Shown: in pieces, positions 1-64,000 of the stretch
How the letters are laid out: every line of letters begins with the position of its first letter
How positions within the stretch are numbered: the first letter of the stretch is position 1
IMG/VR virus record: IMGVR_UViG_3300042868_005520
Location: 32,001 to 96,000 of that record
DNA: 64,000 nt
Reading direction: 5' to 3' (one strand)
Source of the DNA: a virus
The notes under the pieces: model-generated
What the model was told of the DNA's origin: nothing
Database searches by the model: none
The model's input: the letters and a program-made list of their open reading frames with translations, nothing else
Program-made: the position numbers and the translations under genes

Positions 1-2
1 TT

Positions 3-881
3 TTGGAAGGTCACGAAGTCACAGTGATAGACAACGAATCATCTGATGCCCATGATCACTTCTATTGGAATTCAGCAGCAAAAAACTACAAGTACGATAT
101 CAATGATTACACGATGGTTCGTGAATTGTATGAAGGAATAGACATGGTGTTCCATTTTGCTGCTGAGGCTCGTATTCAGCCGTGCATTGTTGATCCACTA
201 AAGGCTGTGAAATCCAATATGCTTGGTACTGCTAGTGTGTTGCAGTGCGCTCGTGTATGCGGTGTAAAGCGTGTCATCTATTCATCCACATCATCCGCTT
301 ATGGACTGAAGAATACTCCTCCTCTTGTTGAGACAATGCCAAACGATTGCCTTAACCCATACTCGGTGACCAAGACAGGTGGTGAGGAATTATGTAAAAT
401 GTTCTCCAAACTGTACGGCTTAGAGACAATCATATTTCGATACTTCAATGTGTACGGAGAGCGTCAGCCACTGCGTGGACAATATGCTCCAGTGATTGGC
501 ATCTTCTTGCGTCAACGGGCAGCAGGAGAATCCATGACCATTGTTGGTGACGGAGAACAGAGGAGAGACTTCACCCATGTTAGCGATGTGGTTGAAGCCA
601 ATATCAAGGCTTCTCAGTTTATTGCTCCTCGTTATAATATTACCGACAATGGCTCGTGTCAGACTTATCGAGGATGGGAATGGGGTCAGATTTACAATAT
701 TGGAACAGGAACCAATCATTCAGTGAATGAGATTACTGCATTTATGGGTGGTCAAACTGTAAATATTCCTCCACGCGCAGGGGAATCCCGAATCACTCTT
801 GCTAATGCAAATAAAGCAAAGGAACATCTTGGATGGATTCCCCAAGTTCGTCTTGAAGAGTGGATTGCCAAGCATAAATAA
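3..881 (+). CDS. NAD-dependent epimerase/dehydratase (extended SDR), 5'-truncated by window edge
   Basis: SDR motifs YSSTSSAYG, catalytic YxxxK (PYSVTK), RYFNVYG, GDGEQRRDFTHVSD, YNIGTG; the N-terminal GxxGxxG lies outside the window. Confidence 0.9.
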   Translation: MEGHEVTVIDNESSDAHDHFYWNSAAKNYKYDINDYTMVRELYEGIDMVFHFAAEARIQPCIVDPLKAVKSNMLGTASVLQCARVCGVKRVIYSSTSSAYGLKNTPPLVETMPNDCLNPYSVTKTGGEELCKMFSKLYGLETIIFRYFNVYGERQPLRGQYAPVIGIFLRQRAAGESMTIVGDGEQRRDFTHVSDVVEANIKASQFIAPRYNITDNGSCQTYRGWEWGQIYNIGTGTNHSVNEITAFMGGQTVNIPPRAGESRITLANANKAKEHLGWIPQVRLEEWIAKHK

Positions 882-901
882 CCGTACAAGGAGATCGTGA
901 A

Positions 902-2110
902 ATGTCTACAGTATGCCTCTCAATGATCGTTAAGAATGAAACGCACATTATCCATGAATGCCTCAATTCAATGTGGCAAAACATTGACTATTGGGTGATC
1001 GTGGACACAGGATCCACAGACGGAACCCAAGACCTTATCCGCACCTTCTTTGCAGAGAAGGGAATTCCTGGCGAACTCATTGAGAAGCCGTGGGTAGACT
1101 TTGGCTACAACCGTAGCGAAGCCCTTGCTCTCTGTGATGGCAAGGCAGACTACGCTTGGATGATTGATGCCGATGACAAGATCACAGGCAATTTTGTGTA
1201 TCCCAACGGCAAGAATCTCGTGCACGATGCGTATGCTCTCAAGTGTGGACGAGACGGATGCGTGTGGTGGCGTAATCAAATCTTTAAAACGGGTATTGGT
1301 TGGAAGTATGTCGGCGTTCTCCACGAGTACGCCCATTGCGAAAAGCAGCCACTAAATCAATTCCGTATTGAGGGTGATTATGCTCTTGAGGCGCGTACAC
1401 TTGGTGCGCGTAATGTAAATATTACACAGGTAGAGAAGTACACAAAGGACGCAGAGATGCTGCTCAAGGCTCTAGAAACAGAGCCAACGAATTCTCGCTA
1501 CCAGTTCTACCTTGCTCAGTCGTACTTTGACTCACAGCAGTGGGACAACGCCATTGCAGCGTACTACAAGCGCGTAGAGATGGGTGGATGGGAAGAAGAG
1601 TGCTACTACTCCTTGTTCCGCATTGCCCTGTGTGAAATCTCAAAGAATTCTGATTGGTCAATTGTTCAGCAGAAATTCCTTGACTCGTATGACTACCGTC
1701 CGTGCCGCGCAGAACCGCTTCACGCCATTGCCAGATTCCTTCGCATGAACGGTCGTCCACGCGCTGCGTACCTGTTTGCGAAGGAAGCCGCGCAGTTGCC
1801 GTACCCACAGCAGGACATTCTCTTCATTGATACAAATGTGTACAAGTGGATGGCATTGGATGAACTAGCCGCTACGGCATTCTTTACCCACGATTTCAAG
1901 ATTGGCTACTCCGCTTGCGAAACCCTGCTAAAGCAGAGCCGCTTGCCAGAGAGTGAAATTGAACGAGTTCAGAAGAACCACGCTGCGTACCTTGAGAAAG
2001 TCAAGGAAGTGGATGCACTGACACAGAAACTCGCCAAAGACACCAAGATGCCCCCGCTTGCTCCCGTGCTAAATACAAAGCAGCACACCTTTAAAAAGCG
2101 GAGAAAGTAA
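902..2110 (+). CDS. Glycosyltransferase family 2 with C-terminal TPR repeats
   Basis: CLSMIVKNE, IVDTGSTDGT, DFGYNRSEAL, DxD (IDADD), WKYVGVLHE; helical TPR-like C-half (SRYQFYLAQSY); AGGAG SD upstream. Confidence 0.88.
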   Translation: MSTVCLSMIVKNETHIIHECLNSMWQNIDYWVIVDTGSTDGTQDLIRTFFAEKGIPGELIEKPWVDFGYNRSEALALCDGKADYAWMIDADDKITGNFVYPNGKNLVHDAYALKCGRDGCVWWRNQIFKTGIGWKYVGVLHEYAHCEKQPLNQFRIEGDYALEARTLGARNVNITQVEKYTKDAEMLLKALETEPTNSRYQFYLAQSYFDSQQWDNAIAAYYKRVEMGGWEEECYYSLFRIALCEISKNSDWSIVQQKFLDSYDYRPCRAEPLHAIARFLRMNGRPRAAYLFAKEAAQLPYPQQDILFIDTNVYKWMALDELAATAFFTHDFKIGYSACETLLKQSRLPESEIERVQKNHAAYLEKVKEVDALTQKLAKDTKMPPLAPVLNTKQHTFKKRRK

Positions 2111-2535
2111 TGGCATCAGGATACTACGATATTAACGCACAGCAGTACTCCACATTTAATTTTCATGTGGAGTATTACGACGAGAACGGCAATCGCGTAG
2201 ACTTAACCAATTACACCGCACGATTCCATGTGCGTCCGTTTGCCAATAGTTCGGTGAAGTACATGGAGATTAGTACTTCGGGTGTTACTAGTGGTGGTAT
2301 CACAGGTGAGTACACAGGCACTGCTGGCATTAGCGGAGCGGGTCGAGTCTACATGAACAAGGGCGAGACGGGTGCGGCTCTCACGGGAGGCATTCTTATT
2401 ACTGCCGATGCCACCACAATGGGATACATTCGAACAGGCTCGTGGAAGTACTCTATTGATCTTGTTCAAAGCGGTGTAACTACCGATGAATTGCTGTACG
2501 GTCAATTCATTGTTACTCCCAAAGCCACGAGATGA
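2110..2535 (+). CDS. Hypothetical virion/baseplate-associated beta-rich protein
   Basis: DLTNYTARFHVR...YSIDLV...LLYGQFIVTP pattern common in phage structural adaptor proteins; TAAATA late-type box at 2070-2075. Confidence 0.55.
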   Translation: MASGYYDINAQQYSTFNFHVEYYDENGNRVDLTNYTARFHVRPFANSSVKYMEISTSGVTSGGITGEYTGTAGISGAGRVYMNKGETGAALTGGILITADATTMGYIRTGSWKYSIDLVQSGVTTDELLYGQFIVTPKATR

Positions 2536-2747
2536 GAATAAAGGTTTTTGAAACTGCCTACACAGTAAAGCCCAAACAAAAAAAGGGTAAACTTGTGGCT
2601 CCTGCGTATACGGTGGGGGTTAAACCAAAACCTGGTGGTGTGGTTTTGAATTTATCAAAATACGACCGCGTGGTAAAGACAGATCGTAGTCTTGGTGTGA
2701 TTATTCAAAAAATCAAGAACACCAAAATTATCAAGCAGTGGGATTGA
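2532..2747 (+). CDS. Hypothetical basic protein
   Basis: ATGA overlap with the previous gene, fills the gap to the next promoter. Confidence 0.55.
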   Translation: MRIKVFETAYTVKPKQKKGKLVAPAYTVGVKPKPGGVVLNLSKYDRVVKTDRSLGVIIQKIKNTKIIKQWD

Positions 2748-2771
2748 CTCCTCTCTGAGTTGTGCTATACT
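2744..2771 (+). promoter_or_regulatory. Sigma70-type promoter for the dUTPase operon
   Basis: TTGACT(2744-2749)-N16-TATACT(2766-2771) with extended -10 TG, upstream of SD GGAG and ATG 2792. Confidence 0.6.
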
Positions 2772-2791
2772 CCTCTCTAGGAGATTTCATT

Positions 2792-3298
2792 ATGAGTACT
2801 GAGACGCTAGGCATTTATATTATTCCCGATTCGGGAGCAGAACTTCCTCAATTCTCAACCGAAGGGTCTGCTTGCTTTGATGTGTGCGCTCGTCTGTGGA
2901 AATCAACAATTGCATATGGTCCTCAAAATGTTCGTGTAGAGATTGACTGCACGGATGGATATGTTGATATTCCTTGTGGATGGCGTGTGCTTGTCCCCAC
3001 AGGGATTGTAATGGACATCCCCAAGGGATTCTCTGTGCGTCTACACTCTCGTAGTGGACTTGCCCTGAAGGAAGGGCTTATCCTTGCAAACGCAGAAGGT
3101 GTAATCGACTCAGACTACACAGATGAACTCATGGTTATGGTTACCTCTATTAGTGGAGGAATCATTACTGTTAATGATGGAACTAGAATTTGTCAAGGCG
3201 AACTAGTTCGTAATCAACCCGTTGCCTTTACTCGCAGTGAATTCCCACCCCAACAAAAAACCGACCGCGTTGGCGGATTCGGTAGCACAGGAGTATAA
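2792..3298 (+). CDS. dut: Trimeric dUTPase
   Basis: GSACFDV, LVPTG, SRSGLALK, GVIDSDY, RICQG, C-terminal RVGGFGSTG; start moved to ATG 2792 after SD. Confidence 0.95.
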   Translation: MSTETLGIYIIPDSGAELPQFSTEGSACFDVCARLWKSTIAYGPQNVRVEIDCTDGYVDIPCGWRVLVPTGIVMDIPKGFSVRLHSRSGLALKEGLILANAEGVIDSDYTDELMVMVTSISGGIITVNDGTRICQGELVRNQPVAFTRSEFPPQQKTDRVGGFGSTGV

Positions 3299-3299
3299 C

Positions 3300-3701
3300 A
3301 TGACACGAGACGAACTACTAGCATTTCACGCAGAACTCTGCACCGAAGCCCGTGATCTGATGAGCCTAAAGAACCGCGACTACGCTGGCAAGGAAGGCAC
3401 AGAGCCGTTTGCCAACTTTACCCGCGTGGAGTCAATGGGCATCTGCAAGACCGAACAAGGTTTCATGGTGCGCCTTACCGACAAGATGAGCCGCCTGTCT
3501 TCCTTTGTACACGCAGGAAAAATGAATGTACAGGACGAGTCATTTATGGACACCTGTGTGGATGTAATTAATTATATGGTTTTACTTGCTGCATACTTAA
3601 AGGATAAAGAAGCGCAGAAGCAAGACGCTCCCACAATCAAATATACAAGCACACCGATTCCTGTTGATTTAAATATAGGTGGTGGTAAACTAGGGGCATG
3701 A
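3300..3701 (+). CDS. Nucleotide-modification-associated domain protein (DUF1599-like, all-helical dNTP pyrophosphatase-like)
   Basis: KNRDYAG...PFANF...VRLTDKMSRL...DESFMDTCVDVINY pattern; ATG 3300 after AGGAG. Confidence 0.65.
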   Translation: MTRDELLAFHAELCTEARDLMSLKNRDYAGKEGTEPFANFTRVESMGICKTEQGFMVRLTDKMSRLSSFVHAGKMNVQDESFMDTCVDVINYMVLLAAYLKDKEAQKQDAPTIKYTSTPIPVDLNIGGGKLGA

Positions 3702-4630
3702 TACGACACCTTGGCTACGCCTGTATGAATCTGTCCTTGTCAGAAGGACAGAAAAAAGTAGATCGGTTCTTCACAGATCGAACTCTACGGATGGATCGCT
3801 TTACCCTTGAGCGTGTGGGAGAACTCGGTACGCGGAACGCCGCCGATCTTCTTCCCATCCTCAAGTGGAATGTCGCCAACGGCATCCACTTCTTCCGCAT
3901 TGGCAGTGGGATGTTTCCGTTCATGGATCATCCCACGCTTGGGTACGGGATGGGTGCGCTATCCCCAAAACACAGCGATTCTATTGTTAACAGCCTTGCA
4001 GCAGCGGGTGCGTATGCCAAGGAACACGGCATACGCTTGTCATGCCATCCTGGTCCATACACTTGCATTGCTTCACCTGACCACGATATAGTAGACAAAA
4101 GCATTTTATGTTTGCGGATGCACTCCCTTATCGCCGACCTGTTGGGCTGCGGCGATGAGTTTGCCATTAATATTCATGTGGGTGGTGTGTACGGCGACAA
4201 GACAGACACAGCAAAACGATTCACTGATGCTTTTAATTCCCTACCGCTAAACATTCAAAATCGTTTAACAGTTGAGAACGACGACAAAGCGTCTATGTGG
4301 AGTATGAGCGATCTGTATGAACTACTGTGGTCGCGATGCCAACGCTTAAAGTTGGTGTTGGATGTGCACCACCACCGCTTCTGCAAACGAGAGTTGCTGC
4401 ACCACGCAGCAGACATGGCGTTCACCACATGGGACGGCTTTTGTGAAATTCCAAAGGTTCACTACTCGGAATCAAAAGCAGGTGCTAGACCCCAAGCCCA
4501 CTCGGACTACATTAGTGAAGAAATTCCTGTACTGTCGGATACCGTTGAGTACGATGTAATGATTGAAGCCAAGGCAAAGGACTTGGCACTTCTCCAATAC
4601 CGAAAGGCTTACGCCCCATGCTTGCTGTGA
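3698..4630 (+). CDS. uvsE: UV damage endonuclease (UvsE/UVDE)
   Basis: LGYACMN, FFRIGS, RLSCHPG, INIHVGG, RLTVENDD, LDVHHH, PKVHYSES, AHSDY, DVMIEAKAKD. Confidence 0.93.
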   Translation: MIRHLGYACMNLSLSEGQKKVDRFFTDRTLRMDRFTLERVGELGTRNAADLLPILKWNVANGIHFFRIGSGMFPFMDHPTLGYGMGALSPKHSDSIVNSLAAAGAYAKEHGIRLSCHPGPYTCIASPDHDIVDKSILCLRMHSLIADLLGCGDEFAINIHVGGVYGDKTDTAKRFTDAFNSLPLNIQNRLTVENDDKASMWSMSDLYELLWSRCQRLKLVLDVHHHRFCKRELLHHAADMAFTTWDGFCEIPKVHYSESKAGARPQAHSDYISEEIPVLSDTVEYDVMIEAKAKDLALLQYRKAYAPCLL

Positions 4631-5055
4631 TTCTTGCTACCGTAATTTGCTCTGCCGCCACCTTTAAGGATGTAACGGTTCGCCCCCGCGAGAATCCTGT
4701 GAAGATTATTGATTTTCACACCGTTGACCAATTGCTTGATGCCATGTACACTGTTGAGTCCAACCGTGGACTGATTCTTGTGGGAGATGAGGGTAAGGCG
4801 ATTGGTCCTTATCAGATTTGGAAGGCGTATTGGCAGGACGCTGTGGAGTTTGACAAGTCTATTGGTGGGGAATACCAAGACTGCATGAAAAAGGCGTATG
4901 CCGAAAAGATTGTTCGTGCGTATTGGAAGCGGTACGCTCCCAAGAGTGCAACGCTTGAGCAGTTGGCACGAATTCATAACGGTGGTCCGCGTGGACATCT
5001 GAACCCGAACACAATTAAGTATTGGAACAAGATCAAAAAGGAATTAGTCAAATGA
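4618..5055 (+). CDS. Invertebrate-type (i-type/destabilase family) lysozyme with N-terminal signal peptide
   Basis: ES...D...GPYQIWKAYWQD...YWKRYA...ARIHNGGPRG...TIKYW matches the i-type lysozyme motif order; hydrophobic N-terminus. Confidence 0.8.
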   Translation: MLAVILATVICSAATFKDVTVRPRENPVKIIDFHTVDQLLDAMYTVESNRGLILVGDEGKAIGPYQIWKAYWQDAVEFDKSIGGEYQDCMKKAYAEKIVRAYWKRYAPKSATLEQLARIHNGGPRGHLNPNTIKYWNKIKKELVK

Positions 5056-5447
5056 GTAAACCATTCGGATATTCGTATTACCTTGATATGTACACCTGTC
5101 GCATTGGTGCAGCCGATGACTTGGAGTTGCACTACCGCTTTCTTGAGCGCGTTGTGGACAAGATTGGCATGACTCGTATGTCACAGCCTGTGGTAATGCA
5201 TGGTCCAACTAAAAATGGACTTGAGATTTATCCCGACAAGGCAGGGGTAAGTGGTTGGGTTCCGCTTATTGAGAGCGGCATTCAGATTCACTCAATGGAA
5301 CCCAAGCGGTTCATTACCCTTGATGTGTACTCCTGCAACAAGTTTGATCAGAACATCATTTTTGAATACGCACGAGAATGCTTTGGCTTTGAAGAGTACG
5401 AAGAGAAATTCTTTGAGCGTGGTATGGGCTACGGCGATATTGCCTGA
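5052..5447 (+). CDS. S-adenosylmethionine decarboxylase-like pyruvoyl proenzyme (SpeD-like)
   Basis: GVSGWVPLIE/SGIQIH autocleavage motif, LDVYSCNKFD, terminal ERG. Confidence 0.8.
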   Translation: MSKPFGYSYYLDMYTCRIGAADDLELHYRFLERVVDKIGMTRMSQPVVMHGPTKNGLEIYPDKAGVSGWVPLIESGIQIHSMEPKRFITLDVYSCNKFDQNIIFEYARECFGFEEYEEKFFERGMGYGDIA

Positions 5448-5448
5448 T

Positions 5449-6060
5449 GTGAGGTGTGCCTTGCCACAAGACAATGAAAAGAAAAAAGAACAGAAACGAA
5501 AATGGTGGAAGACTTTCTATCAAGAACACAAAGAACAGATACTTGCAGAAAAGCGTGAGTATCGTGAATCCAATAGACAGGTGATACGAGACACCCAAAA
5601 AGTCTACCGCGATTCTGAAAAAGGCAGATCAAAAAATGCTGAAGAGGCTAGAGAGCGCAGGGCATTAAAGAAAAACTGCACAATTCCATTGACGGAAAAT
5701 GAACGCGAACGGCTTATGCTTTTAGAAAAAACTCGCAGAGAACTATCTGTAGAAACAGGTAAAGAGTATCATATAGACCATATTCTCCCTCTTTCTCACG
5801 GTGGTATTCATCACCCCATGAATTTAAGAATACTTGATGGTGCAGAAAACCTTTTAAAAAATGCAAAACTAATTCCCGAAGCGATTGCACTTGCACCCGA
5901 ACACTTCCGCTTGTATAGTGAGCGTGTTAGTCCTGAACGCGCATGGGAGTTTGTGCGCCAACTTGCAGCAGGATTAGGATTGAGTGAAAAGGATTTGGAC
6001 GCGCTCATCACAGGCAAGCCGCTGAAGAACAAGCCCACACTAGAGGATTTCATGCTATGA
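5449..6060 (+). CDS. HNH endonuclease (homing-type)
   Basis: YHIDHILPLSHGGIHHPMNLRILDGAENLLK; K/R/E-rich N-terminal helix; start uncertain (GTG 5449 or TTG 5461); the track start at 5251 overlaps the previous gene. Confidence 0.8.
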   Translation: MRCALPQDNEKKKEQKRKWWKTFYQEHKEQILAEKREYRESNRQVIRDTQKVYRDSEKGRSKNAEEARERRALKKNCTIPLTENERERLMLLEKTRRELSVETGKEYHIDHILPLSHGGIHHPMNLRILDGAENLLKNAKLIPEAIALAPEHFRLYSERVSPERAWEFVRQLAAGLGLSEKDLDALITGKPLKNKPTLEDFML

Positions 6061-7016
6061 ACACCCACCACATTATTCTTGGCGATTGTATTGAAGGCAT
6101 GAAAACGCTATCCGACAAATGCGTTCAGACTTGCATTACATCTCCTCCGTACTTCGGCTTGCGTGATTACCAAGGAGGAGAAGCCGAGATTGGTCAAGAA
6201 GACACCGTTGAGGGCTATGTGCAGAAGATGGTCGAGGTGTTCCGCGAGGTGCGCCGTATTCTTCGTAATGACGGTACGCTGTGGCTGAACCTTGGCGACT
6301 CGTACATGAGCGCAAAGAACTGTGCCCCACCACCGCAGACGGTAGCCAACGGCAACGCTCGTAGTATGCCCACTGATTTTATTCCTGCAAACCGTAAGGA
6401 TCAGGATGGGCTGAAGACAAAGGACTTAATTGGTATTCCGTGGCGGGTCGCTCTTGCGCTACAGGCAGACGGATGGTATCTGCGGCAGGACATTATTTGG
6501 AGCAAGCCCAATCCCATGCCTGAAAGCGTGGCAGACCGCTGCACGAAGTCGCATGAGTACATTTTCCTGCTGTCCAAGAAGCCCCACTACTACTACGATC
6601 ACGAAGCGGTAAAGGAACCTGCTCGTAATTGGGGAACCCGTGACCGCACCGAAATGCGGGACGGAACCACTGATCCCAAACTAAAGCACCACGGACTACA
6701 GGGCAAAGAGTGGGAGGAGAATCCACTGAAAAACAAGCGATCCGTATGGACGGTGAATGCGAAAGGCTACAAGGGCGCACACTTTGCGGTGTATCCTGAA
6801 GAACTAGTAACGCCGTGTGTGCTTGCAGGATGCCCCGCAGGAGGCACGGTGTTTGATCCATTCACAGGCAGCGGAACAACTGCTGTGGTGGCTTTGAAGA
6901 ACGGACGGAATTATATTGGGACTGAATTGAATCCCGAATATGTTAAGATTGCAGAAGCGCGTATTAAAGAATCAGTTCCACAAACTCTAGAGGGGATTTT
7001 AAATGAGCAAGTTTAA
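6057..7016 (+). CDS. DNA methyltransferase, N4-cytosine/N6-adenine, beta class
   Basis: Catalytic TSPPY near the N-terminus, SAM-binding DPFTGSGTT near the C-terminus, IWSKPNPMPES, HFAVYP. Confidence 0.93.
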   Translation: MNTHHIILGDCIEGMKTLSDKCVQTCITSPPYFGLRDYQGGEAEIGQEDTVEGYVQKMVEVFREVRRILRNDGTLWLNLGDSYMSAKNCAPPPQTVANGNARSMPTDFIPANRKDQDGLKTKDLIGIPWRVALALQADGWYLRQDIIWSKPNPMPESVADRCTKSHEYIFLLSKKPHYYYDHEAVKEPARNWGTRDRTEMRDGTTDPKLKHHGLQGKEWEENPLKNKRSVWTVNAKGYKGAHFAVYPEELVTPCVLAGCPAGGTVFDPFTGSGTTAVVALKNGRNYIGTELNPEYVKIAEARIKESVPQTLEGILNEQV

Positions 7017-7266
7017 GCCGATTGGAAAATGGATTTGGGTGCAGTCTGAACTTGGTGGGCAAACCGAAACCGAAGCGGGAATCATTTACAATGAAGTAAT
7101 ACGATCTCGGAACATTTGGGCGCGGGTTGTCGCAATTGGTGATAAGATAACGGAAGACATTCGTGTAGGCGACCGTATTCTGTGGGACAGAACACTGAAC
7201 AAGGGTCAAGGACATGACGGCAAAGACATGGTTCATCAGGATTGGATTGCACTCGTAGAACGATAA
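7003..7266 (+). CDS. GroES/Cpn10-like co-chaperonin
   Basis: FKPIGKWIWV...TEAGII...VVAIGD...IRVGDRIL...DWIALVE. Confidence 0.8.
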   Translation: MSKFKPIGKWIWVQSELGGQTETEAGIIYNEVIRSRNIWARVVAIGDKITEDIRVGDRILWDRTLNKGQGHDGKDMVHQDWIALVER

Positions 7267-7274
7267 GGACACCA

Positions 7275-9830
7275 GTGGACTTCTATACTTCCGTTGACAT
7301 TCGTGGTAAGAACATTCTCTATCGTGGTTGGAAGAACGGACAGCGGCAACACTTGCGCGTTCCGTTTTGCCCCACGCTCTATATTCCTGGCAAGGATAAG
7401 AGTGGAGAGTCTACGCTTACTACGATTCACGGACAGCCTGTACAGCCGATGCAGTTTGAGGATATGCAGGAAGCACGGGGGTTCATTGATCAGTTCAAGG
7501 ATGTTTCTAATTACGCAATCTACGGCAACACGAACTATGTGTACCAGTATCTTTACAAGGAGTTTCCCCACGAAGTCGAATACGATTTCAAAAGCCTCCG
7601 CGTAGCAAACTTTGACATTGAGACATCTTGTGACGGCGGTTTTCCCACGCCCGATTCTCCGACTGAAAGGATTATCGCGATCACAATCTCAATGGGTGAA
7701 AAGACCTATGTGCTAGGCTTGGGAGACTTTCACATTGAGGGAGAGGGAGTTCAGATCACCCCGTATGATGACGAGCGAGAACTTCTAGAAGGCTTTATTG
7801 CCATTTGGAAATTCCTCGACCCCGATATCGTGACAGGATGGAACATTCGCTTTTTTGATATTCCGTACCTTGTGGCGCGGATGAACTATCTTGAAGACGG
7901 GTGGGCGAACTCCCTCTCTCCTTGGGGGAAGATGCGGGAAATGACTGTGAACCGCATGGGGCGGGATCAACAAGCACACATCATTAGTGGTGTGGCTACG
8001 CTTGATTACTTTGAGTTGTACCAAACCTTTACTTATGTAAAGCAGGAATCGTATTCGCTCAACCACATTTCCAAGATGGAATTGGGTGAGGAGAAACTGT
8101 CCTACGGTGAATACGAAACCATTCAGGAGTTCTACACCAAAGACTTTCAGCGATTCATGGAGTATAACCTACAGGATGTGCGACTCGTAGACAAACTAGA
8201 ATCCAAACTAAAACTCATGGAACTAGCGGTGGCGTTGGCGTATTCCGCCCGTGTAAACTTTGAGGATGTGTTTTCTCAGGTTCGCACATGGGATGCCATT
8301 ATTCACCATCACCTGATGAGCAAGGGCATGGTGATTCCACAGAGAACAAGCAACAAGAAGGACGATCAGTACGCGGGTGCGTATGTGAAGGATCCACTTG
8401 TGGGCAAGCACGATTGGGTTGTGAGTTTCGACTTGAACTCTCTGTATCCAATGTTGATTGCGGGTTACAATATTAGTCCCGAAACAATGGAGCAGAATCC
8501 TGTTTGGAAACGCGGAAGCATTAGTCCTGATTCCATTTTGAGCAGGAACCGAGCAGAGCCTGTTTCGGAGTTCCTTGACCCTGCGGAATATTTGAGCGAA
8601 GCCAAGCGGTGCAATCTTTCTATTGCTGCTAATGGAGTTGCTTTCAGAAAAGACAAGCAAGGCTTTCTTGGAGAACTCATGGAGAAGATGTATGCGGAAC
8701 GCAAACACTTCAAGGGGTTGATGATCCAAGCGCAGAAGCGGCTTGTGGAATTGGATAAGTCTGCTCCCGCCGAAGAGCGGCAGCGGATTGAATACGAGAT
8801 TTCCAAGTACCACAATTTTCAATTGGTTCGCAAGATTCAATTGAACTCCATGTACGGCAGTCTTGGCAATCAGTACTCCCGATGGTTTGATGTAGCCCTA
8901 GCAGAAGCCATTACACTATCAGGTCAGTTAAGCATTCAATGGATTGGTGACGGTATCAATCGCTTTCTCAACAAGGTGTTGAAAACCGATGGGGAAGACT
9001 ATGTGATTGCTTCCGATACTGATTCCGTATATCTGCGTCTTGGTGGCGTGGTGGGGATGAGCAAGAAGCACCAAGCCCAAGATCAGGTAGACTTCCTGAA
9101 TGATTTCTGTGAGCGAGTTCTACAGCCGTACATCAACAAGCAGTTCGCCGAACTTTCATCTGTAATGAATGCGTATGCGAACAAGATGGCAATGGGACGC
9201 GAAGTTATTGCAGAGAGTGGCGTGTGGACTGCCAAGAAGCGGTATATGCTTTCTGTTTGGGATAGTGAGGGTGTTCGGTACAAGACTCCAAAGTTCAAGA
9301 TCATGGGCATGGAGACTGCTAGATCGTCTACCCCTGCGTATGTTCGTAAGGCACTAAAGACTGCCATTGAAATGGTTCTTGTTGGTGATGAAGTAACGCT
9401 TCAAAAGTTTGTTGTAAAGACCGAGAAGGAGTTCAAGTCATTGCCTGTGGAAGAAGTGGCTTCTCCCCGTGGCGTATCTAATATAGACGAGTACTCTGAC
9501 TCCCTGACTATTTACAAGAAGTCTACACCCATTGCTGTTAAGGCTGCGCTGCTTCACAACAACATGATCAAGCAATTAAAACTTGGTCGCAAGTATCGGC
9601 TTATTGGTGAGGGCGAGAAGATGAAGTTCATCTATCTGAAAACACCTAATCCTATTCACGAAGGTGTTATTGGATTTCCTGTTACCATGCCTAAAGAGTT
9701 TGATCTTCAAAAATACATTGACTACGATACTCAATTCAAAAAGACTTTCCTTGAGCCTCTACGCACAATCACCAATGCGGTGGGGTGGAGTCCTGAAGAA
9801 AGAAATAGTCTTGAGTCTCTGTTTGCTTGA
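7275..9830 (+). CDS. gp43: Family B DNA polymerase (T4 gp43-like)
   Basis: Exo DIET, TGWNIRFFDIPY, YNLQD; pol SFDLNSLYP, KIQLNSMYG, SDTDS, KKRY; GTG start 7275 after AAGGA. Confidence 0.97.
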   Translation: MDFYTSVDIRGKNILYRGWKNGQRQHLRVPFCPTLYIPGKDKSGESTLTTIHGQPVQPMQFEDMQEARGFIDQFKDVSNYAIYGNTNYVYQYLYKEFPHEVEYDFKSLRVANFDIETSCDGGFPTPDSPTERIIAITISMGEKTYVLGLGDFHIEGEGVQITPYDDERELLEGFIAIWKFLDPDIVTGWNIRFFDIPYLVARMNYLEDGWANSLSPWGKMREMTVNRMGRDQQAHIISGVATLDYFELYQTFTYVKQESYSLNHISKMELGEEKLSYGEYETIQEFYTKDFQRFMEYNLQDVRLVDKLESKLKLMELAVALAYSARVNFEDVFSQVRTWDAIIHHHLMSKGMVIPQRTSNKKDDQYAGAYVKDPLVGKHDWVVSFDLNSLYPMLIAGYNISPETMEQNPVWKRGSISPDSILSRNRAEPVSEFLDPAEYLSEAKRCNLSIAANGVAFRKDKQGFLGELMEKMYAERKHFKGLMIQAQKRLVELDKSAPAEERQRIEYEISKYHNFQLVRKIQLNSMYGSLGNQYSRWFDVALAEAITLSGQLSIQWIGDGINRFLNKVLKTDGEDYVIASDTDSVYLRLGGVVGMSKKHQAQDQVDFLNDFCERVLQPYINKQFAELSSVMNAYANKMAMGREVIAESGVWTAKKRYMLSVWDSEGVRYKTPKFKIMGMETARSSTPAYVRKALKTAIEMVLVGDEVTLQKFVVKTEKEFKSLPVEEVASPRGVSNIDEYSDSLTIYKKSTPIAVKAALLHNNMIKQLKLGRKYRLIGEGEKMKFIYLKTPNPIHEGVIGFPVTMPKEFDLQKYIDYDTQFKKTFLEPLRTITNAVGWSPEERNSLESLFA

Positions 9831-9872
9831 TCCCGTCCCTACATACAGTAACCCCTAACAAAAGGATTCATT

Positions 9873-10193
9873 ATGGCTACAAAGATCGTGAAGGTGCTGA
9901 CTGGCGAAGAAATTATTGCAATGATTACGGAAAACTTTGAGGGCGACAAAGTTGTGTCGTATACTTTAAAGAATCCGTGCATGGTTGTGCCTGTGCCAAG
10001 CAAGGGCGGCGGTACAAATATTGCAGTCGTGCCGTGGATGGCATCAGTCAAGGATACAAAGGTTACAGTTCCTGCATCGTATGTAATGTTCACTGCTGAT
10101 CCTGCCACGGATCTTGCAAATGAATTTAATGGTGCATTCAATGGACTAGTTGTTCCGTCCACTGGCTCTTCAGGACTGAAACTCTCTACCTGA
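9873..10193 (+). CDS. Conserved hypothetical T4-like protein (Sm-like beta fold)
   Basis: KIVKVLTGEEIIA...LKNP...PWM pattern; AAGGA SD. Confidence 0.6.
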   Translation: MATKIVKVLTGEEIIAMITENFEGDKVVSYTLKNPCMVVPVPSKGGGTNIAVVPWMASVKDTKVTVPASYVMFTADPATDLANEFNGAFNGLVVPSTGSSGLKLST

Positions 10194-10378
10194 TGCAAAC
10201 CTTAAACATCGAATATTTGAAAGGTCTTCTCCAAAAAAGAAAAGACCTGCTTCGACATGAAGTAAAGCAGATGATCGTTGACAAACTCACTCCTCTTGAT
10301 ACAATTAGGAGTTGTGAGGCAGAGATGGAATTGATTGACACTCAACACAAGGCATTAAGACATTATGAAACTGAATGA
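10193..10378 (+). CDS. Hypothetical protein
   Basis: TGATG coupling to the previous gene, overlaps the uvsX start. Confidence 0.55.
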   Translation: MQTLNIEYLKGLLQKRKDLLRHEVKQMIVDKLTPLDTIRSCEAEMELIDTQHKALRHYETE

Positions 10379-11414
10379 TATTTTGAAGGCGGCAAACAAC
10401 AAGTACGCAACCATTGCAGCAGATGGATTGGAGGGCAGCGATGTCAAGGGATTTATTTCCACGGGATCGTATTCTTTTAATGCTCTACTGAGTGGTTCTA
10501 TTTACGGCGGCATTCCCGACAACAAGATTATTGCTCTTGCGGGTGAACAAGCCACGGGCAAGACTTACTTTGCGCTGAATGTGGTTCGTGAATTTCTTGA
10601 TAGTGATCCCACCGCAATGGTGCTGTATTTTGATACAGAGCAAGCCATCACTAGTGAAATGCTTGACTCTCGCGGAATTGATCGTTCGCGGGTGGCTGTG
10701 CTGCCTGTTGCCACGGTGGAAGAGTTCCGTCACCAATGTGTTCTCACCGTGGACAAGTATTTGGAGACAGACAGCAAGTCTCGTCCTCGCATGATGATTG
10801 TGCTTGACTCTTTGGGAATGTTGTCCACAGAGAAGGAAATGAACGACACCGCCGAAGGCAAGGGAACCCGTGACATGACTCGCGCACAGGTTCTCAAGGC
10901 TACCTTCCGTGTGCTCACCATCAAGTTGGGCTACGCCCGTATTCCACTTATTCTTACGAATCACACTTACGATGTTGTGGGTGCGTATATTCCAATGAAG
11001 GAAATGGGTGGGGGCAGCGGTCTGAAGTACGCTGCGTCCACTATCATCTACCTGTCCAAGAAGAAGGACAAGGTTGACAACGAGGTGGTTGGCAATATCA
11101 TTCACTGCAAGACCAACAAGAGCCGTATGACGAAGCAGGACAAGATGATTGATGTGCAGTTGAATTTTGAAACAGGACTCAACAAGTACTACGGGCTATT
11201 GGATGTGGCAATCAAGTACGGCATCTTCACCAAGGTGTCCACGAAGATTCAGTTGCCCACAGGCAAGACGGCTTTCGAGTCACAGATTAATCGGGATCCT
11301 GAGAAGTACTACACTCCCGATGTGCTTGCAGCAATTGAAGTTGCCGTGAAGAAGGAGTTCTGCTACGGAACGGATGAGAAGCCTGAGCCTGAAGCCACAA
11401 CAGACGAGGAGTGA
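10365..11414 (+). CDS. uvsX: RecA-like recombinase UvsX
   Basis: ISTGSYSFNALLSG, Walker A GEQATGKT, YFDTE, IVLDSLG, TNHTY, MGGGSG. Confidence 0.95.
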   Translation: MKLNDILKAANNKYATIAADGLEGSDVKGFISTGSYSFNALLSGSIYGGIPDNKIIALAGEQATGKTYFALNVVREFLDSDPTAMVLYFDTEQAITSEMLDSRGIDRSRVAVLPVATVEEFRHQCVLTVDKYLETDSKSRPRMMIVLDSLGMLSTEKEMNDTAEGKGTRDMTRAQVLKATFRVLTIKLGYARIPLILTNHTYDVVGAYIPMKEMGGGSGLKYAASTIIYLSKKKDKVDNEVVGNIIHCKTNKSRMTKQDKMIDVQLNFETGLNKYYGLLDVAIKYGIFTKVSTKIQLPTGKTAFESQINRDPEKYYTPDVLAAIEVAVKKEFCYGTDEKPEPEATTDEE

Positions 11415-11415
11415 T

Positions 11416-12828
11416 ATGAGTCAGACGGAACGAACGATCCTATCGGGACTGCTTAATGATTCTGAATTCTGCAAGAAGACTATTCCATTCTTGCAAGAGG
11501 AATACTTTATTGATCGGGTAGACAAGACGGTTTTTCGTTCTGTTCAGAAGTTTGTGGAAGAGTACAAGGGGGTTCCAAGCAAAGAAGCCCTGCTGATTTC
11601 CATTGAGGGAGACAAGAGTATTAGTGAGGATGAATTCTCGCGATGCAAGACTCTTGTTGGAGAGATGTGCAAGTCTACAAAACAGGATACTGATTGGTTG
11701 GTAAAAACCACCGAGAAGTTCTGTCAAGACAAGGCTATCTACAATGCTATTCTTGAGTCAATTCAAATTATTGACGGCAAAGACAAGACACGCACCCCCT
11801 TGGCTCTTCCCGAAATTCTATCAAAGGCACTTGCTGTTTCCTTTGATACCGATGTGGGTCACGACTTTCTTGAGGACTACGAAGAGCGGTACGAGTTCTA
11901 TCACAGGGTAGAGAAGCGCATTCCGTTTGACTTGGAGATGTTCAACACCATTACCAAGGGCGGTATCTGCTCCAAGACCTTGAATATTTTCATGGCAGGA
12001 ACGGGTGTAGGTAAGAGTGCGTTCATGTGCCATCACGCTGCGGCGTGTCTCATGCAAAACAAGAATGTGCTGTACATTACTCTTGAGATGGCAGAAGAGC
12101 GAATTGCCGAACGCATTGACGCAAACATCATGGATATTTCAATGGAAGACATGACTGACTTGTCTTTGGAAATGTACAAGAAGCGGTTGCAAGCGCACAC
12201 ACGGGGAGTCAGCGGTAAACTCATTGTTAAAGAGTATCCCACATCGTCTGCGAATGCAAATCACTTTCGTATTCTGTTGGACGAGTTGCGAATGAAGAAG
12301 CAGTTTGTTCCCGATATTATATTCATTGACTATATTAATATCTGCTCGTCTTCCCGCTTCAAGAGCGGTGGCACAATTAATTCATACGGATATATCAAGG
12401 CTATTGCCGAAGAGTTGCGTGGCTTGGCAATGGAACGGGATGTTCCTATCATCTCTGCCACACAGACTAATCGTGGTGGCTTCTCGTCTACCGATGTGGA
12501 CTTGACTGATACTGCGGAATCGTTTGGACTTCCTGCAACAGCAGACTTGATGATTGCCCTGATCACCACCGATGAATTGGAAAAGTCGGGACACATCTTG
12601 GTGAAGCAGTTGAAGAACCGATACAATACAAAGGCAGCAAACAAAAAGTTTATTGTGGGGTTGAACTACTCCAAGATGAAGTTCTTTGATGTGGACAGCA
12701 GCGAGTCGGAAGACTTGATGGACGCAAACATCAACAAAAAGGAAACAGACGGCTTTGGAAGTGGTTACGGCAAGGACTTAAAGAGTAAGTTTGATACTAA
12801 GCGTGATACCTCTGATTGGAGTGTGTGA
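11416..12828 (+). CDS. gp41: Replicative DnaB-like helicase (T4 gp41)
   Basis: AGTGVGKS, YITLEMAEE, IFIDYINI, SATQTNR, ESFGLPATAD, KQLKNRY; ATG 11416 after GAGGAG. Confidence 0.96.
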   Translation: MSQTERTILSGLLNDSEFCKKTIPFLQEEYFIDRVDKTVFRSVQKFVEEYKGVPSKEALLISIEGDKSISEDEFSRCKTLVGEMCKSTKQDTDWLVKTTEKFCQDKAIYNAILESIQIIDGKDKTRTPLALPEILSKALAVSFDTDVGHDFLEDYEERYEFYHRVEKRIPFDLEMFNTITKGGICSKTLNIFMAGTGVGKSAFMCHHAAACLMQNKNVLYITLEMAEERIAERIDANIMDISMEDMTDLSLEMYKKRLQAHTRGVSGKLIVKEYPTSSANANHFRILLDELRMKKQFVPDIIFIDYINICSSSRFKSGGTINSYGYIKAIAEELRGLAMERDVPIISATQTNRGGFSSTDVDLTDTAESFGLPATADLMIALITTDELEKSGHILVKQLKNRYNTKAANKKFIVGLNYSKMKFFDVDSSESEDLMDANINKKETDGFGSGYGKDLKSKFDTKRDTSDWSV

Positions 12829-13820
12829 TGTCTGCCTACATCGACAAAAAATATATCAACATGGTGTCGCCGCAACTACAGCGGTTCAAGTGGAAGAGTG
12901 CAGAACTAGCCAATTGCCGATGTCCTCTTTGCGGAGACTCACAACGCAACAAGACAAAGGCTCGTGGTTTTTTCTTTCCGAAGAAGAACGACTACTTTTT
13001 TAAATGCCACAACTGTGGTATTGGTCACTCCATGTATCGGTTCTTGCAGTTCGTGGCTCCTGCTCTTGCACACGAGTACGCGCTTGAGCGGTGGCGCAAC
13101 GGCGAGAACGGAAAAAGTAATTATGTAAAGCCTGACGAGCAGATTCTTGCCCTGCCAAAAGCGGATATCCGTCTGCCAAAAATTGCATCGCTTCCCACCG
13201 ATCATCCCGCACAGAAATATTTGGAGTCTCGCAAGGTTCCACACCTTGACCGTTTCTATTTTTCAAATAGTTTTGGTGATTGGGTTAGATCCATTGACCC
13301 TACATACCTTACCGTTCCGAATGACGAGCGTATCGTTATACCGTTCGTGAACAAAGCAGGGGATCTCGTAGCAGCGCAAGGACGCAGCCTAAGTGGTTCC
13401 AAGAATGCCATCCGATACATCACCGTGAAGTTCTGCAAAGACGGCAGAGCCATTTACGGCGAAGATCGTTTGGACTACTCTAGGAGAGTCTATGCAGTTG
13501 AAGGTCCGATTGATTCTGTATTTTTGGATAATGGCATTGCTTTGGCAGGTTGCGAACTCGCCCACGCTACTAAACTCTTTAGTGATTGCGTTATTGTATA
13601 CGATAATGAGCCTCGCAACACGGAGATTGTCGCCAAAGTGCAAGAAGCCATCTCCGCAGGGTACACCGTATGCGTGTGGTCTGACAGCGTAGACGAGAAA
13701 GACATTAACGACATGGTGCTTGCAGGACGCACACCACAAGAAGTTCAGAAGTTGATTGACGAGTGTTCGTGTAGTGGTCTTGTTGCCCATGCACGGTTTT
13801 CACAATGGAGGATGCGATGA
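12828..13820 (+). CDS. gp61: DNA primase (T4 gp61)
   Basis: Zn finger CPLCGDS...CHNCG, TOPRIM VEGPIDS, DNEPRN, KDINDM. Confidence 0.95.
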   Translation: MSAYIDKKYINMVSPQLQRFKWKSAELANCRCPLCGDSQRNKTKARGFFFPKKNDYFFKCHNCGIGHSMYRFLQFVAPALAHEYALERWRNGENGKSNYVKPDEQILALPKADIRLPKIASLPTDHPAQKYLESRKVPHLDRFYFSNSFGDWVRSIDPTYLTVPNDERIVIPFVNKAGDLVAAQGRSLSGSKNAIRYITVKFCKDGRAIYGEDRLDYSRRVYAVEGPIDSVFLDNGIALAGCELAHATKLFSDCVIVYDNEPRNTEIVAKVQEAISAGYTVCVWSDSVDEKDINDMVLAGRTPQEVQKLIDECSCSGLVAHARFSQWRMR

Positions 13821-14500
13821 AAGAAGTAAAGGTTCTTGATAACGGATTCGTGCAGTATGTTTCTCATATGGGAAATGATTTAACTGTTGCAAATGCAGCG
13901 CGTGTATCGTTTCACAAGATTAGCGAAGAGTTCACCGACAAGGACGGTAAACTTATTAACTATCTTGCCAAGCACAAGCATTGGACTCCGTTCGCCCATC
14001 CACAAATCACACTGCGGATCAAGGCTCCCATCTTTGTTCGCACCCAACTCTTTAAACATAAAGTTGGCATGACTGAGAATGAAGTAAGCCGCCGCTATGT
14101 TTCCGATCCACCCGTGGTGTACCTTCCTCGTTGGCGTGGCAAGCCTACAGGTGGAGCCAAACAAGGCTCCGAAGACTTTATGCCTATAGATGACGAGTAC
14201 AACACTGTGAATCGACACTACGAAATAACGGTGCGGGAATGCCTACTAACCTATGATGAACTCCTGAAGCGGGGCGTGGCTCCCGAACAGGCTCGTGCGG
14301 TGCTGCCACAGGGAACCTATACCGAATGGTGGTGGACGGGATCGCTCTCGGCATTCGCAAGAGTGTACTCACAACGCAGTGATTCTCATGCACAATGGGA
14401 ATGTCAAGAGTACGCCTCCGCAATAGCAGCAGTAATCTCTCCACTATTCCCCCATTCTTGGGGTGCTTTAACCGCCAAGCCACCCATCTCCCTCGCCTAA
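13817..14500 (+). CDS. thyX: Flavin-dependent thymidylate synthase
   Basis: NAARVS, HWTPF, APIFVRTQ, NEVSRRY, PEQARAVLP, HAQWE. Confidence 0.93.
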   Translation: MKEVKVLDNGFVQYVSHMGNDLTVANAARVSFHKISEEFTDKDGKLINYLAKHKHWTPFAHPQITLRIKAPIFVRTQLFKHKVGMTENEVSRRYVSDPPVVYLPRWRGKPTGGAKQGSEDFMPIDDEYNTVNRHYEITVRECLLTYDELLKRGVAPEQARAVLPQGTYTEWWWTGSLSAFARVYSQRSDSHAQWECQEYASAIAAVISPLFPHSWGALTAKPPISLA

Positions 14501-14508
14501 ATACGGGG

Positions 14509-16170
14509 ATGACCGATTCACCTAGTTCAAACTCACCCACAGAGCCGCGCCGAACTGCTGCCATTTCCAGTGGTAAGTATTCATCGGGTTCTGTATTTCG
14601 TTTAGTACGGGAGATCCGTGGTTCCGCGTACTCTGTGGGTGACGAGTTTATTCTTTCAGAAGAGCAGGACTGCTTTAATCCTAGCATTCTACGGCTTGGT
14701 GGCGTTGGCGAAAACTATTTTGCTGACCCAAGTGGTCGCCCTCTTAAAATTGAAGCGGGAGACAAGCAGATTGATTCTATTTTTCAATTGGTAGAACCCA
14801 CTGCTGTACCATTACTAGAAGAAATTAAAGTGGTTTCGCCTCCTGTACGAAATGTTTCAGAGACAGAGTTTTCTGCATTCCGTTCAGGGTTGGCTGATCT
14901 ACTCACTGAGATTTCTGCTGTTACGCCCACACAAGGTGAACGAGGCGAACGGGGTACTCGTGGATACACAGGTGTTCAGGGAGCAAAAGGCGATAAGGGT
15001 GACAAGGGAGATCAGGGAGAACAAGGACAAGCAGGAATCACTGGTGAACGGGGACAGCAAGGTGAGCAGGGAGTTGCTGGTGTTCAGGGTGATAAGGGAG
15101 ACAAAGGCGATACGGGTAGTAGTGGTGCTGATGGAGTGCAAGGAGTTCAAGGCAACAAGGGTGATAAGGGTGATCGCGGAGATCAGGGGCTGCAAGGAGT
15201 TCAGGGCAAGAAGGGCGACACGGGAGTTGCAGGTAAAAAAGGAGACAAGGGCGACAAGGGAGATCGCGGTGAGCAAGGACTTCGCGGTGTTAGTGGTGCG
15301 CGAGGCGAAGCAGGAGTAGCAGGAGTAGCAGGTAAACGCGGTGCTGATGGTGCTGACGGCAAGGCGGGAGTCAAGGGAGTCCGAGGAGCCAAGGGAGATA
15401 AAGGCAGCACTGGCGATTCAGGTATTGTTTCTGCTAAGTTTCCACTTGTTTATGACGCAGCCGAAAAAACCATCTCAATTGATGAGGCACGGCTAGACAA
15501 AATTCTCAAGAAGATTCTTGGCGGCGGCAAGGTGTCTCCACAAGACATGGGTTGGCTTGCGTCCACGGGTGGTGGCGGCAAGGTGGCTGTGCACATTAAC
15601 GGCTCCAAGATTACTCCTGATGTTCGCACACTAGACTTTACAGGCGCAGGAGTCACGGCTTCCAAGGTTGGTGGCAAGGTCACCATTAATTTTACAGGCA
15701 CAGGTGGTGGAACCGCCGCAGCAGGAACAAACTTCTACTATCGAGAAAATCCACCTGTTGCGATTGATGGAGTTACTATTGGTTCTCGTTGGATGGACTC
15801 CGACAACGGACAAGAGTACATCTACATTAATGACGGAAATACTCAGCAGTGGGTGCAGCCAGCAATTCCAAATGTAATATCAAGTGTTGTTCACACCGTT
15901 GTGACTATTAGTGCCGCAACTTACGAGGCAAGCAATCTAGACTATTACATTGGGGTTAGTTCTGGAGTTCCATCAACTATTACTCTGCCTGAAGGACCAG
16001 CATACGGGCGAGAGGTAATAATTAAAGATGAATCAGGGCAGTCAAACACCTACCCTATCACGGTGGTTGGTGCAGATTCCGCTCTCATAGATAATCAGGC
16101 TGGTGTTACTATTGATACCAACAATAGAGCAATTCATTTTATATACAACAGTGGATGGAGAATAATATAA
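14509..16170 (+). CDS. Collagen-like (Gly-X-Y) virion fibre protein
   Basis: Long G-X-Y run (about 14932-15423); C-terminal GSRWMDSDNGQEYIY..WVQ and ITLP..GREVIIKDESG fibre modules; start placed at ATG 14509. Confidence 0.85.
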   Translation: MTDSPSSNSPTEPRRTAAISSGKYSSGSVFRLVREIRGSAYSVGDEFILSEEQDCFNPSILRLGGVGENYFADPSGRPLKIEAGDKQIDSIFQLVEPTAVPLLEEIKVVSPPVRNVSETEFSAFRSGLADLLTEISAVTPTQGERGERGTRGYTGVQGAKGDKGDKGDQGEQGQAGITGERGQQGEQGVAGVQGDKGDKGDTGSSGADGVQGVQGNKGDKGDRGDQGLQGVQGKKGDTGVAGKKGDKGDKGDRGEQGLRGVSGARGEAGVAGVAGKRGADGADGKAGVKGVRGAKGDKGSTGDSGIVSAKFPLVYDAAEKTISIDEARLDKILKKILGGGKVSPQDMGWLASTGGGGKVAVHINGSKITPDVRTLDFTGAGVTASKVGGKVTINFTGTGGGTAAAGTNFYYRENPPVAIDGVTIGSRWMDSDNGQEYIYINDGNTQQWVQPAIPNVISSVVHTVVTISAATYEASNLDYYIGVSSGVPSTITLPEGPAYGREVIIKDESGQSNTYPITVVGADSALIDNQAGVTIDTNNRAIHFIYNSGWRII

Positions 16171-16174
16171 TTCC

Positions 16175-16606
16175 ATGCCACTAGATTTCCCCCCATCACC
16201 AAGCGTAAACAATACCTACTCCTTTGGCGGAAAAACATGGAAGTGGAATGGTGCTGCATGGGAGGTATTTTTCAGTATTGATAGCGGTGCTGCTGTCGTG
16301 GGCACTTCATTTGAAGTGGAAGTAACTGCTGGAGCAACTCAATACATTATTGGATTACCTAATAATGTGGTGATAGGCAGTGGAATCAGCACAAATTATT
16401 TGAATTTTGCTAATGGATCCACCTTTTCGGGAAACTCTTCAGGCGTAACTCTTTCTAATACTTTGAATGTTTCGGGTGATCTAAATATAGCAGGACGACT
16501 CCTCGTAGATGGGGTCATTGTCAGCAAATCAGGATTCAGTGGATTTACTGGAAACGGTATAGTTGAGCCAGTAACTGATGTAGACCTAGACGGAGGAGAA
16601 TTCTAA
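16175..16606 (+). CDS. Small fibre adaptor protein
   Basis: N-terminal LDFPPSP...TWKWNGAAW, C-terminal LDGGEF. Confidence 0.6.
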   Translation: MPLDFPPSPSVNNTYSFGGKTWKWNGAAWEVFFSIDSGAAVVGTSFEVEVTAGATQYIIGLPNNVVIGSGISTNYLNFANGSTFSGNSSGVTLSNTLNVSGDLNIAGRLLVDGVIVSKSGFSGFTGNGIVEPVTDVDLDGGEF

Positions 16607-16607
16607 A

Positions 16608-18089
16608 ATGGCAATTATCCGTATAAAACGATCAACAGGAACCAATTTACCATCAGGTCTTACCTTTGGCGAGTTGGCGTTTGTGCAAGGCAGTGGAGCC
16701 ACCGCAAATCGTTTGTATATTGCAGGTAGTTCAGGTGGAACCGCATGGGTCGGCGCAGAGATTCTCAATTCTCCCATCTATTGGAGTGGACTAACTGCAC
16801 AAACCACTCTTGCAACCATTTCTGCAACCGAAAACCGAATTGTTGCTGGTGGTGGTGTAACATTTGCATCAGATATAACAGTAAATATTAGTGCAGGTAA
16901 ATATTTTGGAAAGTATACTCGCGGAGACATTATTCCCGCAACAGGAAAAACTGTTAAAGAAGTGGTAGAGTTGTCACTTAGTGAAGTGATTACACCCCTG
17001 ATAACTATTGTCCCATCAGGAACTATTGATTTTGGTCAGACATCTGGAAGCATCTCCCTTGCTGTTACCTACACCATCAAGACCGCAGGAGCAAGCGCAG
17101 CAGGTTCCACGCTAGAATTCCAGTATAACGGTGCTGCAAGTTGGACAACTCTATCTACTGCCCTAAAGGATGATGCCAAGGGAACGGATCAGCAATACAC
17201 TGGTTCATTCACGCATAACACATGGAATCGTGCGAGTGATGCGGGATCTGGTGGTACATACGGAACCACAGTATTCAACTACAGATACACCATTCACGAC
17301 ACATTCGGTGCAACCGCAACCATATCAACAACGAGAACTCCTGGAGGTGCATCTTCTCCAACTGTTGACACTTTTGTTGCTGCTGGAAATGTGTCTGCTC
17401 CCGAAACCAATACCGTGCGAGAAAAAGGAAATACTTACTCCACCATTACAGCCACTTTAAGAAGAGTGAATCAGTATGTTCCTCTGACATTCTGGAAACT
17501 CCAATACAGAGAAAATGGCATTGGTGCATACGCAGACACAAACACGCCTTCTGCTGGTTTTCAAGCAGTTAGCGGAAATCCTGGCACTGTTTCTATCAGT
17601 ACCAATCACGCCCCTGCTAACACAGTGAATCGGGTTGACTATCAAGTTGTGGTTCGTGATCAGTATAGAGACACGATAAACGCAAATGGTGTAGATGTCA
17701 CTCCAACACCTAATCCTGGTGTATCTTTTGGTTACAAGATATTCTACGGGGCAACCGCTTCCATTCCAACGAATTCGGCGGGTGTGCGTACTCTTCCTGG
17801 TGTAAGCATGGCAAGCGGAACCAATGCGTTCCCTAATCCATTCACACTGAACAGCGGAATTGCATTTAAAAACTTTGTTATTGCCTTGCCTACAAACATA
17901 ACCGTATTAACACAAGCAGATTTGGAAGCAATTAGCGCAAGTCCAGGCTACGCACTAAGCGGTTCGCTGACCGCTGTTAATGATGTAGCAGGAAACTCTA
18001 AAAATTATAATGTGTATACCCTGACGAACGGAAGTACCTATGCCGAAAATCACCGTCATGTCATAACAACCACAGGAACGGTAGCCTAA
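16608..18089 (+). CDS. Fibre/receptor-binding-like protein with Mtd-N-like N-terminus
   Basis: MAIIRIKRS..PSGLTFGELA N-terminus; T/G/S-rich beta modules. Confidence 0.7.
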   Translation: MAIIRIKRSTGTNLPSGLTFGELAFVQGSGATANRLYIAGSSGGTAWVGAEILNSPIYWSGLTAQTTLATISATENRIVAGGGVTFASDITVNISAGKYFGKYTRGDIIPATGKTVKEVVELSLSEVITPLITIVPSGTIDFGQTSGSISLAVTYTIKTAGASAAGSTLEFQYNGAASWTTLSTALKDDAKGTDQQYTGSFTHNTWNRASDAGSGGTYGTTVFNYRYTIHDTFGATATISTTRTPGGASSPTVDTFVAAGNVSAPETNTVREKGNTYSTITATLRRVNQYVPLTFWKLQYRENGIGAYADTNTPSAGFQAVSGNPGTVSISTNHAPANTVNRVDYQVVVRDQYRDTINANGVDVTPTPNPGVSFGYKIFYGATASIPTNSAGVRTLPGVSMASGTNAFPNPFTLNSGIAFKNFVIALPTNITVLTQADLEAISASPGYALSGSLTAVNDVAGNSKNYNVYTLTNGSTYAENHRHVITTTGTVA

Positions 18090-18090
18090 T

Positions 18091-20055
18091 ATGCCACTTC
18101 ATCAATTCACAAGCGGTCTTCAATTAGGATACGGAATACAGCCCGTAAATCCTGTTCCTGTTGATTCATTTTCTGGTCCATATGCTGCGGGAACAACCAC
18201 TGCCGCAGTTGAATTGGCAAATGCCACCATTCCTGCTGCCCTGCGATTCTTGTCACTTGAAGTACGAATTTTGGCTCCTTATGAGGGTGCAACCCTTGCA
18301 TACAAGTACTGGTATCGTGGCAGTACAGCAGATAATGGACTTGTAGAATTTTCGTCTGCTTCCAATTCCACTGATTCTGGAGTAACACTAGCAGTCGCTG
18401 GCGCAGGAATTGTGCTGTCTCCCGCAGGAGGAACAGGAACAGTTACATTTATCAATAATGGTGTGTTGTCATTCAACGGCAATACTGGTGCTGTTAGTGG
18501 TGCTTCACTTGGTGCAAACACCTTTACGGCACTCAATACCTTTAATGCAGGTATCACCACATCATCTATTTACGCTTCGACAGGATCCACTTTTGGTGCA
18601 CGAGTTGATGTTGCTGGTGTTCTTGATGTTGCTGGTGGTGTCACACTAGAAGCAACTCTTGATGTAACTAGTGTTGCTAAATTCAATAGCAATGTTACTC
18701 TCGGCGATGAAGTTGCAGATATTATAACCGTAAATGGTCGGTTTATAGCAAATGCAGGTATTACAGCAAATGCAGGTATTACTACAGCATTCATCTACGC
18801 TTCCACAGGATCCACTTTCGGTGGAACCCTCGTAGTAAACGGTGGAGCAACCTTTGCCGCGACAGATCACTCTGGTGTTGCTAGATTTGCAGCAGGACTC
18901 ACCACAAGTACTCTTGATGTTGTGGGCATCTCCAGGTTTGCAGGTGGTTCAACCTTCTCAGGCATCGCTACATTCACTTCTGGTATTACTACTTCATTCG
19001 TCTACGCTTCGACTGGTTCTACCTTTGGCGCACGAGTCGATGTTGCAGGTGTTCTTGATGTTGTTGGTGGTGTCACACTAGAAAATACTCTTGATGTTAG
19101 TGGTGTAGCGCGGTTCACCGTAGGTATTACCACATCAACTCTTAATTCTTCAGGAGCAATTAGAGCCAACGGAGGACTGACTGCTTCCACTCTTGATGTT
19201 CAGGGTGTTTCCAAGTTTGCAGGTGGAGCAACATTCGCTTCCCCTGCTGATTTTGCTTCTGCTGCCAAATTTGCTGTGGGGTTGACCTCTAGCGGAGATG
19301 TGGTTGTTGGTTCTGCTGGTACCGTACTCAAGACAAACGGCGATGCCACCATTGGTGCAACTCTCACGGTGAACGGAAACTTCTTTGTTGCAGGAACACT
19401 GACCACTGTTAACCGAACCGATCTTTCCATTGACGATAAGACCATTACTCTTGGTAGAACTCTTGCAGATGATGCTCTTGCAGACGGTGGTGGACTGTCT
19501 CTCAATGGATCATCTCCTAGAACACTCACTTGGAGCAACAGTGCCGATGCGTGGACAAGCAACGACAACTTTAATGTTACTACTGGTTACGGCTACAAGG
19601 TAAACAACACCACAGCCCTTGCTTCAGGCATGGTTCACGGGTTGAGTGCTTCGACAGGAATAATTACTGGTGGTACATGGGCAGCAAACCTGATTGGTCT
19701 TACCTACGGGGGAACAAACAAGGATCTATCGGGAGCGGCTGCTTTTGGAGTTGTATACAAAGATGCCGACAGTATGGAAGTCACGGCAGCAGGAACTTCA
19801 GGACAAATTCTAAAGTCCAACGGTTCTGCTGCCCCAACATGGATAGATGTGACTTCTCTGTCTGGTCTAACAGCAGCAAAGGTCAAAACCACCGCCACGA
19901 ATACCGCAGGAACATACTTCCTTACATTCGTAACGGCTGCTTCAGACTCTACTGATCTGTTTGTTGATACCACCACAGGCGTAACCTACGATGCAAACAC
20001 AGGTTTATTGTCCTGCACAAAGTTAGAAGCACTTGTTGATGGTGGTACATTTTGA
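18091..20055 (+). CDS. Tail-fibre-like repeat protein
   Basis: Internal repeats (SFNGNTGAV, YASTGSTFGARVDVAGVLDV), IDDKTITL module, C-terminal VDGGTF. Confidence 0.75.
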   Translation: MPLHQFTSGLQLGYGIQPVNPVPVDSFSGPYAAGTTTAAVELANATIPAALRFLSLEVRILAPYEGATLAYKYWYRGSTADNGLVEFSSASNSTDSGVTLAVAGAGIVLSPAGGTGTVTFINNGVLSFNGNTGAVSGASLGANTFTALNTFNAGITTSSIYASTGSTFGARVDVAGVLDVAGGVTLEATLDVTSVAKFNSNVTLGDEVADIITVNGRFIANAGITANAGITTAFIYASTGSTFGGTLVVNGGATFAATDHSGVARFAAGLTTSTLDVVGISRFAGGSTFSGIATFTSGITTSFVYASTGSTFGARVDVAGVLDVVGGVTLENTLDVSGVARFTVGITTSTLNSSGAIRANGGLTASTLDVQGVSKFAGGATFASPADFASAAKFAVGLTSSGDVVVGSAGTVLKTNGDATIGATLTVNGNFFVAGTLTTVNRTDLSIDDKTITLGRTLADDALADGGGLSLNGSSPRTLTWSNSADAWTSNDNFNVTTGYGYKVNNTTALASGMVHGLSASTGIITGGTWAANLIGLTYGGTNKDLSGAAAFGVVYKDADSMEVTAAGTSGQILKSNGSAAPTWIDVTSLSGLTAAKVKTTATNTAGTYFLTFVTAASDSTDLFVDTTTGVTYDANTGLLSCTKLEALVDGGTF

Positions 20056-20096
20056 TCACCTAGTTTGATCGCCTAGATAGAGTGAAAGGCTTTACT

Positions 20097-20312
20097 ATGA
20101 ACGAACCAAATTACAATGAGACTGTTGTGATTCCGTTGCTTCAGAAGAAGTTTCAGGAACTCACTAACGCAAATCTAGTATTGGAGGCTAATCTTCTTGT
20201 GGAAAAGGAGAAAAATGCCTATTTACAAAAGCAGATAGCGTACATTCGTGGCGACACGCCACCAAAGAAAAAGAAAAAAGATGACTTGGTGATAGACGGC
20301 AACTCCGTCTAA
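20097..20312 (+). CDS. Small coiled-coil protein (paralogue of 23368..23886)
   Basis: NETVVIPLLQKKFQELTNANLVLEA versus NETILIPLLNKRLTDLVVANILTEA; GAAAGG SD before ATG 20097. Confidence 0.65.
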   Translation: MNEPNYNETVVIPLLQKKFQELTNANLVLEANLLVEKEKNAYLQKQIAYIRGDTPPKKKKKDDLVIDGNSV

Positions 20313-20320
20313 AATATTTA

Positions 20321-21178
20321 ATGGCAAAAATAATCACAAAATATTCAACGACTGGTGGCTCATCTCCAAGTGGTTTGACCACTGGCGAGTTGGCTGTGAA
20401 TATTTTAGACAAAAAACTGTATGTTGGTGGTGCAGCAGGACCTGTAAGTCTGTCTGATTCGTATGTAAACTCTTTTAATGGTAGAACAGGTGCAGTTCAG
20501 GGTGTGTCTGCCGCCAACGGACTTACAGGTGCGGTTACATGGGCAGCGGGTACAGGTCTAGATGTTTCCTCTGGTGGTGGAGCCATTACCTACGGAATTG
20601 GTGCGGGATTCGCACTACTACGCTCTGTTGGAAACACAGCCGCCTTGGATAATATATCTAATCCGAGCATTGGTGACTTGGTGTTTGTGCAGGATCGAGG
20701 AACTTACTACTACTGGGATTACTACGCCGCAGGAGGGACACTCGCGTGGATTAACATTAGTTTAATTTCAAATGCATTGCAAGGAGATCTGAACGGTGAC
20801 GGATCCGTTAATGGTGCAGACCTCGGCATTTTGCTTAATAGTTGGTCTGTACTATCTGGTAGCAATTCCTTGACTATCGGTGTTAAAGACGGCATAACAG
20901 GTGCTTTTAAAATATTTGCAGACGGAAGTGCCAATCCCAAGAAGCAAGAAATGGTTGTGGTGTCAACCCAAGGCACCACATCAGCATTCTCAGTAAACAC
21001 AGACACTCTGTATTTTACGGGATTAGTTGAAATAGACGGCGAGAATGTGGATAAGGTTGCGTTAACCGTCTACAACGGAAAAACAGAACTGTATGGCGAC
21101 ACCACCGTTAACGGAACCCTACAACTCCTTAACGGGGGAATTTCGGGTGGATTTATAGACGGTGGAACATTTGTATAA
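20321..21178 (+). CDS. Fibre-like protein with dockerin-like repeat
   Basis: PSGLTTGELAVN N-terminus; GDLNGDGSVNGADLGILLNSW; C-terminal IDGGTFV. Confidence 0.7.
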   Translation: MAKIITKYSTTGGSSPSGLTTGELAVNILDKKLYVGGAAGPVSLSDSYVNSFNGRTGAVQGVSAANGLTGAVTWAAGTGLDVSSGGGAITYGIGAGFALLRSVGNTAALDNISNPSIGDLVFVQDRGTYYYWDYYAAGGTLAWINISLISNALQGDLNGDGSVNGADLGILLNSWSVLSGSNSLTIGVKDGITGAFKIFADGSANPKKQEMVVVSTQGTTSAFSVNTDTLYFTGLVEIDGENVDKVALTVYNGKTELYGDTTVNGTLQLLNGGISGGFIDGGTFV

Positions 21179-21229
21179 TTACCTATATAGTAACAGCATA
21201 CTTTACTATTAACTTTTAAGGAACGTATC

Positions 21230-23281
21230 ATGGCAACTCAACTAACTTTCCGCAGAGGCACATCCGAACCAACTCAAGCATCAGGATTGACTCTTGGTGA
21301 ACCAGCGTTTAATACCTCGCTGAGTACTTTCCATATTGGAAGAGGTGCAGGTGTTACGGCTGCTTGGGTTGGTGCACAAATCAGTGGTCTGTCTACGGGC
21401 ATTGCTGCGGGACTTACCTTGCAGGTTCCAACCATGTCTGCGGTTAAAGACTATGTTGCAAGCACCACATCGGGTGTTGCCACTCTAAACAGTTTAACAG
21501 GCACAGTTACCCTTGCTGCTGGCACTAATATTGGAGTCACCACTGCTGGCAGTAGTATTACTGTTACGAACTTGGGTGTGCAAACCTTTAACGGACTCAC
21601 GGGTGCTGTTGGCGGTGTCACCACATCTGCTGCAAACACCTTTACCGCACTTAATACTTTCAACGCAGGTATTAGTGCTGCTGGTGGTGTGACTTTTGCA
21701 GGTGACATTGCAGTCAATGGTGGTGATATCACCACTTCAAGTGCTACTGCAACAGTATTTAACACAACTACAACTAACTTGAGTATTGGTAGTGCTGCTA
21801 CTACTTTGACAATGGGTGCTACTTCTGGTACTGCATCTATTAGAAACTCTAATATAATTTTGGGCACTTCGAGTAGCACCTTTATTGCAACACCTGTCAG
21901 TACTAATAATGACTTATATATTAGTCCATATGGAAATTTGTTATTAGCACCAAGTTCAAGTAGTGTAGGTGACGGTACATATGCATCAGTGGTTGTCACC
22001 AATAGTACTGATGCAGCAGGTCAAGTACAGATTGCTGGAGGTGATCTTTATCTTGGTACAAAATCTGTAGATGGAGCGGTGTTTACATCTGTCAATGTAA
22101 TATTTGAAGGTTCGGGGAATGCCGATTCCAACAAAACAACAGTAACTGTAGACAACCCAACAGCAAATCGTACAATCACCTTACCTAATGCTTCTGGTAC
22201 TGTTGCACTCACTAGTCAGTTAATGGGGGCAGTGAACGGCTCTACGGCTGCAACCAACGCAGTGACTTCTTTCAACGGACTCACTGGTGCAGTCACAGGT
22301 GCATCACTTGGTGCAAACACCTTTACTGGACTCAACACATTCAACTCAGGTATCACCACATCATTCATCTATGTTTCCACAGGATCCACCTTTGGTGCAC
22401 GAGTTGATGTTGCTGGTATTCTTGATGTTGTTGGTGGTGTCACAATGGAATCTACCAGTGATCATGCTGGTGCTGCCAGATTTGCTTCAACGCTTGTTTC
22501 CACAGGTTCAATAACCGCAAATGGTGGATTGACTGCTTCCACCCTTGATGTGAGTGGTACTGCCAGAACAACAGGCAACATGACTGTTGGTGCAACGCTC
22601 ACAGTCACGGGAAACTTACTTGTTAACGGCACAACAACCACGATTAACTCCACTACACTTTCAGTGGACGACAAAAATATTGTGCTTGCTGATGGTAATG
22701 TACTAGATGCATCCGCCGATGGTGGTGGTATTACTCTTAAAGGAGCCACAGATAAAACCTTTAATTGGGTGGATGGAACCGATTCGTGGACAAGCAGCGA
22801 ACACATGGATCTTGCCGCAACAAAGGTGTTCAAGATTGGAACAAGCACGGTTCTATCATCAAGTGCTCTTGGCAGTGGTGTTACTGGATCTAGTCTTACC
22901 GCAGTTGGAACACTCGCAACAGGCGTATGGCAAGCCACAGCGATTGGTGCAACCTACGGTGGTACGGGACTTACTTCATACACCATTGGTGATGTGATCT
23001 ACGCAAACGGCACAAGTTCTCTTGCTAAACTTACTACTACCACGGCAGGATATCTGCTGGCGGCAAACGGTGCTGGTGCTGCTCCTGAGTACAAGCAAGT
23101 ACTGATTAAAGACGCTGCTGCAAACTCTATTGCCACGATCCTATCTGGATCAGGAACTCTTACTGCTACTATTCAGAATGCTACCTCATCACTAAAGGGA
23201 GTTGCATCGTTTGATAACACAAACTTTACTGTTAGTACTGGAGCAGTTACGATTACAGGAGTAGACGGTGGCACTTACTGA
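21230..23281 (+). CDS. Tail-fibre-like repeat protein with Mtd-N-like N-terminus
   Basis: LTFRRG..GLTLGEP; shared repeats with 18091..20055; NRTITLPNASGT; C-terminal VDGGTY. Confidence 0.75.
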   Translation: MATQLTFRRGTSEPTQASGLTLGEPAFNTSLSTFHIGRGAGVTAAWVGAQISGLSTGIAAGLTLQVPTMSAVKDYVASTTSGVATLNSLTGTVTLAAGTNIGVTTAGSSITVTNLGVQTFNGLTGAVGGVTTSAANTFTALNTFNAGISAAGGVTFAGDIAVNGGDITTSSATATVFNTTTTNLSIGSAATTLTMGATSGTASIRNSNIILGTSSSTFIATPVSTNNDLYISPYGNLLLAPSSSSVGDGTYASVVVTNSTDAAGQVQIAGGDLYLGTKSVDGAVFTSVNVIFEGSGNADSNKTTVTVDNPTANRTITLPNASGTVALTSQLMGAVNGSTAATNAVTSFNGLTGAVTGASLGANTFTGLNTFNSGITTSFIYVSTGSTFGARVDVAGILDVVGGVTMESTSDHAGAARFASTLVSTGSITANGGLTASTLDVSGTARTTGNMTVGATLTVTGNLLVNGTTTTINSTTLSVDDKNIVLADGNVLDASADGGGITLKGATDKTFNWVDGTDSWTSSEHMDLAATKVFKIGTSTVLSSSALGSGVTGSSLTAVGTLATGVWQATAIGATYGGTGLTSYTIGDVIYANGTSSLAKLTTTTAGYLLAANGAGAAPEYKQVLIKDAAANSIATILSGSGTLTATIQNATSSLKGVASFDNTNFTVSTGAVTITGVDGGTY

Positions 23282-23367
23282 TTGAAAATATTACAGTGGT
23301 TGGGTAGCAGAGCGTAAAGGCTCTGCTGTCCACATACATACTACAGCCTCTTGAAAGGAGATATATT

Positions 23368-23886
23368 ATGGAAAGCAAGAACCCGAACGAAACTATTTTG
23401 ATTCCCCTTCTAAACAAGCGACTCACTGATCTTGTTGTTGCAAATATTTTAACTGAAGCGAAGTTACTGTACTGCGAAGAAGAGAAAACAGAACTAAAAA
23501 CACTGTTGGAGAAAGAGCAGACTGCGGCAAAGCAGTTGGTTGAAGACAACTCATCTGCTTTCTCCAAAGCACTACAAGAGCAAACGCAGAGCATTCGTGA
23601 TACCTGTGAGCAGGAAAAAACTGCTGTGCAACAGGCTGCGGAGCACAGCAAGCAAGAAATTGCTAAAAATTGGGAGCAAGAACTTGCAACCCAAACAGGA
23701 AACCTTAATGCAAGGATTAATGCCTTAACGGCAGAACTCCAATCATCCAATCAAATGGTTAGTTCTCTCCGTAAAGAAATTCGGGAGTTAACGGTACCAG
23801 TCGTTGTTGTGGAGGAAAAAACTACCACACAACCGAAGCGAAACAGCAAGAAACTGGCTCCTGCAATGAGTAGTGATACCTACTAA
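23368..23886 (+). CDS. Coiled-coil protein (paralogue of 20097..20312)
   Basis: AAGGAG SD; heptad-rich E/Q/K sequence. Confidence 0.7.
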   Translation: MESKNPNETILIPLLNKRLTDLVVANILTEAKLLYCEEEKTELKTLLEKEQTAAKQLVEDNSSAFSKALQEQTQSIRDTCEQEKTAVQQAAEHSKQEIAKNWEQELATQTGNLNARINALTAELQSSNQMVSSLRKEIRELTVPVVVVEEKTTTQPKRNSKKLAPAMSSDTY

Positions 23887-23907
23887 ATAGGGGTAGGAGA
23901 ATTTACA

Positions 23908-25581
23908 TTGGCAACACAAATTCAAATCAAGCGTGGCTCTACCACTCCAGCAGGACTAACTGTTGGCGAAAGTGCCATGAACACAAGCACCAACCAAATC
24001 TACTTGGGTGGAACGGGTGGAACTGTTTTGGTTGGTGGAGAAGTCACGGGTGGTGTAGACATGGGTGCAGGTTCGGCTGTTTCTGCCAATCGCATTCCCA
24101 CACAGAGTGGTGTCTACAACTATGTTCGCAATAGTACCGTTACTTCGTTTAATGGACTCACAGGAGCCGTGGGTGGTGTTACCACATCTGCTGCAAACAC
24201 CTTTACGGCACTCAATACTTTCAATGCAGGTATTAGTGCAGCAGGATCCACTTTCTCGTCCACCACAAACACACTTGATGTGATTGCGTCAACAGAAGGC
24301 GCAGGGCTTCGCATCGCAAAGGCTGTTACAGGAACAAACAGCAGAGTTGGTGGAATTCGTCTAGGCAGATCGGGTACTACTGCAAGCAACACATATCTTG
24401 AAGGTAGTGCTGGTACATTTACTATTTACAACGGAGTAGACAACACAGCCAATGCTTTTGCATTATTCTCTAGTACAGCATTCACTATTGGTGCTACTAC
24501 AGCCTCTCAAATGAACCTGAACTGTCCAGGGACAGTGCAGATTGGTGATGCTACTGGTACTGTTACACTACACGGTCAAAAGTTCACACTTGACGGTTCA
24601 ACACGCTTCTTTACTTTTGGTGATAATAGTGGTACTACCGCAGGATTCGTGGGCATAAACCGCGCATACAACGGTCTGTGTGCAGACTACGCCCTTGAAG
24701 TAAACAGCCCCACTGGCAAGGGCTTGCAGTTAATCTACAACGATAACACGGGGGCTGCGTCCAACTGGGTGAACATGGATGTGAGCAGCGGTGGTAACTA
24801 CACACTGCGTCCAAGCGGTGGCTTGGCTACGGTTACGGGAACGCTGAATGTGTCTGCTGGTGTTTGTGCTGCTGGTGCAACATTCTCAGGTAATGTGACA
24901 GCCCAAAGTACATTGTATACTGATAATATACAAGCCATAGGAAATCAAATAAATATTGCTAATGTAGCAAGTGGTAGAGTTGCTTTTGGTGACTACGATG
25001 GTGCTGGCAACTCTACTTTTGTGTTTATAAGAGATGCTACATCTAGTCTATTAATTTCAAATCCAAATGGGGTTGTCGGAATTGGTGATCCTAACAATGT
25101 GGGCAGCGGATATGCCCTATTATATGATGCTGCTGTTGGATCCTTGGACGGTAATAATTCTTCTCTTACTAATTTTAGTAGTGGAGATTTCAATGGTCGT
25201 CTTGATATGAATGGTGGGTACTCCGAACGGGGTGCCACGGCTTCACAGGCAACAAACACCATAACATTCAATGCTGCTTCAGGAAACACACAGAAGTTTG
25301 TTCCTAGTGCAGTGGTCAACACCGTTAATTTTACTAATATAAACACCGCCTCAACACAATGCACATCCGCAACTCTAATATTCCTTCACGGTGCAACTCC
25401 TTACGGACTTACTACGGGAACATTCTCTGTGCAACTAGCGGGAGTAACCAAAACTGTGAAGTGGTCTGGCGGATCTGCACCAACGCTAACAAACACTGCA
25501 AACAAAACAGATATTCTTAACTTCCTGACATATGATGGTGGAACTACTTGGCTTGGATTTGTTGGAGGTCTGAATTTCTAA
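23908..25581 (+). CDS. Tail-fibre-like protein with Mtd-N-like N-terminus
   Basis: TTG start after AGGAG; IQIKRG..GLTVGE; C-terminal VKWSGGSAPTLT..DILNFLTYDGGTTW fibre-tip module. Confidence 0.75.
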   Translation: MATQIQIKRGSTTPAGLTVGESAMNTSTNQIYLGGTGGTVLVGGEVTGGVDMGAGSAVSANRIPTQSGVYNYVRNSTVTSFNGLTGAVGGVTTSAANTFTALNTFNAGISAAGSTFSSTTNTLDVIASTEGAGLRIAKAVTGTNSRVGGIRLGRSGTTASNTYLEGSAGTFTIYNGVDNTANAFALFSSTAFTIGATTASQMNLNCPGTVQIGDATGTVTLHGQKFTLDGSTRFFTFGDNSGTTAGFVGINRAYNGLCADYALEVNSPTGKGLQLIYNDNTGAASNWVNMDVSSGGNYTLRPSGGLATVTGTLNVSAGVCAAGATFSGNVTAQSTLYTDNIQAIGNQINIANVASGRVAFGDYDGAGNSTFVFIRDATSSLLISNPNGVVGIGDPNNVGSGYALLYDAAVGSLDGNNSSLTNFSSGDFNGRLDMNGGYSERGATASQATNTITFNAASGNTQKFVPSAVVNTVNFTNINTASTQCTSATLIFLHGATPYGLTTGTFSVQLAGVTKTVKWSGGSAPTLTNTANKTDILNFLTYDGGTTWLGFVGGLNF

Positions 25582-25982
25582 TGTTTCCATCAAAGGTAGG
25601 TTTTCACTCCTCTATTCTTACTCCGAGGCTGACCAGTACTCTTGGGGCTTTGAGCAGAGGCGTAGGCAATTACGGTACGATGGGGTATGTTCTCATGGGT
25701 AACATAAACAAGCGTGAAAGATTTTTCGTAACAACAACGAATGCTAACATTACAGTTCAAATAGAAACTACAAGCACATCAGCAAATCCTTTTTCTGTGA
25801 TTACAGGAACAAATGCGTTTGCTACTCCTATTGAATTAAAAATCAACAATGGAGAGTATATTCATATTGGTATGAAGGGATCCGTTGTAGGTACTGGAAC
25901 TTTATCCTTGCGTTCAAATAGTTCTACAGGAACAATTTTGGCAAGCGTTGCATACCAAGTTATCACTGGTGGCAGAGGCTAA
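25581..25982 (+). CDS. Hypothetical fibre-associated protein
   Basis: TAATG coupling, GGAGG SD, followed by a terminator. Confidence 0.55.
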   Translation: MFPSKVGFHSSILTPRLTSTLGALSRGVGNYGTMGYVLMGNINKRERFFVTTTNANITVQIETTSTSANPFSVITGTNAFATPIELKINNGEYIHIGMKGSVVGTGTLSLRSNSSTGTILASVAYQVITGGRG

Positions 25983-26006
25983 ACCAAATAATCATCCGAA
26001 TACTTT

Positions 26007-26030
26007 AGAGGGGCGAAAGCCCCTCTTTTT
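26007..26030 (+). terminator. Rho-independent terminator
   Basis: AGAGGGGC-GAAA-GCCCCTCT followed by a T-run. Confidence 0.85.
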
Positions 26031-26078
26031 GTTATGATTTGCTCTACATACTCTACCTAATCAACACAGGAGTTCGCT

Positions 26079-27998
26079 ATGAAATCACTTCCCACGCTGT
26101 ACCAATCTTTCATTCACCTTTCACGCTATTCTCGTTGGCTTGACACCGAAGGACGGCGTGAGTCATGGGAGGAAACAGTTGACCGCTATTTCCGCTTCTT
26201 TGATGAACACTTTGCGGAAAAGGGTGTAAAACTAAATAAGACTATACGCGATGAGTTGCGTGATGCAGTTTTAAATTTAGAAGTAATGCCTTCTATGCGT
26301 TCACTAATGACCGCAGGAGAAGCACTGAAGCGTGACAACACGGCAGGATACAACTGCTCGTATGTTGCCGTAAACAAGGTTCGTGCCTTTGATGAGATTC
26401 TGTATGTTCTCATGTGTGGCACAGGAGTTGGCTTTAGTGTAGAAAGGCAGTATGTTGAAAAACTTCCTACAATTGCTGAAGAGTTTACACAAAGCGATAC
26501 GCTCATTGTGGTCAAAGACTCCAAAGAAGGTTGGGCAAAAGCCTACCGCGAGTTGGTGTCCCTACTTATTGGAGGTCAAATCCCCCGATGGGACACCTCT
26601 AAAATTCGTCCTCTTGGTGCGCGTCTCAAAACTTTCGGTGGACGCGCAAGTGGACCGCAACCACTGGAAGACCTCTTCCGATTTACCGTCAGTACTTTTA
26701 AGAAGAGTGCTGGCAGAAAACTCACATCTATCGAATGCCACGACATTATCTGTAAGATTGCGGAAATTGTCGTGGTCGGCGGAGTGCGTAGATCTGCTCT
26801 TATCTCTCTCTCGAACCTCACCGATGAGCGAATGCGTGATGCTAAAGTGGGGCAGTGGTGGTTGGAAAACCCACAGCGAGCGTTAGCAAACAATTCGGTT
26901 TCATACAAAGAGAAGCCAGAGATTGGCGTGTTCATGGAAGAGTGGCTGTCACTCTACAAGTCCAAGAGCGGAGAACGGGGCATCTTTAATCGTCAGGCTG
27001 CACAGAAAACTGTGGAGAAACTTGGTGATCGCCGTGATGCCACTTACGAGTTTGGTACGAACCCCTGCTCCGAGATTATTCTGCGTGACAAGGAGTTCTG
27101 CAATCTGAGCGAAGTCATTGTTCGTGCAGACGATACCCCCGAAACTCTAAAGCGCAAGATTCGTCTTGCCACCATTCTTGGCACATGGCAAGCCTCGCTC
27201 ACGAATTTCCCGTACCTGTCAAGTGAGTGGAAGAAGAACTGCGAAGAAGAGTGCTTGCTTGGTGTTTCACTCACAGGCATTCTTGACAACAAACTCATGC
27301 GTGATCAGGGTGCTGAATTGGAAAGACTGCTTGCTGGTCTTCGTGCCACTGCTGTTGAAACGAACAAGGAGTGGGCAAAGAAGATTGGTATTAATCCTGC
27401 TGCTGCGATTACTTGCGTGAAGCCTAGTGGAACGGTGTCTCAGTTAACTGATTCCGCAAGCGGTATTCACGCTCGTCACAACGAGTACTACATTCGTACT
27501 GTTCGTGCAGATCGCAAGGATCCCATGTGTCAGTTTATGATTGACAAGGGATTCCCTGCTGAACCGTGTGCCATGCGCCCTGATCACACAATGGTGTTCT
27601 CGTTTCCGCAGAAGGCAGTGGGATCTGTCACGCGCACAGACTTGACTGCTATTGCTCATCTAGAGTTGTGGCTCACCTATCAGCGGCACTTCTGTGAACA
27701 CAAGCCGTCCATCACCGTGACTGTCAAGGAGTACGAGTGGATGGCGGTGGGTGCGTGGGTGTACGATCACTTTGATGAAGTGTCAGGTGTGAGTTTCTTG
27801 CCCCACTCCGATCACTCCTATGTTCAGGCTCCGTATCAGGACTGTACAAAAGAAGAGTACGAAGCAGCAGCAGCAAAACTGCCCCTGTCTATTGACTGGA
27901 GCGAGTTGACGAAGTACGAGAAGGAAGACACTACCAAGGGCACACAAACCTTTGCGTGTAGTGCTGGCTCGTGTGAAGTAGTAGATTTGACTAATTAA
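26079..27998 (+). CDS. nrdJ: Class II (adenosylcobalamin-dependent) ribonucleotide reductase
   Basis: YNCSY, GTGVGFS, GGVRRSA, TNPCSEI, CVKPSGT, C-terminal CSAGSC; no class I beta subunit adjacent. Confidence 0.9.
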   Translation: MKSLPTLYQSFIHLSRYSRWLDTEGRRESWEETVDRYFRFFDEHFAEKGVKLNKTIRDELRDAVLNLEVMPSMRSLMTAGEALKRDNTAGYNCSYVAVNKVRAFDEILYVLMCGTGVGFSVERQYVEKLPTIAEEFTQSDTLIVVKDSKEGWAKAYRELVSLLIGGQIPRWDTSKIRPLGARLKTFGGRASGPQPLEDLFRFTVSTFKKSAGRKLTSIECHDIICKIAEIVVVGGVRRSALISLSNLTDERMRDAKVGQWWLENPQRALANNSVSYKEKPEIGVFMEEWLSLYKSKSGERGIFNRQAAQKTVEKLGDRRDATYEFGTNPCSEIILRDKEFCNLSEVIVRADDTPETLKRKIRLATILGTWQASLTNFPYLSSEWKKNCEEECLLGVSLTGILDNKLMRDQGAELERLLAGLRATAVETNKEWAKKIGINPAAAITCVKPSGTVSQLTDSASGIHARHNEYYIRTVRADRKDPMCQFMIDKGFPAEPCAMRPDHTMVFSFPQKAVGSVTRTDLTAIAHLELWLTYQRHFCEHKPSITVTVKEYEWMAVGAWVYDHFDEVSGVSFLPHSDHSYVQAPYQDCTKEEYEAAAAKLPLSIDWSELTKYEKEDTTKGTQTFACSAGSCEVVDLTN

Positions 27999-28042
27999 AA
28001 AATCTAGACATTTTTACTCGACAGCCTCTTCTAAATAATAGT

Positions 28043-28807
28043 ATGAAGAGGCGCGTAGTCCAATCTCTTCTGATGGCTCTAGCACTCGTCTTGCTGCAAG
28101 CCTGTGTTCAAGATATAACTGCCGCTGCGCCGAAGAGCGTGGAGCCGCCGAAGAGCGGGGCAGTCGATCCAATGGCAGAAGCCCCTGTGGAGACTCAGTT
28201 CTTCATGAGGGGTTTCTCGCCGTTGGCGGCAGACGAGGAAGCCGCTGTGGGGCATCTAGAGGGCGAGAACGGGGAGGTAATAGGTAGTGCCGTTCTCATT
28301 GCTCCCGATGAAATCCTTACAGCAGGACACTGCCTAGACGATACGGGGGCAGCGTGGTTCTCCACTGGCAACCACTGCTACAGAATAATTAAACACACCA
28401 CCCATCCGTTTTATAAAATTGGTGACACCATGCTGTACGATGTGGCAGTGGCGTGGCTAGAGGAACCGTGCGGTGTTCAACCCCTTCGGGTGGTGACAGC
28501 ACCCCATTATTTCACTCGTACCGAACCACTCACCGTTATAGGATTTGGTGGGGGCATTAAGCGTAGAAGCAATCCCAACACATTCCACTACTTTGGAACG
28601 GTGGTGGAAGACCCCACATACTTTAAGTTTATTCCCTTTGAGGGCACCGTTTGGTTTGGTGACTCAGGTGGTGCAGTCATAGATGCCAACGGAGTACTTG
28701 TAGGGATTGTGTCTTCATTTACTATATTCAACGGTCACTTGTACGAAAATTCCGCAACTCGTTTGGATCTCGTAAGCGATTGGATCGCAGAACAGAAGGG
28801 CAAATGA
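28043..28807 (+). CDS. Trypsin-like (S1) serine protease, predicted lipoprotein
   Basis: Signal peptide with lipobox LQAC; LTAGHC, YDVAV, GDSGG catalytic triad motifs. Confidence 0.85.
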   Translation: MKRRVVQSLLMALALVLLQACVQDITAAAPKSVEPPKSGAVDPMAEAPVETQFFMRGFSPLAADEEAAVGHLEGENGEVIGSAVLIAPDEILTAGHCLDDTGAAWFSTGNHCYRIIKHTTHPFYKIGDTMLYDVAVAWLEEPCGVQPLRVVTAPHYFTRTEPLTVIGFGGGIKRRSNPNTFHYFGTVVEDPTYFKFIPFEGTVWFGDSGGAVIDANGVLVGIVSSFTIFNGHLYENSATRLDLVSDWIAEQKGK

Positions 28808-28890
28808 AACTCACCCAAATTCAGCGTGTGCTTCTTGGTGCTTGCAGTTTTTTAGTTGGTGTTTTACTGGCTCGCGCAGTAGGTTTCTAG
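28804..28890 (+). CDS. 28-aa single-TM membrane peptide
   Basis: Manual translation MKLTQIQRVLLGACSFLVGVLLARAVGF; ATGA-coupled to the protease stop, fills the gap. Confidence 0.5.
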   Translation: MKLTQIQRVLLGACSFLVGVLLARAVGF

Positions 28891-28911
28891 TATTGCACCA
28901 TAAATACTTAC

Positions 28912-29490
28912 ATGATACTAGCGGGAATAGATTACTCATTGTGTGGACCAGCCGTGTGCCTGTTCAAGTCGAACGCCACGGGGAAATTTTCATACAGTGG
29001 ATGCTCATTTTTTTTCCTTACTGAGAACAAGCGGCAATCGGAAATTCGTTGCATGAATGTGTTTGGTGAGCGGCTGAGTGATTGGAACTCAGACGAACAC
29101 CGCTACGAAAGCATTGCAGATTGGGCTGTGGACATTGTAATGGGCTGCTCCCATGTGGCTCTTGAAGGCTACGCGTACTCCGCTAGTGGCAGGGTGTTTC
29201 AGATTGCCGAGAACACAGGCATCTTAAAATATAAACTGTACCTGTTAAGCATTCCTGTTACGGTGATTCCTCCCACCGAAATAAAGAAGTTCGCCACAGG
29301 CAAGGGCAATGCAGACAAGAACGCCATGTACGCGGCGTTCTCGCATGAAACAGGAGTTAATCTAAAGTCGGTGCTGACACCAAAACGAGCAGACTCAGTG
29401 AGTCCTGTTTCGGATATTGTTGACTCGTACTACATCTGCAAGCGAATGTTTGAATCGCTTCCCGAAGAATTACGCTGCGAAACCGATTAA
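28912..29490 (+). CDS. RuvC-like Holliday junction resolvase
   Basis: LAGIDYS, VALEGYAY, IAENTG, PTEIKKFATGKGNADK, DIVDSY. Confidence 0.85.
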   Translation: MILAGIDYSLCGPAVCLFKSNATGKFSYSGCSFFFLTENKRQSEIRCMNVFGERLSDWNSDEHRYESIADWAVDIVMGCSHVALEGYAYSASGRVFQIAENTGILKYKLYLLSIPVTVIPPTEIKKFATGKGNADKNAMYAAFSHETGVNLKSVLTPKRADSVSPVSDIVDSYYICKRMFESLPEELRCETD

Positions 29491-29789
29491 GGAGTCGGCA
29501 GGTCTACGGTGTTGGGAGTTGATACGGGAGCAGCCTTTGGAGTTTTGGGGGCAGCGTTGTCTCGCTTGCGACCAAAGAATTCCTTCCACGCCCACGCCAC
29601 AACCAAGAACACAATGGGAAGATACCACAGTATCCATCCCCAATTGCCGACAATCTTGTCGCCGCTCAGGATGTCGTGCTTGAGTTTCAGCATGACAGGA
29701 CTGTCTGATGTGGTATCAGGAATAATAATGGGGGAGGTGTTGCATCCCGCAAGGAAGAGCAAACAAAGAATATAGTTTAGTTTAGACAT
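29487..29789 (-). CDS. Lipoprotein with C-terminal TM helix (possible unimolecular spanin)
   Basis: ATG 29789 after AAGGAG; lipobox LAGC; TM WGWILWYLPIVFLVVAWAW; directly downstream of the holin-like gene. Confidence 0.55.
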   Translation of the reverse strand: MSKLNYILCLLFLAGCNTSPIIIPDTTSDSPVMLKLKHDILSGDKIVGNWGWILWYLPIVFLVVAWAWKEFFGRKRDNAAPKTPKAAPVSTPNTVDLPTP

Positions 29790-29799
29790 GGCTTCTCCT

Positions 29800-30237
29800 T
29801 TAAGACTTGTTTGAAGCAGCGGCTGAACCAAAGTAGAAGCCTACAATGCTCACCAAGATTTGACGAGTTTCAGACGCAAACAAGAATCCGTTGATCTCAA
29901 CAAAATACTTGCGGGTTGATTGCGGAATAAGTCCAAACAGCCCTTCGGGTGTGGTAGCGTCTACTTCAACGAATGTGGGCAGACCAAAGAACGGCAGAAT
30001 GAACGGAGCCAGCATAGTAGCAAACAGCACTGCAAGAACAATGAGTTGGCGAATGCCCCTACCCACATCCATAGGAACACGCTGTGCTGCCTTGTCTTGG
30101 TTCTCTGTGGTCTGCTTGTTGGCAGCAATAAGCCGCTCAAAGATTTCTTTTTGATCCTGACTCTTCTGAGCCATGTAACGAAACAAGAATCCTGTAGCCG
30201 CTCCTCCAACCAATGAAATCAATTCGGTACTAATCAT
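29800..30237 (-). CDS. Putative holin (3-TM, GTA-holin-like)
   Basis: Three hydrophobic segments and C-terminal IVGFYFGS motif. Confidence 0.65.
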   Translation of the reverse strand: MISTELISLVGGAATGFLFRYMAQKSQDQKEIFERLIAANKQTTENQDKAAQRVPMDVGRGIRQLIVLAVLFATMLAPFILPFFGLPTFVEVDATTPEGLFGLIPQSTRKYFVEINGFLFASETRQILVSIVGFYFGSAAASNKS

Positions 30238-30274
30238 TTCAATCTGCCTTTCTATAGCACAACTGCACTACTGT

Positions 30275-30457
30275 TTATTTAGGCTTCATCTTCTTCCTAC
30301 GAGCAATATTTGATTTGAGTCTTGGGTTGCCAGGCGGCATATCAGGAGGCAAACCTGCAATGCTGCCGCCTCCTGCGGTATTTGTTGGTGGTGGCGATGC
30401 CATTGGGGGTGGAATTTCTTCGGAAATAAACTTTGAGAATTTTTTGATTGTAGACAT
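30275..30457 (-). CDS. Small Pro-rich protein with CTS-like N-terminus
   Basis: ATG 30457 after AAGGA; MSTIKKFSKFISEE...PTNTAGGGSIAG. Confidence 0.6.
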   Translation of the reverse strand: MSTIKKFSKFISEEIPPPMASPPPTNTAGGGSIAGLPPDMPPGNPRLKSNIARRKKMKPK

Positions 30458-30465
30458 GGTTTCCT

Positions 30466-33400
30466 TTATACGATGGTGTAAACAGGTGGAACTGCGGACT
30501 TGGTGAGTAGCCATGCTCCTCTTACTCCGTTTGGAGCCACACCATGATAGTCAGTAGCAATATCGTCTATCGTGATGGTGAGTGGAATATCTGAGCGAGC
30601 ACTTTGAGCCAACACGATTCTTTCTCCAATAAGACCAGGACGAACCGTGAGTCTCCATGCGTACAGTCCTGCGTTTGCGCCAGATAGCAATGGAGCACCC
30701 GAAACAATCACTTGATCATTTAGTTGTGGATAGTCTATGATACGCGGAGGACCGCATTTACTATTACCTGATATAATTCTCCAATTGTTCAATGCAGTAT
30801 GAACCAATTTAGCATCGCCGTCCAATTTTCCTCTAGGATCAGGAGAAAGTGCAGCGTAGGTGGAATCACACCATACAGCAAGAGGACCTGCTCCTGCTAG
30901 TATAAGATGATAATTCAGTTCCCACCAATATCTACGATCATCGGCAAATCCACCATCTGTCCAATACGGAGTGGTTATCCACGGAGTAAATCTCTTCCAC
31001 AAATCAGGAGACGCTCGTTGTGCACTTCGTATAGTTCTCATTTCGATCATGAATCCCAAGAAGCCCATGTTGTTTCGGGCTTCTTCCACCTCAATGGCGG
31101 CTCCTTCTACTCCTGAAACACCAATAGGTCCGTGTAGACGAATATACACCTTTCCACCAACACCAAGATTTCCTGCCGTTACATACGATGCAATCGTAAT
31201 TCCTCTTCCACCTACCCATAGAATATCGGTAGGAGAATATCTAAAGCCCTTCCATGCAGTAATTCCTGTATCTGTAGCAGAGAAAGCGGCTGCGGCAGAG
31301 CGTCCCTCACCAAGTGAGAGTGTTACTCCGTAATCGTACTTTGATACTCCTGCCAATCCTGTTTTGTGATAGAATCGCACAGTATCATTAACGGGAGTGT
31401 AGTCGTAGCCTGTTCGGTTACCATCATACGAATTTCCATTGAAGAAATATTTTTGTAAAAAGTTTGTTGGGTTGGGGTAATACGCTGCCAACTTTCCAGG
31501 ATTAGCCCCTGCACTGTCTGCTTTAGAACCAACATACGCGTAGAAGTTTGGGCAAATAAGATCTTTAGGACCAGGAGGAGGACTGTAAGTTGGATCGGAG
31601 TTTCCACTTGAATTAAACAGAATGTCTCCTATAGTACTGTGCTGTCTATAGTAATTTCCTGCACTCAGTCCCATATCGCGTAGGGTGTTGTACACTAGAT
31701 TTCTGTAGTGTCCACTCTCAGTTAGTTCTCGCATTGTGCCATCCCATGCCATTTGAACATAAATTTGAGAGATATTTTCAGGATTTAGTTGTCCTAAATC
31801 TCCACCAAGGTATGAAGTAGGCAAGTAATTGGTTGCAGAAGCAGAAAGCCGTGAGTCTTTGTATTTTCCGCCTCCACCGAAACAAGCACCAGCAACATAC
31901 GCAATTTCTATTGCTTCAGAAACAGATCCCACGGTTGATCCTACACCTTTATATTTTCCAAAAGTTGATAAGAGTCCGTTGTATATCTCCATGAAACGAG
32001 AATTGAATGTATGAGAAGCATCCGTGGTTATTCCTGACGGATGGAACTTATAAGTGGTCATTCGAGGATCGTTTGCCAGTGCTCTCAGAAGATCGGGATC
32101 CACTGCATTGATTGGTCCTGTGTACCCTGCGGAAACTCCAAGATCATCGTACAGGAATGACAGGGTGAATCCATTTGGATTGGCAGCAGGATTATTGTAT
32201 CCGAATGTACCACCGTAGCCAGTGTATCCTGATGCTCTAGTCCATCTCTTTCGTGGAACGCCATCACCCACTCCGAAGTAATACAGAGTATGATAGTCTG
32301 AATTTTCGGCATCATCAATAATGTAATTGATTGGTGTTGGTACAATATTTCCTACGGTACGATCTCCAATTACTCCAGCAGAAATACCGTTTACTAAATC
32401 TACCATTACACTTTTAAGATAAGCGGCTTGTTCATCACAGAACAGAGAAGGCATTTTTCTTCCGCTTAGTAAGGTTGCTCCTGGTATTACAAAAGCACTC
32501 TCTACTGTAAAACCTGCTCCTATACTTTTTGTAAATGTTGACGCGCTTACTAGAGGAATTCGCTTGAACTGTCCAGCAAATGCTGTTGCACCTTCCGCAG
32601 CAACATATAATCGTTCTGTGGAGGTAAAGTGTATGGTGTCGTTGAATTGCAGAGTAAATCCTGCTACTCCTCCCCATGCTGTGATTCCTGTGTCGTCAAC
32701 AGCAAGTGCAGATTGCAGAGTGATTCCTGTGTACAGAGTAATACCAGGAAATGATGAGGCTGCTCCAAACTTATTGTATGTAACATATTCGTGAGCAATT
32801 GTTCGTGCGTCTGGACTCATGGTTCTACCAAATACCGCAGTAGTTGCTGCCGCAGTGGAACCGTAGCCTGTCCATCCCAATCCGTAATTTACTCCGTCCG
32901 TAGTGTTTGCCCAATACTGATGCACAGCATGATATGCTCGTTCGTAGTTTCCGTCTTTGTTCATGACAGGAATAAGATTTGGCAAGAATCGTGGATATAA
33001 ACACCGTCTGGATGGAGGAACATTTTTAAGGCGGTCAATTATTCTCCACTTTAAGCGATCAGACACAACAGACCCACCCAGATGTTTATGCAAACTATTT
33101 TCTATAGCACTGGATTCGTATGGAATAACAAGCGGAGCCGCCGAAAGTATTCCTGCCGCTACAGCAGATTGTGAATTGGCAAGTGGATAGTTATCAAAAT
33201 TACCAGGAAGATCATATCCAACACCAGTGTGAGCCTTTCCGTAATCAATATCAATCCAGTTTGCACTCCACACTGCATAGTCGGCTGATGTACTAGGAGA
33301 ACTCAAAGAATTAATTGTAGGATTGCTCAAGTAGAACGACTGCCCTTGCAGCATTTCACCAAACACCATGAAGTGAATGCGCTCGGTGAGTCCGCTTTGG

Positions 33401-34806
33401 TAGATTACACCCTGCTGTGTCCACGAGTTGTCCGCAGGGTTTTGCTTTAGTGATTCAACACGGAATCCTGAAGTAGTTTTGTACTTGTTGTTTAGTCCTG
33501 CTCGAATCAGCAACAGGGAGAACTCAGGAGTTGCCGCAGTAAGATTAGTTTCGGTGTTGGACTCGTACTCACCCGTGAGTATGGTGCAGTAGGTGTTCGA
33601 TGTCATGGGAGTCACAAACGAAACATCAAACAAGGAGTTTGCTCCTGCCGATACGCCTTTCACATTGAATCCGTTTTCAATGTACGCGCTTACCGTGCTG
33701 CTGTTACCTTTGTTTGGTGGAATCACAATTGTTCCGTATGCCACTGCCTTGCGCTTGTCTGCTTTATTAAACAGAGAAGACGAGTAGGTGTTCCCCACCG
33801 TGCCAAAGCCTCTCGCACCAGGCACAAGCCGCTTGCGTGCGTCTTGGTTGCCTTTAGTACCAGTATAAGTAGTTGGTTGTGCTCCAGGTGGAGTAGTAAC
33901 AAACTCCGTCATTAGACTTCCTGGTTCTAGTTGTGCTGCCTGAACATAGTATGTGGCAGAAGTGGATGTGGATATGAATCCCAATCCACTCACTGTGTTG
34001 TCTTGTAGCCCAATTTGTATTGGTACCAGAGTAAGTGCATTAACTGGAGCATTACTAGTGACAGAATATCGTTTCCAAGTATTGGTAAGTGTGATCATTG
34101 TTTTGACATTGGTGGCATTTCTAATGAATATCTGCTCTCCACCCAACTCTCCCTTTATAAAAATGCTAAATGTCCACGGTTTTCCTGCGAACCAAGCAGG
34201 AGTAACAGCAACTGGCAGTGAAAAGAAAGAGGAATTGTTGGGGGCAGCAATGCTTTGGACAATCTTTACTGAAGTGGGTATTCCTATTGGACCTGGTACT
34301 TCGCTAGGAGTAGAGGCAGTAAATTTGCTGTCTTGTATCCAATTTCCAACTTCTGGAATACGCAAATCACTTTCGGTTGCAAACGAAAACACTGCCACAT
34401 TAGAACGAACTGCATACTGTGGGCTTGAGTCTCCTATACTGGCAGTTCCGCCACTTGGATGAAATCCATCCTTGTATTCAAAGTTTACTACTCGTATTCC
34501 TGCGGACTTGCCAGTGGCGGTAATAACTCCTAATGCTACGGGTTCTATGGTCTGCGGTCTGTATTCTGTATCGTAACCTATTTCGGGTGTACAAATCGAA
34601 ACATACGAGCCACTACCAAACTGTTCGGGATTGGAAAATGAAATCCCGTACAGTCCTGCACTTACTCGATGGGTTCCCAAAATACCGTAACCATCGTTCA
34701 CCGTGGGAGCCTTGTCCGTGTCGTACTGCATATTGATCCACGCATCACAGGTGGGAACAGTAGTAGTAGAAGAAGTAATTTGTGCTGCCGAACGAGAAGA
34801 AGTCAT
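30466..34806 (-). CDS. Large (1446 aa) virion structural/receptor-binding protein
   Basis: Two AW/AY..G(Y/F)(G/N)..SF..P..Y fibre modules, a carbohydrate-binding-like segment (ITLTNTWKRYSVT..QLEPG), G/T/Y-rich remainder. Confidence 0.65.
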   Translation of the reverse strand: MTSSRSAAQITSSTTTVPTCDAWINMQYDTDKAPTVNDGYGILGTHRVSAGLYGISFSNPEQFGSGSYVSICTPEIGYDTEYRPQTIEPVALGVITATGKSAGIRVVNFEYKDGFHPSGGTASIGDSSPQYAVRSNVAVFSFATESDLRIPEVGNWIQDSKFTASTPSEVPGPIGIPTSVKIVQSIAAPNNSSFFSLPVAVTPAWFAGKPWTFSIFIKGELGGEQIFIRNATNVKTMITLTNTWKRYSVTSNAPVNALTLVPIQIGLQDNTVSGLGFISTSTSATYYVQAAQLEPGSLMTEFVTTPPGAQPTTYTGTKGNQDARKRLVPGARGFGTVGNTYSSSLFNKADKRKAVAYGTIVIPPNKGNSSTVSAYIENGFNVKGVSAGANSLFDVSFVTPMTSNTYCTILTGEYESNTETNLTAATPEFSLLLIRAGLNNKYKTTSGFRVESLKQNPADNSWTQQGVIYQSGLTERIHFMVFGEMLQGQSFYLSNPTINSLSSPSTSADYAVWSANWIDIDYGKAHTGVGYDLPGNFDNYPLANSQSAVAAGILSAAPLVIPYESSAIENSLHKHLGGSVVSDRLKWRIIDRLKNVPPSRRCLYPRFLPNLIPVMNKDGNYERAYHAVHQYWANTTDGVNYGLGWTGYGSTAAATTAVFGRTMSPDARTIAHEYVTYNKFGAASSFPGITLYTGITLQSALAVDDTGITAWGGVAGFTLQFNDTIHFTSTERLYVAAEGATAFAGQFKRIPLVSASTFTKSIGAGFTVESAFVIPGATLLSGRKMPSLFCDEQAAYLKSVMVDLVNGISAGVIGDRTVGNIVPTPINYIIDDAENSDYHTLYYFGVGDGVPRKRWTRASGYTGYGGTFGYNNPAANPNGFTLSFLYDDLGVSAGYTGPINAVDPDLLRALANDPRMTTYKFHPSGITTDASHTFNSRFMEIYNGLLSTFGKYKGVGSTVGSVSEAIEIAYVAGACFGGGGKYKDSRLSASATNYLPTSYLGGDLGQLNPENISQIYVQMAWDGTMRELTESGHYRNLVYNTLRDMGLSAGNYYRQHSTIGDILFNSSGNSDPTYSPPPGPKDLICPNFYAYVGSKADSAGANPGKLAAYYPNPTNFLQKYFFNGNSYDGNRTGYDYTPVNDTVRFYHKTGLAGVSKYDYGVTLSLGEGRSAAAAFSATDTGITAWKGFRYSPTDILWVGGRGITIASYVTAGNLGVGGKVYIRLHGPIGVSGVEGAAIEVEEARNNMGFLGFMIEMRTIRSAQRASPDLWKRFTPWITTPYWTDGGFADDRRYWWELNYHLILAGAGPLAVWCDSTYAALSPDPRGKLDGDAKLVHTALNNWRIISGNSKCGPPRIIDYPQLNDQVIVSGAPLLSGANAGLYAWRLTVRPGLIGERIVLAQSARSDIPLTITIDDIATDYHGVAPNGVRGAWLLTKSAVPPVYTIV

Positions 34807-35252
34807 AGTACCACCACCCTTATTTGATTTGTCGTAAACTGGAGTGTGGTGAATGGTACGGCAAGAACTCTATTACCATTTGGACCAGTTAGAGTACTAA
34901 TACCCACTCGTATCCAAAATGAAGTGGTTAGTTTTGGAAATTGAGTTGAGTTTAGTGCATGAGCATATACTGTAGTAGGTGCAGGTCGCGAAACTCCAGG
35001 CTGTATAAAAATTTTATATTTGGTGTCCTGCATGGGAGTAATAAAAGAAAACTTGAGTGCTCTACCATCTATTGAACTACCACCAGCATAGTTAGACGGA
35101 TCCAAACGAAGGTTGTATCCGTCTACAAAAATTAAATTATCCCACTTGTTGGTGGTAAACGAGGTTATAGCAGTACCAGACACAGCCGTATGGCACCACG
35201 CCTTAACGGTGCTGTTGTGTGCAAAGAATGGAAGTTGCGGTGAGTTTGCCAT
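34803..35252 (-). CDS. Fibre-associated protein sharing a module with the 1446-aa protein
   Basis: VKAW..DGYNL..FSFITPMQDTKY. Confidence 0.55.
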   Translation of the reverse strand: MANSPQLPFFAHNSTVKAWCHTAVSGTAITSFTTNKWDNLIFVDGYNLRLDPSNYAGGSSIDGRALKFSFITPMQDTKYKIFIQPGVSRPAPTTVYAHALNSTQFPKLTTSFWIRVGISTLTGPNGNRVLAVPFTTLQFTTNQIRVVVL

Positions 35253-35635
35253 TACAATTGCCTCAGAATCTGTGCTAGTTTGCCGTCCATTGGGATGTCC
35301 GAGACTACGATGCCGTCAAAAATCATCCGCTCATCTATGTATTCCAAATACATGAGAACGGTTTTGAGTGCAGGGTAGATGTCCGCTTCCAATTTGTGAA
35401 ACAGCATACGAGACGCTGCCGCACGACCAAACACATTCCCAAGCACCATGATATGGTTCAGGAGAAGAATGGTTCGCAAAGTGCCGCAGCGGTTATACCG
35501 CTTCAGCAACCGCTTTACATATTTGATTTTTGAAATATCTTCCAAGAATTCATCCATCCCCATGCAATCAGGATTGGTGTAGTTTCCCATTGCATAGAGA
35601 GAGAAGTTGTCTTTGGTCAATATATTAATGTCCAT
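35252..35635 (-). CDS. Conserved hypothetical T4-like phage protein
   Basis: LTKDNFSLYAM..Y.NP.C...EF.ED...KY+KRLL.RY...LLLNHI..L.NVFG pattern. Confidence 0.7.
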   Translation of the reverse strand: MDINILTKDNFSLYAMGNYTNPDCMGMDEFLEDISKIKYVKRLLKRYNRCGTLRTILLLNHIMVLGNVFGRAAASRMLFHKLEADIYPALKTVLMYLEYIDERMIFDGIVVSDIPMDGKLAQILRQL

Positions 35636-35650
35636 GATAAAAGTATTCGC

Positions 35651-36928
35651 TTACCAGCGCATACCGTACTTGTTTAGTCTGTCTTTAATTGCATGACTTT
35701 TAGCACTTTGTTCTGCTCCACCTGGTAGTGTAGTCCGCTTCTTCATAGTCTTCTTTGGGGTCTTTGCGGCTTCATCCACAACCTTCTTGATGCGCTTGGT
35801 TCCCTTGCCGCTTTGATCAGCAATGTTTGATCCAAGAGCAGGATCCATGATTGGAAGACCTGTGGTGAATTCTGTGGTTACATCTTCCTTTACAGACTTC
35901 TTGGAGCGAAGCATCTTGAAGTCTTGCGAGTCAAGCCGCTTGTTCTTGTTTGCATCAAGTTTCTTCTGACCGCCAACAAGTTCTTCCTTTACAGACTTCT
36001 TTGATCGAAGCAGTTTGAAGTCTTGTGAATCGAGACGCTTGTTCTTGTTTGCATCAAGTTTCTTCTGACCGCCAACGAGTTCTTCCTTGACACCCATAGC
36101 CGTCTTGATGCCCTTCACAGCATTGGCTTGCTTTTTGCCCGTGAGCGAATTGTAGTTCTTGTCGGAACCGTACTTCATGGACGACAGTTGTGATCCACGC
36201 TTGGCAACATACGCGTCCTTGGTCGCCTTGCTCAACTCGTCAATCTGCTCTGCGCCTTCCTTCACTTCCACGCCTTCTTCAGCCATCACAGGCTCTTCCT
36301 TTGGTGAAACAAAAGCGGTTACACGGTACATGGAATCATCGCCCAATTCAACCTTAACGGTAAGCGTGAACTCTTGGAATCCGTCTTGACTGCCAGCGCG
36401 ACCATCAAAGCGAATGCCGCCAGTCAGTGCATCGTATCCATCAACACGACCAAAGCGTGTCAGCGGAAGAGTAAACACACCAACCACAGCATTGTTTTCT
36501 CCTGGTGCCGAAGGTGGAACCTGTGCGTATCCTGACCACACGCGTGGTGTCCACGGAAAGTCAAGCAGCAGCACATTGAGCCGTGCACGAATCTTCACCA
36601 GTGCATCGGTGGTATTCAAGTACGAGTACTTTGAAAGAGCATTAAGCATGGCATTGGCGTTGGCAATGAACTGTGCGTTGAACTTGAATGCGCCAACATC
36701 AGTATCAAGCGAACGATTAGGATAGCCTGTAAGGGTTTCCTTGTATTCGCTCTCGTTGAGTGTGTTGCGGAACGCTTTGAATTGCTTGGTTTCTTTCATG
36801 TGCTTTGCCTTTGAAATTTCGATGGCAGCCAGTTGCTTCTGTGCCTTCTCTTTGGATGGGTGGGTTCCTAGAATCTTGGAACCTGTAGAATCAGTGACTA
36901 CGAATTTGCTTCCGCTTTTCTTGATCAT
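35651..36928 (-). CDS. Modular head/internal protein (polyprotein-like)
   Basis: Short basic modules separated by MKE/LNE/VKE/IDE; tandem 33-aa repeat. Confidence 0.6.
   Translation of the reverse strand: MIKKSGSKFVVTDSTGSKILGTHPSKEKAQKQLAAIEISKAKHMKETKQFKAFRNTLNESEYKETLTGYPNRSLDTDVGAFKFNAQFIANANAMLNALSKYSYLNTTDALVKIRARLNVLLLDFPWTPRVWSGYAQVPPSAPGENNAVVGVFTLPLTRFGRVDGYDALTGGIRFDGRAGSQDGFQEFTLTVKVELGDDSMYRVTAFVSPKEEPVMAEEGVEVKEGAEQIDELSKATKDAYVAKRGSQLSSMKYGSDKNYNSLTGKKQANAVKGIKTAMGVKEELVGGQKKLDANKNKRLDSQDFKLLRSKKSVKEELVGGQKKLDANKNKRLDSQDFKMLRSKKSVKEDVTTEFTTGLPIMDPALGSNIADQSGKGTKRIKKVVDEAAKTPKKTMKKRTTLPGGAEQSAKSHAIKDRLNKYGMRW
35883..36088 (-). repeat. 99-bp tandem duplication encoding ELVGGQKKLDANKNKRLDSQDFK(L/M)LRSKKSVKE x2
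   Basis: TCTTCCTTTACAGACTTC starts at 35883 and 35982; mostly synonymous differences. Confidence 0.9.
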
Positions 36929-36931
36929 GGT

Positions 36932-38377
36932 TTAGTCTGTTGTTGTGGTTGAACGGTAGTCTGCATCACCTGAGCGGCGGCGTTGACTTGTCTTGGTGTC
37001 TTTGGTGCGCCGATCCTTTGCCCACTCCATCTTTTTACCTTTTCCCATACGAGCCATTGGATTCGTTGATCCACGAGCAGGTGGAATAGGCTTGCGAAGT
37101 TCTTCTGCGTGTTTCGCGTAGTCTGCTTTCAGACCCTGAAGTTTTGCAGTGACCTCACTGGCTTCATTCACTTTCTTCTTGACGATAGGTCTTTCTATTT
37201 TTCTCGCGTGTTTCAAATCGGCTTTTAATTCTCGATCCTTGAGTTGATTTGAAGTACTATTTTTTGGGTTGTATTTCAAATCTGGATGTTCTTCAGCGGT
37301 TCTTTTGTCTGATGGTTTACCCATCATTTTAATTAAGTCAACTCTTCTCATTCTTGCGTGTGCGATCTTAGAATCCCTAAGTCCTTTACTTGAATAATCA
37401 TCTTCATCAGTAACACGATTGGCATCACTTGTTGCTTTACTCTTAATTTTGTCCAACGCGGCTCTTCTTGCAGGAGTAATTCTATAGATTTCAGTAACCT
37501 CACTGGCTTCTTTCACTGGCTTTGGCTTTGGCAACTTTTCGGATTCCATTTCATCGCGCAGTTTACGAGCCTTCTCTCGCGCAGTAGCATTTTCCTTTGG
37601 ACTCTTGCGGTTCATGGTGGTCATGTACTCGTTGAGTTCACTCTGAAGATCAAAAAAGGTTTTGCCTTCGCTCACACTTTTCCAACCGCCGCCTTGTTCG
37701 TTGTACCACTTAACAGCCCAACCGTTGGCGTAGGCAGAAGGGTACACATCAAACTTGCTACGAGCCTTGGACTTCGCTTGTGACCACAGTTCAGGATTTG
37801 TTGGCTTGTTCTTTTCCATTAGTTCCTGTGCGGCTTCAACCAAACCAAACTCATCCATGCTTTCGGTGTTTGGTGTTTCGAATGACTCCTCAACGGTTTC
37901 TCCACCAAGAGTCTTGCGGAAAGCGTTGAACAGAACAGGTGATCCTGTAATCTTCTTTACCATTGAGTCCATCATGTCGATCATAAGATCGCGATACACT
38001 TTGGATGCACCCATCTTGACGGCTGTCTCAGGAGATTGCAGAGCGCGGCGAGCCACGATTACATCCTTCTTCTTTACAAGACCACTACGAAGCAGGGTCT
38101 TTGTGCGTTCGCCTTCAACACTTTCGGTGGTGATGTTTGATTCCTTGGACAGACTAGTGCGGAGAGCGGTGTACAGGTTGCGGTTATTCAGAACACGATC
38201 CACCACATCGACAAGAATTTCCTGCATAAGCATACGGTATGCGGGATTCTTCATTGCCTTGTCGGGATCCTGAAACAGAACCGCTGCACGGCGAATGTTG
38301 TTCTTGGAAACAAGACCAAGCCGCAGCAAGGTGTTGAGTTTCGATGTGATTCCGCTATCGTGTCCGATTCCGTCCAT
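36932..38377 (-). CDS. Modular head/internal protein (polyprotein-like)
   Basis: Duplicated N-terminal domain (TLLRLGLV.. / TLLRSGLV..), KPTNPELW..YPSAYANGW module, ITE/LME/LNE/VKE/VNE linkers. Confidence 0.6.
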   Translation of the reverse strand: MDGIGHDSGITSKLNTLLRLGLVSKNNIRRAAVLFQDPDKAMKNPAYRMLMQEILVDVVDRVLNNRNLYTALRTSLSKESNITTESVEGERTKTLLRSGLVKKKDVIVARRALQSPETAVKMGASKVYRDLMIDMMDSMVKKITGSPVLFNAFRKTLGGETVEESFETPNTESMDEFGLVEAAQELMEKNKPTNPELWSQAKSKARSKFDVYPSAYANGWAVKWYNEQGGGWKSVSEGKTFFDLQSELNEYMTTMNRKSPKENATAREKARKLRDEMESEKLPKPKPVKEASEVTEIYRITPARRAALDKIKSKATSDANRVTDEDDYSSKGLRDSKIAHARMRRVDLIKMMGKPSDKRTAEEHPDLKYNPKNSTSNQLKDRELKADLKHARKIERPIVKKKVNEASEVTAKLQGLKADYAKHAEELRKPIPPARGSTNPMARMGKGKKMEWAKDRRTKDTKTSQRRRSGDADYRSTTTTD

Positions 38378-38396
38378 AGTAGAGTCTCCCTTTTCT

Positions 38397-39458
38397 TTAT
38401 TTAGACGATTTCAAGTGGCTAGTCATGCGGGGGGCGTTTCCTTTTCCGCTTTGTTGTGTTTCTGGTTCAACTCGTCTTTTTTGAATTACAGCGCGTTTTC
38501 TCTCTTTGGGAGTCATCTCTCCCACCGTCTCAGGAGTCTTGCTGCTTACTTTGTTTGCAGGACGGCATTTAGGGTATTTACCCTTGGAGGTGTCGGATCG
38601 ACCACATGGGGGGTATTCCCCTGTCTTGGGGTCTTTCTTGCCGCCAATGTCCACCCACTTCTCTTTGAACCACCGCGAAAGGTCTTCGTCCATTTTACAT
38701 GGAGGCGTGGGAAATATTTTATTGTGCTTGGAGAATCCCCCTGTTTGACCAGGAGTATCGGCTCTTCGCTTTTTCTTGTCGCTCTCAAGCAGTCGCTCTG
38801 CGGCGGCACGGTAAATATCTGTGTAGTTAATGCCTTCTTTAATCATCGTTTTCATACCCCGTTGTAGGTCTTGGTACAAATCCTTTACATCAGAGGAATT
38901 AGCCTGTCGGGGCATTCCGCTCTTGAAAGTCTTGAAGTCGTTTGCGGCAGCAGCAGCACGAAGTTTGGACGCGCTCATGCCCTGCACACCTGTTGCGTTC
39001 TCGTCTCGTTTTCCTGCACCAACAATCGTCAGGCTCTTTAGTTTAAGGCGGTCTTTCCTGCGAGTGGAACTCATCAGGTCTTTGAAAGCCTCGTAACTTC
39101 CTTGACGATCTTCTCCGCCCACAAGGTGTACATGATCGTATCCCTTTTCGGCAAGCCAGTACAGCATCTCCACAGGGTTCTTGATTGTATTCAAGTCCTT
39201 GAAGTTTGCGTCAGGAAAGAACCGCTTCAGGTACTTGAATTTCTGTCGGGGGGTGAGTGGGTTCTTCTTGGGGTCGTTTGTGCGACTGCTGAACATAGCG
39301 TACTCTGCGCCCAAACTCTTTGCCGTGCTAATGACCTTATCGACTAGCAGTTGGTGACCTGATGTGGGGGGTTGAAAGCGACCAAAGGCAACAACGATAG
39401 ACTTGCCTTTAGTCTTGGGTTTAACAATATCCCGAACTTTTTTTTCCACTGTGATCAC
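38397..39458 (-). CDS. Cytidyltransferase-like (HxGH) nucleotidyltransferase fused to a basic C-terminal module
   Basis: FGRFQPPTSGH, KNPL, VGGEDR, MSASKLR; C-terminal EDLSRWFKEKWVD..CGR..YPKCRP. Confidence 0.8.
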   Translation of the reverse strand: MITVEKKVRDIVKPKTKGKSIVVAFGRFQPPTSGHQLLVDKVISTAKSLGAEYAMFSSRTNDPKKNPLTPRQKFKYLKRFFPDANFKDLNTIKNPVEMLYWLAEKGYDHVHLVGGEDRQGSYEAFKDLMSSTRRKDRLKLKSLTIVGAGKRDENATGVQGMSASKLRAAAAANDFKTFKSGMPRQANSSDVKDLYQDLQRGMKTMIKEGINYTDIYRAAAERLLESDKKKRRADTPGQTGGFSKHNKIFPTPPCKMDEDLSRWFKEKWVDIGGKKDPKTGEYPPCGRSDTSKGKYPKCRPANKVSSKTPETVGEMTPKERKRAVIQKRRVEPETQQSGKGNAPRMTSHLKSSK

Positions 39459-39491
39459 CTCTTTATTGTTACACCAGACACCAACTGCCAG

Positions 39492-40700
39492 TCAAGGTTT
39501 ATTCCAAGTCTTTTCTGTGGTCAGATTGCTGCGTGAAAAATCCAATCGGTCTACCAATTTAACTGCATTGTTGCTCAAGCGGTCGATTGCAACAAATCCT
39601 TCAGGAGTAGTAACTCGATATCCGCTCTTGTCCTTGATAAAGGTTCCTACGCCTGTTTGCATGGAAGCCATCTTCTGAACAATTGTGAGTTTCAACTGAG
39701 CCAGTGCATTATGTAGTGCAAAAACACGAGCAAGTTGGTTTCTGTTGTTGCGAACCCAATCAATAGATGGAGTAGTTTTTGTGCTTGCTACTTTGCGTTT
39801 GCCTTGTGCGCGGTCAAGCATGAATTGCAGGAGTTGATTCACATCAGCATGAGAAGTAGCAACTCCTCCACGCACCAATCCGTTGATGTAGGTCTTGATT
39901 TCTATCTTTACTCCCTCGTTCTTGCCAATGCCGTTCAAGACAACACGCAAGTCAGCAGCAGTCTTGGTAAGACTAGCAATAGAGTTTTCAATTGTGCTGC
40001 GTTCCGATGGGGAGAATAGTCCTGATCCGTTTGCAAACTTCATTGTGGCGTTATCAAACCAAACATCCTTTACTTTTTTCATGTAACTAATATCGGGATT
40101 GAATCGTGCAGTCATGGTGGCGATTGATTCGCCCTCGTATGCGGTATGGAACACAATGCCAATCTTTGCTGCTGCCATGCGTGTTCCCAAATCACTTTTT
40201 GGATCCACGGCGTATTTGATTGTGTTCGGCTGAAAGGTAAGGTAACTCTTGCCGTCAATGAGTTCCCGCTGTTTTGATTCCCCATCGAACATCATGTCGC
40301 CTTGCAGCACACCACGAATACCAAGTTTGGAAAAATGCTTTAGCGCAAGTTTAAGTTTTAAGTTCAATCCCTCTACGGGATGGTTGGCATCAATATCTGA
40401 ATTGGTAAAGTTCAATTTGGGAGTCACATTGAACACACTCTTTGTGCCAACAAAAAATCGACCGCTTTGGGGGTCGATTCCACAAATAATGGCGGGTGCG
40501 CCATCCCACTTTACCGTGATGTCGTATGCACTAGGAGCGTTCGCTGTGAGAGCCTCCACAACGCCCCGTAAAGCCTTTATGGCGCGTCCGAACCCTGCGT
40601 AGCCGCTGTTGAGGATCTCGTCCTCAAGATGCTCCAAATGGACATTCTTTCCACTTGATTTTTTAAATGCTTCGACTAGGTGTTCGGTAAATGCTCTCAT
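39492..40700 (-). CDS. Conserved T4-like protein with ATP-dependent ligase-like motifs (DUF6267-like)
   Basis: HLEHLED, TVKWDGAP (KxDG), QGDMMF, PEGFV, VKLVDR. Confidence 0.65.
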   Translation of the reverse strand: MRAFTEHLVEAFKKSSGKNVHLEHLEDEILNSGYAGFGRAIKALRGVVEALTANAPSAYDITVKWDGAPAIICGIDPQSGRFFVGTKSVFNVTPKLNFTNSDIDANHPVEGLNLKLKLALKHFSKLGIRGVLQGDMMFDGESKQRELIDGKSYLTFQPNTIKYAVDPKSDLGTRMAAAKIGIVFHTAYEGESIATMTARFNPDISYMKKVKDVWFDNATMKFANGSGLFSPSERSTIENSIASLTKTAADLRVVLNGIGKNEGVKIEIKTYINGLVRGGVATSHADVNQLLQFMLDRAQGKRKVASTKTTPSIDWVRNNRNQLARVFALHNALAQLKLTIVQKMASMQTGVGTFIKDKSGYRVTTPEGFVAIDRLSNNAVKLVDRLDFSRSNLTTEKTWNKP

Positions 40701-40717
40701 AATTCTCCTGTGCTTCT

Positions 40718-41383
40718 CTATTTAGAAGCATAGGAGTTCCGCTCGGAGCGGTAGAACTTGATTGCATCTGCCAAATCTGCAATATATTCCCGTGGATCGG
40801 CTGTAAACACCTGACAGCCACCCTGTTCCACACCAATCAGAATGGCAATATTTCGGAGTTCCACTCCTGTGCGATCCTGCCACATAAGCGAATACGCCGT
40901 GGCTTGCATGAAGTAGTCTTGAATTGCGTCTTCGCTTTTCGGATATGTGGAAGACTTAAAGTCGATAACCGACGGCTTGTCGTCAAAAAATCCAATGCAG
41001 TCCGTCCTTCCCGCCAATCCCACACGCTTTGACCACAGCGGCACTTCGATAGCGTGGATCGTGCCGATGCGGTCGATAGACTCCTGCATTTCGAAAAATA
41101 GGTCGGACTCACAAGTCCCCGCATTCGTCTGTACGGAACTGTGATCGTTTTTGAGATACGACTCGATAATTGAGTGAAGTTTCGTGCCACGGCTGAGTAC
41201 TCTCTTTGATTCTTCGGGGTTTTCTCGCCGCCACTTGGCGAAGAAGGCTCGCTTCTTCCATCCCGTAACGGTGGTAACAGAGGGAAAAACGCCATCAGGG
41301 GTCTGATAGCGTCTGCCGCCGTCTGTGTCTACGCTGTTTACATTTTCGTCTAGCGTCACTAATTCATGATGAAAGGTTTTCAT
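40718..41383 (-). CDS. PD-(D/E)XK exonuclease (phage exonuclease A/Cas4-like)
   Basis: PSVTTV, RGTKLH, AGRTDC, IDFKSS, YFMQATAY. Confidence 0.88.
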   Translation of the reverse strand: MKTFHHELVTLDENVNSVDTDGGRRYQTPDGVFPSVTTVTGWKKRAFFAKWRRENPEESKRVLSRGTKLHSIIESYLKNDHSSVQTNAGTCESDLFFEMQESIDRIGTIHAIEVPLWSKRVGLAGRTDCIGFFDDKPSVIDFKSSTYPKSEDAIQDYFMQATAYSLMWQDRTGVELRNIAILIGVEQGGCQVFTADPREYIADLADAIKFYRSERNSYASK

Positions 41384-41566
41384 TTATTCGTCTGGTGTTT
41401 CTTCAATGATCTCCGTGCCTTCAGGCAATTCGTCATTGCGTTTCTGCTGCGGAGGAGGAGTAATGGGAGTCTGATTGCGATTCTGTTGTCGCTGTGCAGC
41501 CTTCCACTGTGGATTGTTCTGCTGATTCTGCTGTATCCAACTCAAATAATTTCTCATGTTGCTCAT
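41384..41566 (-). CDS. Small Q/N-rich hypothetical protein
   Basis: ATG 41566 after AGGAG; upstream TTGACT-N16-TATACT promoter-like sequence on the - strand. Confidence 0.55.
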   Translation of the reverse strand: MSNMRNYLSWIQQNQQNNPQWKAAQRQQNRNQTPITPPPQQKRNDELPEGTEIIEETPDE

Positions 41567-41603
41567 AGTAGTCTCCTGTAGTATATAGGGTGAATAGTCA
41601 AAG

Positions 41604-42419
41604 TCAAGAATCAGAGCCAAGTATTTCTGCGTGTGTGTCCATGAACTCCTGAGACGCAGCAATGTACTTGGATGTGGTTTTAGAAAACTCTGCGAATATT
41701 CGCTGAGTGAACGGATGGGTATTTCCGAATTGCACAATACACGGAAGCAGAATAGCATTAGCGGCTTCTTGTATGTAGGAGTGCTTTACATCAAATCCTC
41801 TTCCACCTTCTTGCTGCTTTGCTTCCAACAGCCCAATTGCTTGAATAAACGGCTGTTGTTTCTTTTCGGTTAGCAGTGGAAGCGCAGCAGTTGCAGCAGA
41901 AACAATATCACGAACGCAGTTCACACACGAACTTCTAATGCTGTAGTCGCACTCTTCTTTAATAGACAAGAACTCGAATGGCATGGTGTTCTCACGAATC
42001 TTCTTCAGCACATCACGGCTTTTAAAGAATTGAATGTCTTCTTTCTGAACTCGCACCAAGTCGTATTTCTGCATGGCAGCAGACATACTGCACACGCGAT
42101 TAAAAAGATCACGCGAAGAAAACGCTTCCGCATATACCGATTGAGAGTCCTGAGTCCAACACCTGAACATCTGTGCAATCTTTGGTTTGTATCGCAACTG
42201 AGTGTTGTCTGCTTCCACCACAAGCACCGAAGGGTGGTATCGTTCGACTAGATTCTCTACAACAACACCTGCAAGGTGGGAAGAAGATCCCGCCGAGACT
42301 CGACATTGTAGTGATAGGGGTTGTGTTGGATTAGAGCAAGCAAAGGTTAATACGGCAAACCCTTCGGTTGTCTTCACACGAACCGATCCACATCCATCGG
42401 TTTGTTCATATTCAATCAT
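41604..42419 (-). CDS. Hypothetical protein
   Basis: 271-aa ORF in the co-directional operon. Confidence 0.6.
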   Translation of the reverse strand: MIEYEQTDGCGSVRVKTTEGFAVLTFACSNPTQPLSLQCRVSAGSSSHLAGVVVENLVERYHPSVLVVEADNTQLRYKPKIAQMFRCWTQDSQSVYAEAFSSRDLFNRVCSMSAAMQKYDLVRVQKEDIQFFKSRDVLKKIRENTMPFEFLSIKEECDYSIRSSCVNCVRDIVSAATAALPLLTEKKQQPFIQAIGLLEAKQQEGGRGFDVKHSYIQEAANAILLPCIVQFGNTHPFTQRIFAEFSKTTSKYIAASQEFMDTHAEILGSDS

Positions 42420-42422
42420 TTG

Positions 42423-42962
42423 CTATTTCTTCTTTCGTGGTCGAATCCCGAATGTTAACCGCTTACGCATCGAGAGTTTTCGTTTTCTGTTTGCCTGTCC
42501 TCGTTTTGATCTAGCCTTTCGCGCAGATCGTTTGGAACGGAACTTTATTTTTCGCAACTGGCTTACATTGCGGCGAACACAGGTACGCTCTCCGCGTTTC
42601 ATGAATCCTGGTCCGCACTTAAACAGGATTCGTTTCTTGCCCTTGCGAACCACAATCTTGCGCTTCGCAGCAACCTCGTTCAGAATTTCGCTTTCAATGT
42701 CAACTGATTCTTCTATGTCTTCGGAGTCATCGTCTTCAATAGTGATCTCGGCTTCTTCCACGGGATCAAGAATGTAAATAACACCGTCCTTCTCTTCCCA
42801 CTCAACATCATTATCTTCTAGATACGCAACCACATCTTCATGTGATAAGTTTGGCATATCAAGCACAATCTTTTCCTCTGTGAGTTCGGCATCGAACTCT
42901 TCGAAGATGATTCGCTGTAGTGAGCAAAAAGCGTGGTCGCGTAAGTCTTTGAATGGTTTCAT
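42423..42962 (-). CDS. Prohead-core-like protein: acidic N-half, highly basic C-terminus
   Basis: MKPFKDL..; ILNE then R/K-rich KRKIVVRKGKK..CGPG..RKRKLSMRKR, reminiscent of T4-like prohead core proteins. Confidence 0.55.
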   Translation of the reverse strand: MKPFKDLRDHAFCSLQRIIFEEFDAELTEEKIVLDMPNLSHEDVVAYLEDNDVEWEEKDGVIYILDPVEEAEITIEDDDSEDIEESVDIESEILNEVAAKRKIVVRKGKKRILFKCGPGFMKRGERTCVRRNVSQLRKIKFRSKRSARKARSKRGQANRKRKLSMRKRLTFGIRPRKKK

Positions 42963-44188
42963 ATCTGTATGCCTATTCTATCGGATGCGCGTGTGTATCC
43001 GTTTTTGCTGCGAAGAAAAACTTTAGACTTTACTTCTTCGGGAGTGTCACCAATGAGATCGAATTCGGGAACTCCTGTATTATCTAGGGAAAACTTAATG
43101 TAGTAAACCTGTTCGTCTACAGCATCACGAAACAGTTTGGTGAAATCAAGTTTGGGAGTTTTTGAAAGATTTCCAATGGCTTTTTCACACTCGTACATTA
43201 TTTCATTTGCTGTGGGAGACTTCTTTTTCTTTAGGTACTCGTTTCCCGAAATGAATGTGGCAAATAGACTCTTGTTGTACGCCGTGGAACTAGATCCCTT
43301 CGCCTTTGCAATAAAGTCATCTGCGGCTTTTTGTGTAATGCCACCAAACTCCTTGAAGCCTTTTCCTGTGAGATATGCTGCAACAAGTATTGGTCCGTAA
43401 AGAATACTTGCACCCGACAAAATTTCAAGCACTTTGTATTGTACGGTTCGTTGCCATTTTGTTTTCTTGGCAGGGGTCTTGTTCAGGAGATTGATGATGT
43501 CTCCAGGCTTTACAACATTGGAAGTGGTTCCTGACTTGGCGGAAATGATATAACGCCGATTCTTGGTGGTGTCTATCACCGAATAGTCCATTAGCGGTTC
43601 ATTTGGACGAGCAGGAATGAAAACTGCTGTATTGCTTTCATTGAGTCCTTTAATGAGTTTATTACTCAACACTCCGAAAGGACCAGCCACCTCACCAAAG
43701 TCTTTCACGATGTCTGCCACAGGAACAGTCTTTGCAGAACTGTAAAATTTCTTTAAGTGTACTTTATTCTTTTCGGTTGGATCATCACAGTAGTCGATAA
43801 GCGCAGACAGATACGCCCGTACACTACTAGTCAAGTCTTTGCGTTCCTCAATGCTTTCACGAATTAGTTTAGCGTAATTCTTGAAAGTATATTCTGTATC
43901 CTTAACACCGAAAGCCTGTGGCTTCAGGCTTGCAGCAGTGCTTGAGCGAACACCTGGCTTGGCAATCTTGTCGAACTCAACACGAACTATCTTTCTACCA
44001 ACAAGAACGGGTGGATGCTTATCAAATGCTTTTGATGTGATAAAGACAATCTCGGTTCCTGCGTCAAGATTCCCGACTGGCTGATTTGTTTTAAAATCAA
44101 ATACCTTTGAAGCCTTCTTTAAAACTGAAGGAATATCCTTCCCTGTATTAAAGTACTTGCTCCAAGCAGCCGTGCCTGTTGTTGCCAT
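42959..44188 (-). CDS. Hypothetical protein, possible PD-(D/E)XK-like nuclease
   Basis: DFGEV..P..NEPLMDY..ISAKSG spacing resembles a restriction-like active site. Confidence 0.4.
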   Translation of the reverse strand: MATTGTAAWSKYFNTGKDIPSVLKKASKVFDFKTNQPVGNLDAGTEIVFITSKAFDKHPPVLVGRKIVRVEFDKIAKPGVRSSTAASLKPQAFGVKDTEYTFKNYAKLIRESIEERKDLTSSVRAYLSALIDYCDDPTEKNKVHLKKFYSSAKTVPVADIVKDFGEVAGPFGVLSNKLIKGLNESNTAVFIPARPNEPLMDYSVIDTTKNRRYIISAKSGTTSNVVKPGDIINLLNKTPAKKTKWQRTVQYKVLEILSGASILYGPILVAAYLTGKGFKEFGGITQKAADDFIAKAKGSSSTAYNKSLFATFISGNEYLKKKKSPTANEIMYECEKAIGNLSKTPKLDFTKLFRDAVDEQVYYIKFSLDNTGVPEFDLIGDTPEEVKSKVFLRSKNGYTRASDRIGIQI

Positions 44189-44198
44189 GAATTACTCC

Positions 44199-46526
44199 TC
44201 ACTTCTTTGCTTGGGCATCCGTCTTCTTGTTCATAGTTTCGCGTTGCTTTACATCAACCTTCCACAAATCCCAATCAGATAGTTTTCGATTTTGTGGCAT
44301 CTTGGATTCCGTTTCAGTAATGCAGATCATACCAACATCGGTAAAGTCCGCAGACTCCCAAATCATATCATTGCCACGATCAAGCACCATGCGGCGGGTC
44401 TTTTTATTTATGATCTGCAAGCCAGTACCTGCAACATTCAGTTCTACTTGATTAGCACCCATCATAAACACAACGGATCCCATTACGCGAGTCTTCTTGA
44501 TCTTGACAGAAGTTTCCTTGCCGTCCTTCTTGCCGTAAATTTCAAAGGTTGTTCCCTCTGGCTTCTTGTTTGCAAGTGCAACTAGATCAGCAGCAGTCTT
44601 TTCGTTCTTCGCGATTGTGTTTCCTGCAACAGCATCACGAGTTACCTGTGATGCAACGCTTGCAATCTGTTTGCCGTGTGAATCTGAGCGGTTGGTTCCT
44701 CTACCAATACGAGCACCCACACCAAATGTATCGGGAGCGTCTCCCTCGATCTTTGGCTTCTTCATCTTTGGCTTTGCCGCAGCCTCGGAAAGACTATCGT
44801 GGTACGCATTGAAACTTGTCATTACCGCACTCACGCTTTGATTCTCGCGTCCCATCAATTTGGAAACCTTGTGCTTCTTGAGGATCTGCTTGATCTTGGC
44901 TTCCTGTTGGGCAGGAGTCATACTGTTCTCTGCCTCTAGATTCATTACCTTCTTCAAGTCTTCAATCGCCCCATCAGGAAGAGCGTAGATCCAGTCTTCA
45001 AGAGCAGCCTTCATGCCACCTTCATTCAACTTTACAGAAACAGATTCGTGAAGTGATTGTGTGATACGACTGATACGACCGCTTCCGAACTTGCTCATGT
45101 GATATCCTTCTGTCTTTGCCTTGGGCTTTTCTTTGATTGCTTCACCACCACGGGTCTGACTCATCAGCCCCACACTCTTCTGAAATCCATTAGAGAACTT
45201 AATCATGTCTTCCACAGCAACAGGCTTACCACCTTTAGTAATGGTTCGCGTCTTCATCGTGGTGTTTGCACCGCTTCCGTTTGCAATATCCATTGCACAC
45301 TGTGCAGCCCAACGGTGGTGTCCGTCAATAACATAACCGTCACTCACATAAATTGGTTCAAGAAGGCGCGATGCTGCTTTGCCGTAGTTCGTGGGATCCG
45401 CTGCGGCAGCAGCAAGAGTTCCGTACATTCCTGCAACCTTCTCACCTTTCAATTGACCTTGAATTGGTTTTAGTGAAGTCACATCTACTTCTTCTTCCTT
45501 TACCTCGTATCCCGAATCTTCAAGAGCCTTACGGTACTCTTTTTCCATATTGATTTCACTCTTCAAGTCTTCGGGTGTTACTTGATCAGGAGTAGTGTAC
45601 CCCTTGCTTGCCATGAGAGCCTTGTACGCAACCGATTCGGTATTCTTCGGATCAACCTGTGAAGAAAACTGTGGCATCTCTTCGCGAGGAATACCCTTGG
45701 TGACTTTTTCCTTTGTCTTTGCGTCAAAGCAGAATCCAATATGTGAGAATACTTCCGAGCACAATTCAAAATCGTATGCAGTTTGTCCACGCATTGCCGA
45801 TAGAGCAGCGTGGTTCAGTTCATCAATAAAGTCGCGTTCTGCTTGTGCATCACCGAATACAGATTCCGAATCATCCTTTGGACCAGCAAGTTCTTTTTGG
45901 TGAATGGCTTTTGCAACCACATTGGCTTTACGAATGTCTGGCTTTGCAGCAGCCTTCTCCGTAGCCTTTGCGTCTTTTGCGAATGCGCCGTCCATTTTTG
46001 TGGTTGGATTCTTTGTGCCAACATTACTTAGTTGCGCTGTTTCGGCATCTAGTGCTTTCGGCGGTTCGTTTGTTTGGCTACTTTGCGGTTGTGCTTGATA
46101 CTTCGGATCAGCGGTTGTCGCTTTCGCTTGGGTGGCGGGAGTTCCTCGTCCATTGGGTTCGGCTGCTGCTGTGGGTTTTCCTGCATTCGACTTTGGTGCT
46201 CCTGTTGCTGAAGGCTTTTGTTCGAATCCGTCCTTGTCCAATTCTACAGACTGTGAAGTATCTCCTGGTTTGTCTACTCGTCCTGCGGGTGCAGACTTAC
46301 CTGCAATCCACGCCTTGGCTGTTTCATCTGAATCAAAGTAATCAGTAACTCCGTCTTTGTTCTTGGCTCCCCATGCTCCGCTTGCTGTTTGCCATGTTTT
46401 ACCCTTCTCGCGTCCACCTAAAACCCCGCCGAGTTTCTTCTCTGCGGATTTCACTGGCTTTACGGCTGTCTGAACTTCAAGAATAACTGAGTGCAGACTT
46501 TTATATGGTTCAATGTCCATGTTCAA
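44199..46526 (-). CDS. Modular internal protein with ParB/Srx-like domain
   Basis: LKPIQ..PIYVSDGYVIDGHHRWAA; modules separated by ILE/LHE/LNE/LSE/IWE. Confidence 0.65.
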   Translation of the reverse strand: MNMDIEPYKSLHSVILEVQTAVKPVKSAEKKLGGVLGGREKGKTWQTASGAWGAKNKDGVTDYFDSDETAKAWIAGKSAPAGRVDKPGDTSQSVELDKDGFEQKPSATGAPKSNAGKPTAAAEPNGRGTPATQAKATTADPKYQAQPQSSQTNEPPKALDAETAQLSNVGTKNPTTKMDGAFAKDAKATEKAAAKPDIRKANVVAKAIHQKELAGPKDDSESVFGDAQAERDFIDELNHAALSAMRGQTAYDFELCSEVFSHIGFCFDAKTKEKVTKGIPREEMPQFSSQVDPKNTESVAYKALMASKGYTTPDQVTPEDLKSEINMEKEYRKALEDSGYEVKEEEVDVTSLKPIQGQLKGEKVAGMYGTLAAAAADPTNYGKAASRLLEPIYVSDGYVIDGHHRWAAQCAMDIANGSGANTTMKTRTITKGGKPVAVEDMIKFSNGFQKSVGLMSQTRGGEAIKEKPKAKTEGYHMSKFGSGRISRITQSLHESVSVKLNEGGMKAALEDWIYALPDGAIEDLKKVMNLEAENSMTPAQQEAKIKQILKKHKVSKLMGRENQSVSAVMTSFNAYHDSLSEAAAKPKMKKPKIEGDAPDTFGVGARIGRGTNRSDSHGKQIASVASQVTRDAVAGNTIAKNEKTAADLVALANKKPEGTTFEIYGKKDGKETSVKIKKTRVMGSVVFMMGANQVELNVAGTGLQIINKKTRRMVLDRGNDMIWESADFTDVGMICITETESKMPQNRKLSDWDLWKVDVKQRETMNKKTDAQAKK

Positions 46527-46553
46527 ACTCCAAGAGAAGAAAGTCTAAAATTA

Positions 46554-46597
46554 AAAGGGGAAGTTGGTGGTGTATTCCACCTTTCCAACTCCCCCTC
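46554..46597 (-). terminator. Probable terminator hairpin after the 46623..47348 gene
   Basis: GGGGAAGTTGG...CCAACTCCCC inverted repeat followed on the - strand by T-rich sequence. Confidence 0.55.
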
Positions 46598-46622
46598 TAT
46601 TGTGTCAATCCAAGTCAAACTA

Positions 46623-47348
46623 TTAGGAAACAGTCCAAGTACCACTACCACCCGCTGGAGAGGTGTAGTAGATGGCTGCGGTGAATCCGTTATTCACCCG
46701 CGTTCCTCGTGCATATCCTTCAAAAGTACTTCCTGCAATACCCGAAGTACCGCGAGTCACACCAACGGTAGTGACATCGAATGCTGCACCTGTGGCGTAA
46801 GTACTAGCCACGGTTCCGTTCACACGGAAAGCGGCTGTTCCGCCAGCGGCAGCAGAGGTTGCTCCACCTGCGGCTACAACATAGAATGCATCCGAGAACA
46901 CGATTCGATCATTAGGCTGTACGCTGATTGGTCCACGCGCAGTGAAAGTGTTTCCTGTGGTGTACGAAAGAGCAAGAGTAACACCTGATGCCATTGTTGC
47001 TCGATAGTCTGCACCGTTACGAACAAACTTCTTCAGATAGATACCAACCGTTTGTCCTTCAAGCGCACCAAGAACAATGCCGTTTGCCATTGTTTCGCCA
47101 CGAGGATTCTGAAGTGCAGCACGCATTCCTGTTGCGTAGGACGGCAGAACCGTTCCAAACGGAGGAAATCCTGCGCCTGTGGTCAGACCCGTGATGCCGA
47201 AACCCAGTTTTCTGGCGTAGTTCTCAAGCATCTTCGCGCCTGTGGTTCCTGCGGCACCAGTTAAACCATGCGATGTGAATAGATGTGCTAATTGGTTGCC
47301 GAGTTTATTCGCCTTGGCGAGTTCGACTGAATCTGCTGTGAATGCCAT
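46623..47348 (-). CDS. G/A/T-rich virion structural protein (monocistronic late gene)
   Basis: TAAATA box 47387-47392, AAGGAG SD, ATG 47348, own terminator. Confidence 0.6.
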   Translation of the reverse strand: MAFTADSVELAKANKLGNQLAHLFTSHGLTGAAGTTGAKMLENYARKLGFGITGLTTGAGFPPFGTVLPSYATGMRAALQNPRGETMANGIVLGALEGQTVGIYLKKFVRNGADYRATMASGVTLALSYTTGNTFTARGPISVQPNDRIVFSDAFYVVAAGGATSAAAGGTAAFRVNGTVASTYATGAAFDVTTVGVTRGTSGIAGSTFEGYARGTRVNNGFTAAIYYTSPAGGSGTWTVS

Positions 47349-47432
47349 AAGAGGTTCTCCTTTGAGTGATTTTGGCTTGTCGCTATTATTTAGCATACGC
47401 GAAGCCTCGCCTCGCGCTAATAGGGTGAATAC

Positions 47433-48281
47433 CTATAGTGTTTTCGTGAACGCCTGTGCTGCTGAACGAGAATCAAAATATTGAACGGAGCCGCTCTCGT
47501 TCTTTGCTCCCCATTTTTTGTTTTCGGTACGCCATACGGTGCCCACAGGGAACTGCTGTCCTGCTGTTGCGGTTCGTCTTACTTCGGGTGGATCAATCTT
47601 GCCCTGTTTGCCACGGAGTGAAACGGTGGTGCGTACAATCTTTTGCAGTTGGCGGACACGCTTCTCCTGCTCAGGAGTTCGTTTTACCCCTTGCAGTGCT
47701 TCTAGTTCCGCTTCTCCTGAGTCTCCAAGCCACACGCCGCTTTCCATGCCTGACTTGAACCGCTGCATTCTAGTGGGAGTCATGACCTGTATATTCTTCA
47801 TTGCTTCTGCGTCTTGCATGAGTCCACGCCAAATACTTTCTCCGCCAGCAGACTGTACGCCACCCGTAACAATGGTGTACCCCTTCCCATTCAGGAACTT
47901 GTACAGGCTTTGGGCAAGAGAAAATCCAATTGCACTGCTGCGGTACTCTTTTCCTGCCGTAATCATTGTGACTCGCCATCCACTGCTTCCCGTCTTGCTG
48001 CTACGCTTCATTGTGAGTTCCACAGCCACCGTGTTCGTGGGGCGATGCACAACCAATACAACTAGTTGAGGAGCCGCCGTAGTCTTGGACAAGAACACAC
48101 TAAAATCGTTTCCGATTTGTCCAATGCGGCGAACAGCCTTCTTTGTAGACTTGCCTTCATCCTTTGCGTCATCAGCAATATTCTTTAAGTGTTTACTTGC
48201 ACGCAAGCCCACACTACCACCAGCCACTCGTGACACGAGTACTGATTCAATCTCATTTAATATTTGAGAGAATGATTTCAT
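47433..48281 (-). CDS. CTS-bearing protein with GNAT-like domain
   Basis: MKSFSQILNE; YR..IG..LY..L...GYTIVTGGVQSAGGESIWRGL; C-terminal VWRTENKKWGAKN..YF module shared with the 775-aa protein. Confidence 0.55.
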   Translation of the reverse strand: MKSFSQILNEIESVLVSRVAGGSVGLRASKHLKNIADDAKDEGKSTKKAVRRIGQIGNDFSVFLSKTTAAPQLVVLVVHRPTNTVAVELTMKRSSKTGSSGWRVTMITAGKEYRSSAIGFSLAQSLYKFLNGKGYTIVTGGVQSAGGESIWRGLMQDAEAMKNIQVMTPTRMQRFKSGMESGVWLGDSGEAELEALQGVKRTPEQEKRVRQLQKIVRTTVSLRGKQGKIDPPEVRRTATAGQQFPVGTVWRTENKKWGAKNESGSVQYFDSRSAAQAFTKTL

Positions 48282-48787
48282 TTCTTTACCAGTGCGTACA
48301 TCTGCACAAACTGATCGCTTGACTGATCCTTTAATCTATATCCGTGCTGTCCTGCAAATCGCTTTATCATGGAATCGTACAGGCGAACGCGAGAATCATT
48401 TTTCTTTTTCTCTTTTGCTGCCGTAAAACGAATTACCTCTGGATCGTATTCTTCGATGAGTTGTTTCATAGCCGCAAGGGCTGTTGCGAATATTCGTCCT
48501 GTTTCGGATTTCATCTCCGCTTCCTGATCTGGTGGTGGCGAAGCCTCATCATCCACAGTGAATCCAAACACCCAACCCGCAATGGTGCCCTCGTCTCTTC
48601 GACGATCAGATTCACCGTATCGGATGGGGCGACCATACGCTTCAAACAAATGCGGCTTTCCGTCCACCAACCAGTTTCCGTACCACACCACACCACCATG
48701 ATTCAGGTACAGCGGTGTCTTCACCATTGTTAATGGGATAGGAGTTGAGTTGAAGATTTCTTGAAGATGCTGTCGAAATGCTTTCAT
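48278..48787 (-). CDS. CTS-bearing internal protein, paralogue family member A
   Basis: MKAFRQHLQE; RIFAT..FTAAKE..SRVRLY.SMIKRFA..GY. Confidence 0.65.
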   Translation of the reverse strand: MKAFRQHLQEIFNSTPIPLTMVKTPLYLNHGGVVWYGNWLVDGKPHLFEAYGRPIRYGESDRRRDEGTIAGWVFGFTVDDEASPPPDQEAEMKSETGRIFATALAAMKQLIEEYDPEVIRFTAAKEKKKNDSRVRLYDSMIKRFAGQHGYRLKDQSSDQFVQMYALVKK

Positions 48788-50010
48788 AGTGACTGCCTCT
48801 TGACTTTACCGTGAAGTTGACGATCATATCTATTGGCGCGGTAGTCCATTGGAACATCAACTTCTTTGTTTGCGTTACGGTCGTACTGTGTACGCACTCC
48901 TCCAACCACAACGGAAAGAATAAGATTTTCTATGAATGCGGTATCACCCAATATAATCTTGGGTAGTTCTTCTTTTGCCTTTACCGATCCAATGTAGCCC
49001 ATGAGCATCCAACCTTCAGTTGTTTGAATGCGAACACGCCAACGCCAAACCTTTGCACTGTCTTTCCAATACGGAGAGTCTTTGGACGAACTAGGTGTGT
49101 AGTTTTTACCGTCTATGCGAACTGTTTTGGGAGCATTGAAATTCTTCATGGACTTTACAGGCACACCGTACACAGGATACAACTCTACAATCTTTCCACT
49201 AATATTAAATGGACGAGCGTAGTACTCCTTCTTTGGACGCGGAATGTCGCCGTGCTCCACTCCTTCGCTCATGCCCCGCCTCCACTTGTTGTTGTCTTTG
49301 GAGCGATTGGTTGCGCGAGTCACGAGTCGAATGTTCTTCTTGCCGTTGTTCAGCGCGTTGCCGTCCTTGTGGTCAATCTCGCGTCCATCGGTGCTTTTTC
49401 CTTCGCGTCCCATCTTGCGAAGAATACGCTTGCGCGATGTTTTCTTTTTCATTGCAATGCGCTGCTTGGGCGTGGGGTTTGCACCACCGTACATCTTGGC
49501 GTACTCTGCTTTGTAGTCGCGGTCTTCTGCAAGTTTAGCCGTGGTCACGGTTCGCTGTTCAGCACGGCGGCGACCGTAAACTTCGGTGTTTGCAATCTTG
49601 TACCCGTACTGCTTGCCGAAACGGCGCATCAGTGCACTGTACACCGCATCGCGCTTGCCTTCGGAGGTCTTGGATATCATGTCTAACTGTTTGGGTAATT
49701 GATTAAATGTTTCCATGTGCCACTTCAAGAACATCTGCACCGCTTCCACAACTGTAGCCAGTATGCGATACGGCTTTCCTGCGTGTGTGAGTTCGTGTGA
49801 GCCATCCAAGGTGAAATTGATTTCCCACCCTTGGTTAATCTTTGTGATATCAATGTTCAAATACTGTGGTATTCCCAAATACGGGTCAGCATCGGTTTGT
49901 GCTTGGTATGTGATTTCAATTACACTGCTCTGCCATCCAATACGCTTTAGTTCACGCACAGAGAAAGGCTTATCGAATAGTTCGGTAAGGTAGGAGCGGA
50001 AGTCAATCAC
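48784..50010 (-). CDS. CTS-bearing polyprotein: paralogue B + HNH module + unknown module
   Basis: MIDFRSYLTELFD; RILATV..KRDAVYSALMRRFGKQYGY; LAE; EIDHKDGNALNNGKKNIRLV...NR; MSE. Confidence 0.7.
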   Translation of the reverse strand: MIDFRSYLTELFDKPFSVRELKRIGWQSSVIEITYQAQTDADPYLGIPQYLNIDITKINQGWEINFTLDGSHELTHAGKPYRILATVVEAVQMFLKWHMETFNQLPKQLDMISKTSEGKRDAVYSALMRRFGKQYGYKIANTEVYGRRRAEQRTVTTAKLAEDRDYKAEYAKMYGGANPTPKQRIAMKKKTSRKRILRKMGREGKSTDGREIDHKDGNALNNGKKNIRLVTRATNRSKDNNKWRRGMSEGVEHGDIPRPKKEYYARPFNISGKIVELYPVYGVPVKSMKNFNAPKTVRIDGKNYTPSSSKDSPYWKDSAKVWRWRVRIQTTEGWMLMGYIGSVKAKEELPKIILGDTAFIENLILSVVVGGVRTQYDRNANKEVDVPMDYRANRYDRQLHGKVKRQSL

Positions 50011-50486
50011 GCTGCACCTCGCTTTGGCTTTATGCGTTCAAGCACAAACATATTTTCGAAATAGTCTTCTTCGTTCTTAATCAACTTGTATCCGTACTGT
50101 GGAGCAAACCGCTTGATCATTGCCGTGTACACACGGGATCTTGATGTGGGTCTGTCCTGCTGAAGAGTTCGGTCAAAGTCTTGTTTGCTTGCAGTAAATT
50201 TAAAGTACTTTGGGCGATCACTTTTTTTCTCCATGAACCGCTTGAACGCATCCATTACTGATGCAAATACTCTTGCGCCATCGCCTTCGGCACGAATGCC
50301 TGTGTCTCCGTCCACATCAAAGGAAACTATTATAGTTTCTTCGGTGGGATACCTGTTAAAGAGTACTTCAAGTATTCCACCCTTTGCACCCGTATAGGAG
50401 TACCTCTTGCTTGATACGCCAGCCTCTTTCACAAAGGTGAACGGCTCATCAAAGAGTTCGGTGATGTAGGAGCGAAATGCTTTCAT
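50007..50486 (-). CDS. CTS-bearing internal protein, paralogue C
   Basis: MKAFRSYITELFD; RVFASVMDAF..RPTSRSRVYTAMIKRFAPQYGY. Confidence 0.7.
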   Translation of the reverse strand: MKAFRSYITELFDEPFTFVKEAGVSSKRYSYTGAKGGILEVLFNRYPTEETIIVSFDVDGDTGIRAEGDGARVFASVMDAFKRFMEKKSDRPKYFKFTASKQDFDRTLQQDRPTSRSRVYTAMIKRFAPQYGYKLIKNEEDYFENMFVLERIKPKRGAA

Positions 50487-50488
50487 GG

Positions 50489-50989
50489 TTACTCAGAGAA
50501 TGCAGGAGAATACTGGTCGCCCAAACCTTTTTTACGAACAATAAAAATCATTACCTTTTTTCTTTCGTTTGACGAACTCAACTCGTATCCGTATTTAGGG
50601 GCAAACCGTTTAATCATTGCGGAGTACACACGCGCTCTTGATGTGGGACGGGTTTCCATGCTAACACTATCCCAGTCTTCTTTGTTTGCACTAAACTCAA
50701 AGTAGTCAGGCTGATTCTTTTTCAAGAACCGCCCAAACGCGTCCATTACTGATGCAAATATTCTTGGGGCATCGCCTTCACCACGAACAGCAATAGATCC
50801 ACCCACATCAAAGTCCACATACACAGAGTCGCCTTGATTGCTGAAGTTTACTTCAAGAGGTCCACCCTCTGCGCCTTTGTACTCGTAGGTCATTGTTCCT
50901 GGCTTTTGCCAGTTTTTATCTGCTGTGGTTTTGACTAGCCTGAACGGCTTGTCAAACATTTCGCGGAGGTGCTGGCGGAATGAATTCAT
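50489..50989 (-). CDS. CTS-bearing internal protein, paralogue D
   Basis: MNSFRQHLREMFD; RIFASVMDAF..RPTSRARVYSAMIKRFAPKYGY. Confidence 0.7.
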   Translation of the reverse strand: MNSFRQHLREMFDKPFRLVKTTADKNWQKPGTMTYEYKGAEGGPLEVNFSNQGDSVYVDFDVGGSIAVRGEGDAPRIFASVMDAFGRFLKKNQPDYFEFSANKEDWDSVSMETRPTSRARVYSAMIKRFAPKYGYELSSSNERKKVMIFIVRKKGLGDQYSPAFSE

Positions 50990-51558
50990 ATCACGCCTTC
51001 CACATCATTGTCAACCACGGTGTAGCCTGGGAACATACGCGCAAGGTTGTTCATCACGCGGTTCTTGCCCCGTTGAAGCGCACGATCACGCAGCAGATTC
51101 TCGCCTGTTGCGGCAGAGATAATGGAAACAGTTTTACGAAAGCGATCCACGCGTCCTTGGTAGTCTGTCATGCCGCTGTAGTTGGGTGCCTTCTTCGCAG
51201 CAGCAAGGTATTCAGGAATGTCACCGTGAATCACATCCTGCGCGGTTTCGCTTGGCGGAATTTCGTACACCACAATCTTGCCACCGTCCCACCACCACAG
51301 CAGCGGCAAGTACGAGCGCAGAGTCTTTACATCACTTGTGGGTGGAAGCCCCCACTTCTCAAGCCAACGCGCATTGGGGTTGTCGTGCCCTGTATCCGTG
51401 TACGATGCGTACTGTTTGCCGTCATAGGTGGTTTCGCCACGCAACCGCTGGAGCGTCTTGGCAGCAATAGTCTTGTAGCCCTTGGGCTTGCGGACACCCT
51501 TCACGGCTTTGGTGGCAGAGATCACGGCTTCGCGAAGATGTTGACGGAATGTATGCAT
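50986..51558 (-). CDS. CTS-bearing hypothetical protein
   Basis: MHTFRQHLRE from ATG 51558, 5 nt after the TAAATA box. Confidence 0.65.
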   Translation of the reverse strand: MHTFRQHLREAVISATKAVKGVRKPKGYKTIAAKTLQRLRGETTYDGKQYASYTDTGHDNPNARWLEKWGLPPTSDVKTLRSYLPLLWWWDGGKIVVYEIPPSETAQDVIHGDIPEYLAAAKKAPNYSGMTDYQGRVDRFRKTVSIISAATGENLLRDRALQRGKNRVMNNLARMFPGYTVVDNDVEGVI

Positions 51559-51571
51559 CTCCATATTTAGC

Positions 51572-51597
51572 AAAAGAAAAACCCCCTTGCGGGGGCT
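51572..51597 (-). terminator. Rho-independent terminator
   Basis: On the - strand GCCCCC-GCAA-GGGGGT then TTTTCTTTT. Confidence 0.85.
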
Positions 51598-51603
51598 AAT
51601 CGT

Positions 51604-52341
51604 TTACGAGTTCAGGTACTGAGAGTACCCGTTCTCTAGGAAGATGTTCTTCTCTGTGCGGGGCACCAAACCTATTTCAATAATTGCTGCTTCGGGTTCG
51701 GATCCCACCACATCCCGCACCTCTCGGAGTGCGCTCTTGATGGAGTCACGGGATATGCCTTCAATGATTGGGGAGGGTGAGTTCGCAGAGAACTTTCGTG
51801 CGTACACTTTCAGCCACCCCTTCATGTACGCAAGCCGCTGCACATGGTAGGCAAGATCAATGTACAGTTCCTTGATACGCTGCCCAACGAGTTCGGGAGT
51901 CCAGTCTATTACGATTCCGTCCCGTGAGAACGCTAGTACCCTTCGGGAAGTTAGCCACTCCCCTTCTGCTGCCAGTGCCTTTTTCAATTCTGCTGGCGAG
52001 ATGCCGAACCGCTCTGGATGGTTTACTATTTGGGTAACATGGAACTCCCCCTCACCCCCAAAGGTGAACCACGGTTTCGTGGGATGCCACCACCCTGCAT
52101 TGGTGCTTGTAGCCCACTGGTAGGGAGCGCGTGAAGGCTTTCGTGCGCCCCGTTCACGCTGATGCCTGGCAAGATCTCGTGCTGCCATCCTTGCCATGAC
52201 TCCACCGTACAGGCGGGTTTGGCGGCGGGAGTACAGCAAGTCCTTACGAGACTGCGGAGCAGTATCACGGGGAGGCGTGTACGCGTTGGGATTGTCCTGA
52301 ATCTCTAGCCGCTCGGAGATGTACTGCCTGAACGGAATCAC
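51604..52341 (-). CDS. CTS-bearing hypothetical protein
   Basis: GTG start after GAGGG; MIPFRQYISE. Confidence 0.65.
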   Translation of the reverse strand: MIPFRQYISERLEIQDNPNAYTPPRDTAPQSRKDLLYSRRQTRLYGGVMARMAARDLARHQRERGARKPSRAPYQWATSTNAGWWHPTKPWFTFGGEGEFHVTQIVNHPERFGISPAELKKALAAEGEWLTSRRVLAFSRDGIVIDWTPELVGQRIKELYIDLAYHVQRLAYMKGWLKVYARKFSANSPSPIIEGISRDSIKSALREVRDVVGSEPEAAIIEIGLVPRTEKNIFLENGYSQYLNS

Positions 52342-52709
52342 CCCTCGGATCCCTCGTCTAGTACACTTCCCGCACCCTTGGAGCGGAGCAGTCCACGAAT
52401 GTCGGCGAGTTCACGAGCGGCATCCCGATCACCCTTCACCACTAGCCCTTCGTACTTCGTTTTCAATTCACGCAGACGGGTGGTGGTCATCTTCTCTAGT
52501 TGGGCGCGAGTATGGGATTCCTGTACAGGTTTCGCCTTTACGAATTTACCAATAGTCTTGTGTAACTTCTTGTGTGCGGCTTCACCAGCGGCACCAGGTA
52601 ATTCTTTTAAGTCTTGGGCTTCTGCTGCCTTGAGTTCTGCCTTTGTGACTTCTTGAACAGTGCGAGTAAAGTCGGGAAGGCGGTCAGTAGTGAATGGATT
52701 AGGTTTCAT
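52338..52709 (-). CDS. Hypothetical internal-protein-like, VQE-separated modules
   Basis: AGGAG SD; two VQE sites and terminal LDE. Confidence 0.55.
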   Translation of the reverse strand: MKPNPFTTDRLPDFTRTVQEVTKAELKAAEAQDLKELPGAAGEAAHKKLHKTIGKFVKAKPVQESHTRAQLEKMTTTRLRELKTKYEGLVVKGDRDAARELADIRGLLRSKGAGSVLDEGSEG

Positions 52710-52926
52710 TTGTACGGTTCTCCTGTGAAATTATGTAGGCGCGTACAGGATCTGATTCCCCACTCCACCGCAGCATACGATTAAAGAATTCACGCCGCCG
52801 CTCGCATCCTGTACAGCCGCTGATCCCCATAGCAGAGGTAAGAGTATGAAGCGCATCACCTAATCCCCGTACAGGAGGCGTTTGAGGAGAAACCGCATTA
52901 GGAGGTTGTGGAAGAGGATCTGCCAT
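52699..52926 (-). CDS. Small Cys-containing protein
   Basis: GLGDALHTLT..GISGCTGCERRREFFN. Confidence 0.55.
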   Translation of the reverse strand: MADPLPQPPNAVSPQTPPVRGLGDALHTLTSAMGISGCTGCERRREFFNRMLRWSGESDPVRAYIISQENRTNET

Positions 52927-53067
52927 GATTATTTAAAAGTATGCCCCGTGTTTCCCCCACAATACGGTGCCTTTCGAAAGGGTTGAAATAATGGGGGAAG
53001 CCCCTGTATCGCGTGGGGCGGTGTGGGGTGATGTGGGAGTGTACGCGCAAACTATTTTTTCACTGAA

Positions 53068-53355
53068 CTACTGCGCCCCATACTTTCGTCCGCGCAATGA
53101 CGCAGCACGATCTAGATTCTCTCTGTACCTCTGAGGTACACCCGCACCAATTTTTTTAGTTAACTCGCGGAACTGCGCCCCTGGTCCCACAGTGGCATCA
53201 ACTCCTGTCACGGGTGGAGTATTGAACGCACGAGCAATAGATTTTTTCTTACACTTTGCACACTTGCCCTCTAGTGGCAGATCACGGTCTGCAACAGAGT
53301 GAAACTCGTCCCATGAGTGGGTGCATTTAGTACAGGTGTATTCGTATGTGGGCAT
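53068..53355 (-). CDS. FmdB-family zinc-ribbon protein
   Basis: MPTYEYTCTKC...CAKC; AGGAG SD. Confidence 0.85.
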   Translation of the reverse strand: MPTYEYTCTKCTHSWDEFHSVADRDLPLEGKCAKCKKKSIARAFNTPPVTGVDATVGPGAQFRELTKKIGAGVPQRYRENLDRAASLRGRKYGAQ

Positions 53356-53377
53356 GATATAGATTCTCCTACTGTAT

Positions 53378-53797
53378 TTATCCCTCTTTAGCCAAGCGTT
53401 TCATGTATTTGCGGTGTTCTTTCAGGAGGAAGCACTGTTTAATTGGGAGTTTATACTGGCGACACAGGGCAATAGCCTGTTTCTCAGTGGCTTCCTCTAG
53501 TTTAAAGTAGTCTTTCTCGTTGAACACAGGGTCTTCATCACGCCATTGGATGAAATGGGCGTACTCGTGCACTAAAGTAAAGAGCCATTGGCGTGTGGAG
53601 CGTGAGCCAGTGCCCACTATAAGGGTTCCGCGCTCCCCTGCCTTGTGATCAGGAGACTGAAAGTACCCTTGAACACGGGATCCCCCGCAGTTAACGCGGA
53701 AACCAGTGGACAGCACCACTCGCACATTACATTTTTTGCATTCACGACGAACTAATTTCAGGAATTGCTGTACCCGTGGGTTCTTCATGTAGGACAT
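53378..53797 (-). CDS. Zn metallopeptidase-like protein (HExxH, ImmA/IrrE-like)
   Basis: FTLVHEYAHF...E..E.QA; start moved to ATG 53797 after GAGGAGG. Confidence 0.65.
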   Translation of the reverse strand: MSYMKNPRVQQFLKLVRRECKKCNVRVVLSTGFRVNCGGSRVQGYFQSPDHKAGERGTLIVGTGSRSTRQWLFTLVHEYAHFIQWRDEDPVFNEKDYFKLEEATEKQAIALCRQYKLPIKQCFLLKEHRKYMKRLAKEG

Positions 53798-54050
53798 AAG
53801 GCGAATCCTCCTCTCTATGTTGTCGAGTATATTGGAATCATGCGATTTAAATCCAATTAATGTATTCGTGTACTCTAATGCCGTGGATTTCCACGGGTTT
53901 TGGTAGGAATCGCGTTCTCCCTGCGCTCTCACCTGTGAAAAATTGCACAATGTAGGGGGTAAGTGGCAAATAACAGGGTCTGATAATGAAATATTCAGTA
54001 TTATTGGACATTCGCCCTGTGAAAAACCCTATTTTTTCACTCCAAACGGG

Positions 54051-54079
54051 TTGTAAAACCCCTATATTTCATGTACAAT
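54051..54079 (+). promoter_or_regulatory. Sigma70-type early promoter (leaderless)
   Basis: TTGTAA-N17-TACAAT, ATG 54086 after a 6-nt gap. Confidence 0.7.
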
Positions 54080-54085
54080 TTGGGT

Positions 54086-56455
54086 ATGTCGAATACTTCG
54101 CTCGTCTCTACCTCGTCCGCACCTAATGCCGCCAAGTCTACGCTTGCGCGACTGCTTGCCGCTGAAAATATTACTGTTTCACATGAGCGCGTTGAAACCG
54201 CGTCATTCGATTTGAAGTCGCGCCAATTGCGTCTGCCTATGTGGTCAGGTGCATCGGTGCAGTTGTACGATATGTTGGTTGGTCACGAAGTGGCTCATGC
54301 ACTTTGGACTCCTGCACAGGGATGGCGTGATGGCATTGATTCCATTACTGCTGCTACGGGTTGCCCTCGCAAGACTGCACAGTCGTATTTGAATATTGTT
54401 GAAGACGCTCGTATTGAGCGGCTCATGCAGCAGAAGTTCCGTGGCTTGCGTTCAGACTTTCTTTCAGGCTACAAGACGCTGAATGATCGCGGCTTCTTTG
54501 GTAATGTTTCAAATCCTAATTCACTGTGCTTTGCTGACCGCGTGAACCTCAATTTTAAATTGGGCGTGTACCTTGGCACCGCTGTGCGCTTTACCGCTGC
54601 CGAAGCCCCGCTTGTTGCTCGTGTTGAAGCACTCACTACTTGGGAAGAGGTTGTTGCTGTGGCTCAGGACATGATTCTGCTTTCACAACAGGAGCAGGAG
54701 CAGAAGGAAGAGCAAGAGCAGAACGAGCAGCCGCAGCCACAGGACAGCACCGAAGACGGCGAAGACGGTGACGCTGATAGTGAAACCACTACTACAGCAC
54801 AGGGCGAGACTGAAGCCGAAGGCGAGAACGCCGATGCGGAAGAGTCTACTGTGGGTGATGACTCAGACTCTGATGGCGAAGACGGTGAAGCCACCGATGA
54901 AGCCGATGACAGTAGCACAGACGGCGAAGGTGGCGAGAGCGGTGCTGGCAAGGGTACGCCGAAGTCCGACAAGACTCCTGCACCAAAGCCCGAAGCCGAA
55001 ATGCCAACCACGAACGAGTCTATGGAAAAGGCTTTGAGTGATATGGCTAAGGGTGACGCACATGAGATTGGCGAAGTGGTTCGCGTTGAAGTGCCAGCGG
55101 CAAACTCCACCACTGTGGACTACAAGGCAATCATTCAGATCATGCGCGAGTGCGAAATGGCTCAAGTCATGGGCAAGCCTGTTCGTATCTCGGACTACAC
55201 CACTGCCGCTGTGGCAATGGCAAATGCTTTTAATCGCCGCAAGGCAGCGGATCAGTGGCGCAGAACTTCAACTGCAAAGACGGGTTCATTGGATACTCTC
55301 CGTATGAATCAGTACAAGTGGAATGAAGACATTTTCCGCCGTACCACCCGCATTGCAGACGGCAAGAATCACGGCATCGTGATCATGCTTGATTGGTCGG
55401 GTTCAATGAGCGGCATCATGCAGTCCACTATGGGGCAGTTGTTTATTCTTGCAGACTTCTGCCGCAAGACGGGTGTGCCGTTCGAAGTGTACGCGTTCAC
55501 TGATGGCTTGTTCTCGAATCTCAAGGAGCACTATTCACAGGCGGCTCAGGACGAGCGCAATGCAAAGGATCGTGACGAGGCAGCAGCAGCGGATAAGCGT
55601 ACTACAAATGTTACGCGCATCACTATGCTCAATCTCCTGTCAAGCCGCATGAGCGGTGCAGACTACGAAGCCATGAAGTCGTGCCTGTGGAATTGGCGCA
55701 GAATGGGTTCGGTTGATCACCGCTTTGCACTGAACGGTACGCCAACCACCTCGGCACTTATTGCTGGCGCAGATTTGGTTTCTGCATTCATTAAGCGTAC
55801 AGGTGTGCAGATTGCCCATACGATTGTTCTCACTGATGGTGAGCCAACGGATCAGATTCGTTTCAACGGCTCCAAGTGGGATCGCGAAACAGGTTCGTCA
55901 TGCGCTTCGCACAATCGGATTGTTGTACTGATGGATCCACAGACGGGTGCATCGTATGACCTGAACACCATGTACAAGCGTGGTGCACAGAACAAGTACG
56001 GCTACTCCACTCAGACTGATGAACTCCACCAGTTTGGATCGGTTGCGATTTCACCGAAGGGTCATACCCACTCAATGATTGCAGTGGACATGATTCGCCG
56101 CCGCACGGGTTCCAAGGTGCATTGGATTGGATTGAATGACGGGTCTTCGCGCACCATTACAGCGGAGCGGTTCAACATGACTGCTGCACCGAAGAGCGAT
56201 TGGAAGCGTGATGGTTTCATTCGTGGTGCAGTGGCAGGTTGGGATAGTGCTGTAGTGATTGACGCTTCGCGTTTCATGCGCGAGTCGAACGGCGAAGTAA
56301 GCACCACTGCTCGTAACCTGATGGACAAGGCAGACGAGAAGATGGACAAGGCAACAACGAACCGCGCCCTGACGAATGCATTCATTGATTCGCAGATTGC
56401 ACAGGGATCGCTCCGCACTGTTGCGAATATTGTTGGCGAATATTTGGCTGTTTAA
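54086..56455 (+). CDS. CobT-like protein: N-terminal HExxH peptidase-like domain, acidic linker, VWA domain
   Basis: GHEVAHAL, NIVEDARIE, D/E-rich linker, MIDAS LDWSGSM, GTP, VLTDGE. Confidence 0.85.
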   Translation: MSNTSLVSTSSAPNAAKSTLARLLAAENITVSHERVETASFDLKSRQLRLPMWSGASVQLYDMLVGHEVAHALWTPAQGWRDGIDSITAATGCPRKTAQSYLNIVEDARIERLMQQKFRGLRSDFLSGYKTLNDRGFFGNVSNPNSLCFADRVNLNFKLGVYLGTAVRFTAAEAPLVARVEALTTWEEVVAVAQDMILLSQQEQEQKEEQEQNEQPQPQDSTEDGEDGDADSETTTTAQGETEAEGENADAEESTVGDDSDSDGEDGEATDEADDSSTDGEGGESGAGKGTPKSDKTPAPKPEAEMPTTNESMEKALSDMAKGDAHEIGEVVRVEVPAANSTTVDYKAIIQIMRECEMAQVMGKPVRISDYTTAAVAMANAFNRRKAADQWRRTSTAKTGSLDTLRMNQYKWNEDIFRRTTRIADGKNHGIVIMLDWSGSMSGIMQSTMGQLFILADFCRKTGVPFEVYAFTDGLFSNLKEHYSQAAQDERNAKDRDEAAAADKRTTNVTRITMLNLLSSRMSGADYEAMKSCLWNWRRMGSVDHRFALNGTPTTSALIAGADLVSAFIKRTGVQIAHTIVLTDGEPTDQIRFNGSKWDRETGSSCASHNRIVVLMDPQTGASYDLNTMYKRGAQNKYGYSTQTDELHQFGSVAISPKGHTHSMIAVDMIRRRTGSKVHWIGLNDGSSRTITAERFNMTAAPKSDWKRDGFIRGAVAGWDSAVVIDASRFMRESNGEVSTTARNLMDKADEKMDKATTNRALTNAFIDSQIAQGSLRTVANIVGEYLAV

Positions 56456-56546
56456 TAGAATAAATGTAAACCCTCACCCCACAAGGGGTTAAGTACAGTA
56501 TTATTGGACACTAATTGTGAAAAAGCCTGTGATCACAGGCAGATTG

Positions 56547-56555
56547 TGATATAAT
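56547..56555 (+). promoter_or_regulatory. Extended -10 promoter (leaderless) with upstream 16-bp perfect palindrome
   Basis: TGATATAAT, GTG 56563 after a 7-nt gap; GCCTGTGATCACAGGC at 56525-56540. Confidence 0.65.
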
Positions 56556-56562
56556 AAATCTC

Positions 56563-57906
56563 GTGAAGAACTCCTCTTTTATCGTTTCGTCTACCCAACA
56601 CGCCTTTATCGTTGCCGTGCGTCCATACCTCGCGCAACACGGAATCACTGATGCCAAGACAGGCGGCTTGATTCCATTCGCTGCGTTTACTCTTGCTGCG
56701 AAGTCTGCGGGTTACTCTGCTGTTCCTGCATGGTGCATGACCGCAGACCGCAAGAGTGGTCGCGGTGTTTACCGTATCGCTGAACTGTTTGCAACCGATT
56801 CGCAATTCACCATTACCGAAGTGAAGCGCGGTCGACCAGCAGGTTCAAAGAACCTTGGCAAGACTGCCAAGACTGTTAAGTCTGTTAAATCCATTAAGTC
56901 CACTCTCAAGGAGATTACCGCAAAGACCCCTACCCTCGCTCCTGTTGTGCAGTCATGCACTGCCGTGGCAATGACCACTGGCATTTCCACTGCTGAACTC
57001 GCTCGTGCAATGTCGCACGGTGAAAGCGAAACCTTTACCCCTGCTGCTGATCCCAACTACATTGCGTGGGGTTACCACAACGAAATCAAGAAGGTGATTA
57101 AGTCGAAGTCGTTCTGCCCTGTGTTCATCACAGGTATGAGCGGTAACGGCAAGACCACTATGGTGGAGCAGATCTGCGCTGATCTTGATCGTGAATGCGT
57201 TCGCGTGAACTTTACCGCTGCAACGGACGAAGACGAACTGCTTGGTGGTTTCCGTCTTATTGCTGGCGAAACAAAGTTCGTGCCTGGTCCCGTGCTTGTT
57301 GCAATGGAACGCGGTGCTGTTCTTCTGTTGGATGAAGTGGATCTTGGTGGTCACCTCATCATGTGCTTGCAGTCTGTGCTTGAAGGCAAGGGCAAGTTTA
57401 TTCCGAAGATCGGCAAGTATGTGCGTCCTGCAAAGGGATTCACGATTGTTGCCACTGCCAATACAAAGGGCAAGGGCAGCGATGACGGTCGATTCGCAGG
57501 AACGAACATTCTTAATGAAGCGTTCTTGGATCGCTTCGCGTTCACCTACGAGCAGGACTATGCAGACCCGAAGATCGAGAAGAAGATTCTCGCGAAGTTT
57601 GCGGGTTCTGTTGGTGTTGAGGACGATGCATTCGTTGAGAATCTCGTGCAGTGGGCTGATATCATTCGCAAGTCGTTCAAGCAACAGGTCGTGAGTGAAA
57701 TCATTACGACTCGCCGCTTGCGCGATATCGTGTTTGCGTACTCTGTGTTCGGCTGCAAGATGACTGCCATTCAGCGTTGCGTTGCGCGGTTCGATGAATC
57801 CACGAAGGATTCGTTCACGCAGTTCTACACAAAGATTGATGCGGACGCACAGATGCCGCAGCCTGTTGATGCTCCTGCTGCGGACTCCACGAAGTGCCCT
57901 TTCTAA
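56563..57906 (+). CDS. cobS: CobS/MoxR-like AAA+ ATPase with N-terminal extension
   Basis: GMSGNGKT, DEDELLGG, LLLDEVD, TANTKGKG, LNEAFLDRF, ITTRRL. Confidence 0.88.
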   Translation: MKNSSFIVSSTQHAFIVAVRPYLAQHGITDAKTGGLIPFAAFTLAAKSAGYSAVPAWCMTADRKSGRGVYRIAELFATDSQFTITEVKRGRPAGSKNLGKTAKTVKSVKSIKSTLKEITAKTPTLAPVVQSCTAVAMTTGISTAELARAMSHGESETFTPAADPNYIAWGYHNEIKKVIKSKSFCPVFITGMSGNGKTTMVEQICADLDRECVRVNFTAATDEDELLGGFRLIAGETKFVPGPVLVAMERGAVLLLDEVDLGGHLIMCLQSVLEGKGKFIPKIGKYVRPAKGFTIVATANTKGKGSDDGRFAGTNILNEAFLDRFAFTYEQDYADPKIEKKILAKFAGSVGVEDDAFVENLVQWADIIRKSFKQQVVSEIITTRRLRDIVFAYSVFGCKMTAIQRCVARFDESTKDSFTQFYTKIDADAQMPQPVDAPAADSTKCPF

Positions 57907-57926
57907 ACTAAAGGAAATACGCCCAT

Positions 57927-58277
57927 ATGTCCACACCACAAAAACATTTCCCCGAAGGAGCCTTTCGTGCACTATACGACCTACCGCTCACTACAGGAAT
58001 TGATCAAGTACACCGATGCGGTGTTGCGTTTCCAAACGGATACCAAATCTCTATTGTGTACGGTCGCGCACTGTACAGCCGTGAGGCTGGCACTGAAGAG
58101 AACTTCCAAAGCACCTTTGCCCCTGACCAATGGGCAGACCGCGTAGAGGTGGCAATCATTGCACCTGACAGCACATTCGTTACTTTCCAAAACGGCGAAC
58201 AAGTAAAAGGTTACGCCACTGTTACTGAACTACTCCAAATCGTAAATTGGGTAGCCGCACTTCCTCTCACTAAATAA
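57927..58277 (+). CDS. Hypothetical protein
   Basis: AAGGA SD; FPNGYQISIV..EVAII phage-type motif. Confidence 0.65.
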   Translation: MSTPQKHFPEGAFRALYDLPLTTGIDQVHRCGVAFPNGYQISIVYGRALYSREAGTEENFQSTFAPDQWADRVEVAIIAPDSTFVTFQNGEQVKGYATVTELLQIVNWVAALPLTK

Positions 58278-58285
58278 GGACTCAC

Positions 58286-58666
58286 ATGACTAATCTCAAC
58301 ACCAACTCGTTTCCCCTGCTCGCCTCGTACACTCCAGGACAGATTGAATTCATTAAGTTCCTGCAAGCAAATCGTTTAACTCTTACCGTGTACGACACCT
58401 GCACTGTGAACCGCAAGGATCTTGTGGAACTCCTGAAGAAGTCTGTGTACATTGCTGTTCCCGCGTGGATTGCTGCAAAGCGTGAACGCCGCGCAGGACG
58501 AGGCAATTATTTCATTCCTGAAATTGCTGCTGACATTACTACGCTCACTGTGAACGCAAACCATCGTGGTCGCAAGGCAGGATCACCAAACAAGAAGGGT
58601 CGTGCAAGCGCACCTGCTCCTGTTACGCCTCCTGCTCCTGCTCCGCAACTTGTTGCCTCGCTCTAA
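58286..58666 (+). CDS. Hypothetical DNA-binding-like protein, paralogue of the CobS N-terminus
   Basis: AVPAW..R..GRG.Y.I.E..RGR.AGS.N shared with 56563. Confidence 0.65.
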   Translation: MTNLNTNSFPLLASYTPGQIEFIKFLQANRLTLTVYDTCTVNRKDLVELLKKSVYIAVPAWIAAKRERRAGRGNYFIPEIAADITTLTVNANHRGRKAGSPNKKGRASAPAPVTPPAPAPQLVASL

Positions 58667-58683
58667 TAAAAGGATTCACTCTT

Positions 58684-58935
58684 ATGCCATTCTCAACCAT
58701 TACCCAACGCATTCACCACTCGCAGACCCTTGTGCTGAAGGGAATCATTGCAGAACAAGAACGCGAGATCTCACGCCTACGCCGCATGATTCTAGGAAAG
58801 ACCTCTGAGTCACAGATTCGTGAACCCGCACCTCGCGACACCACTCGCGACACCTTGTCGGGAGAGCGTGACTACGGCATAGGGGGTGATGAATGGAGAA
58901 ACCCCAACACAGGCATTGATGACTGGCGCGATTAA
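58684..58935 (+). CDS. Hypothetical protein
   Basis: AAGGA SD, co-directional. Confidence 0.55.
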   Translation: MPFSTITQRIHHSQTLVLKGIIAEQEREISRLRRMILGKTSESQIREPAPRDTTRDTLSGERDYGIGGDEWRNPNTGIDDWRD

Positions 58936-58941
58936 ATAATT

Positions 58942-59015
58942 GTTCCTGTAACTCAGCAGGATAGAGTAGCCCCCTTCTAAGGGGCAAGTCAGTGGTTCGA
59001 ATCCACTCAGGAACG
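58942..59015 (+). tRNA. tRNA-Arg (anticodon UCU)
   Basis: Acceptor GTTCCTG/CAGGAAC, D-stem ACTC/GAGT, anticodon stem GCCCC-CTTCTAA-GGGGC, T-arm AGTGG-TTCGAAT-CCACT; CCA not encoded. Confidence 0.92.
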
Positions 59016-59024
59016 CTAAACACC

Positions 59025-59234
59025 ATGCACACGAACTACACAACTATTAAATGTGGATCTGTTCTACTGTGGAAGAGTGGGTGCAATACCCCCACTGCCA
59101 CGCTGTGCCGCAATGCGCTCTCCGCTGTTGTATACGGGGACGAGGTTGTGGTAGCCAATACGAACGGCTCCACTACCGTTTACCGTATCACCCCATCACG
59201 CACTAGTGCTTACCCCCTTCGCACACTTCACTAA
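59025..59234 (+). CDS. Hypothetical protein
   Basis: ATG 59025 just after the tRNA; the track start at 58992 lies inside the tRNA. Confidence 0.45.
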   Translation: MHTNYTTIKCGSVLLWKSGCNTPTATLCRNALSAVVYGDEVVVANTNGSTTVYRITPSRTSAYPLRTLH

Positions 59235-59245
59235 GAGGCTACACC

Positions 59246-59392
59246 ATGTCACTCTCCACACAATACTTTACTGAACTCGAAACCCAATACATTAATTGGA
59301 GTGAATTTGAAAGGAGTATTCGCTCTGATGCACCACCTGATGAGGACGATGAGCACGAGCCGCTTCCCCATGAGGAAGACGAGGATGACTAA
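59246..59392 (+). CDS. 48-aa highly acidic protein
   Basis: Manual translation MSLSTQYFTELETQYINWSEFERSIRSDAPPDEDDEHEPLPHEEDEDD; GAGG SD. Confidence 0.6.
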   Translation: MSLSTQYFTELETQYINWSEFERSIRSDAPPDEDDEHEPLPHEEDEDD

Positions 59393-59400
59393 ATACAACT

Positions 59401-59470
59401 GTAGCCGCTGGTGATTCGTTCGCCACCCGCTACAAGTGCCCACTCTCGCTACGCGGGGGTGGGTTTTTTT
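59401..59470 (+). ncRNA. Candidate ~70-nt small structured RNA
   Basis: TAAATA box 59390-59395, GTAGC/GCTAC and TGGTGA/TCGCCA stems, then a terminator. Confidence 0.45.
59438..59470 (+). terminator. Rho-independent terminator
   Basis: GCCCACTCTCGC-TAC-GCGGGGGTGGGT plus T-run. Confidence 0.85.
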
Positions 59471-59568
59471 ATATCTGCGCTTTCGCTCACGCGCTCACGC
59501 GATCAAAAAACAGTGTATGGCGAATTGTGGTGGGGCTTTACGGTCGCGTTAGCCGCTTCCAACCCAAC

Positions 59569-59802
59569 CGCCCTCTAACCTTTTTAAATAATCGCGGTGG
59601 GTATCTCCGCCCTGTAGCCTTTTAAAATATTCGCGGTGGACTACAGTAGTTCTCTAAATGATTCTCAACAACTCTTTGAGTGTGCTGCCCATAGTAAAAC
59701 ACTTACGGGTGGAAACGCCGAACGCTGTCCCCCTATGCCGAAAAAAAAAAAATCGGGTTGGGTATGAGAGCACCTCCAAACCTTTTAAAATATTGGAATG
59801 GG
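59569..59802. repeat. Imperfect ~32-bp direct repeats in a non-coding region
   Basis: CGCCCTCTAACCTTTTTAAATAATCGCGGTGG (59569), CGCCCTGTAGCCTTTTAAAATATTCGCGGTGG (59608), partial copy CCTTTTAAAATATT near 59781. Confidence 0.7.
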
Positions 59803-59813
59803 GTACGCCTCTA

Positions 59814-59841
59814 TTGCATCTCCTGCACACCGTGATACAAT
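59814..59841 (+). promoter_or_regulatory. Sigma70-type promoter (leaderless)
   Basis: TTGCAT-N16-TACAAT with extended TG, ATG 59848 after a 6-nt gap. Confidence 0.65.
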
Positions 59842-59847
59842 AAGGGC

Positions 59848-60267
59848 ATGACATCGCCCCACACCGTTGGAGTACGCGCCATGTATGTGCCGCAAGACAT
59901 TCGATACCAAATGCACGGCGTGGTGCTGCCTGAACTCCACAAGACCCTTCCCGCCATGTACGCTCTCATTGGCTGCTCCTTCGTGGAGCGGGTGTCCTGC
60001 CTCCTACTGCCCATGAGCCGCCTGTGGGTGGACGAGGAAGGCGGCTTGCAGCAGATGGAGTTTGCGGGCAGACGCGCACCTCAATTAAATGTACGAGCCT
60101 CTATACTTGCAGGACAGCGTATATGGGGAAATGTAATTGTGTGCGGTGAAGACATTAACGGCACAATGCGGAATTTAGAAATCCAAAAAGAGGACGAGGT
60201 TTTGGATATTATTCAACTAAGCGCAGAAGAACTTGTTTTTGAACGCATCGCAGGGAACCCTAAATGA
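59848..60267 (+). CDS. DUF3846-like hypothetical protein
   Basis: LIGCSFVE..LWVDEEG..N.RAS..IWGNVIV. Confidence 0.65.
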   Translation: MTSPHTVGVRAMYVPQDIRYQMHGVVLPELHKTLPAMYALIGCSFVERVSCLLLPMSRLWVDEEGGLQQMEFAGRRAPQLNVRASILAGQRIWGNVIVCGEDINGTMRNLEIQKEDEVLDIIQLSAEELVFERIAGNPK

Positions 60268-60572
60268 ATCCATATAAAAATAACGGCACAAGAACAGCAA
60301 TGCATCTACACCATCCCGCATTCGGCACGGTGGAGTTTGCGTGGGACAGCAGCGATTGGATTGTGGTATGCTTTCATTCTGCGGACGCAACGCGAGTCCC
60401 CTCTATAAAGGTACTCTTTAGTAACTTTTATAATGAAAAACCAATGACTGTTGAGAAGGCGATGGGCAGGAGTATATGGAATGCTCTGTCTACAGCGGAA
60501 TTGCGTTGGAATGGAACACTAGCACCTTGTGCCCCTTCGCGTCTTTCGGCACTACATGAAGCCACCGCATGA
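60264..60572 (+). CDS. Hypothetical protein
   Basis: ATGA coupled. Confidence 0.55.
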   Translation: MNPYKNNGTRTAMHLHHPAFGTVEFAWDSSDWIVVCFHSADATRVPSIKVLFSNFYNEKPMTVEKAMGRSIWNALSTAELRWNGTLAPCAPSRLSALHEATA

Positions 60573-60712
60573 GCAGTGCTGCACTCTACCTCTTGCCCCT
60601 ATTCGCCCTGTTCACAGGCACATTTGCCGTTGTCCTGTGGATCGCCCTGCTGTGGGATGCCGCAACAGGTATTAACCCCGCACCCCGTTCACGAAAGAAA
60701 AATAAAGCATGA
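60569..60712 (+). CDS. 47-aa single-TM membrane protein
   Basis: Manual translation MSSAALYLLPLFALFTGTFAVVLWIALLWDAATGINPAPRSRKKNKA; ATGA coupled on both sides. Confidence 0.55.
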   Translation: MSSAALYLLPLFALFTGTFAVVLWIALLWDAATGINPAPRSRKKNKA

Positions 60713-60831
60713 CTAATTTTATAAGTTTTGTTGCTCTCATGGCTACCCTTGTAGTTGGGCTTGCACTACTCTCGCTTGCGTTTGCCGTTGTAGTGGGAAT
60801 TGCCCTTCGCGCATTCCGAGGAAACGCATGA
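60709..60831 (+). CDS. 40-aa single-TM membrane protein
   Basis: Manual translation MTNFISFVALMATLVVGLALLSLAFAVVVGIALRAFRGNA; ATGA coupled. Confidence 0.55.
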   Translation: MTNFISFVALMATLVVGLALLSLAFAVVVGIALRAFRGNA

Positions 60832-60900
60832 GCAGGTGATTCATTAATTAAATTGTTTCGTCTCCTCCCACCCACACCACTCTTACAGAAAAAAAATAAA

Positions 60901-61176
60901 ATGAACACCAAGAATATTCGCGAAAGCCTGACCGCTATTGAAGAAGTAATGTTTCTGATTGACTCCCGTCACCTTGAAGCCAACACCGAAGAAGAATTCT
61001 GTGATATGTACACCGCACTAAGTGAAGCACTGGCTACGCTGAAGAGCGAGACAGGCGTGACCACTGCGGACGATGCGTTCGGTGAGCACATGGAGGCTAT
61101 TGGTGTGTTCGAGCCTATGGATACACCCATAGGTGCATTGGAAGGCTATCGAAGCATTGAGCGGGGTTCCTCATGA
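60901..61176 (+). CDS. Acidic hypothetical protein
   Basis: ATG 60901 after an A-rich leader; ATGA overlap with the next gene. Confidence 0.6.
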   Translation: MNTKNIRESLTAIEEVMFLIDSRHLEANTEEEFCDMYTALSEALATLKSETGVTTADDAFGEHMEAIGVFEPMDTPIGALEGYRSIERGSS

Positions 61177-61733
61177 GCGCGTGTACCTACTTCATTGGAT
61201 GCACTCACTTTGGTCACGAAGCCATGTACCGCTTTCTTCGTGCGGACGGCACACGGGTTCGTCCGTGGGCTTCGGCAGCAGAGGGTGATGCGGTAATGGC
61301 GGCAAAGTGGAACAACACCGTTTCCAAGGGAGACAAGGTGTATGTGATGGGTGATGTGGCGTTCACACCGAAAGATTTAAAAATCCTTGGGTACTTGAAC
61401 GGCACAAAGATTCTAATCAAAGGCAACCACGATACTCTGCAACTCTCGCAGTACGCAAAATATTTTAAAGATGTTCGTGCGTACCACAAATTGGATAATG
61501 AAATTCTTTCGCATATTCCAATTCATCCCGTGTCTCTATGGAGAGCAAAACGGAATGCTTCTTGGCTAAATATTCACGCACATCTTCATGCCGAAGAAGT
61601 AATGCTTGCCGAAGGAGTGGTAGATCTACGATATTTCTCTTGCTGTGTGGAGAGAATCGGATACACTCCTATTAGTATTGATGAGATCAGAAACCGTGTT
61701 GCGGCACTTCACCACAAGGAATCCAATGTCTGA
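61173..61733 (+). CDS. Calcineurin-like metallophosphoesterase
   Basis: xxHFGH, WNNTV..D.VY.MGD, IKGNHD, LSHIP, NIHAHLH; the first metal-ligand Asp is replaced by Cys (GCTHFGH). Confidence 0.85.
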   Translation: MSACTYFIGCTHFGHEAMYRFLRADGTRVRPWASAAEGDAVMAAKWNNTVSKGDKVYVMGDVAFTPKDLKILGYLNGTKILIKGNHDTLQLSQYAKYFKDVRAYHKLDNEILSHIPIHPVSLWRAKRNASWLNIHAHLHAEEVMLAEGVVDLRYFSCCVERIGYTPISIDEIRNRVAALHHKESNV

Positions 61734-61965
61734 TTTATTTGTCGGAGACAATGATCACGGTGATGCAGTTCCGCCTACTGATGTTCTACTGCAAATGATT
61801 AAACTACTCCGTGAGGATGTTGTGCAACTTGCCTATGAACTCAACGAACTCCAAGCGTTACATAAACACAATGAATCTGTAGCAAAGAGTTACGAAAAGA
61901 TTGCCACCAAATATCATGCCACTCTTGAGAAGTTAGCACAGGAAGAAAGCACCAATGAGAATTAA
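61726..61965 (+). CDS. Hypothetical coiled-coil protein
   Basis: ATG 61726 after AAGGA. Confidence 0.55.
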   Translation: MSDLFVGDNDHGDAVPPTDVLLQMIKLLREDVVQLAYELNELQALHKHNESVAKSYEKIATKYHATLEKLAQEESTNEN

Positions 61966-62155
61966 GCCACCCACACTCGGAGAAAAGATTGCCATGACAC
62001 TAACAAACGACAACGCTCCAATTAATGATGCATCCACTCTTGTGGCTCGTCTTGAGGAACACTCAGACTTTGCCAATAAAGTAATGCGGGATCTCCTGCG
62101 TGAAGCATCAGATCGAATTCAGCAATTGGAAAAGTCTACTACCCCTGCCGTCTAA
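61955..62155 (+). CDS. Hypothetical protein
   Basis: LVARL....LREASDRIQQLE phage-type motif. Confidence 0.55.
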   Translation: MRIKPPTLGEKIAMTLTNDNAPINDASTLVARLEEHSDFANKVMRDLLREASDRIQQLEKSTTPAV

Positions 62156-62175
62156 ATATGTGCTAGAGGGCTAAT

Positions 62176-62562
62176 ATGAAATTTAATTCCACCAAATATA
62201 AAAATATAGGCGAAGCGTGTTGGAAAGGCTATACAGCCAAAGGCACAAAACTTAAAGGTGGTCGGCAAGTGCCCAACTGCGTTCCCGTACAAGAAGCCTC
62301 TCCTGCGTGGCAGCGCAAGGCAGGAAAGAACCCTGAAGGCGGCTTGAACGCGGCAGGGGTGGCTTCGTATCGCCGTGCCAATCCAGGCTCCAAACTACAG
62401 ACCGCAGTAACAACTCCTCCTTCCAAACTAGAACCAGGCTCCAAGGCAGCAAAACGCCGAAAGTCGTTCTGTGCGCGTATGGGGGGTATGCCTGGTCCAA
62501 TGAAGGATGAAAATGGAAAACCCACAAGAAAAGCCTTGTCGTTGCGTAAATGGAATTGTTGA
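62176..62562 (+). CDS. Basic two-module head-type protein (DUF6321-like C-module)
   Basis: IGE / ACWKGY..VPNCVP / VQE / AWQRKAGKNPEGGLN..RRKSFCARM..LRKWNC; TAAATA box 62153-62158. Confidence 0.7.
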   Translation: MKFNSTKYKNIGEACWKGYTAKGTKLKGGRQVPNCVPVQEASPAWQRKAGKNPEGGLNAAGVASYRRANPGSKLQTAVTTPPSKLEPGSKAAKRRKSFCARMGGMPGPMKDENGKPTRKALSLRKWNC

Positions 62563-62581
62563 ATTTGGTACATAGAAGACT

Positions 62582-63658
62582 ATGGCAATACTAAAAAACT
62601 ACAATCCCACCGTTCACGACATTCATACTTACTCACCCGAAGCAACACTCACACCACTTGTTGGTGGTGAGCAGAGGGGATTCAACCCTGCTTGTCAGGG
62701 AGCAGCAGTTGATTGGTCAGGAGTCTCTCTGCGTCCTCGTGCATTTGCGCGAGAGTATTCTAAATTACTAAGAGGCAATCTTACCACTCCATATGTTGCG
62801 GAGAACATAAATTTTTGGAACACCAGCAATCCTGCTGCTGTTCTTATCTCGCCGAAACACGCACTCATCTGCGAACACTATCGTGGCGCAGGGCGACCTG
62901 TTGGCGAAAATGAAGTCTATACATTCTTAGGAAAATCAGGAACTCGGCATTCGCGAAGAGTTATAAAGGTAACTTTTGCAATTGCCCCTGACCACACCCT
63001 ATTAGAGTTTGAATCGGCATTCCCTGCGGATGTTTGCGTTTACGATCATATCGCCGATGCGCGATATATTCCACTCAAACACCCTGTGTGGGTACACGAC
63101 TGTCAAGGCAGGGCATACAAAATGTCAATGGACAAATCCTTTGTGAGCAATGCTGATGTGTGCAGCGGGTTTGGTGTTATGCCAATCATGGACGGTGTTA
63201 ATGACGGCGCACAGGCTGGCGGATGGGTGGTTATTTGGGGTGGTGATTCAGGCAGTCCTGCATTCGTTATTGATGAAGCAGGACATACTGTATTCGTTGG
63301 ACTAATGAACGGCGGGATGCAGGTAAACGCTCCTGAGATTCGTGCAATTAATTCCGAACTCAAACCACACGGTTATACAGTAACTCATGTGAAATTGTCT
63401 TCTAAGATTGAAGACTTGAATGATGACGGTAAAGTTGATGGTGCAGACTTGGCAGCACTGCTTGGTGCATGGGGCAATGGAAACATCTTCATGGATCTCA
63501 ATGGAGACGGCAAAGTAGATGGATCCGATCTTGCTCAACTGCAAGCAGCATGGGGTGCGTACACAATGTCTCGAAATGTTCCCGTACCAATCCCTGTTGT
63601 GGCACCACCAACATCACCAATAAATAAAAGTGGAAGAGGACAAAATAAAAGAGGATGA
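62582..63658 (+). CDS. Trypsin-like serine protease with C-terminal dockerin-like double repeat
   Basis: VLISPKHALICEH, PDHTL, GGDSGSP; DLNDDGKVDGADLAALLGAWG and DLNGDGKVDGSDLAQLQAAWG. Confidence 0.75.
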   Translation: MAILKNYNPTVHDIHTYSPEATLTPLVGGEQRGFNPACQGAAVDWSGVSLRPRAFAREYSKLLRGNLTTPYVAENINFWNTSNPAAVLISPKHALICEHYRGAGRPVGENEVYTFLGKSGTRHSRRVIKVTFAIAPDHTLLEFESAFPADVCVYDHIADARYIPLKHPVWVHDCQGRAYKMSMDKSFVSNADVCSGFGVMPIMDGVNDGAQAGGWVVIWGGDSGSPAFVIDEAGHTVFVGLMNGGMQVNAPEIRAINSELKPHGYTVTHVKLSSKIEDLNDDGKVDGADLAALLGAWGNGNIFMDLNGDGKVDGSDLAQLQAAWGAYTMSRNVPVPIPVVAPPTSPINKSGRGQNKRG

Positions 63659-63673
63659 AAGATATATAATAGT

Positions 63674-63794
63674 GTCATCGGGGCGGTGGCGTGACAGTGC
63701 GAACTATTACGCTACTCATGCGTTGCGGGAACTTCGCTACCTGTTGACCTTCAGAGACTAGGGGGGGAAGCCGAAAGGCTTCCTCCTCACTTTG
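63674..63794 (+). ncRNA. Candidate ~120-nt structured RNA ending in a GAAA hairpin
   Basis: TATATA box 63663-63668; GTCA.CGGG/CCTG.TGAC and GGTGGCG/CGCTACC pairing; GGAAGCC-GAAA-GGCTTCC hairpin. Confidence 0.35.
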
Positions 63795-63906
63795 AAATAA
63801 TCGTTCCAAAGAATTCAATCTGAATACTTAAAACCACCTAGGGGTCTATCTGACCACTAGATAATGCACCCCCTCAATTCCGAGGGATTTTTGAAAGGAG
63901 CGTCTG

Positions 63907-64000
63907 ATGAAGACACTACTCACAAGTTTGGCACTGGGAGCCTCAGTCACAGGAACCGCGTTTGCACAGGCTACACAGCCTGTAGCGGCTTCCCCAACGG
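63907..64000 (+). CDS. Secreted/periplasmic protein, 3'-truncated
   Basis: AAGGAG SD; MKTLLTSLALGASVTGTAFA-QATQP Sec signal peptide with AxA site. Confidence 0.65.
   Translation, partial: MKTLLTSLALGASVTGTAFAQATQPVAASPT

Follow-up and report, generated by a model that had tools for sequence, protein, structure and literature searches.

A tandem array of GNAT-fold paralogues with a capsid-targeting-type leader in an uncultured T4-type phage

Four neighbouring genes of an uncultured phage encode divergent copies of one domain, and their products begin much like the Alt protein of T4. What are these proteins, and why are they found side by side? The genes lie in a window of 64,000 nucleotides (the whole stretch analysed here), which is part of a 113-kb IMG/VR record. 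By its sequence, the source phage is a member of the T4 superfamily: Its gp43 polymerase and that of a cyanomyophage share 47% identity. The textbook case of anti-defence cargo that enters the host together with the DNA is that of the T4 internal proteins, though few of these have a known function. We consider it quite probable that the four genes code for proteins of this kind, which would be packaged in the head, processed, and ejected into the host with the DNA.

Four paralogous genes in tandem

All four open reading frames are found on the minus strand. Paralogue 1 (50489..50989, 166 aa) and paralogue 2 (50007..50486, 159 aa, the copy used for modelling) have a 10-aa leader followed by an Alt-N-like GNAT-fold domain. 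Paralogue 3 (49576..50010) also has the leader and forms amino acids 1–145 of a 408-aa reading frame (48784–50010). Downstream of its domain, amino acids 205–235 of this reading frame contain an HNH_3 endonuclease motif (49306..49398, minus strand; E 9.2e-6, 25.6 bits, Pfam cut-off 24.8). Paralogue 4 (48278..48787, 169 aa) has the leader and the copy which has diverged furthest.

When the 50007 protein is compared with the whole 113-kb record, the other three copies are the only matches: the 50489 copy (E 9.4e-41, 49% identity), the 48278 copy (E 2.1e-10), and the N-terminal third of 48784 (E 3.7e-10). The matches do not depend on the leader. Without their first 14 residues, the four copies still match each other by blastp, with E values from 4e-40 to 7e-5. 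Judged from these alignments, significant throughout, they are true paralogues. The serial duplication proposed in an earlier note, made from the sequence alone, is borne out by both searches, with 50007 and 50489 as the closest pair. The similarity of this pair at the DNA level is also confirmed: There are exactly two occurrences of the 19-bp string TCCATTACTGATGCAAATA, 50251..50269 and 50742–50760, where chance would predict none. It codes for the I-F-A-S-V-M-D core of paralogues 1 and 2.

We have found one close relative of this locus in IMG/VR. It has three copies where the window has four, since a single chimeric copy (P0009) takes the place of two. The crossover point in this copy coincides with the 19-bp stretch shared by paralogues 1 and 2. 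This supports the accordion-like behaviour suggested previously, and the number of copies in the array would change through homologous recombination between them. Measured against this one relative, dN/dS ranges from 0.02 to 0.15 (0.34 in the chimeric copy), so the array genes are real genes under purifying selection. Given the E values, the dN/dS values, and homologues in more than 1,800 clusters, we reject chance or non-coding reading frames.

A leader shared with unrelated neighbours

The four paralogues are not the only genes in the region which begin in this way. The pattern M-x-x-F-[RS]-x-[HYI]-[LI]-x-E opens seven consecutive genes (47433–52341), and the same regular expression is found in one short reading frame and nowhere else in the 113 kb. 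The other three genes of the series, all on the minus strand, have unrelated bodies. They code for proteins of 282 aa (47433..48281, with no detectable relation to the four paralogues), 190 aa (50986..51558, starting at M-H-T-F), and 245 aa (51604..52341). An outlying eighth gene, 39492..40700 on the minus strand, is full-length, belongs to phrog_455, and has the leader M-R-A-F-T-E-H-L-V-E. In these eight genes position 4 is always F, position 7 is H, Y or I, position 8 is L or I, and position 10 is E. The codons of the leader differ synonymously from gene to gene, which indicates that the peptide, not the RNA, is under selection. All proteins of the cluster are basic, with pI values of 8.7–10.3.

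The 47433 protein had also been described as GNAT-like. Its Foldseek matches are indeed acetyltransferases, none of them at E<=1e-3, and they come from a poor AF2 model (pLDDT 55), so this assignment is weakly supported. When the profile of its family is aligned with that of the paralogue family, the alignment covers 13 leader columns and nothing more. Its C-terminal part contains a WGAK...YFD module, also present in a 775-aa neighbour (44199..46526, minus strand). This neighbour has a ParB-like D-G-H-H-R-W motif and is possibly a further item of cargo.

The first ten residues of T4 IPIII are enough for packaging: Residues 4 and 7 are important for targeting, residues 8 and 10 for processing, and the gp21 protease cleaves after L/I-X-E (PMC9026906). 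Both ipII and ipIII of T4 begin with MKTYQEFIAE. The genome of our phage also contains head genes of this type. A prohead protease (Peptidase_S77, E 1.7e-40; phrog_207) is found at G000:C1:5388-6029, together with a portal protein (phrog_213), a gp22-like scaffold (phrog_237), and a gp23-like capsid protein (phrog_138). We suggest that each paralogue is made as a precursor, whose 10-residue N-terminal capsid-targeting propeptide would direct it to the prohead scaffold core. The gp21-type protease would then cut after Glu10, between [LI]-x-E and the following LFD. The mature domain, of some 150 residues, would remain with the packaged DNA and be ejected at infection. Packaging, cleavage and ejection are thus predicted from the leader and by analogy with T4.

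A virion proteome is available for a phage which encodes members of the paralogue family, Atu_ph07. Two of them, gp482 and gp483, were detected in its virions with 9 and 16 unique peptides, and these proteins (31.7 and 33.7 kDa) peak in gel band 12, in the range of 13–16 kDa proteins (PMC6102473 Table S5). They migrate at about half their predicted size. Contamination is possible in this case, since PEG was the only purification applied to the phage stock. Atu_ph07 and the Vibrio phages ValKK3 and D486 each contain a Peptidase_S77 gene and 4–6 matches to the family profile. The earlier proposal that the proteins are injected has indirect support from the leader for capsid targeting, from the protease of the gp21 type, and from the virion proteome of a relative.

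Fold, relation to Alt and the wider family

The AF2 model of the 50007 protein (pLDDT 85, pTM 0.77) has a GNAT-like fold over the entire domain, as had been anticipated. Its structural matches include known GNAT acetyltransferases (EctA, SpeG, Naa50, RimI), with 4–15% identity; much better matches are found among uncharacterised proteins from phages of the T4 type and their relatives. The domain departs from GNATs in its secondary structure: It does not have the helices usually found after the first strand, and it has an extra hairpin before alpha-4. No Pfam GNAT family is matched at E<=1 by the four copies or by 43 solo relatives, and a profile search of PDB sequences gave no meaningful match. 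At the position of GNAT motif A, 50489 has R-G-E-G-D-A and 50007 has R-A-E-G-D-G, directly before the helix equivalent to GNAT alpha-3, in a register taken from secondary structure. The cofactor loop Q/R-x-x-G-x-G/A is absent from the 48278 and 48784 copies. Three residues, G68, R116 and Y120, are strongly conserved in the whole family; they presumably lie where GNATs hold their cofactor.

The relation to T4 Alt has two parts, which should be kept apart. Alt does start with MELITELFDE, as had been stated, and the match to YITELFDE in our proteins is real. GenBank X15811 annotates the removal of six residues from Alt, M-E-L-I-T-E, leaving LFDE at the new N-terminus. We read this match chiefly as a site for capsid targeting and processing. 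It is common to the three neighbours with unrelated bodies. The resemblance of the domains must be judged separately, and here structure and sequence differ. Among the BFVD matches of the model are Alt of Aeromonas phage phiAS5 (TMq 0.67, E 4.4e-4, with the aligned region of Alt not reported) and the HY03 ART protein (TMq 0.49). The sequence evidence is weak. An hhalign comparison of 273 family domains with nine Alt N-termini gives Prob 46% and E 2e-4 over 60 columns, collinear with Alt residues 73–137. The A1 and A2 family profiles, which find members in other phages, have no match in the T4 genome. A broad HMM built from the 273 domain instances gives about 0–2 bits with T4 Alt, alt.-1 and alt.-2 (the last two represent a degenerate second copy of the Alt N-terminus), and hhalign of A2 with the single T4 Alt sequence gives Prob 0.2%. 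We conclude that the paralogue domain and the N-terminal domain of Alt are probably homologous; for this part of Alt we know of no function.

The family is large: At 50% identity, it comprises no fewer than 1,868 clusters (E<=1e-3). Its members are found as solo proteins, as tandem gene arrays, or as 2–5 repeats within one protein. Fusions to ART, Zeta toxin, ParB and deaminase domains occur elsewhere in the family, and to HNH in our locus. In the repeat proteins, a cleavage-type motif would be present at every repeat junction: Counting back two residues from the conserved Glu, one finds L, I, V or M in 138 of 158 internal copies and in 81 of 87 N-terminal ones (background 0.205). This conserved [LIV]-x-E-x-F-D could instead serve the structure of the domain itself.

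All four copies match phrog_16075, and three of them, the exception being the 408-aa reading frame, match phrog_6387. Their best score in the window against Pfam DUF6934 (PF22028), that of the 48278 copy, is 12.9 bits (E 0.11), below the 27-bit gathering cut-off. Repeat-bearing relatives score 32–163 bits against DUF6934, and 20 of the 43 solo relatives match it at E<=0.01. By transitivity through these relatives, the paralogues appear to be related to DUF6934. Like the two phrogs, this is a family without known function; the single paper that we have found on it is a Flavobacterium genome report. Searches of 50,697 phage records with the locus and the 50007 protein (megablast and tblastn) found nothing. 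Relatives in cultured phages surfaced only when a consensus-like relative with three repeats was used as the query.

Possible functions and comparison with known systems

Different explanations have to be considered, both for the leader and for the domain. The proteins might not be packaged at all, the shared N-terminus being a membrane or degradation tag, a translation-initiation context, or a relic of duplication. The T4 late promoter TATAAATA has no match in the window, where loose TAAATA-like strings upstream of genes are the closest approach, and the source phage is known from its sequence, not from virions; both facts would agree with this idea. We think it very improbable, given that a leader common to proteins with unrelated bodies, with synonymous variation in its codons, agrees with the T4 CTS at every functionally mapped position and co-occurs with a gp21-type protease, and that relatives were detected in the virions of Atu_ph07. 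As for the domain, it may be non-catalytic, with almost an even chance in our estimate. It would be a module for binding ligands or proteins or a carrier (an inhibitor, a decoy, or a scaffold-core or DNA-associated protein), and an N-terminal handle for effectors. This is suggested by its place on the N-terminal side of many unrelated effector domains, or in repeats next to them, by the missing cofactor-loop motif in two of the four copies, and by the basic character of the proteins, shared with DNA-associated internal proteins. T4 IPI*, moreover, acts purely through binding (PMC3012670). As a carrier, however, the domain meets objections: Solo copies have nothing to carry, and 140 residues are unnecessary for this purpose, since in T4 ten residues are tag enough for packaging (PMC9026906). 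The strong conservation of G68, R116 and Y120, which suggests a ligand site, also counts against this reading.

These same residues, at the presumed cofactor position, would be expected if the mature domains were working acetyltransferases dependent on acyl-CoA, whose targets after injection would be host proteins or defence factors. This reading, that of the earlier note, presupposes packaging, and we regard it as somewhat doubtful. In its favour are the GNAT-like fold of the entire domain, the R-x-x-G-x-[GA] motif before the alpha-3 equivalent in 50007 and 50489, and Pfam GNAT matches in the slots between the repeats of some multi-repeat relatives. The absence of the cofactor loop from the other two copies points the other way; 50007 and 50489 would, by their motifs, be the best candidates for acyl transfer. 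The parallel with AcrVA5 drawn in the earlier note is an analogy. In its strongest form the idea is unlikely: an active family of capsid-delivered acyltransferases in T4-type and related phages, made as tagged single proteins or as polyproteins which the prohead protease would split at [LIV]-x-E junctions into separate enzymes, with paralogues aimed at different host targets. If true, it would bring to light a new class of enzymes injected to modify the host, and it would provide a function for the unexplained N-terminal part of Alt.

With packaging as the preferred reading, the locus suggests that one may read from a ten-residue tag and a gp21-type protease gene which proteins an uncultured T4-type phage packages, and that a widespread, unnamed GNAT-fold domain may be a recurrent cargo or cargo handle. 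It also offers candidates for proteins that act early to take over the host or to counter its defences, and for tags that could deliver proteins outside T4.

The closest parallel is found in T4 itself. The leader has the ten-residue layout of IPII and IPIII, M-K-x-aromatic-x-x-aromatic-[IL]-x-E, with H, Y or I here at position 7. As with IPI-III, adjacent genes code for basic proteins with a common tag and unrelated bodies, in a genome with a gp21-type protease and a gp22-type scaffold. On the other hand, the bodies bear no relation to those of IPI-III, and the family profile has no match in T4. Four of the seven proteins here share one paralogous GNAT-fold domain, which in one case is fused to HNH. 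The packaging of the T4 proteins is known experimentally, while here it is read from the sequence. The N-terminal processing motif, [LI]-[TN]-E followed by [LV]-F-[DE], is shared with Alt. The leader differs, with 10 residues of the IP type here and 6 in Alt, and no C-terminal ART domain is found in the four copies, as the earlier note had observed; the 408-aa reading frame has HNH instead. A wider comparison may be made with polyvalent proteins, multi-domain and sometimes multi-copy effectors delivered with the DNA (Iyer et al. 2017, PMC5512222). That work names Alt as the prototype among packaged modifiers of the host, states that Alt-type ARTs do not occur in genuine polyvalent proteins, and treats MuF and similar domains as the packaging handle. 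GNAT, ART, HNH, ParB and Zeta-type domains recur in both systems. Unlike polyvalent proteins, delivery in our case would rest on a T4-type CTS and on protease sites between modules.

The paralogue array

The source record in IMG/VR (113,197 bp, estimated to be 62% complete) belongs to a phage of the T4 superfamily. Its gp43-type DNA polymerase, adjoined by UvsX and a gp41-like helicase, has 47% identity to a cyanomyophage gp43, and none of the phage records compared with it reaches 60% identity. Genes for tail sheath, tail tube, portal, a Peptidase_S77 prohead protease, a gp22-like scaffold and a gp23-like capsid protein are found 5' of the window.

The array is formed by four minus-strand ORFs, arranged head to tail, whose stops and starts overlap or abut: 50489, 50007, the N-terminal third of the 408-aa ORF 48784-50010, and 48278. 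When the 50007 protein is used as a query against the whole record, exactly three further sites are matched: the 50489 copy (E 9.4e-41, 49% identity), the 48278 copy (E 2.1e-10) and the N-terminal third of the 408-aa ORF (E 3.7e-10). The mutual matches persist when the first 14 residues are cut off (blastp E 4e-40 to 7e-5). The paralogy of these ORFs, proposed in an earlier note made from the sequence alone, is thus confirmed, and so is the 19-bp identity which it described in the 50007 and 50489 copies: this string occurs exactly twice, while none is expected by chance. The 408-aa ORF also contains an HNH_3 domain (Pfam, aa 205-235); its C-terminal 170 aa, past the HNH motif (48784-49305), give a weak US22-like Pfam match (E 0.012).

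The sole close relative detected in IMG/VR, locus L014, has the gene order of the window, with one gene replacing both 50489 and 50007. This single gene has a 50489-type leader and a 50007-type body. A metagenomic protein, P0009, is 50489-like through G-E-G-D-A-P and 50007-like from F-A-S-V-M-D-A-F on; its switch point is the 19-bp identity. Recombination between copies thus changes the copy number of the array, a kind of variation among related phages that the earlier note had thought worth looking for. In the orthologue comparison of the window with L014, cluster genes have dN/dS values of 0.02-0.15 and the chimeric copy has 0.34. These are values of purifying selection, and they mark the cluster ORFs as real genes. 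A Gly/Thr/Ala-rich 257-aa protein (46623-47396) has a 178-aa counterpart in L014 (4190-4726), with a variable C-terminal part. G+C-rich hairpins followed by T-runs are found at 51565-51603, between ORFs 51604 and 50986, and at 47397-47432, between 47433 and 46623; they suggest that the array is transcribed as two or three separate units at the least.

A probable capsid-targeting leader

The common start of these proteins is most likely a leader for capsid targeting and processing. When every ORF start of the record is screened for M-x-x-F-[RS]-x-[HYI]-[LI]-x-E, the only matches are seven consecutive genes (47433-52341) and a single short ORF. The bodies of 47433, 50986 and 51604 resemble neither the four paralogues nor one another at a detectable level; in a profile comparison of the 47433 and paralogue families, 13 leader columns align and nothing more. 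The leader codons show synonymous variation, so selection acts on the peptide. The leaders have F at position 4, one of H, Y and I at position 7, either L or I at position 8, and E at position 10. In IPIII, the first ten residues are enough for packaging, residues 4 and 7 serve targeting, 8 and 10 serve processing, and the prohead protease gp21 cuts after L/I-X-E (PMC9026906). In the protease, capsid protein and scaffold of this phage, [LI]-x-E sites stand where they would be expected. The leader is also present off the main cluster, on a 402-aa protein (39492-40700, minus strand, phrog_455) whose gene adjoins a cytidyltransferase-like gene (38397-39458).

Across the family, N-terminal domain copies have the leader consensus M-K-[STA]-F-R-[SQ]-Y-[IL]-T-E, and the conserved Glu is residue 10 in 43 of 87. 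The residue two places ahead of this Glu is L, I, V or M in 81 of these 87 copies; among internal repeat copies, it is so in 138 of 158 (background 0.205). Nearly all repeat junctions therefore have a protease-type motif. Phage Atu_ph07 gives experimental support. It has a Peptidase_S77 gene and two family members (L025:5788-7510): gp483, with two domain copies joined at L-T-E (residues 145-147), and gp482, with one. Its virion proteome contains 16 and 9 unique peptides of gp483 (33.7 kDa) and gp482 (31.7 kDa), respectively, with peak abundance in gel band 12, in the range of 13-16 kDa proteins (PMC6102473 Table S5). This peak, at about half their size, fits what cutting into single domains would give, with the caveat that PEG was the sole purification of the phage stock.

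Domain family and fold

Pfam gives nothing above threshold for the four copies, the top match being DUF6934 (E 0.11, 48278 copy). All four match phrog_16075, and all except the 408-aa ORF match phrog_6387. When 1.84 billion cluster representatives are searched exhaustively with a profile, 1,868 proteins match at E<=1e-3, 711 of them at E<=1e-10. Among the best 150 and close relatives, 71 proteins have one domain copy and 88 have two to five, with lengths up to about 1,500 residues. DUF6934 scores 32-163 bits in repeat-bearing relatives and reaches E<=0.01 in 20 of 43 solo relatives.

The 50007 protein was modelled with AF2 from 43 sequences (pLDDT 85, pTM 0.77). A PDB Foldseek search with this model gives GNAT acetyltransferases alone, with a probability of about 1 but a TM of 0.3-0.42. 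The fold is thus GNAT-like, as the earlier note had it, yet divergent. Predicted viral structures are far better matches (TM 0.6-0.71). These are proteins of Atu_ph07, of Vibrio phages and of several enterobacterial phages. Zeta-toxin, deaminase or ParB domains are fused to some of them, and one is Alt of Aeromonas phage phiAS5 (TMq 0.67). R-x-x-G-x-[GA] is found in copies 50007 and 50489, directly ahead of the helix that, judged by secondary structure, corresponds to GNAT alpha-3, and is absent from copies 48278 and 48784. G68, R116 and Y120 are conserved family-wide, at positions which we take to be near the GNAT cofactor site.

ORF 47433, which the earlier note also called GNAT-like, is weakly acetyltransferase-like: PF00583 is found in 13% and 47% of the members of its ESM Atlas neighbours and its Foldseek matches are acetyltransferases throughout, but their E values are at least 6.5e-3 and the AF2 model has a pLDDT of 55. 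A module some 30 residues long, W-[RK]-T-x3-K-W-G-A-K ... Y-F-D ... A-A-x-A-[WF], is kept in every homologue of the 47433 family. It is common to ORF 47433 (aa 247-278, 47433-47540) and ORF 44199-46526 (aa 42-73, about 46308-46403), neighbours which match each other in this module (blastp E 7e-6) and are otherwise unrelated. The latter lies on the minus strand, and its 775-aa product has the ParB-like motif Y-V-I-D-G-H-H-R-W (phrog_2859). As ParB/Sulfiredoxin fusions are found among proteins structurally related to the paralogue domain, this product may be additional packaged cargo.

Comparison with T4 Alt and internal proteins

The N-terminus of T4 Alt is MELITELFDE and six residues are lost post-translationally (GenBank X15811), so Alt is cut after I-T-E. 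Nine N-terminal sequences of Alt, from phages of the Straboviridae and related T4-like phages, keep L-[NT]-E-[VL]-F-[DE]. Past this motif, homology to Alt is weak at the sequence level. HMM searches of T4 with the domain family are negative. When 273 family domains are compared, profile to profile, with these nine sequences, Prob is 46% and E is 2e-4, with 60 collinear columns (Alt residues 73-137). The search method itself works, since the 273-domain profile has 4-6 matches in each of ValKK3, D486 and Atu_ph07. The likeness to the N-terminal domain of Alt, suggested in the earlier note, is supported by structure and weakly by sequence; homology is probable, not proven. The T4 annotation (L010:5066-5451) describes alt.-1 and alt.-2 as an ancient tandem copy, now decayed, of the beginning of alt: The N-terminal module has therefore been duplicated in T4 as well.

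In summary, the feature is real and coherent: The locus codes for internal proteins, most likely targeted to the capsid, in a tandem array whose copies recombine, and which is based on an Alt-N-like domain with a GNAT-like fold. It is a variation on the T4 internal proteins and Alt, both of which are known. T-even internal proteins are a diverse set, whose one common part is the capsid targeting sequence (PMC3012670). The cluster has the same pattern of unrelated bodies behind a common leader. T4 ipII and ipIII both start with MKTYQEFIAE, and the leaders found here likewise have an aromatic residue at 4, L or I at 8 and E at 10.
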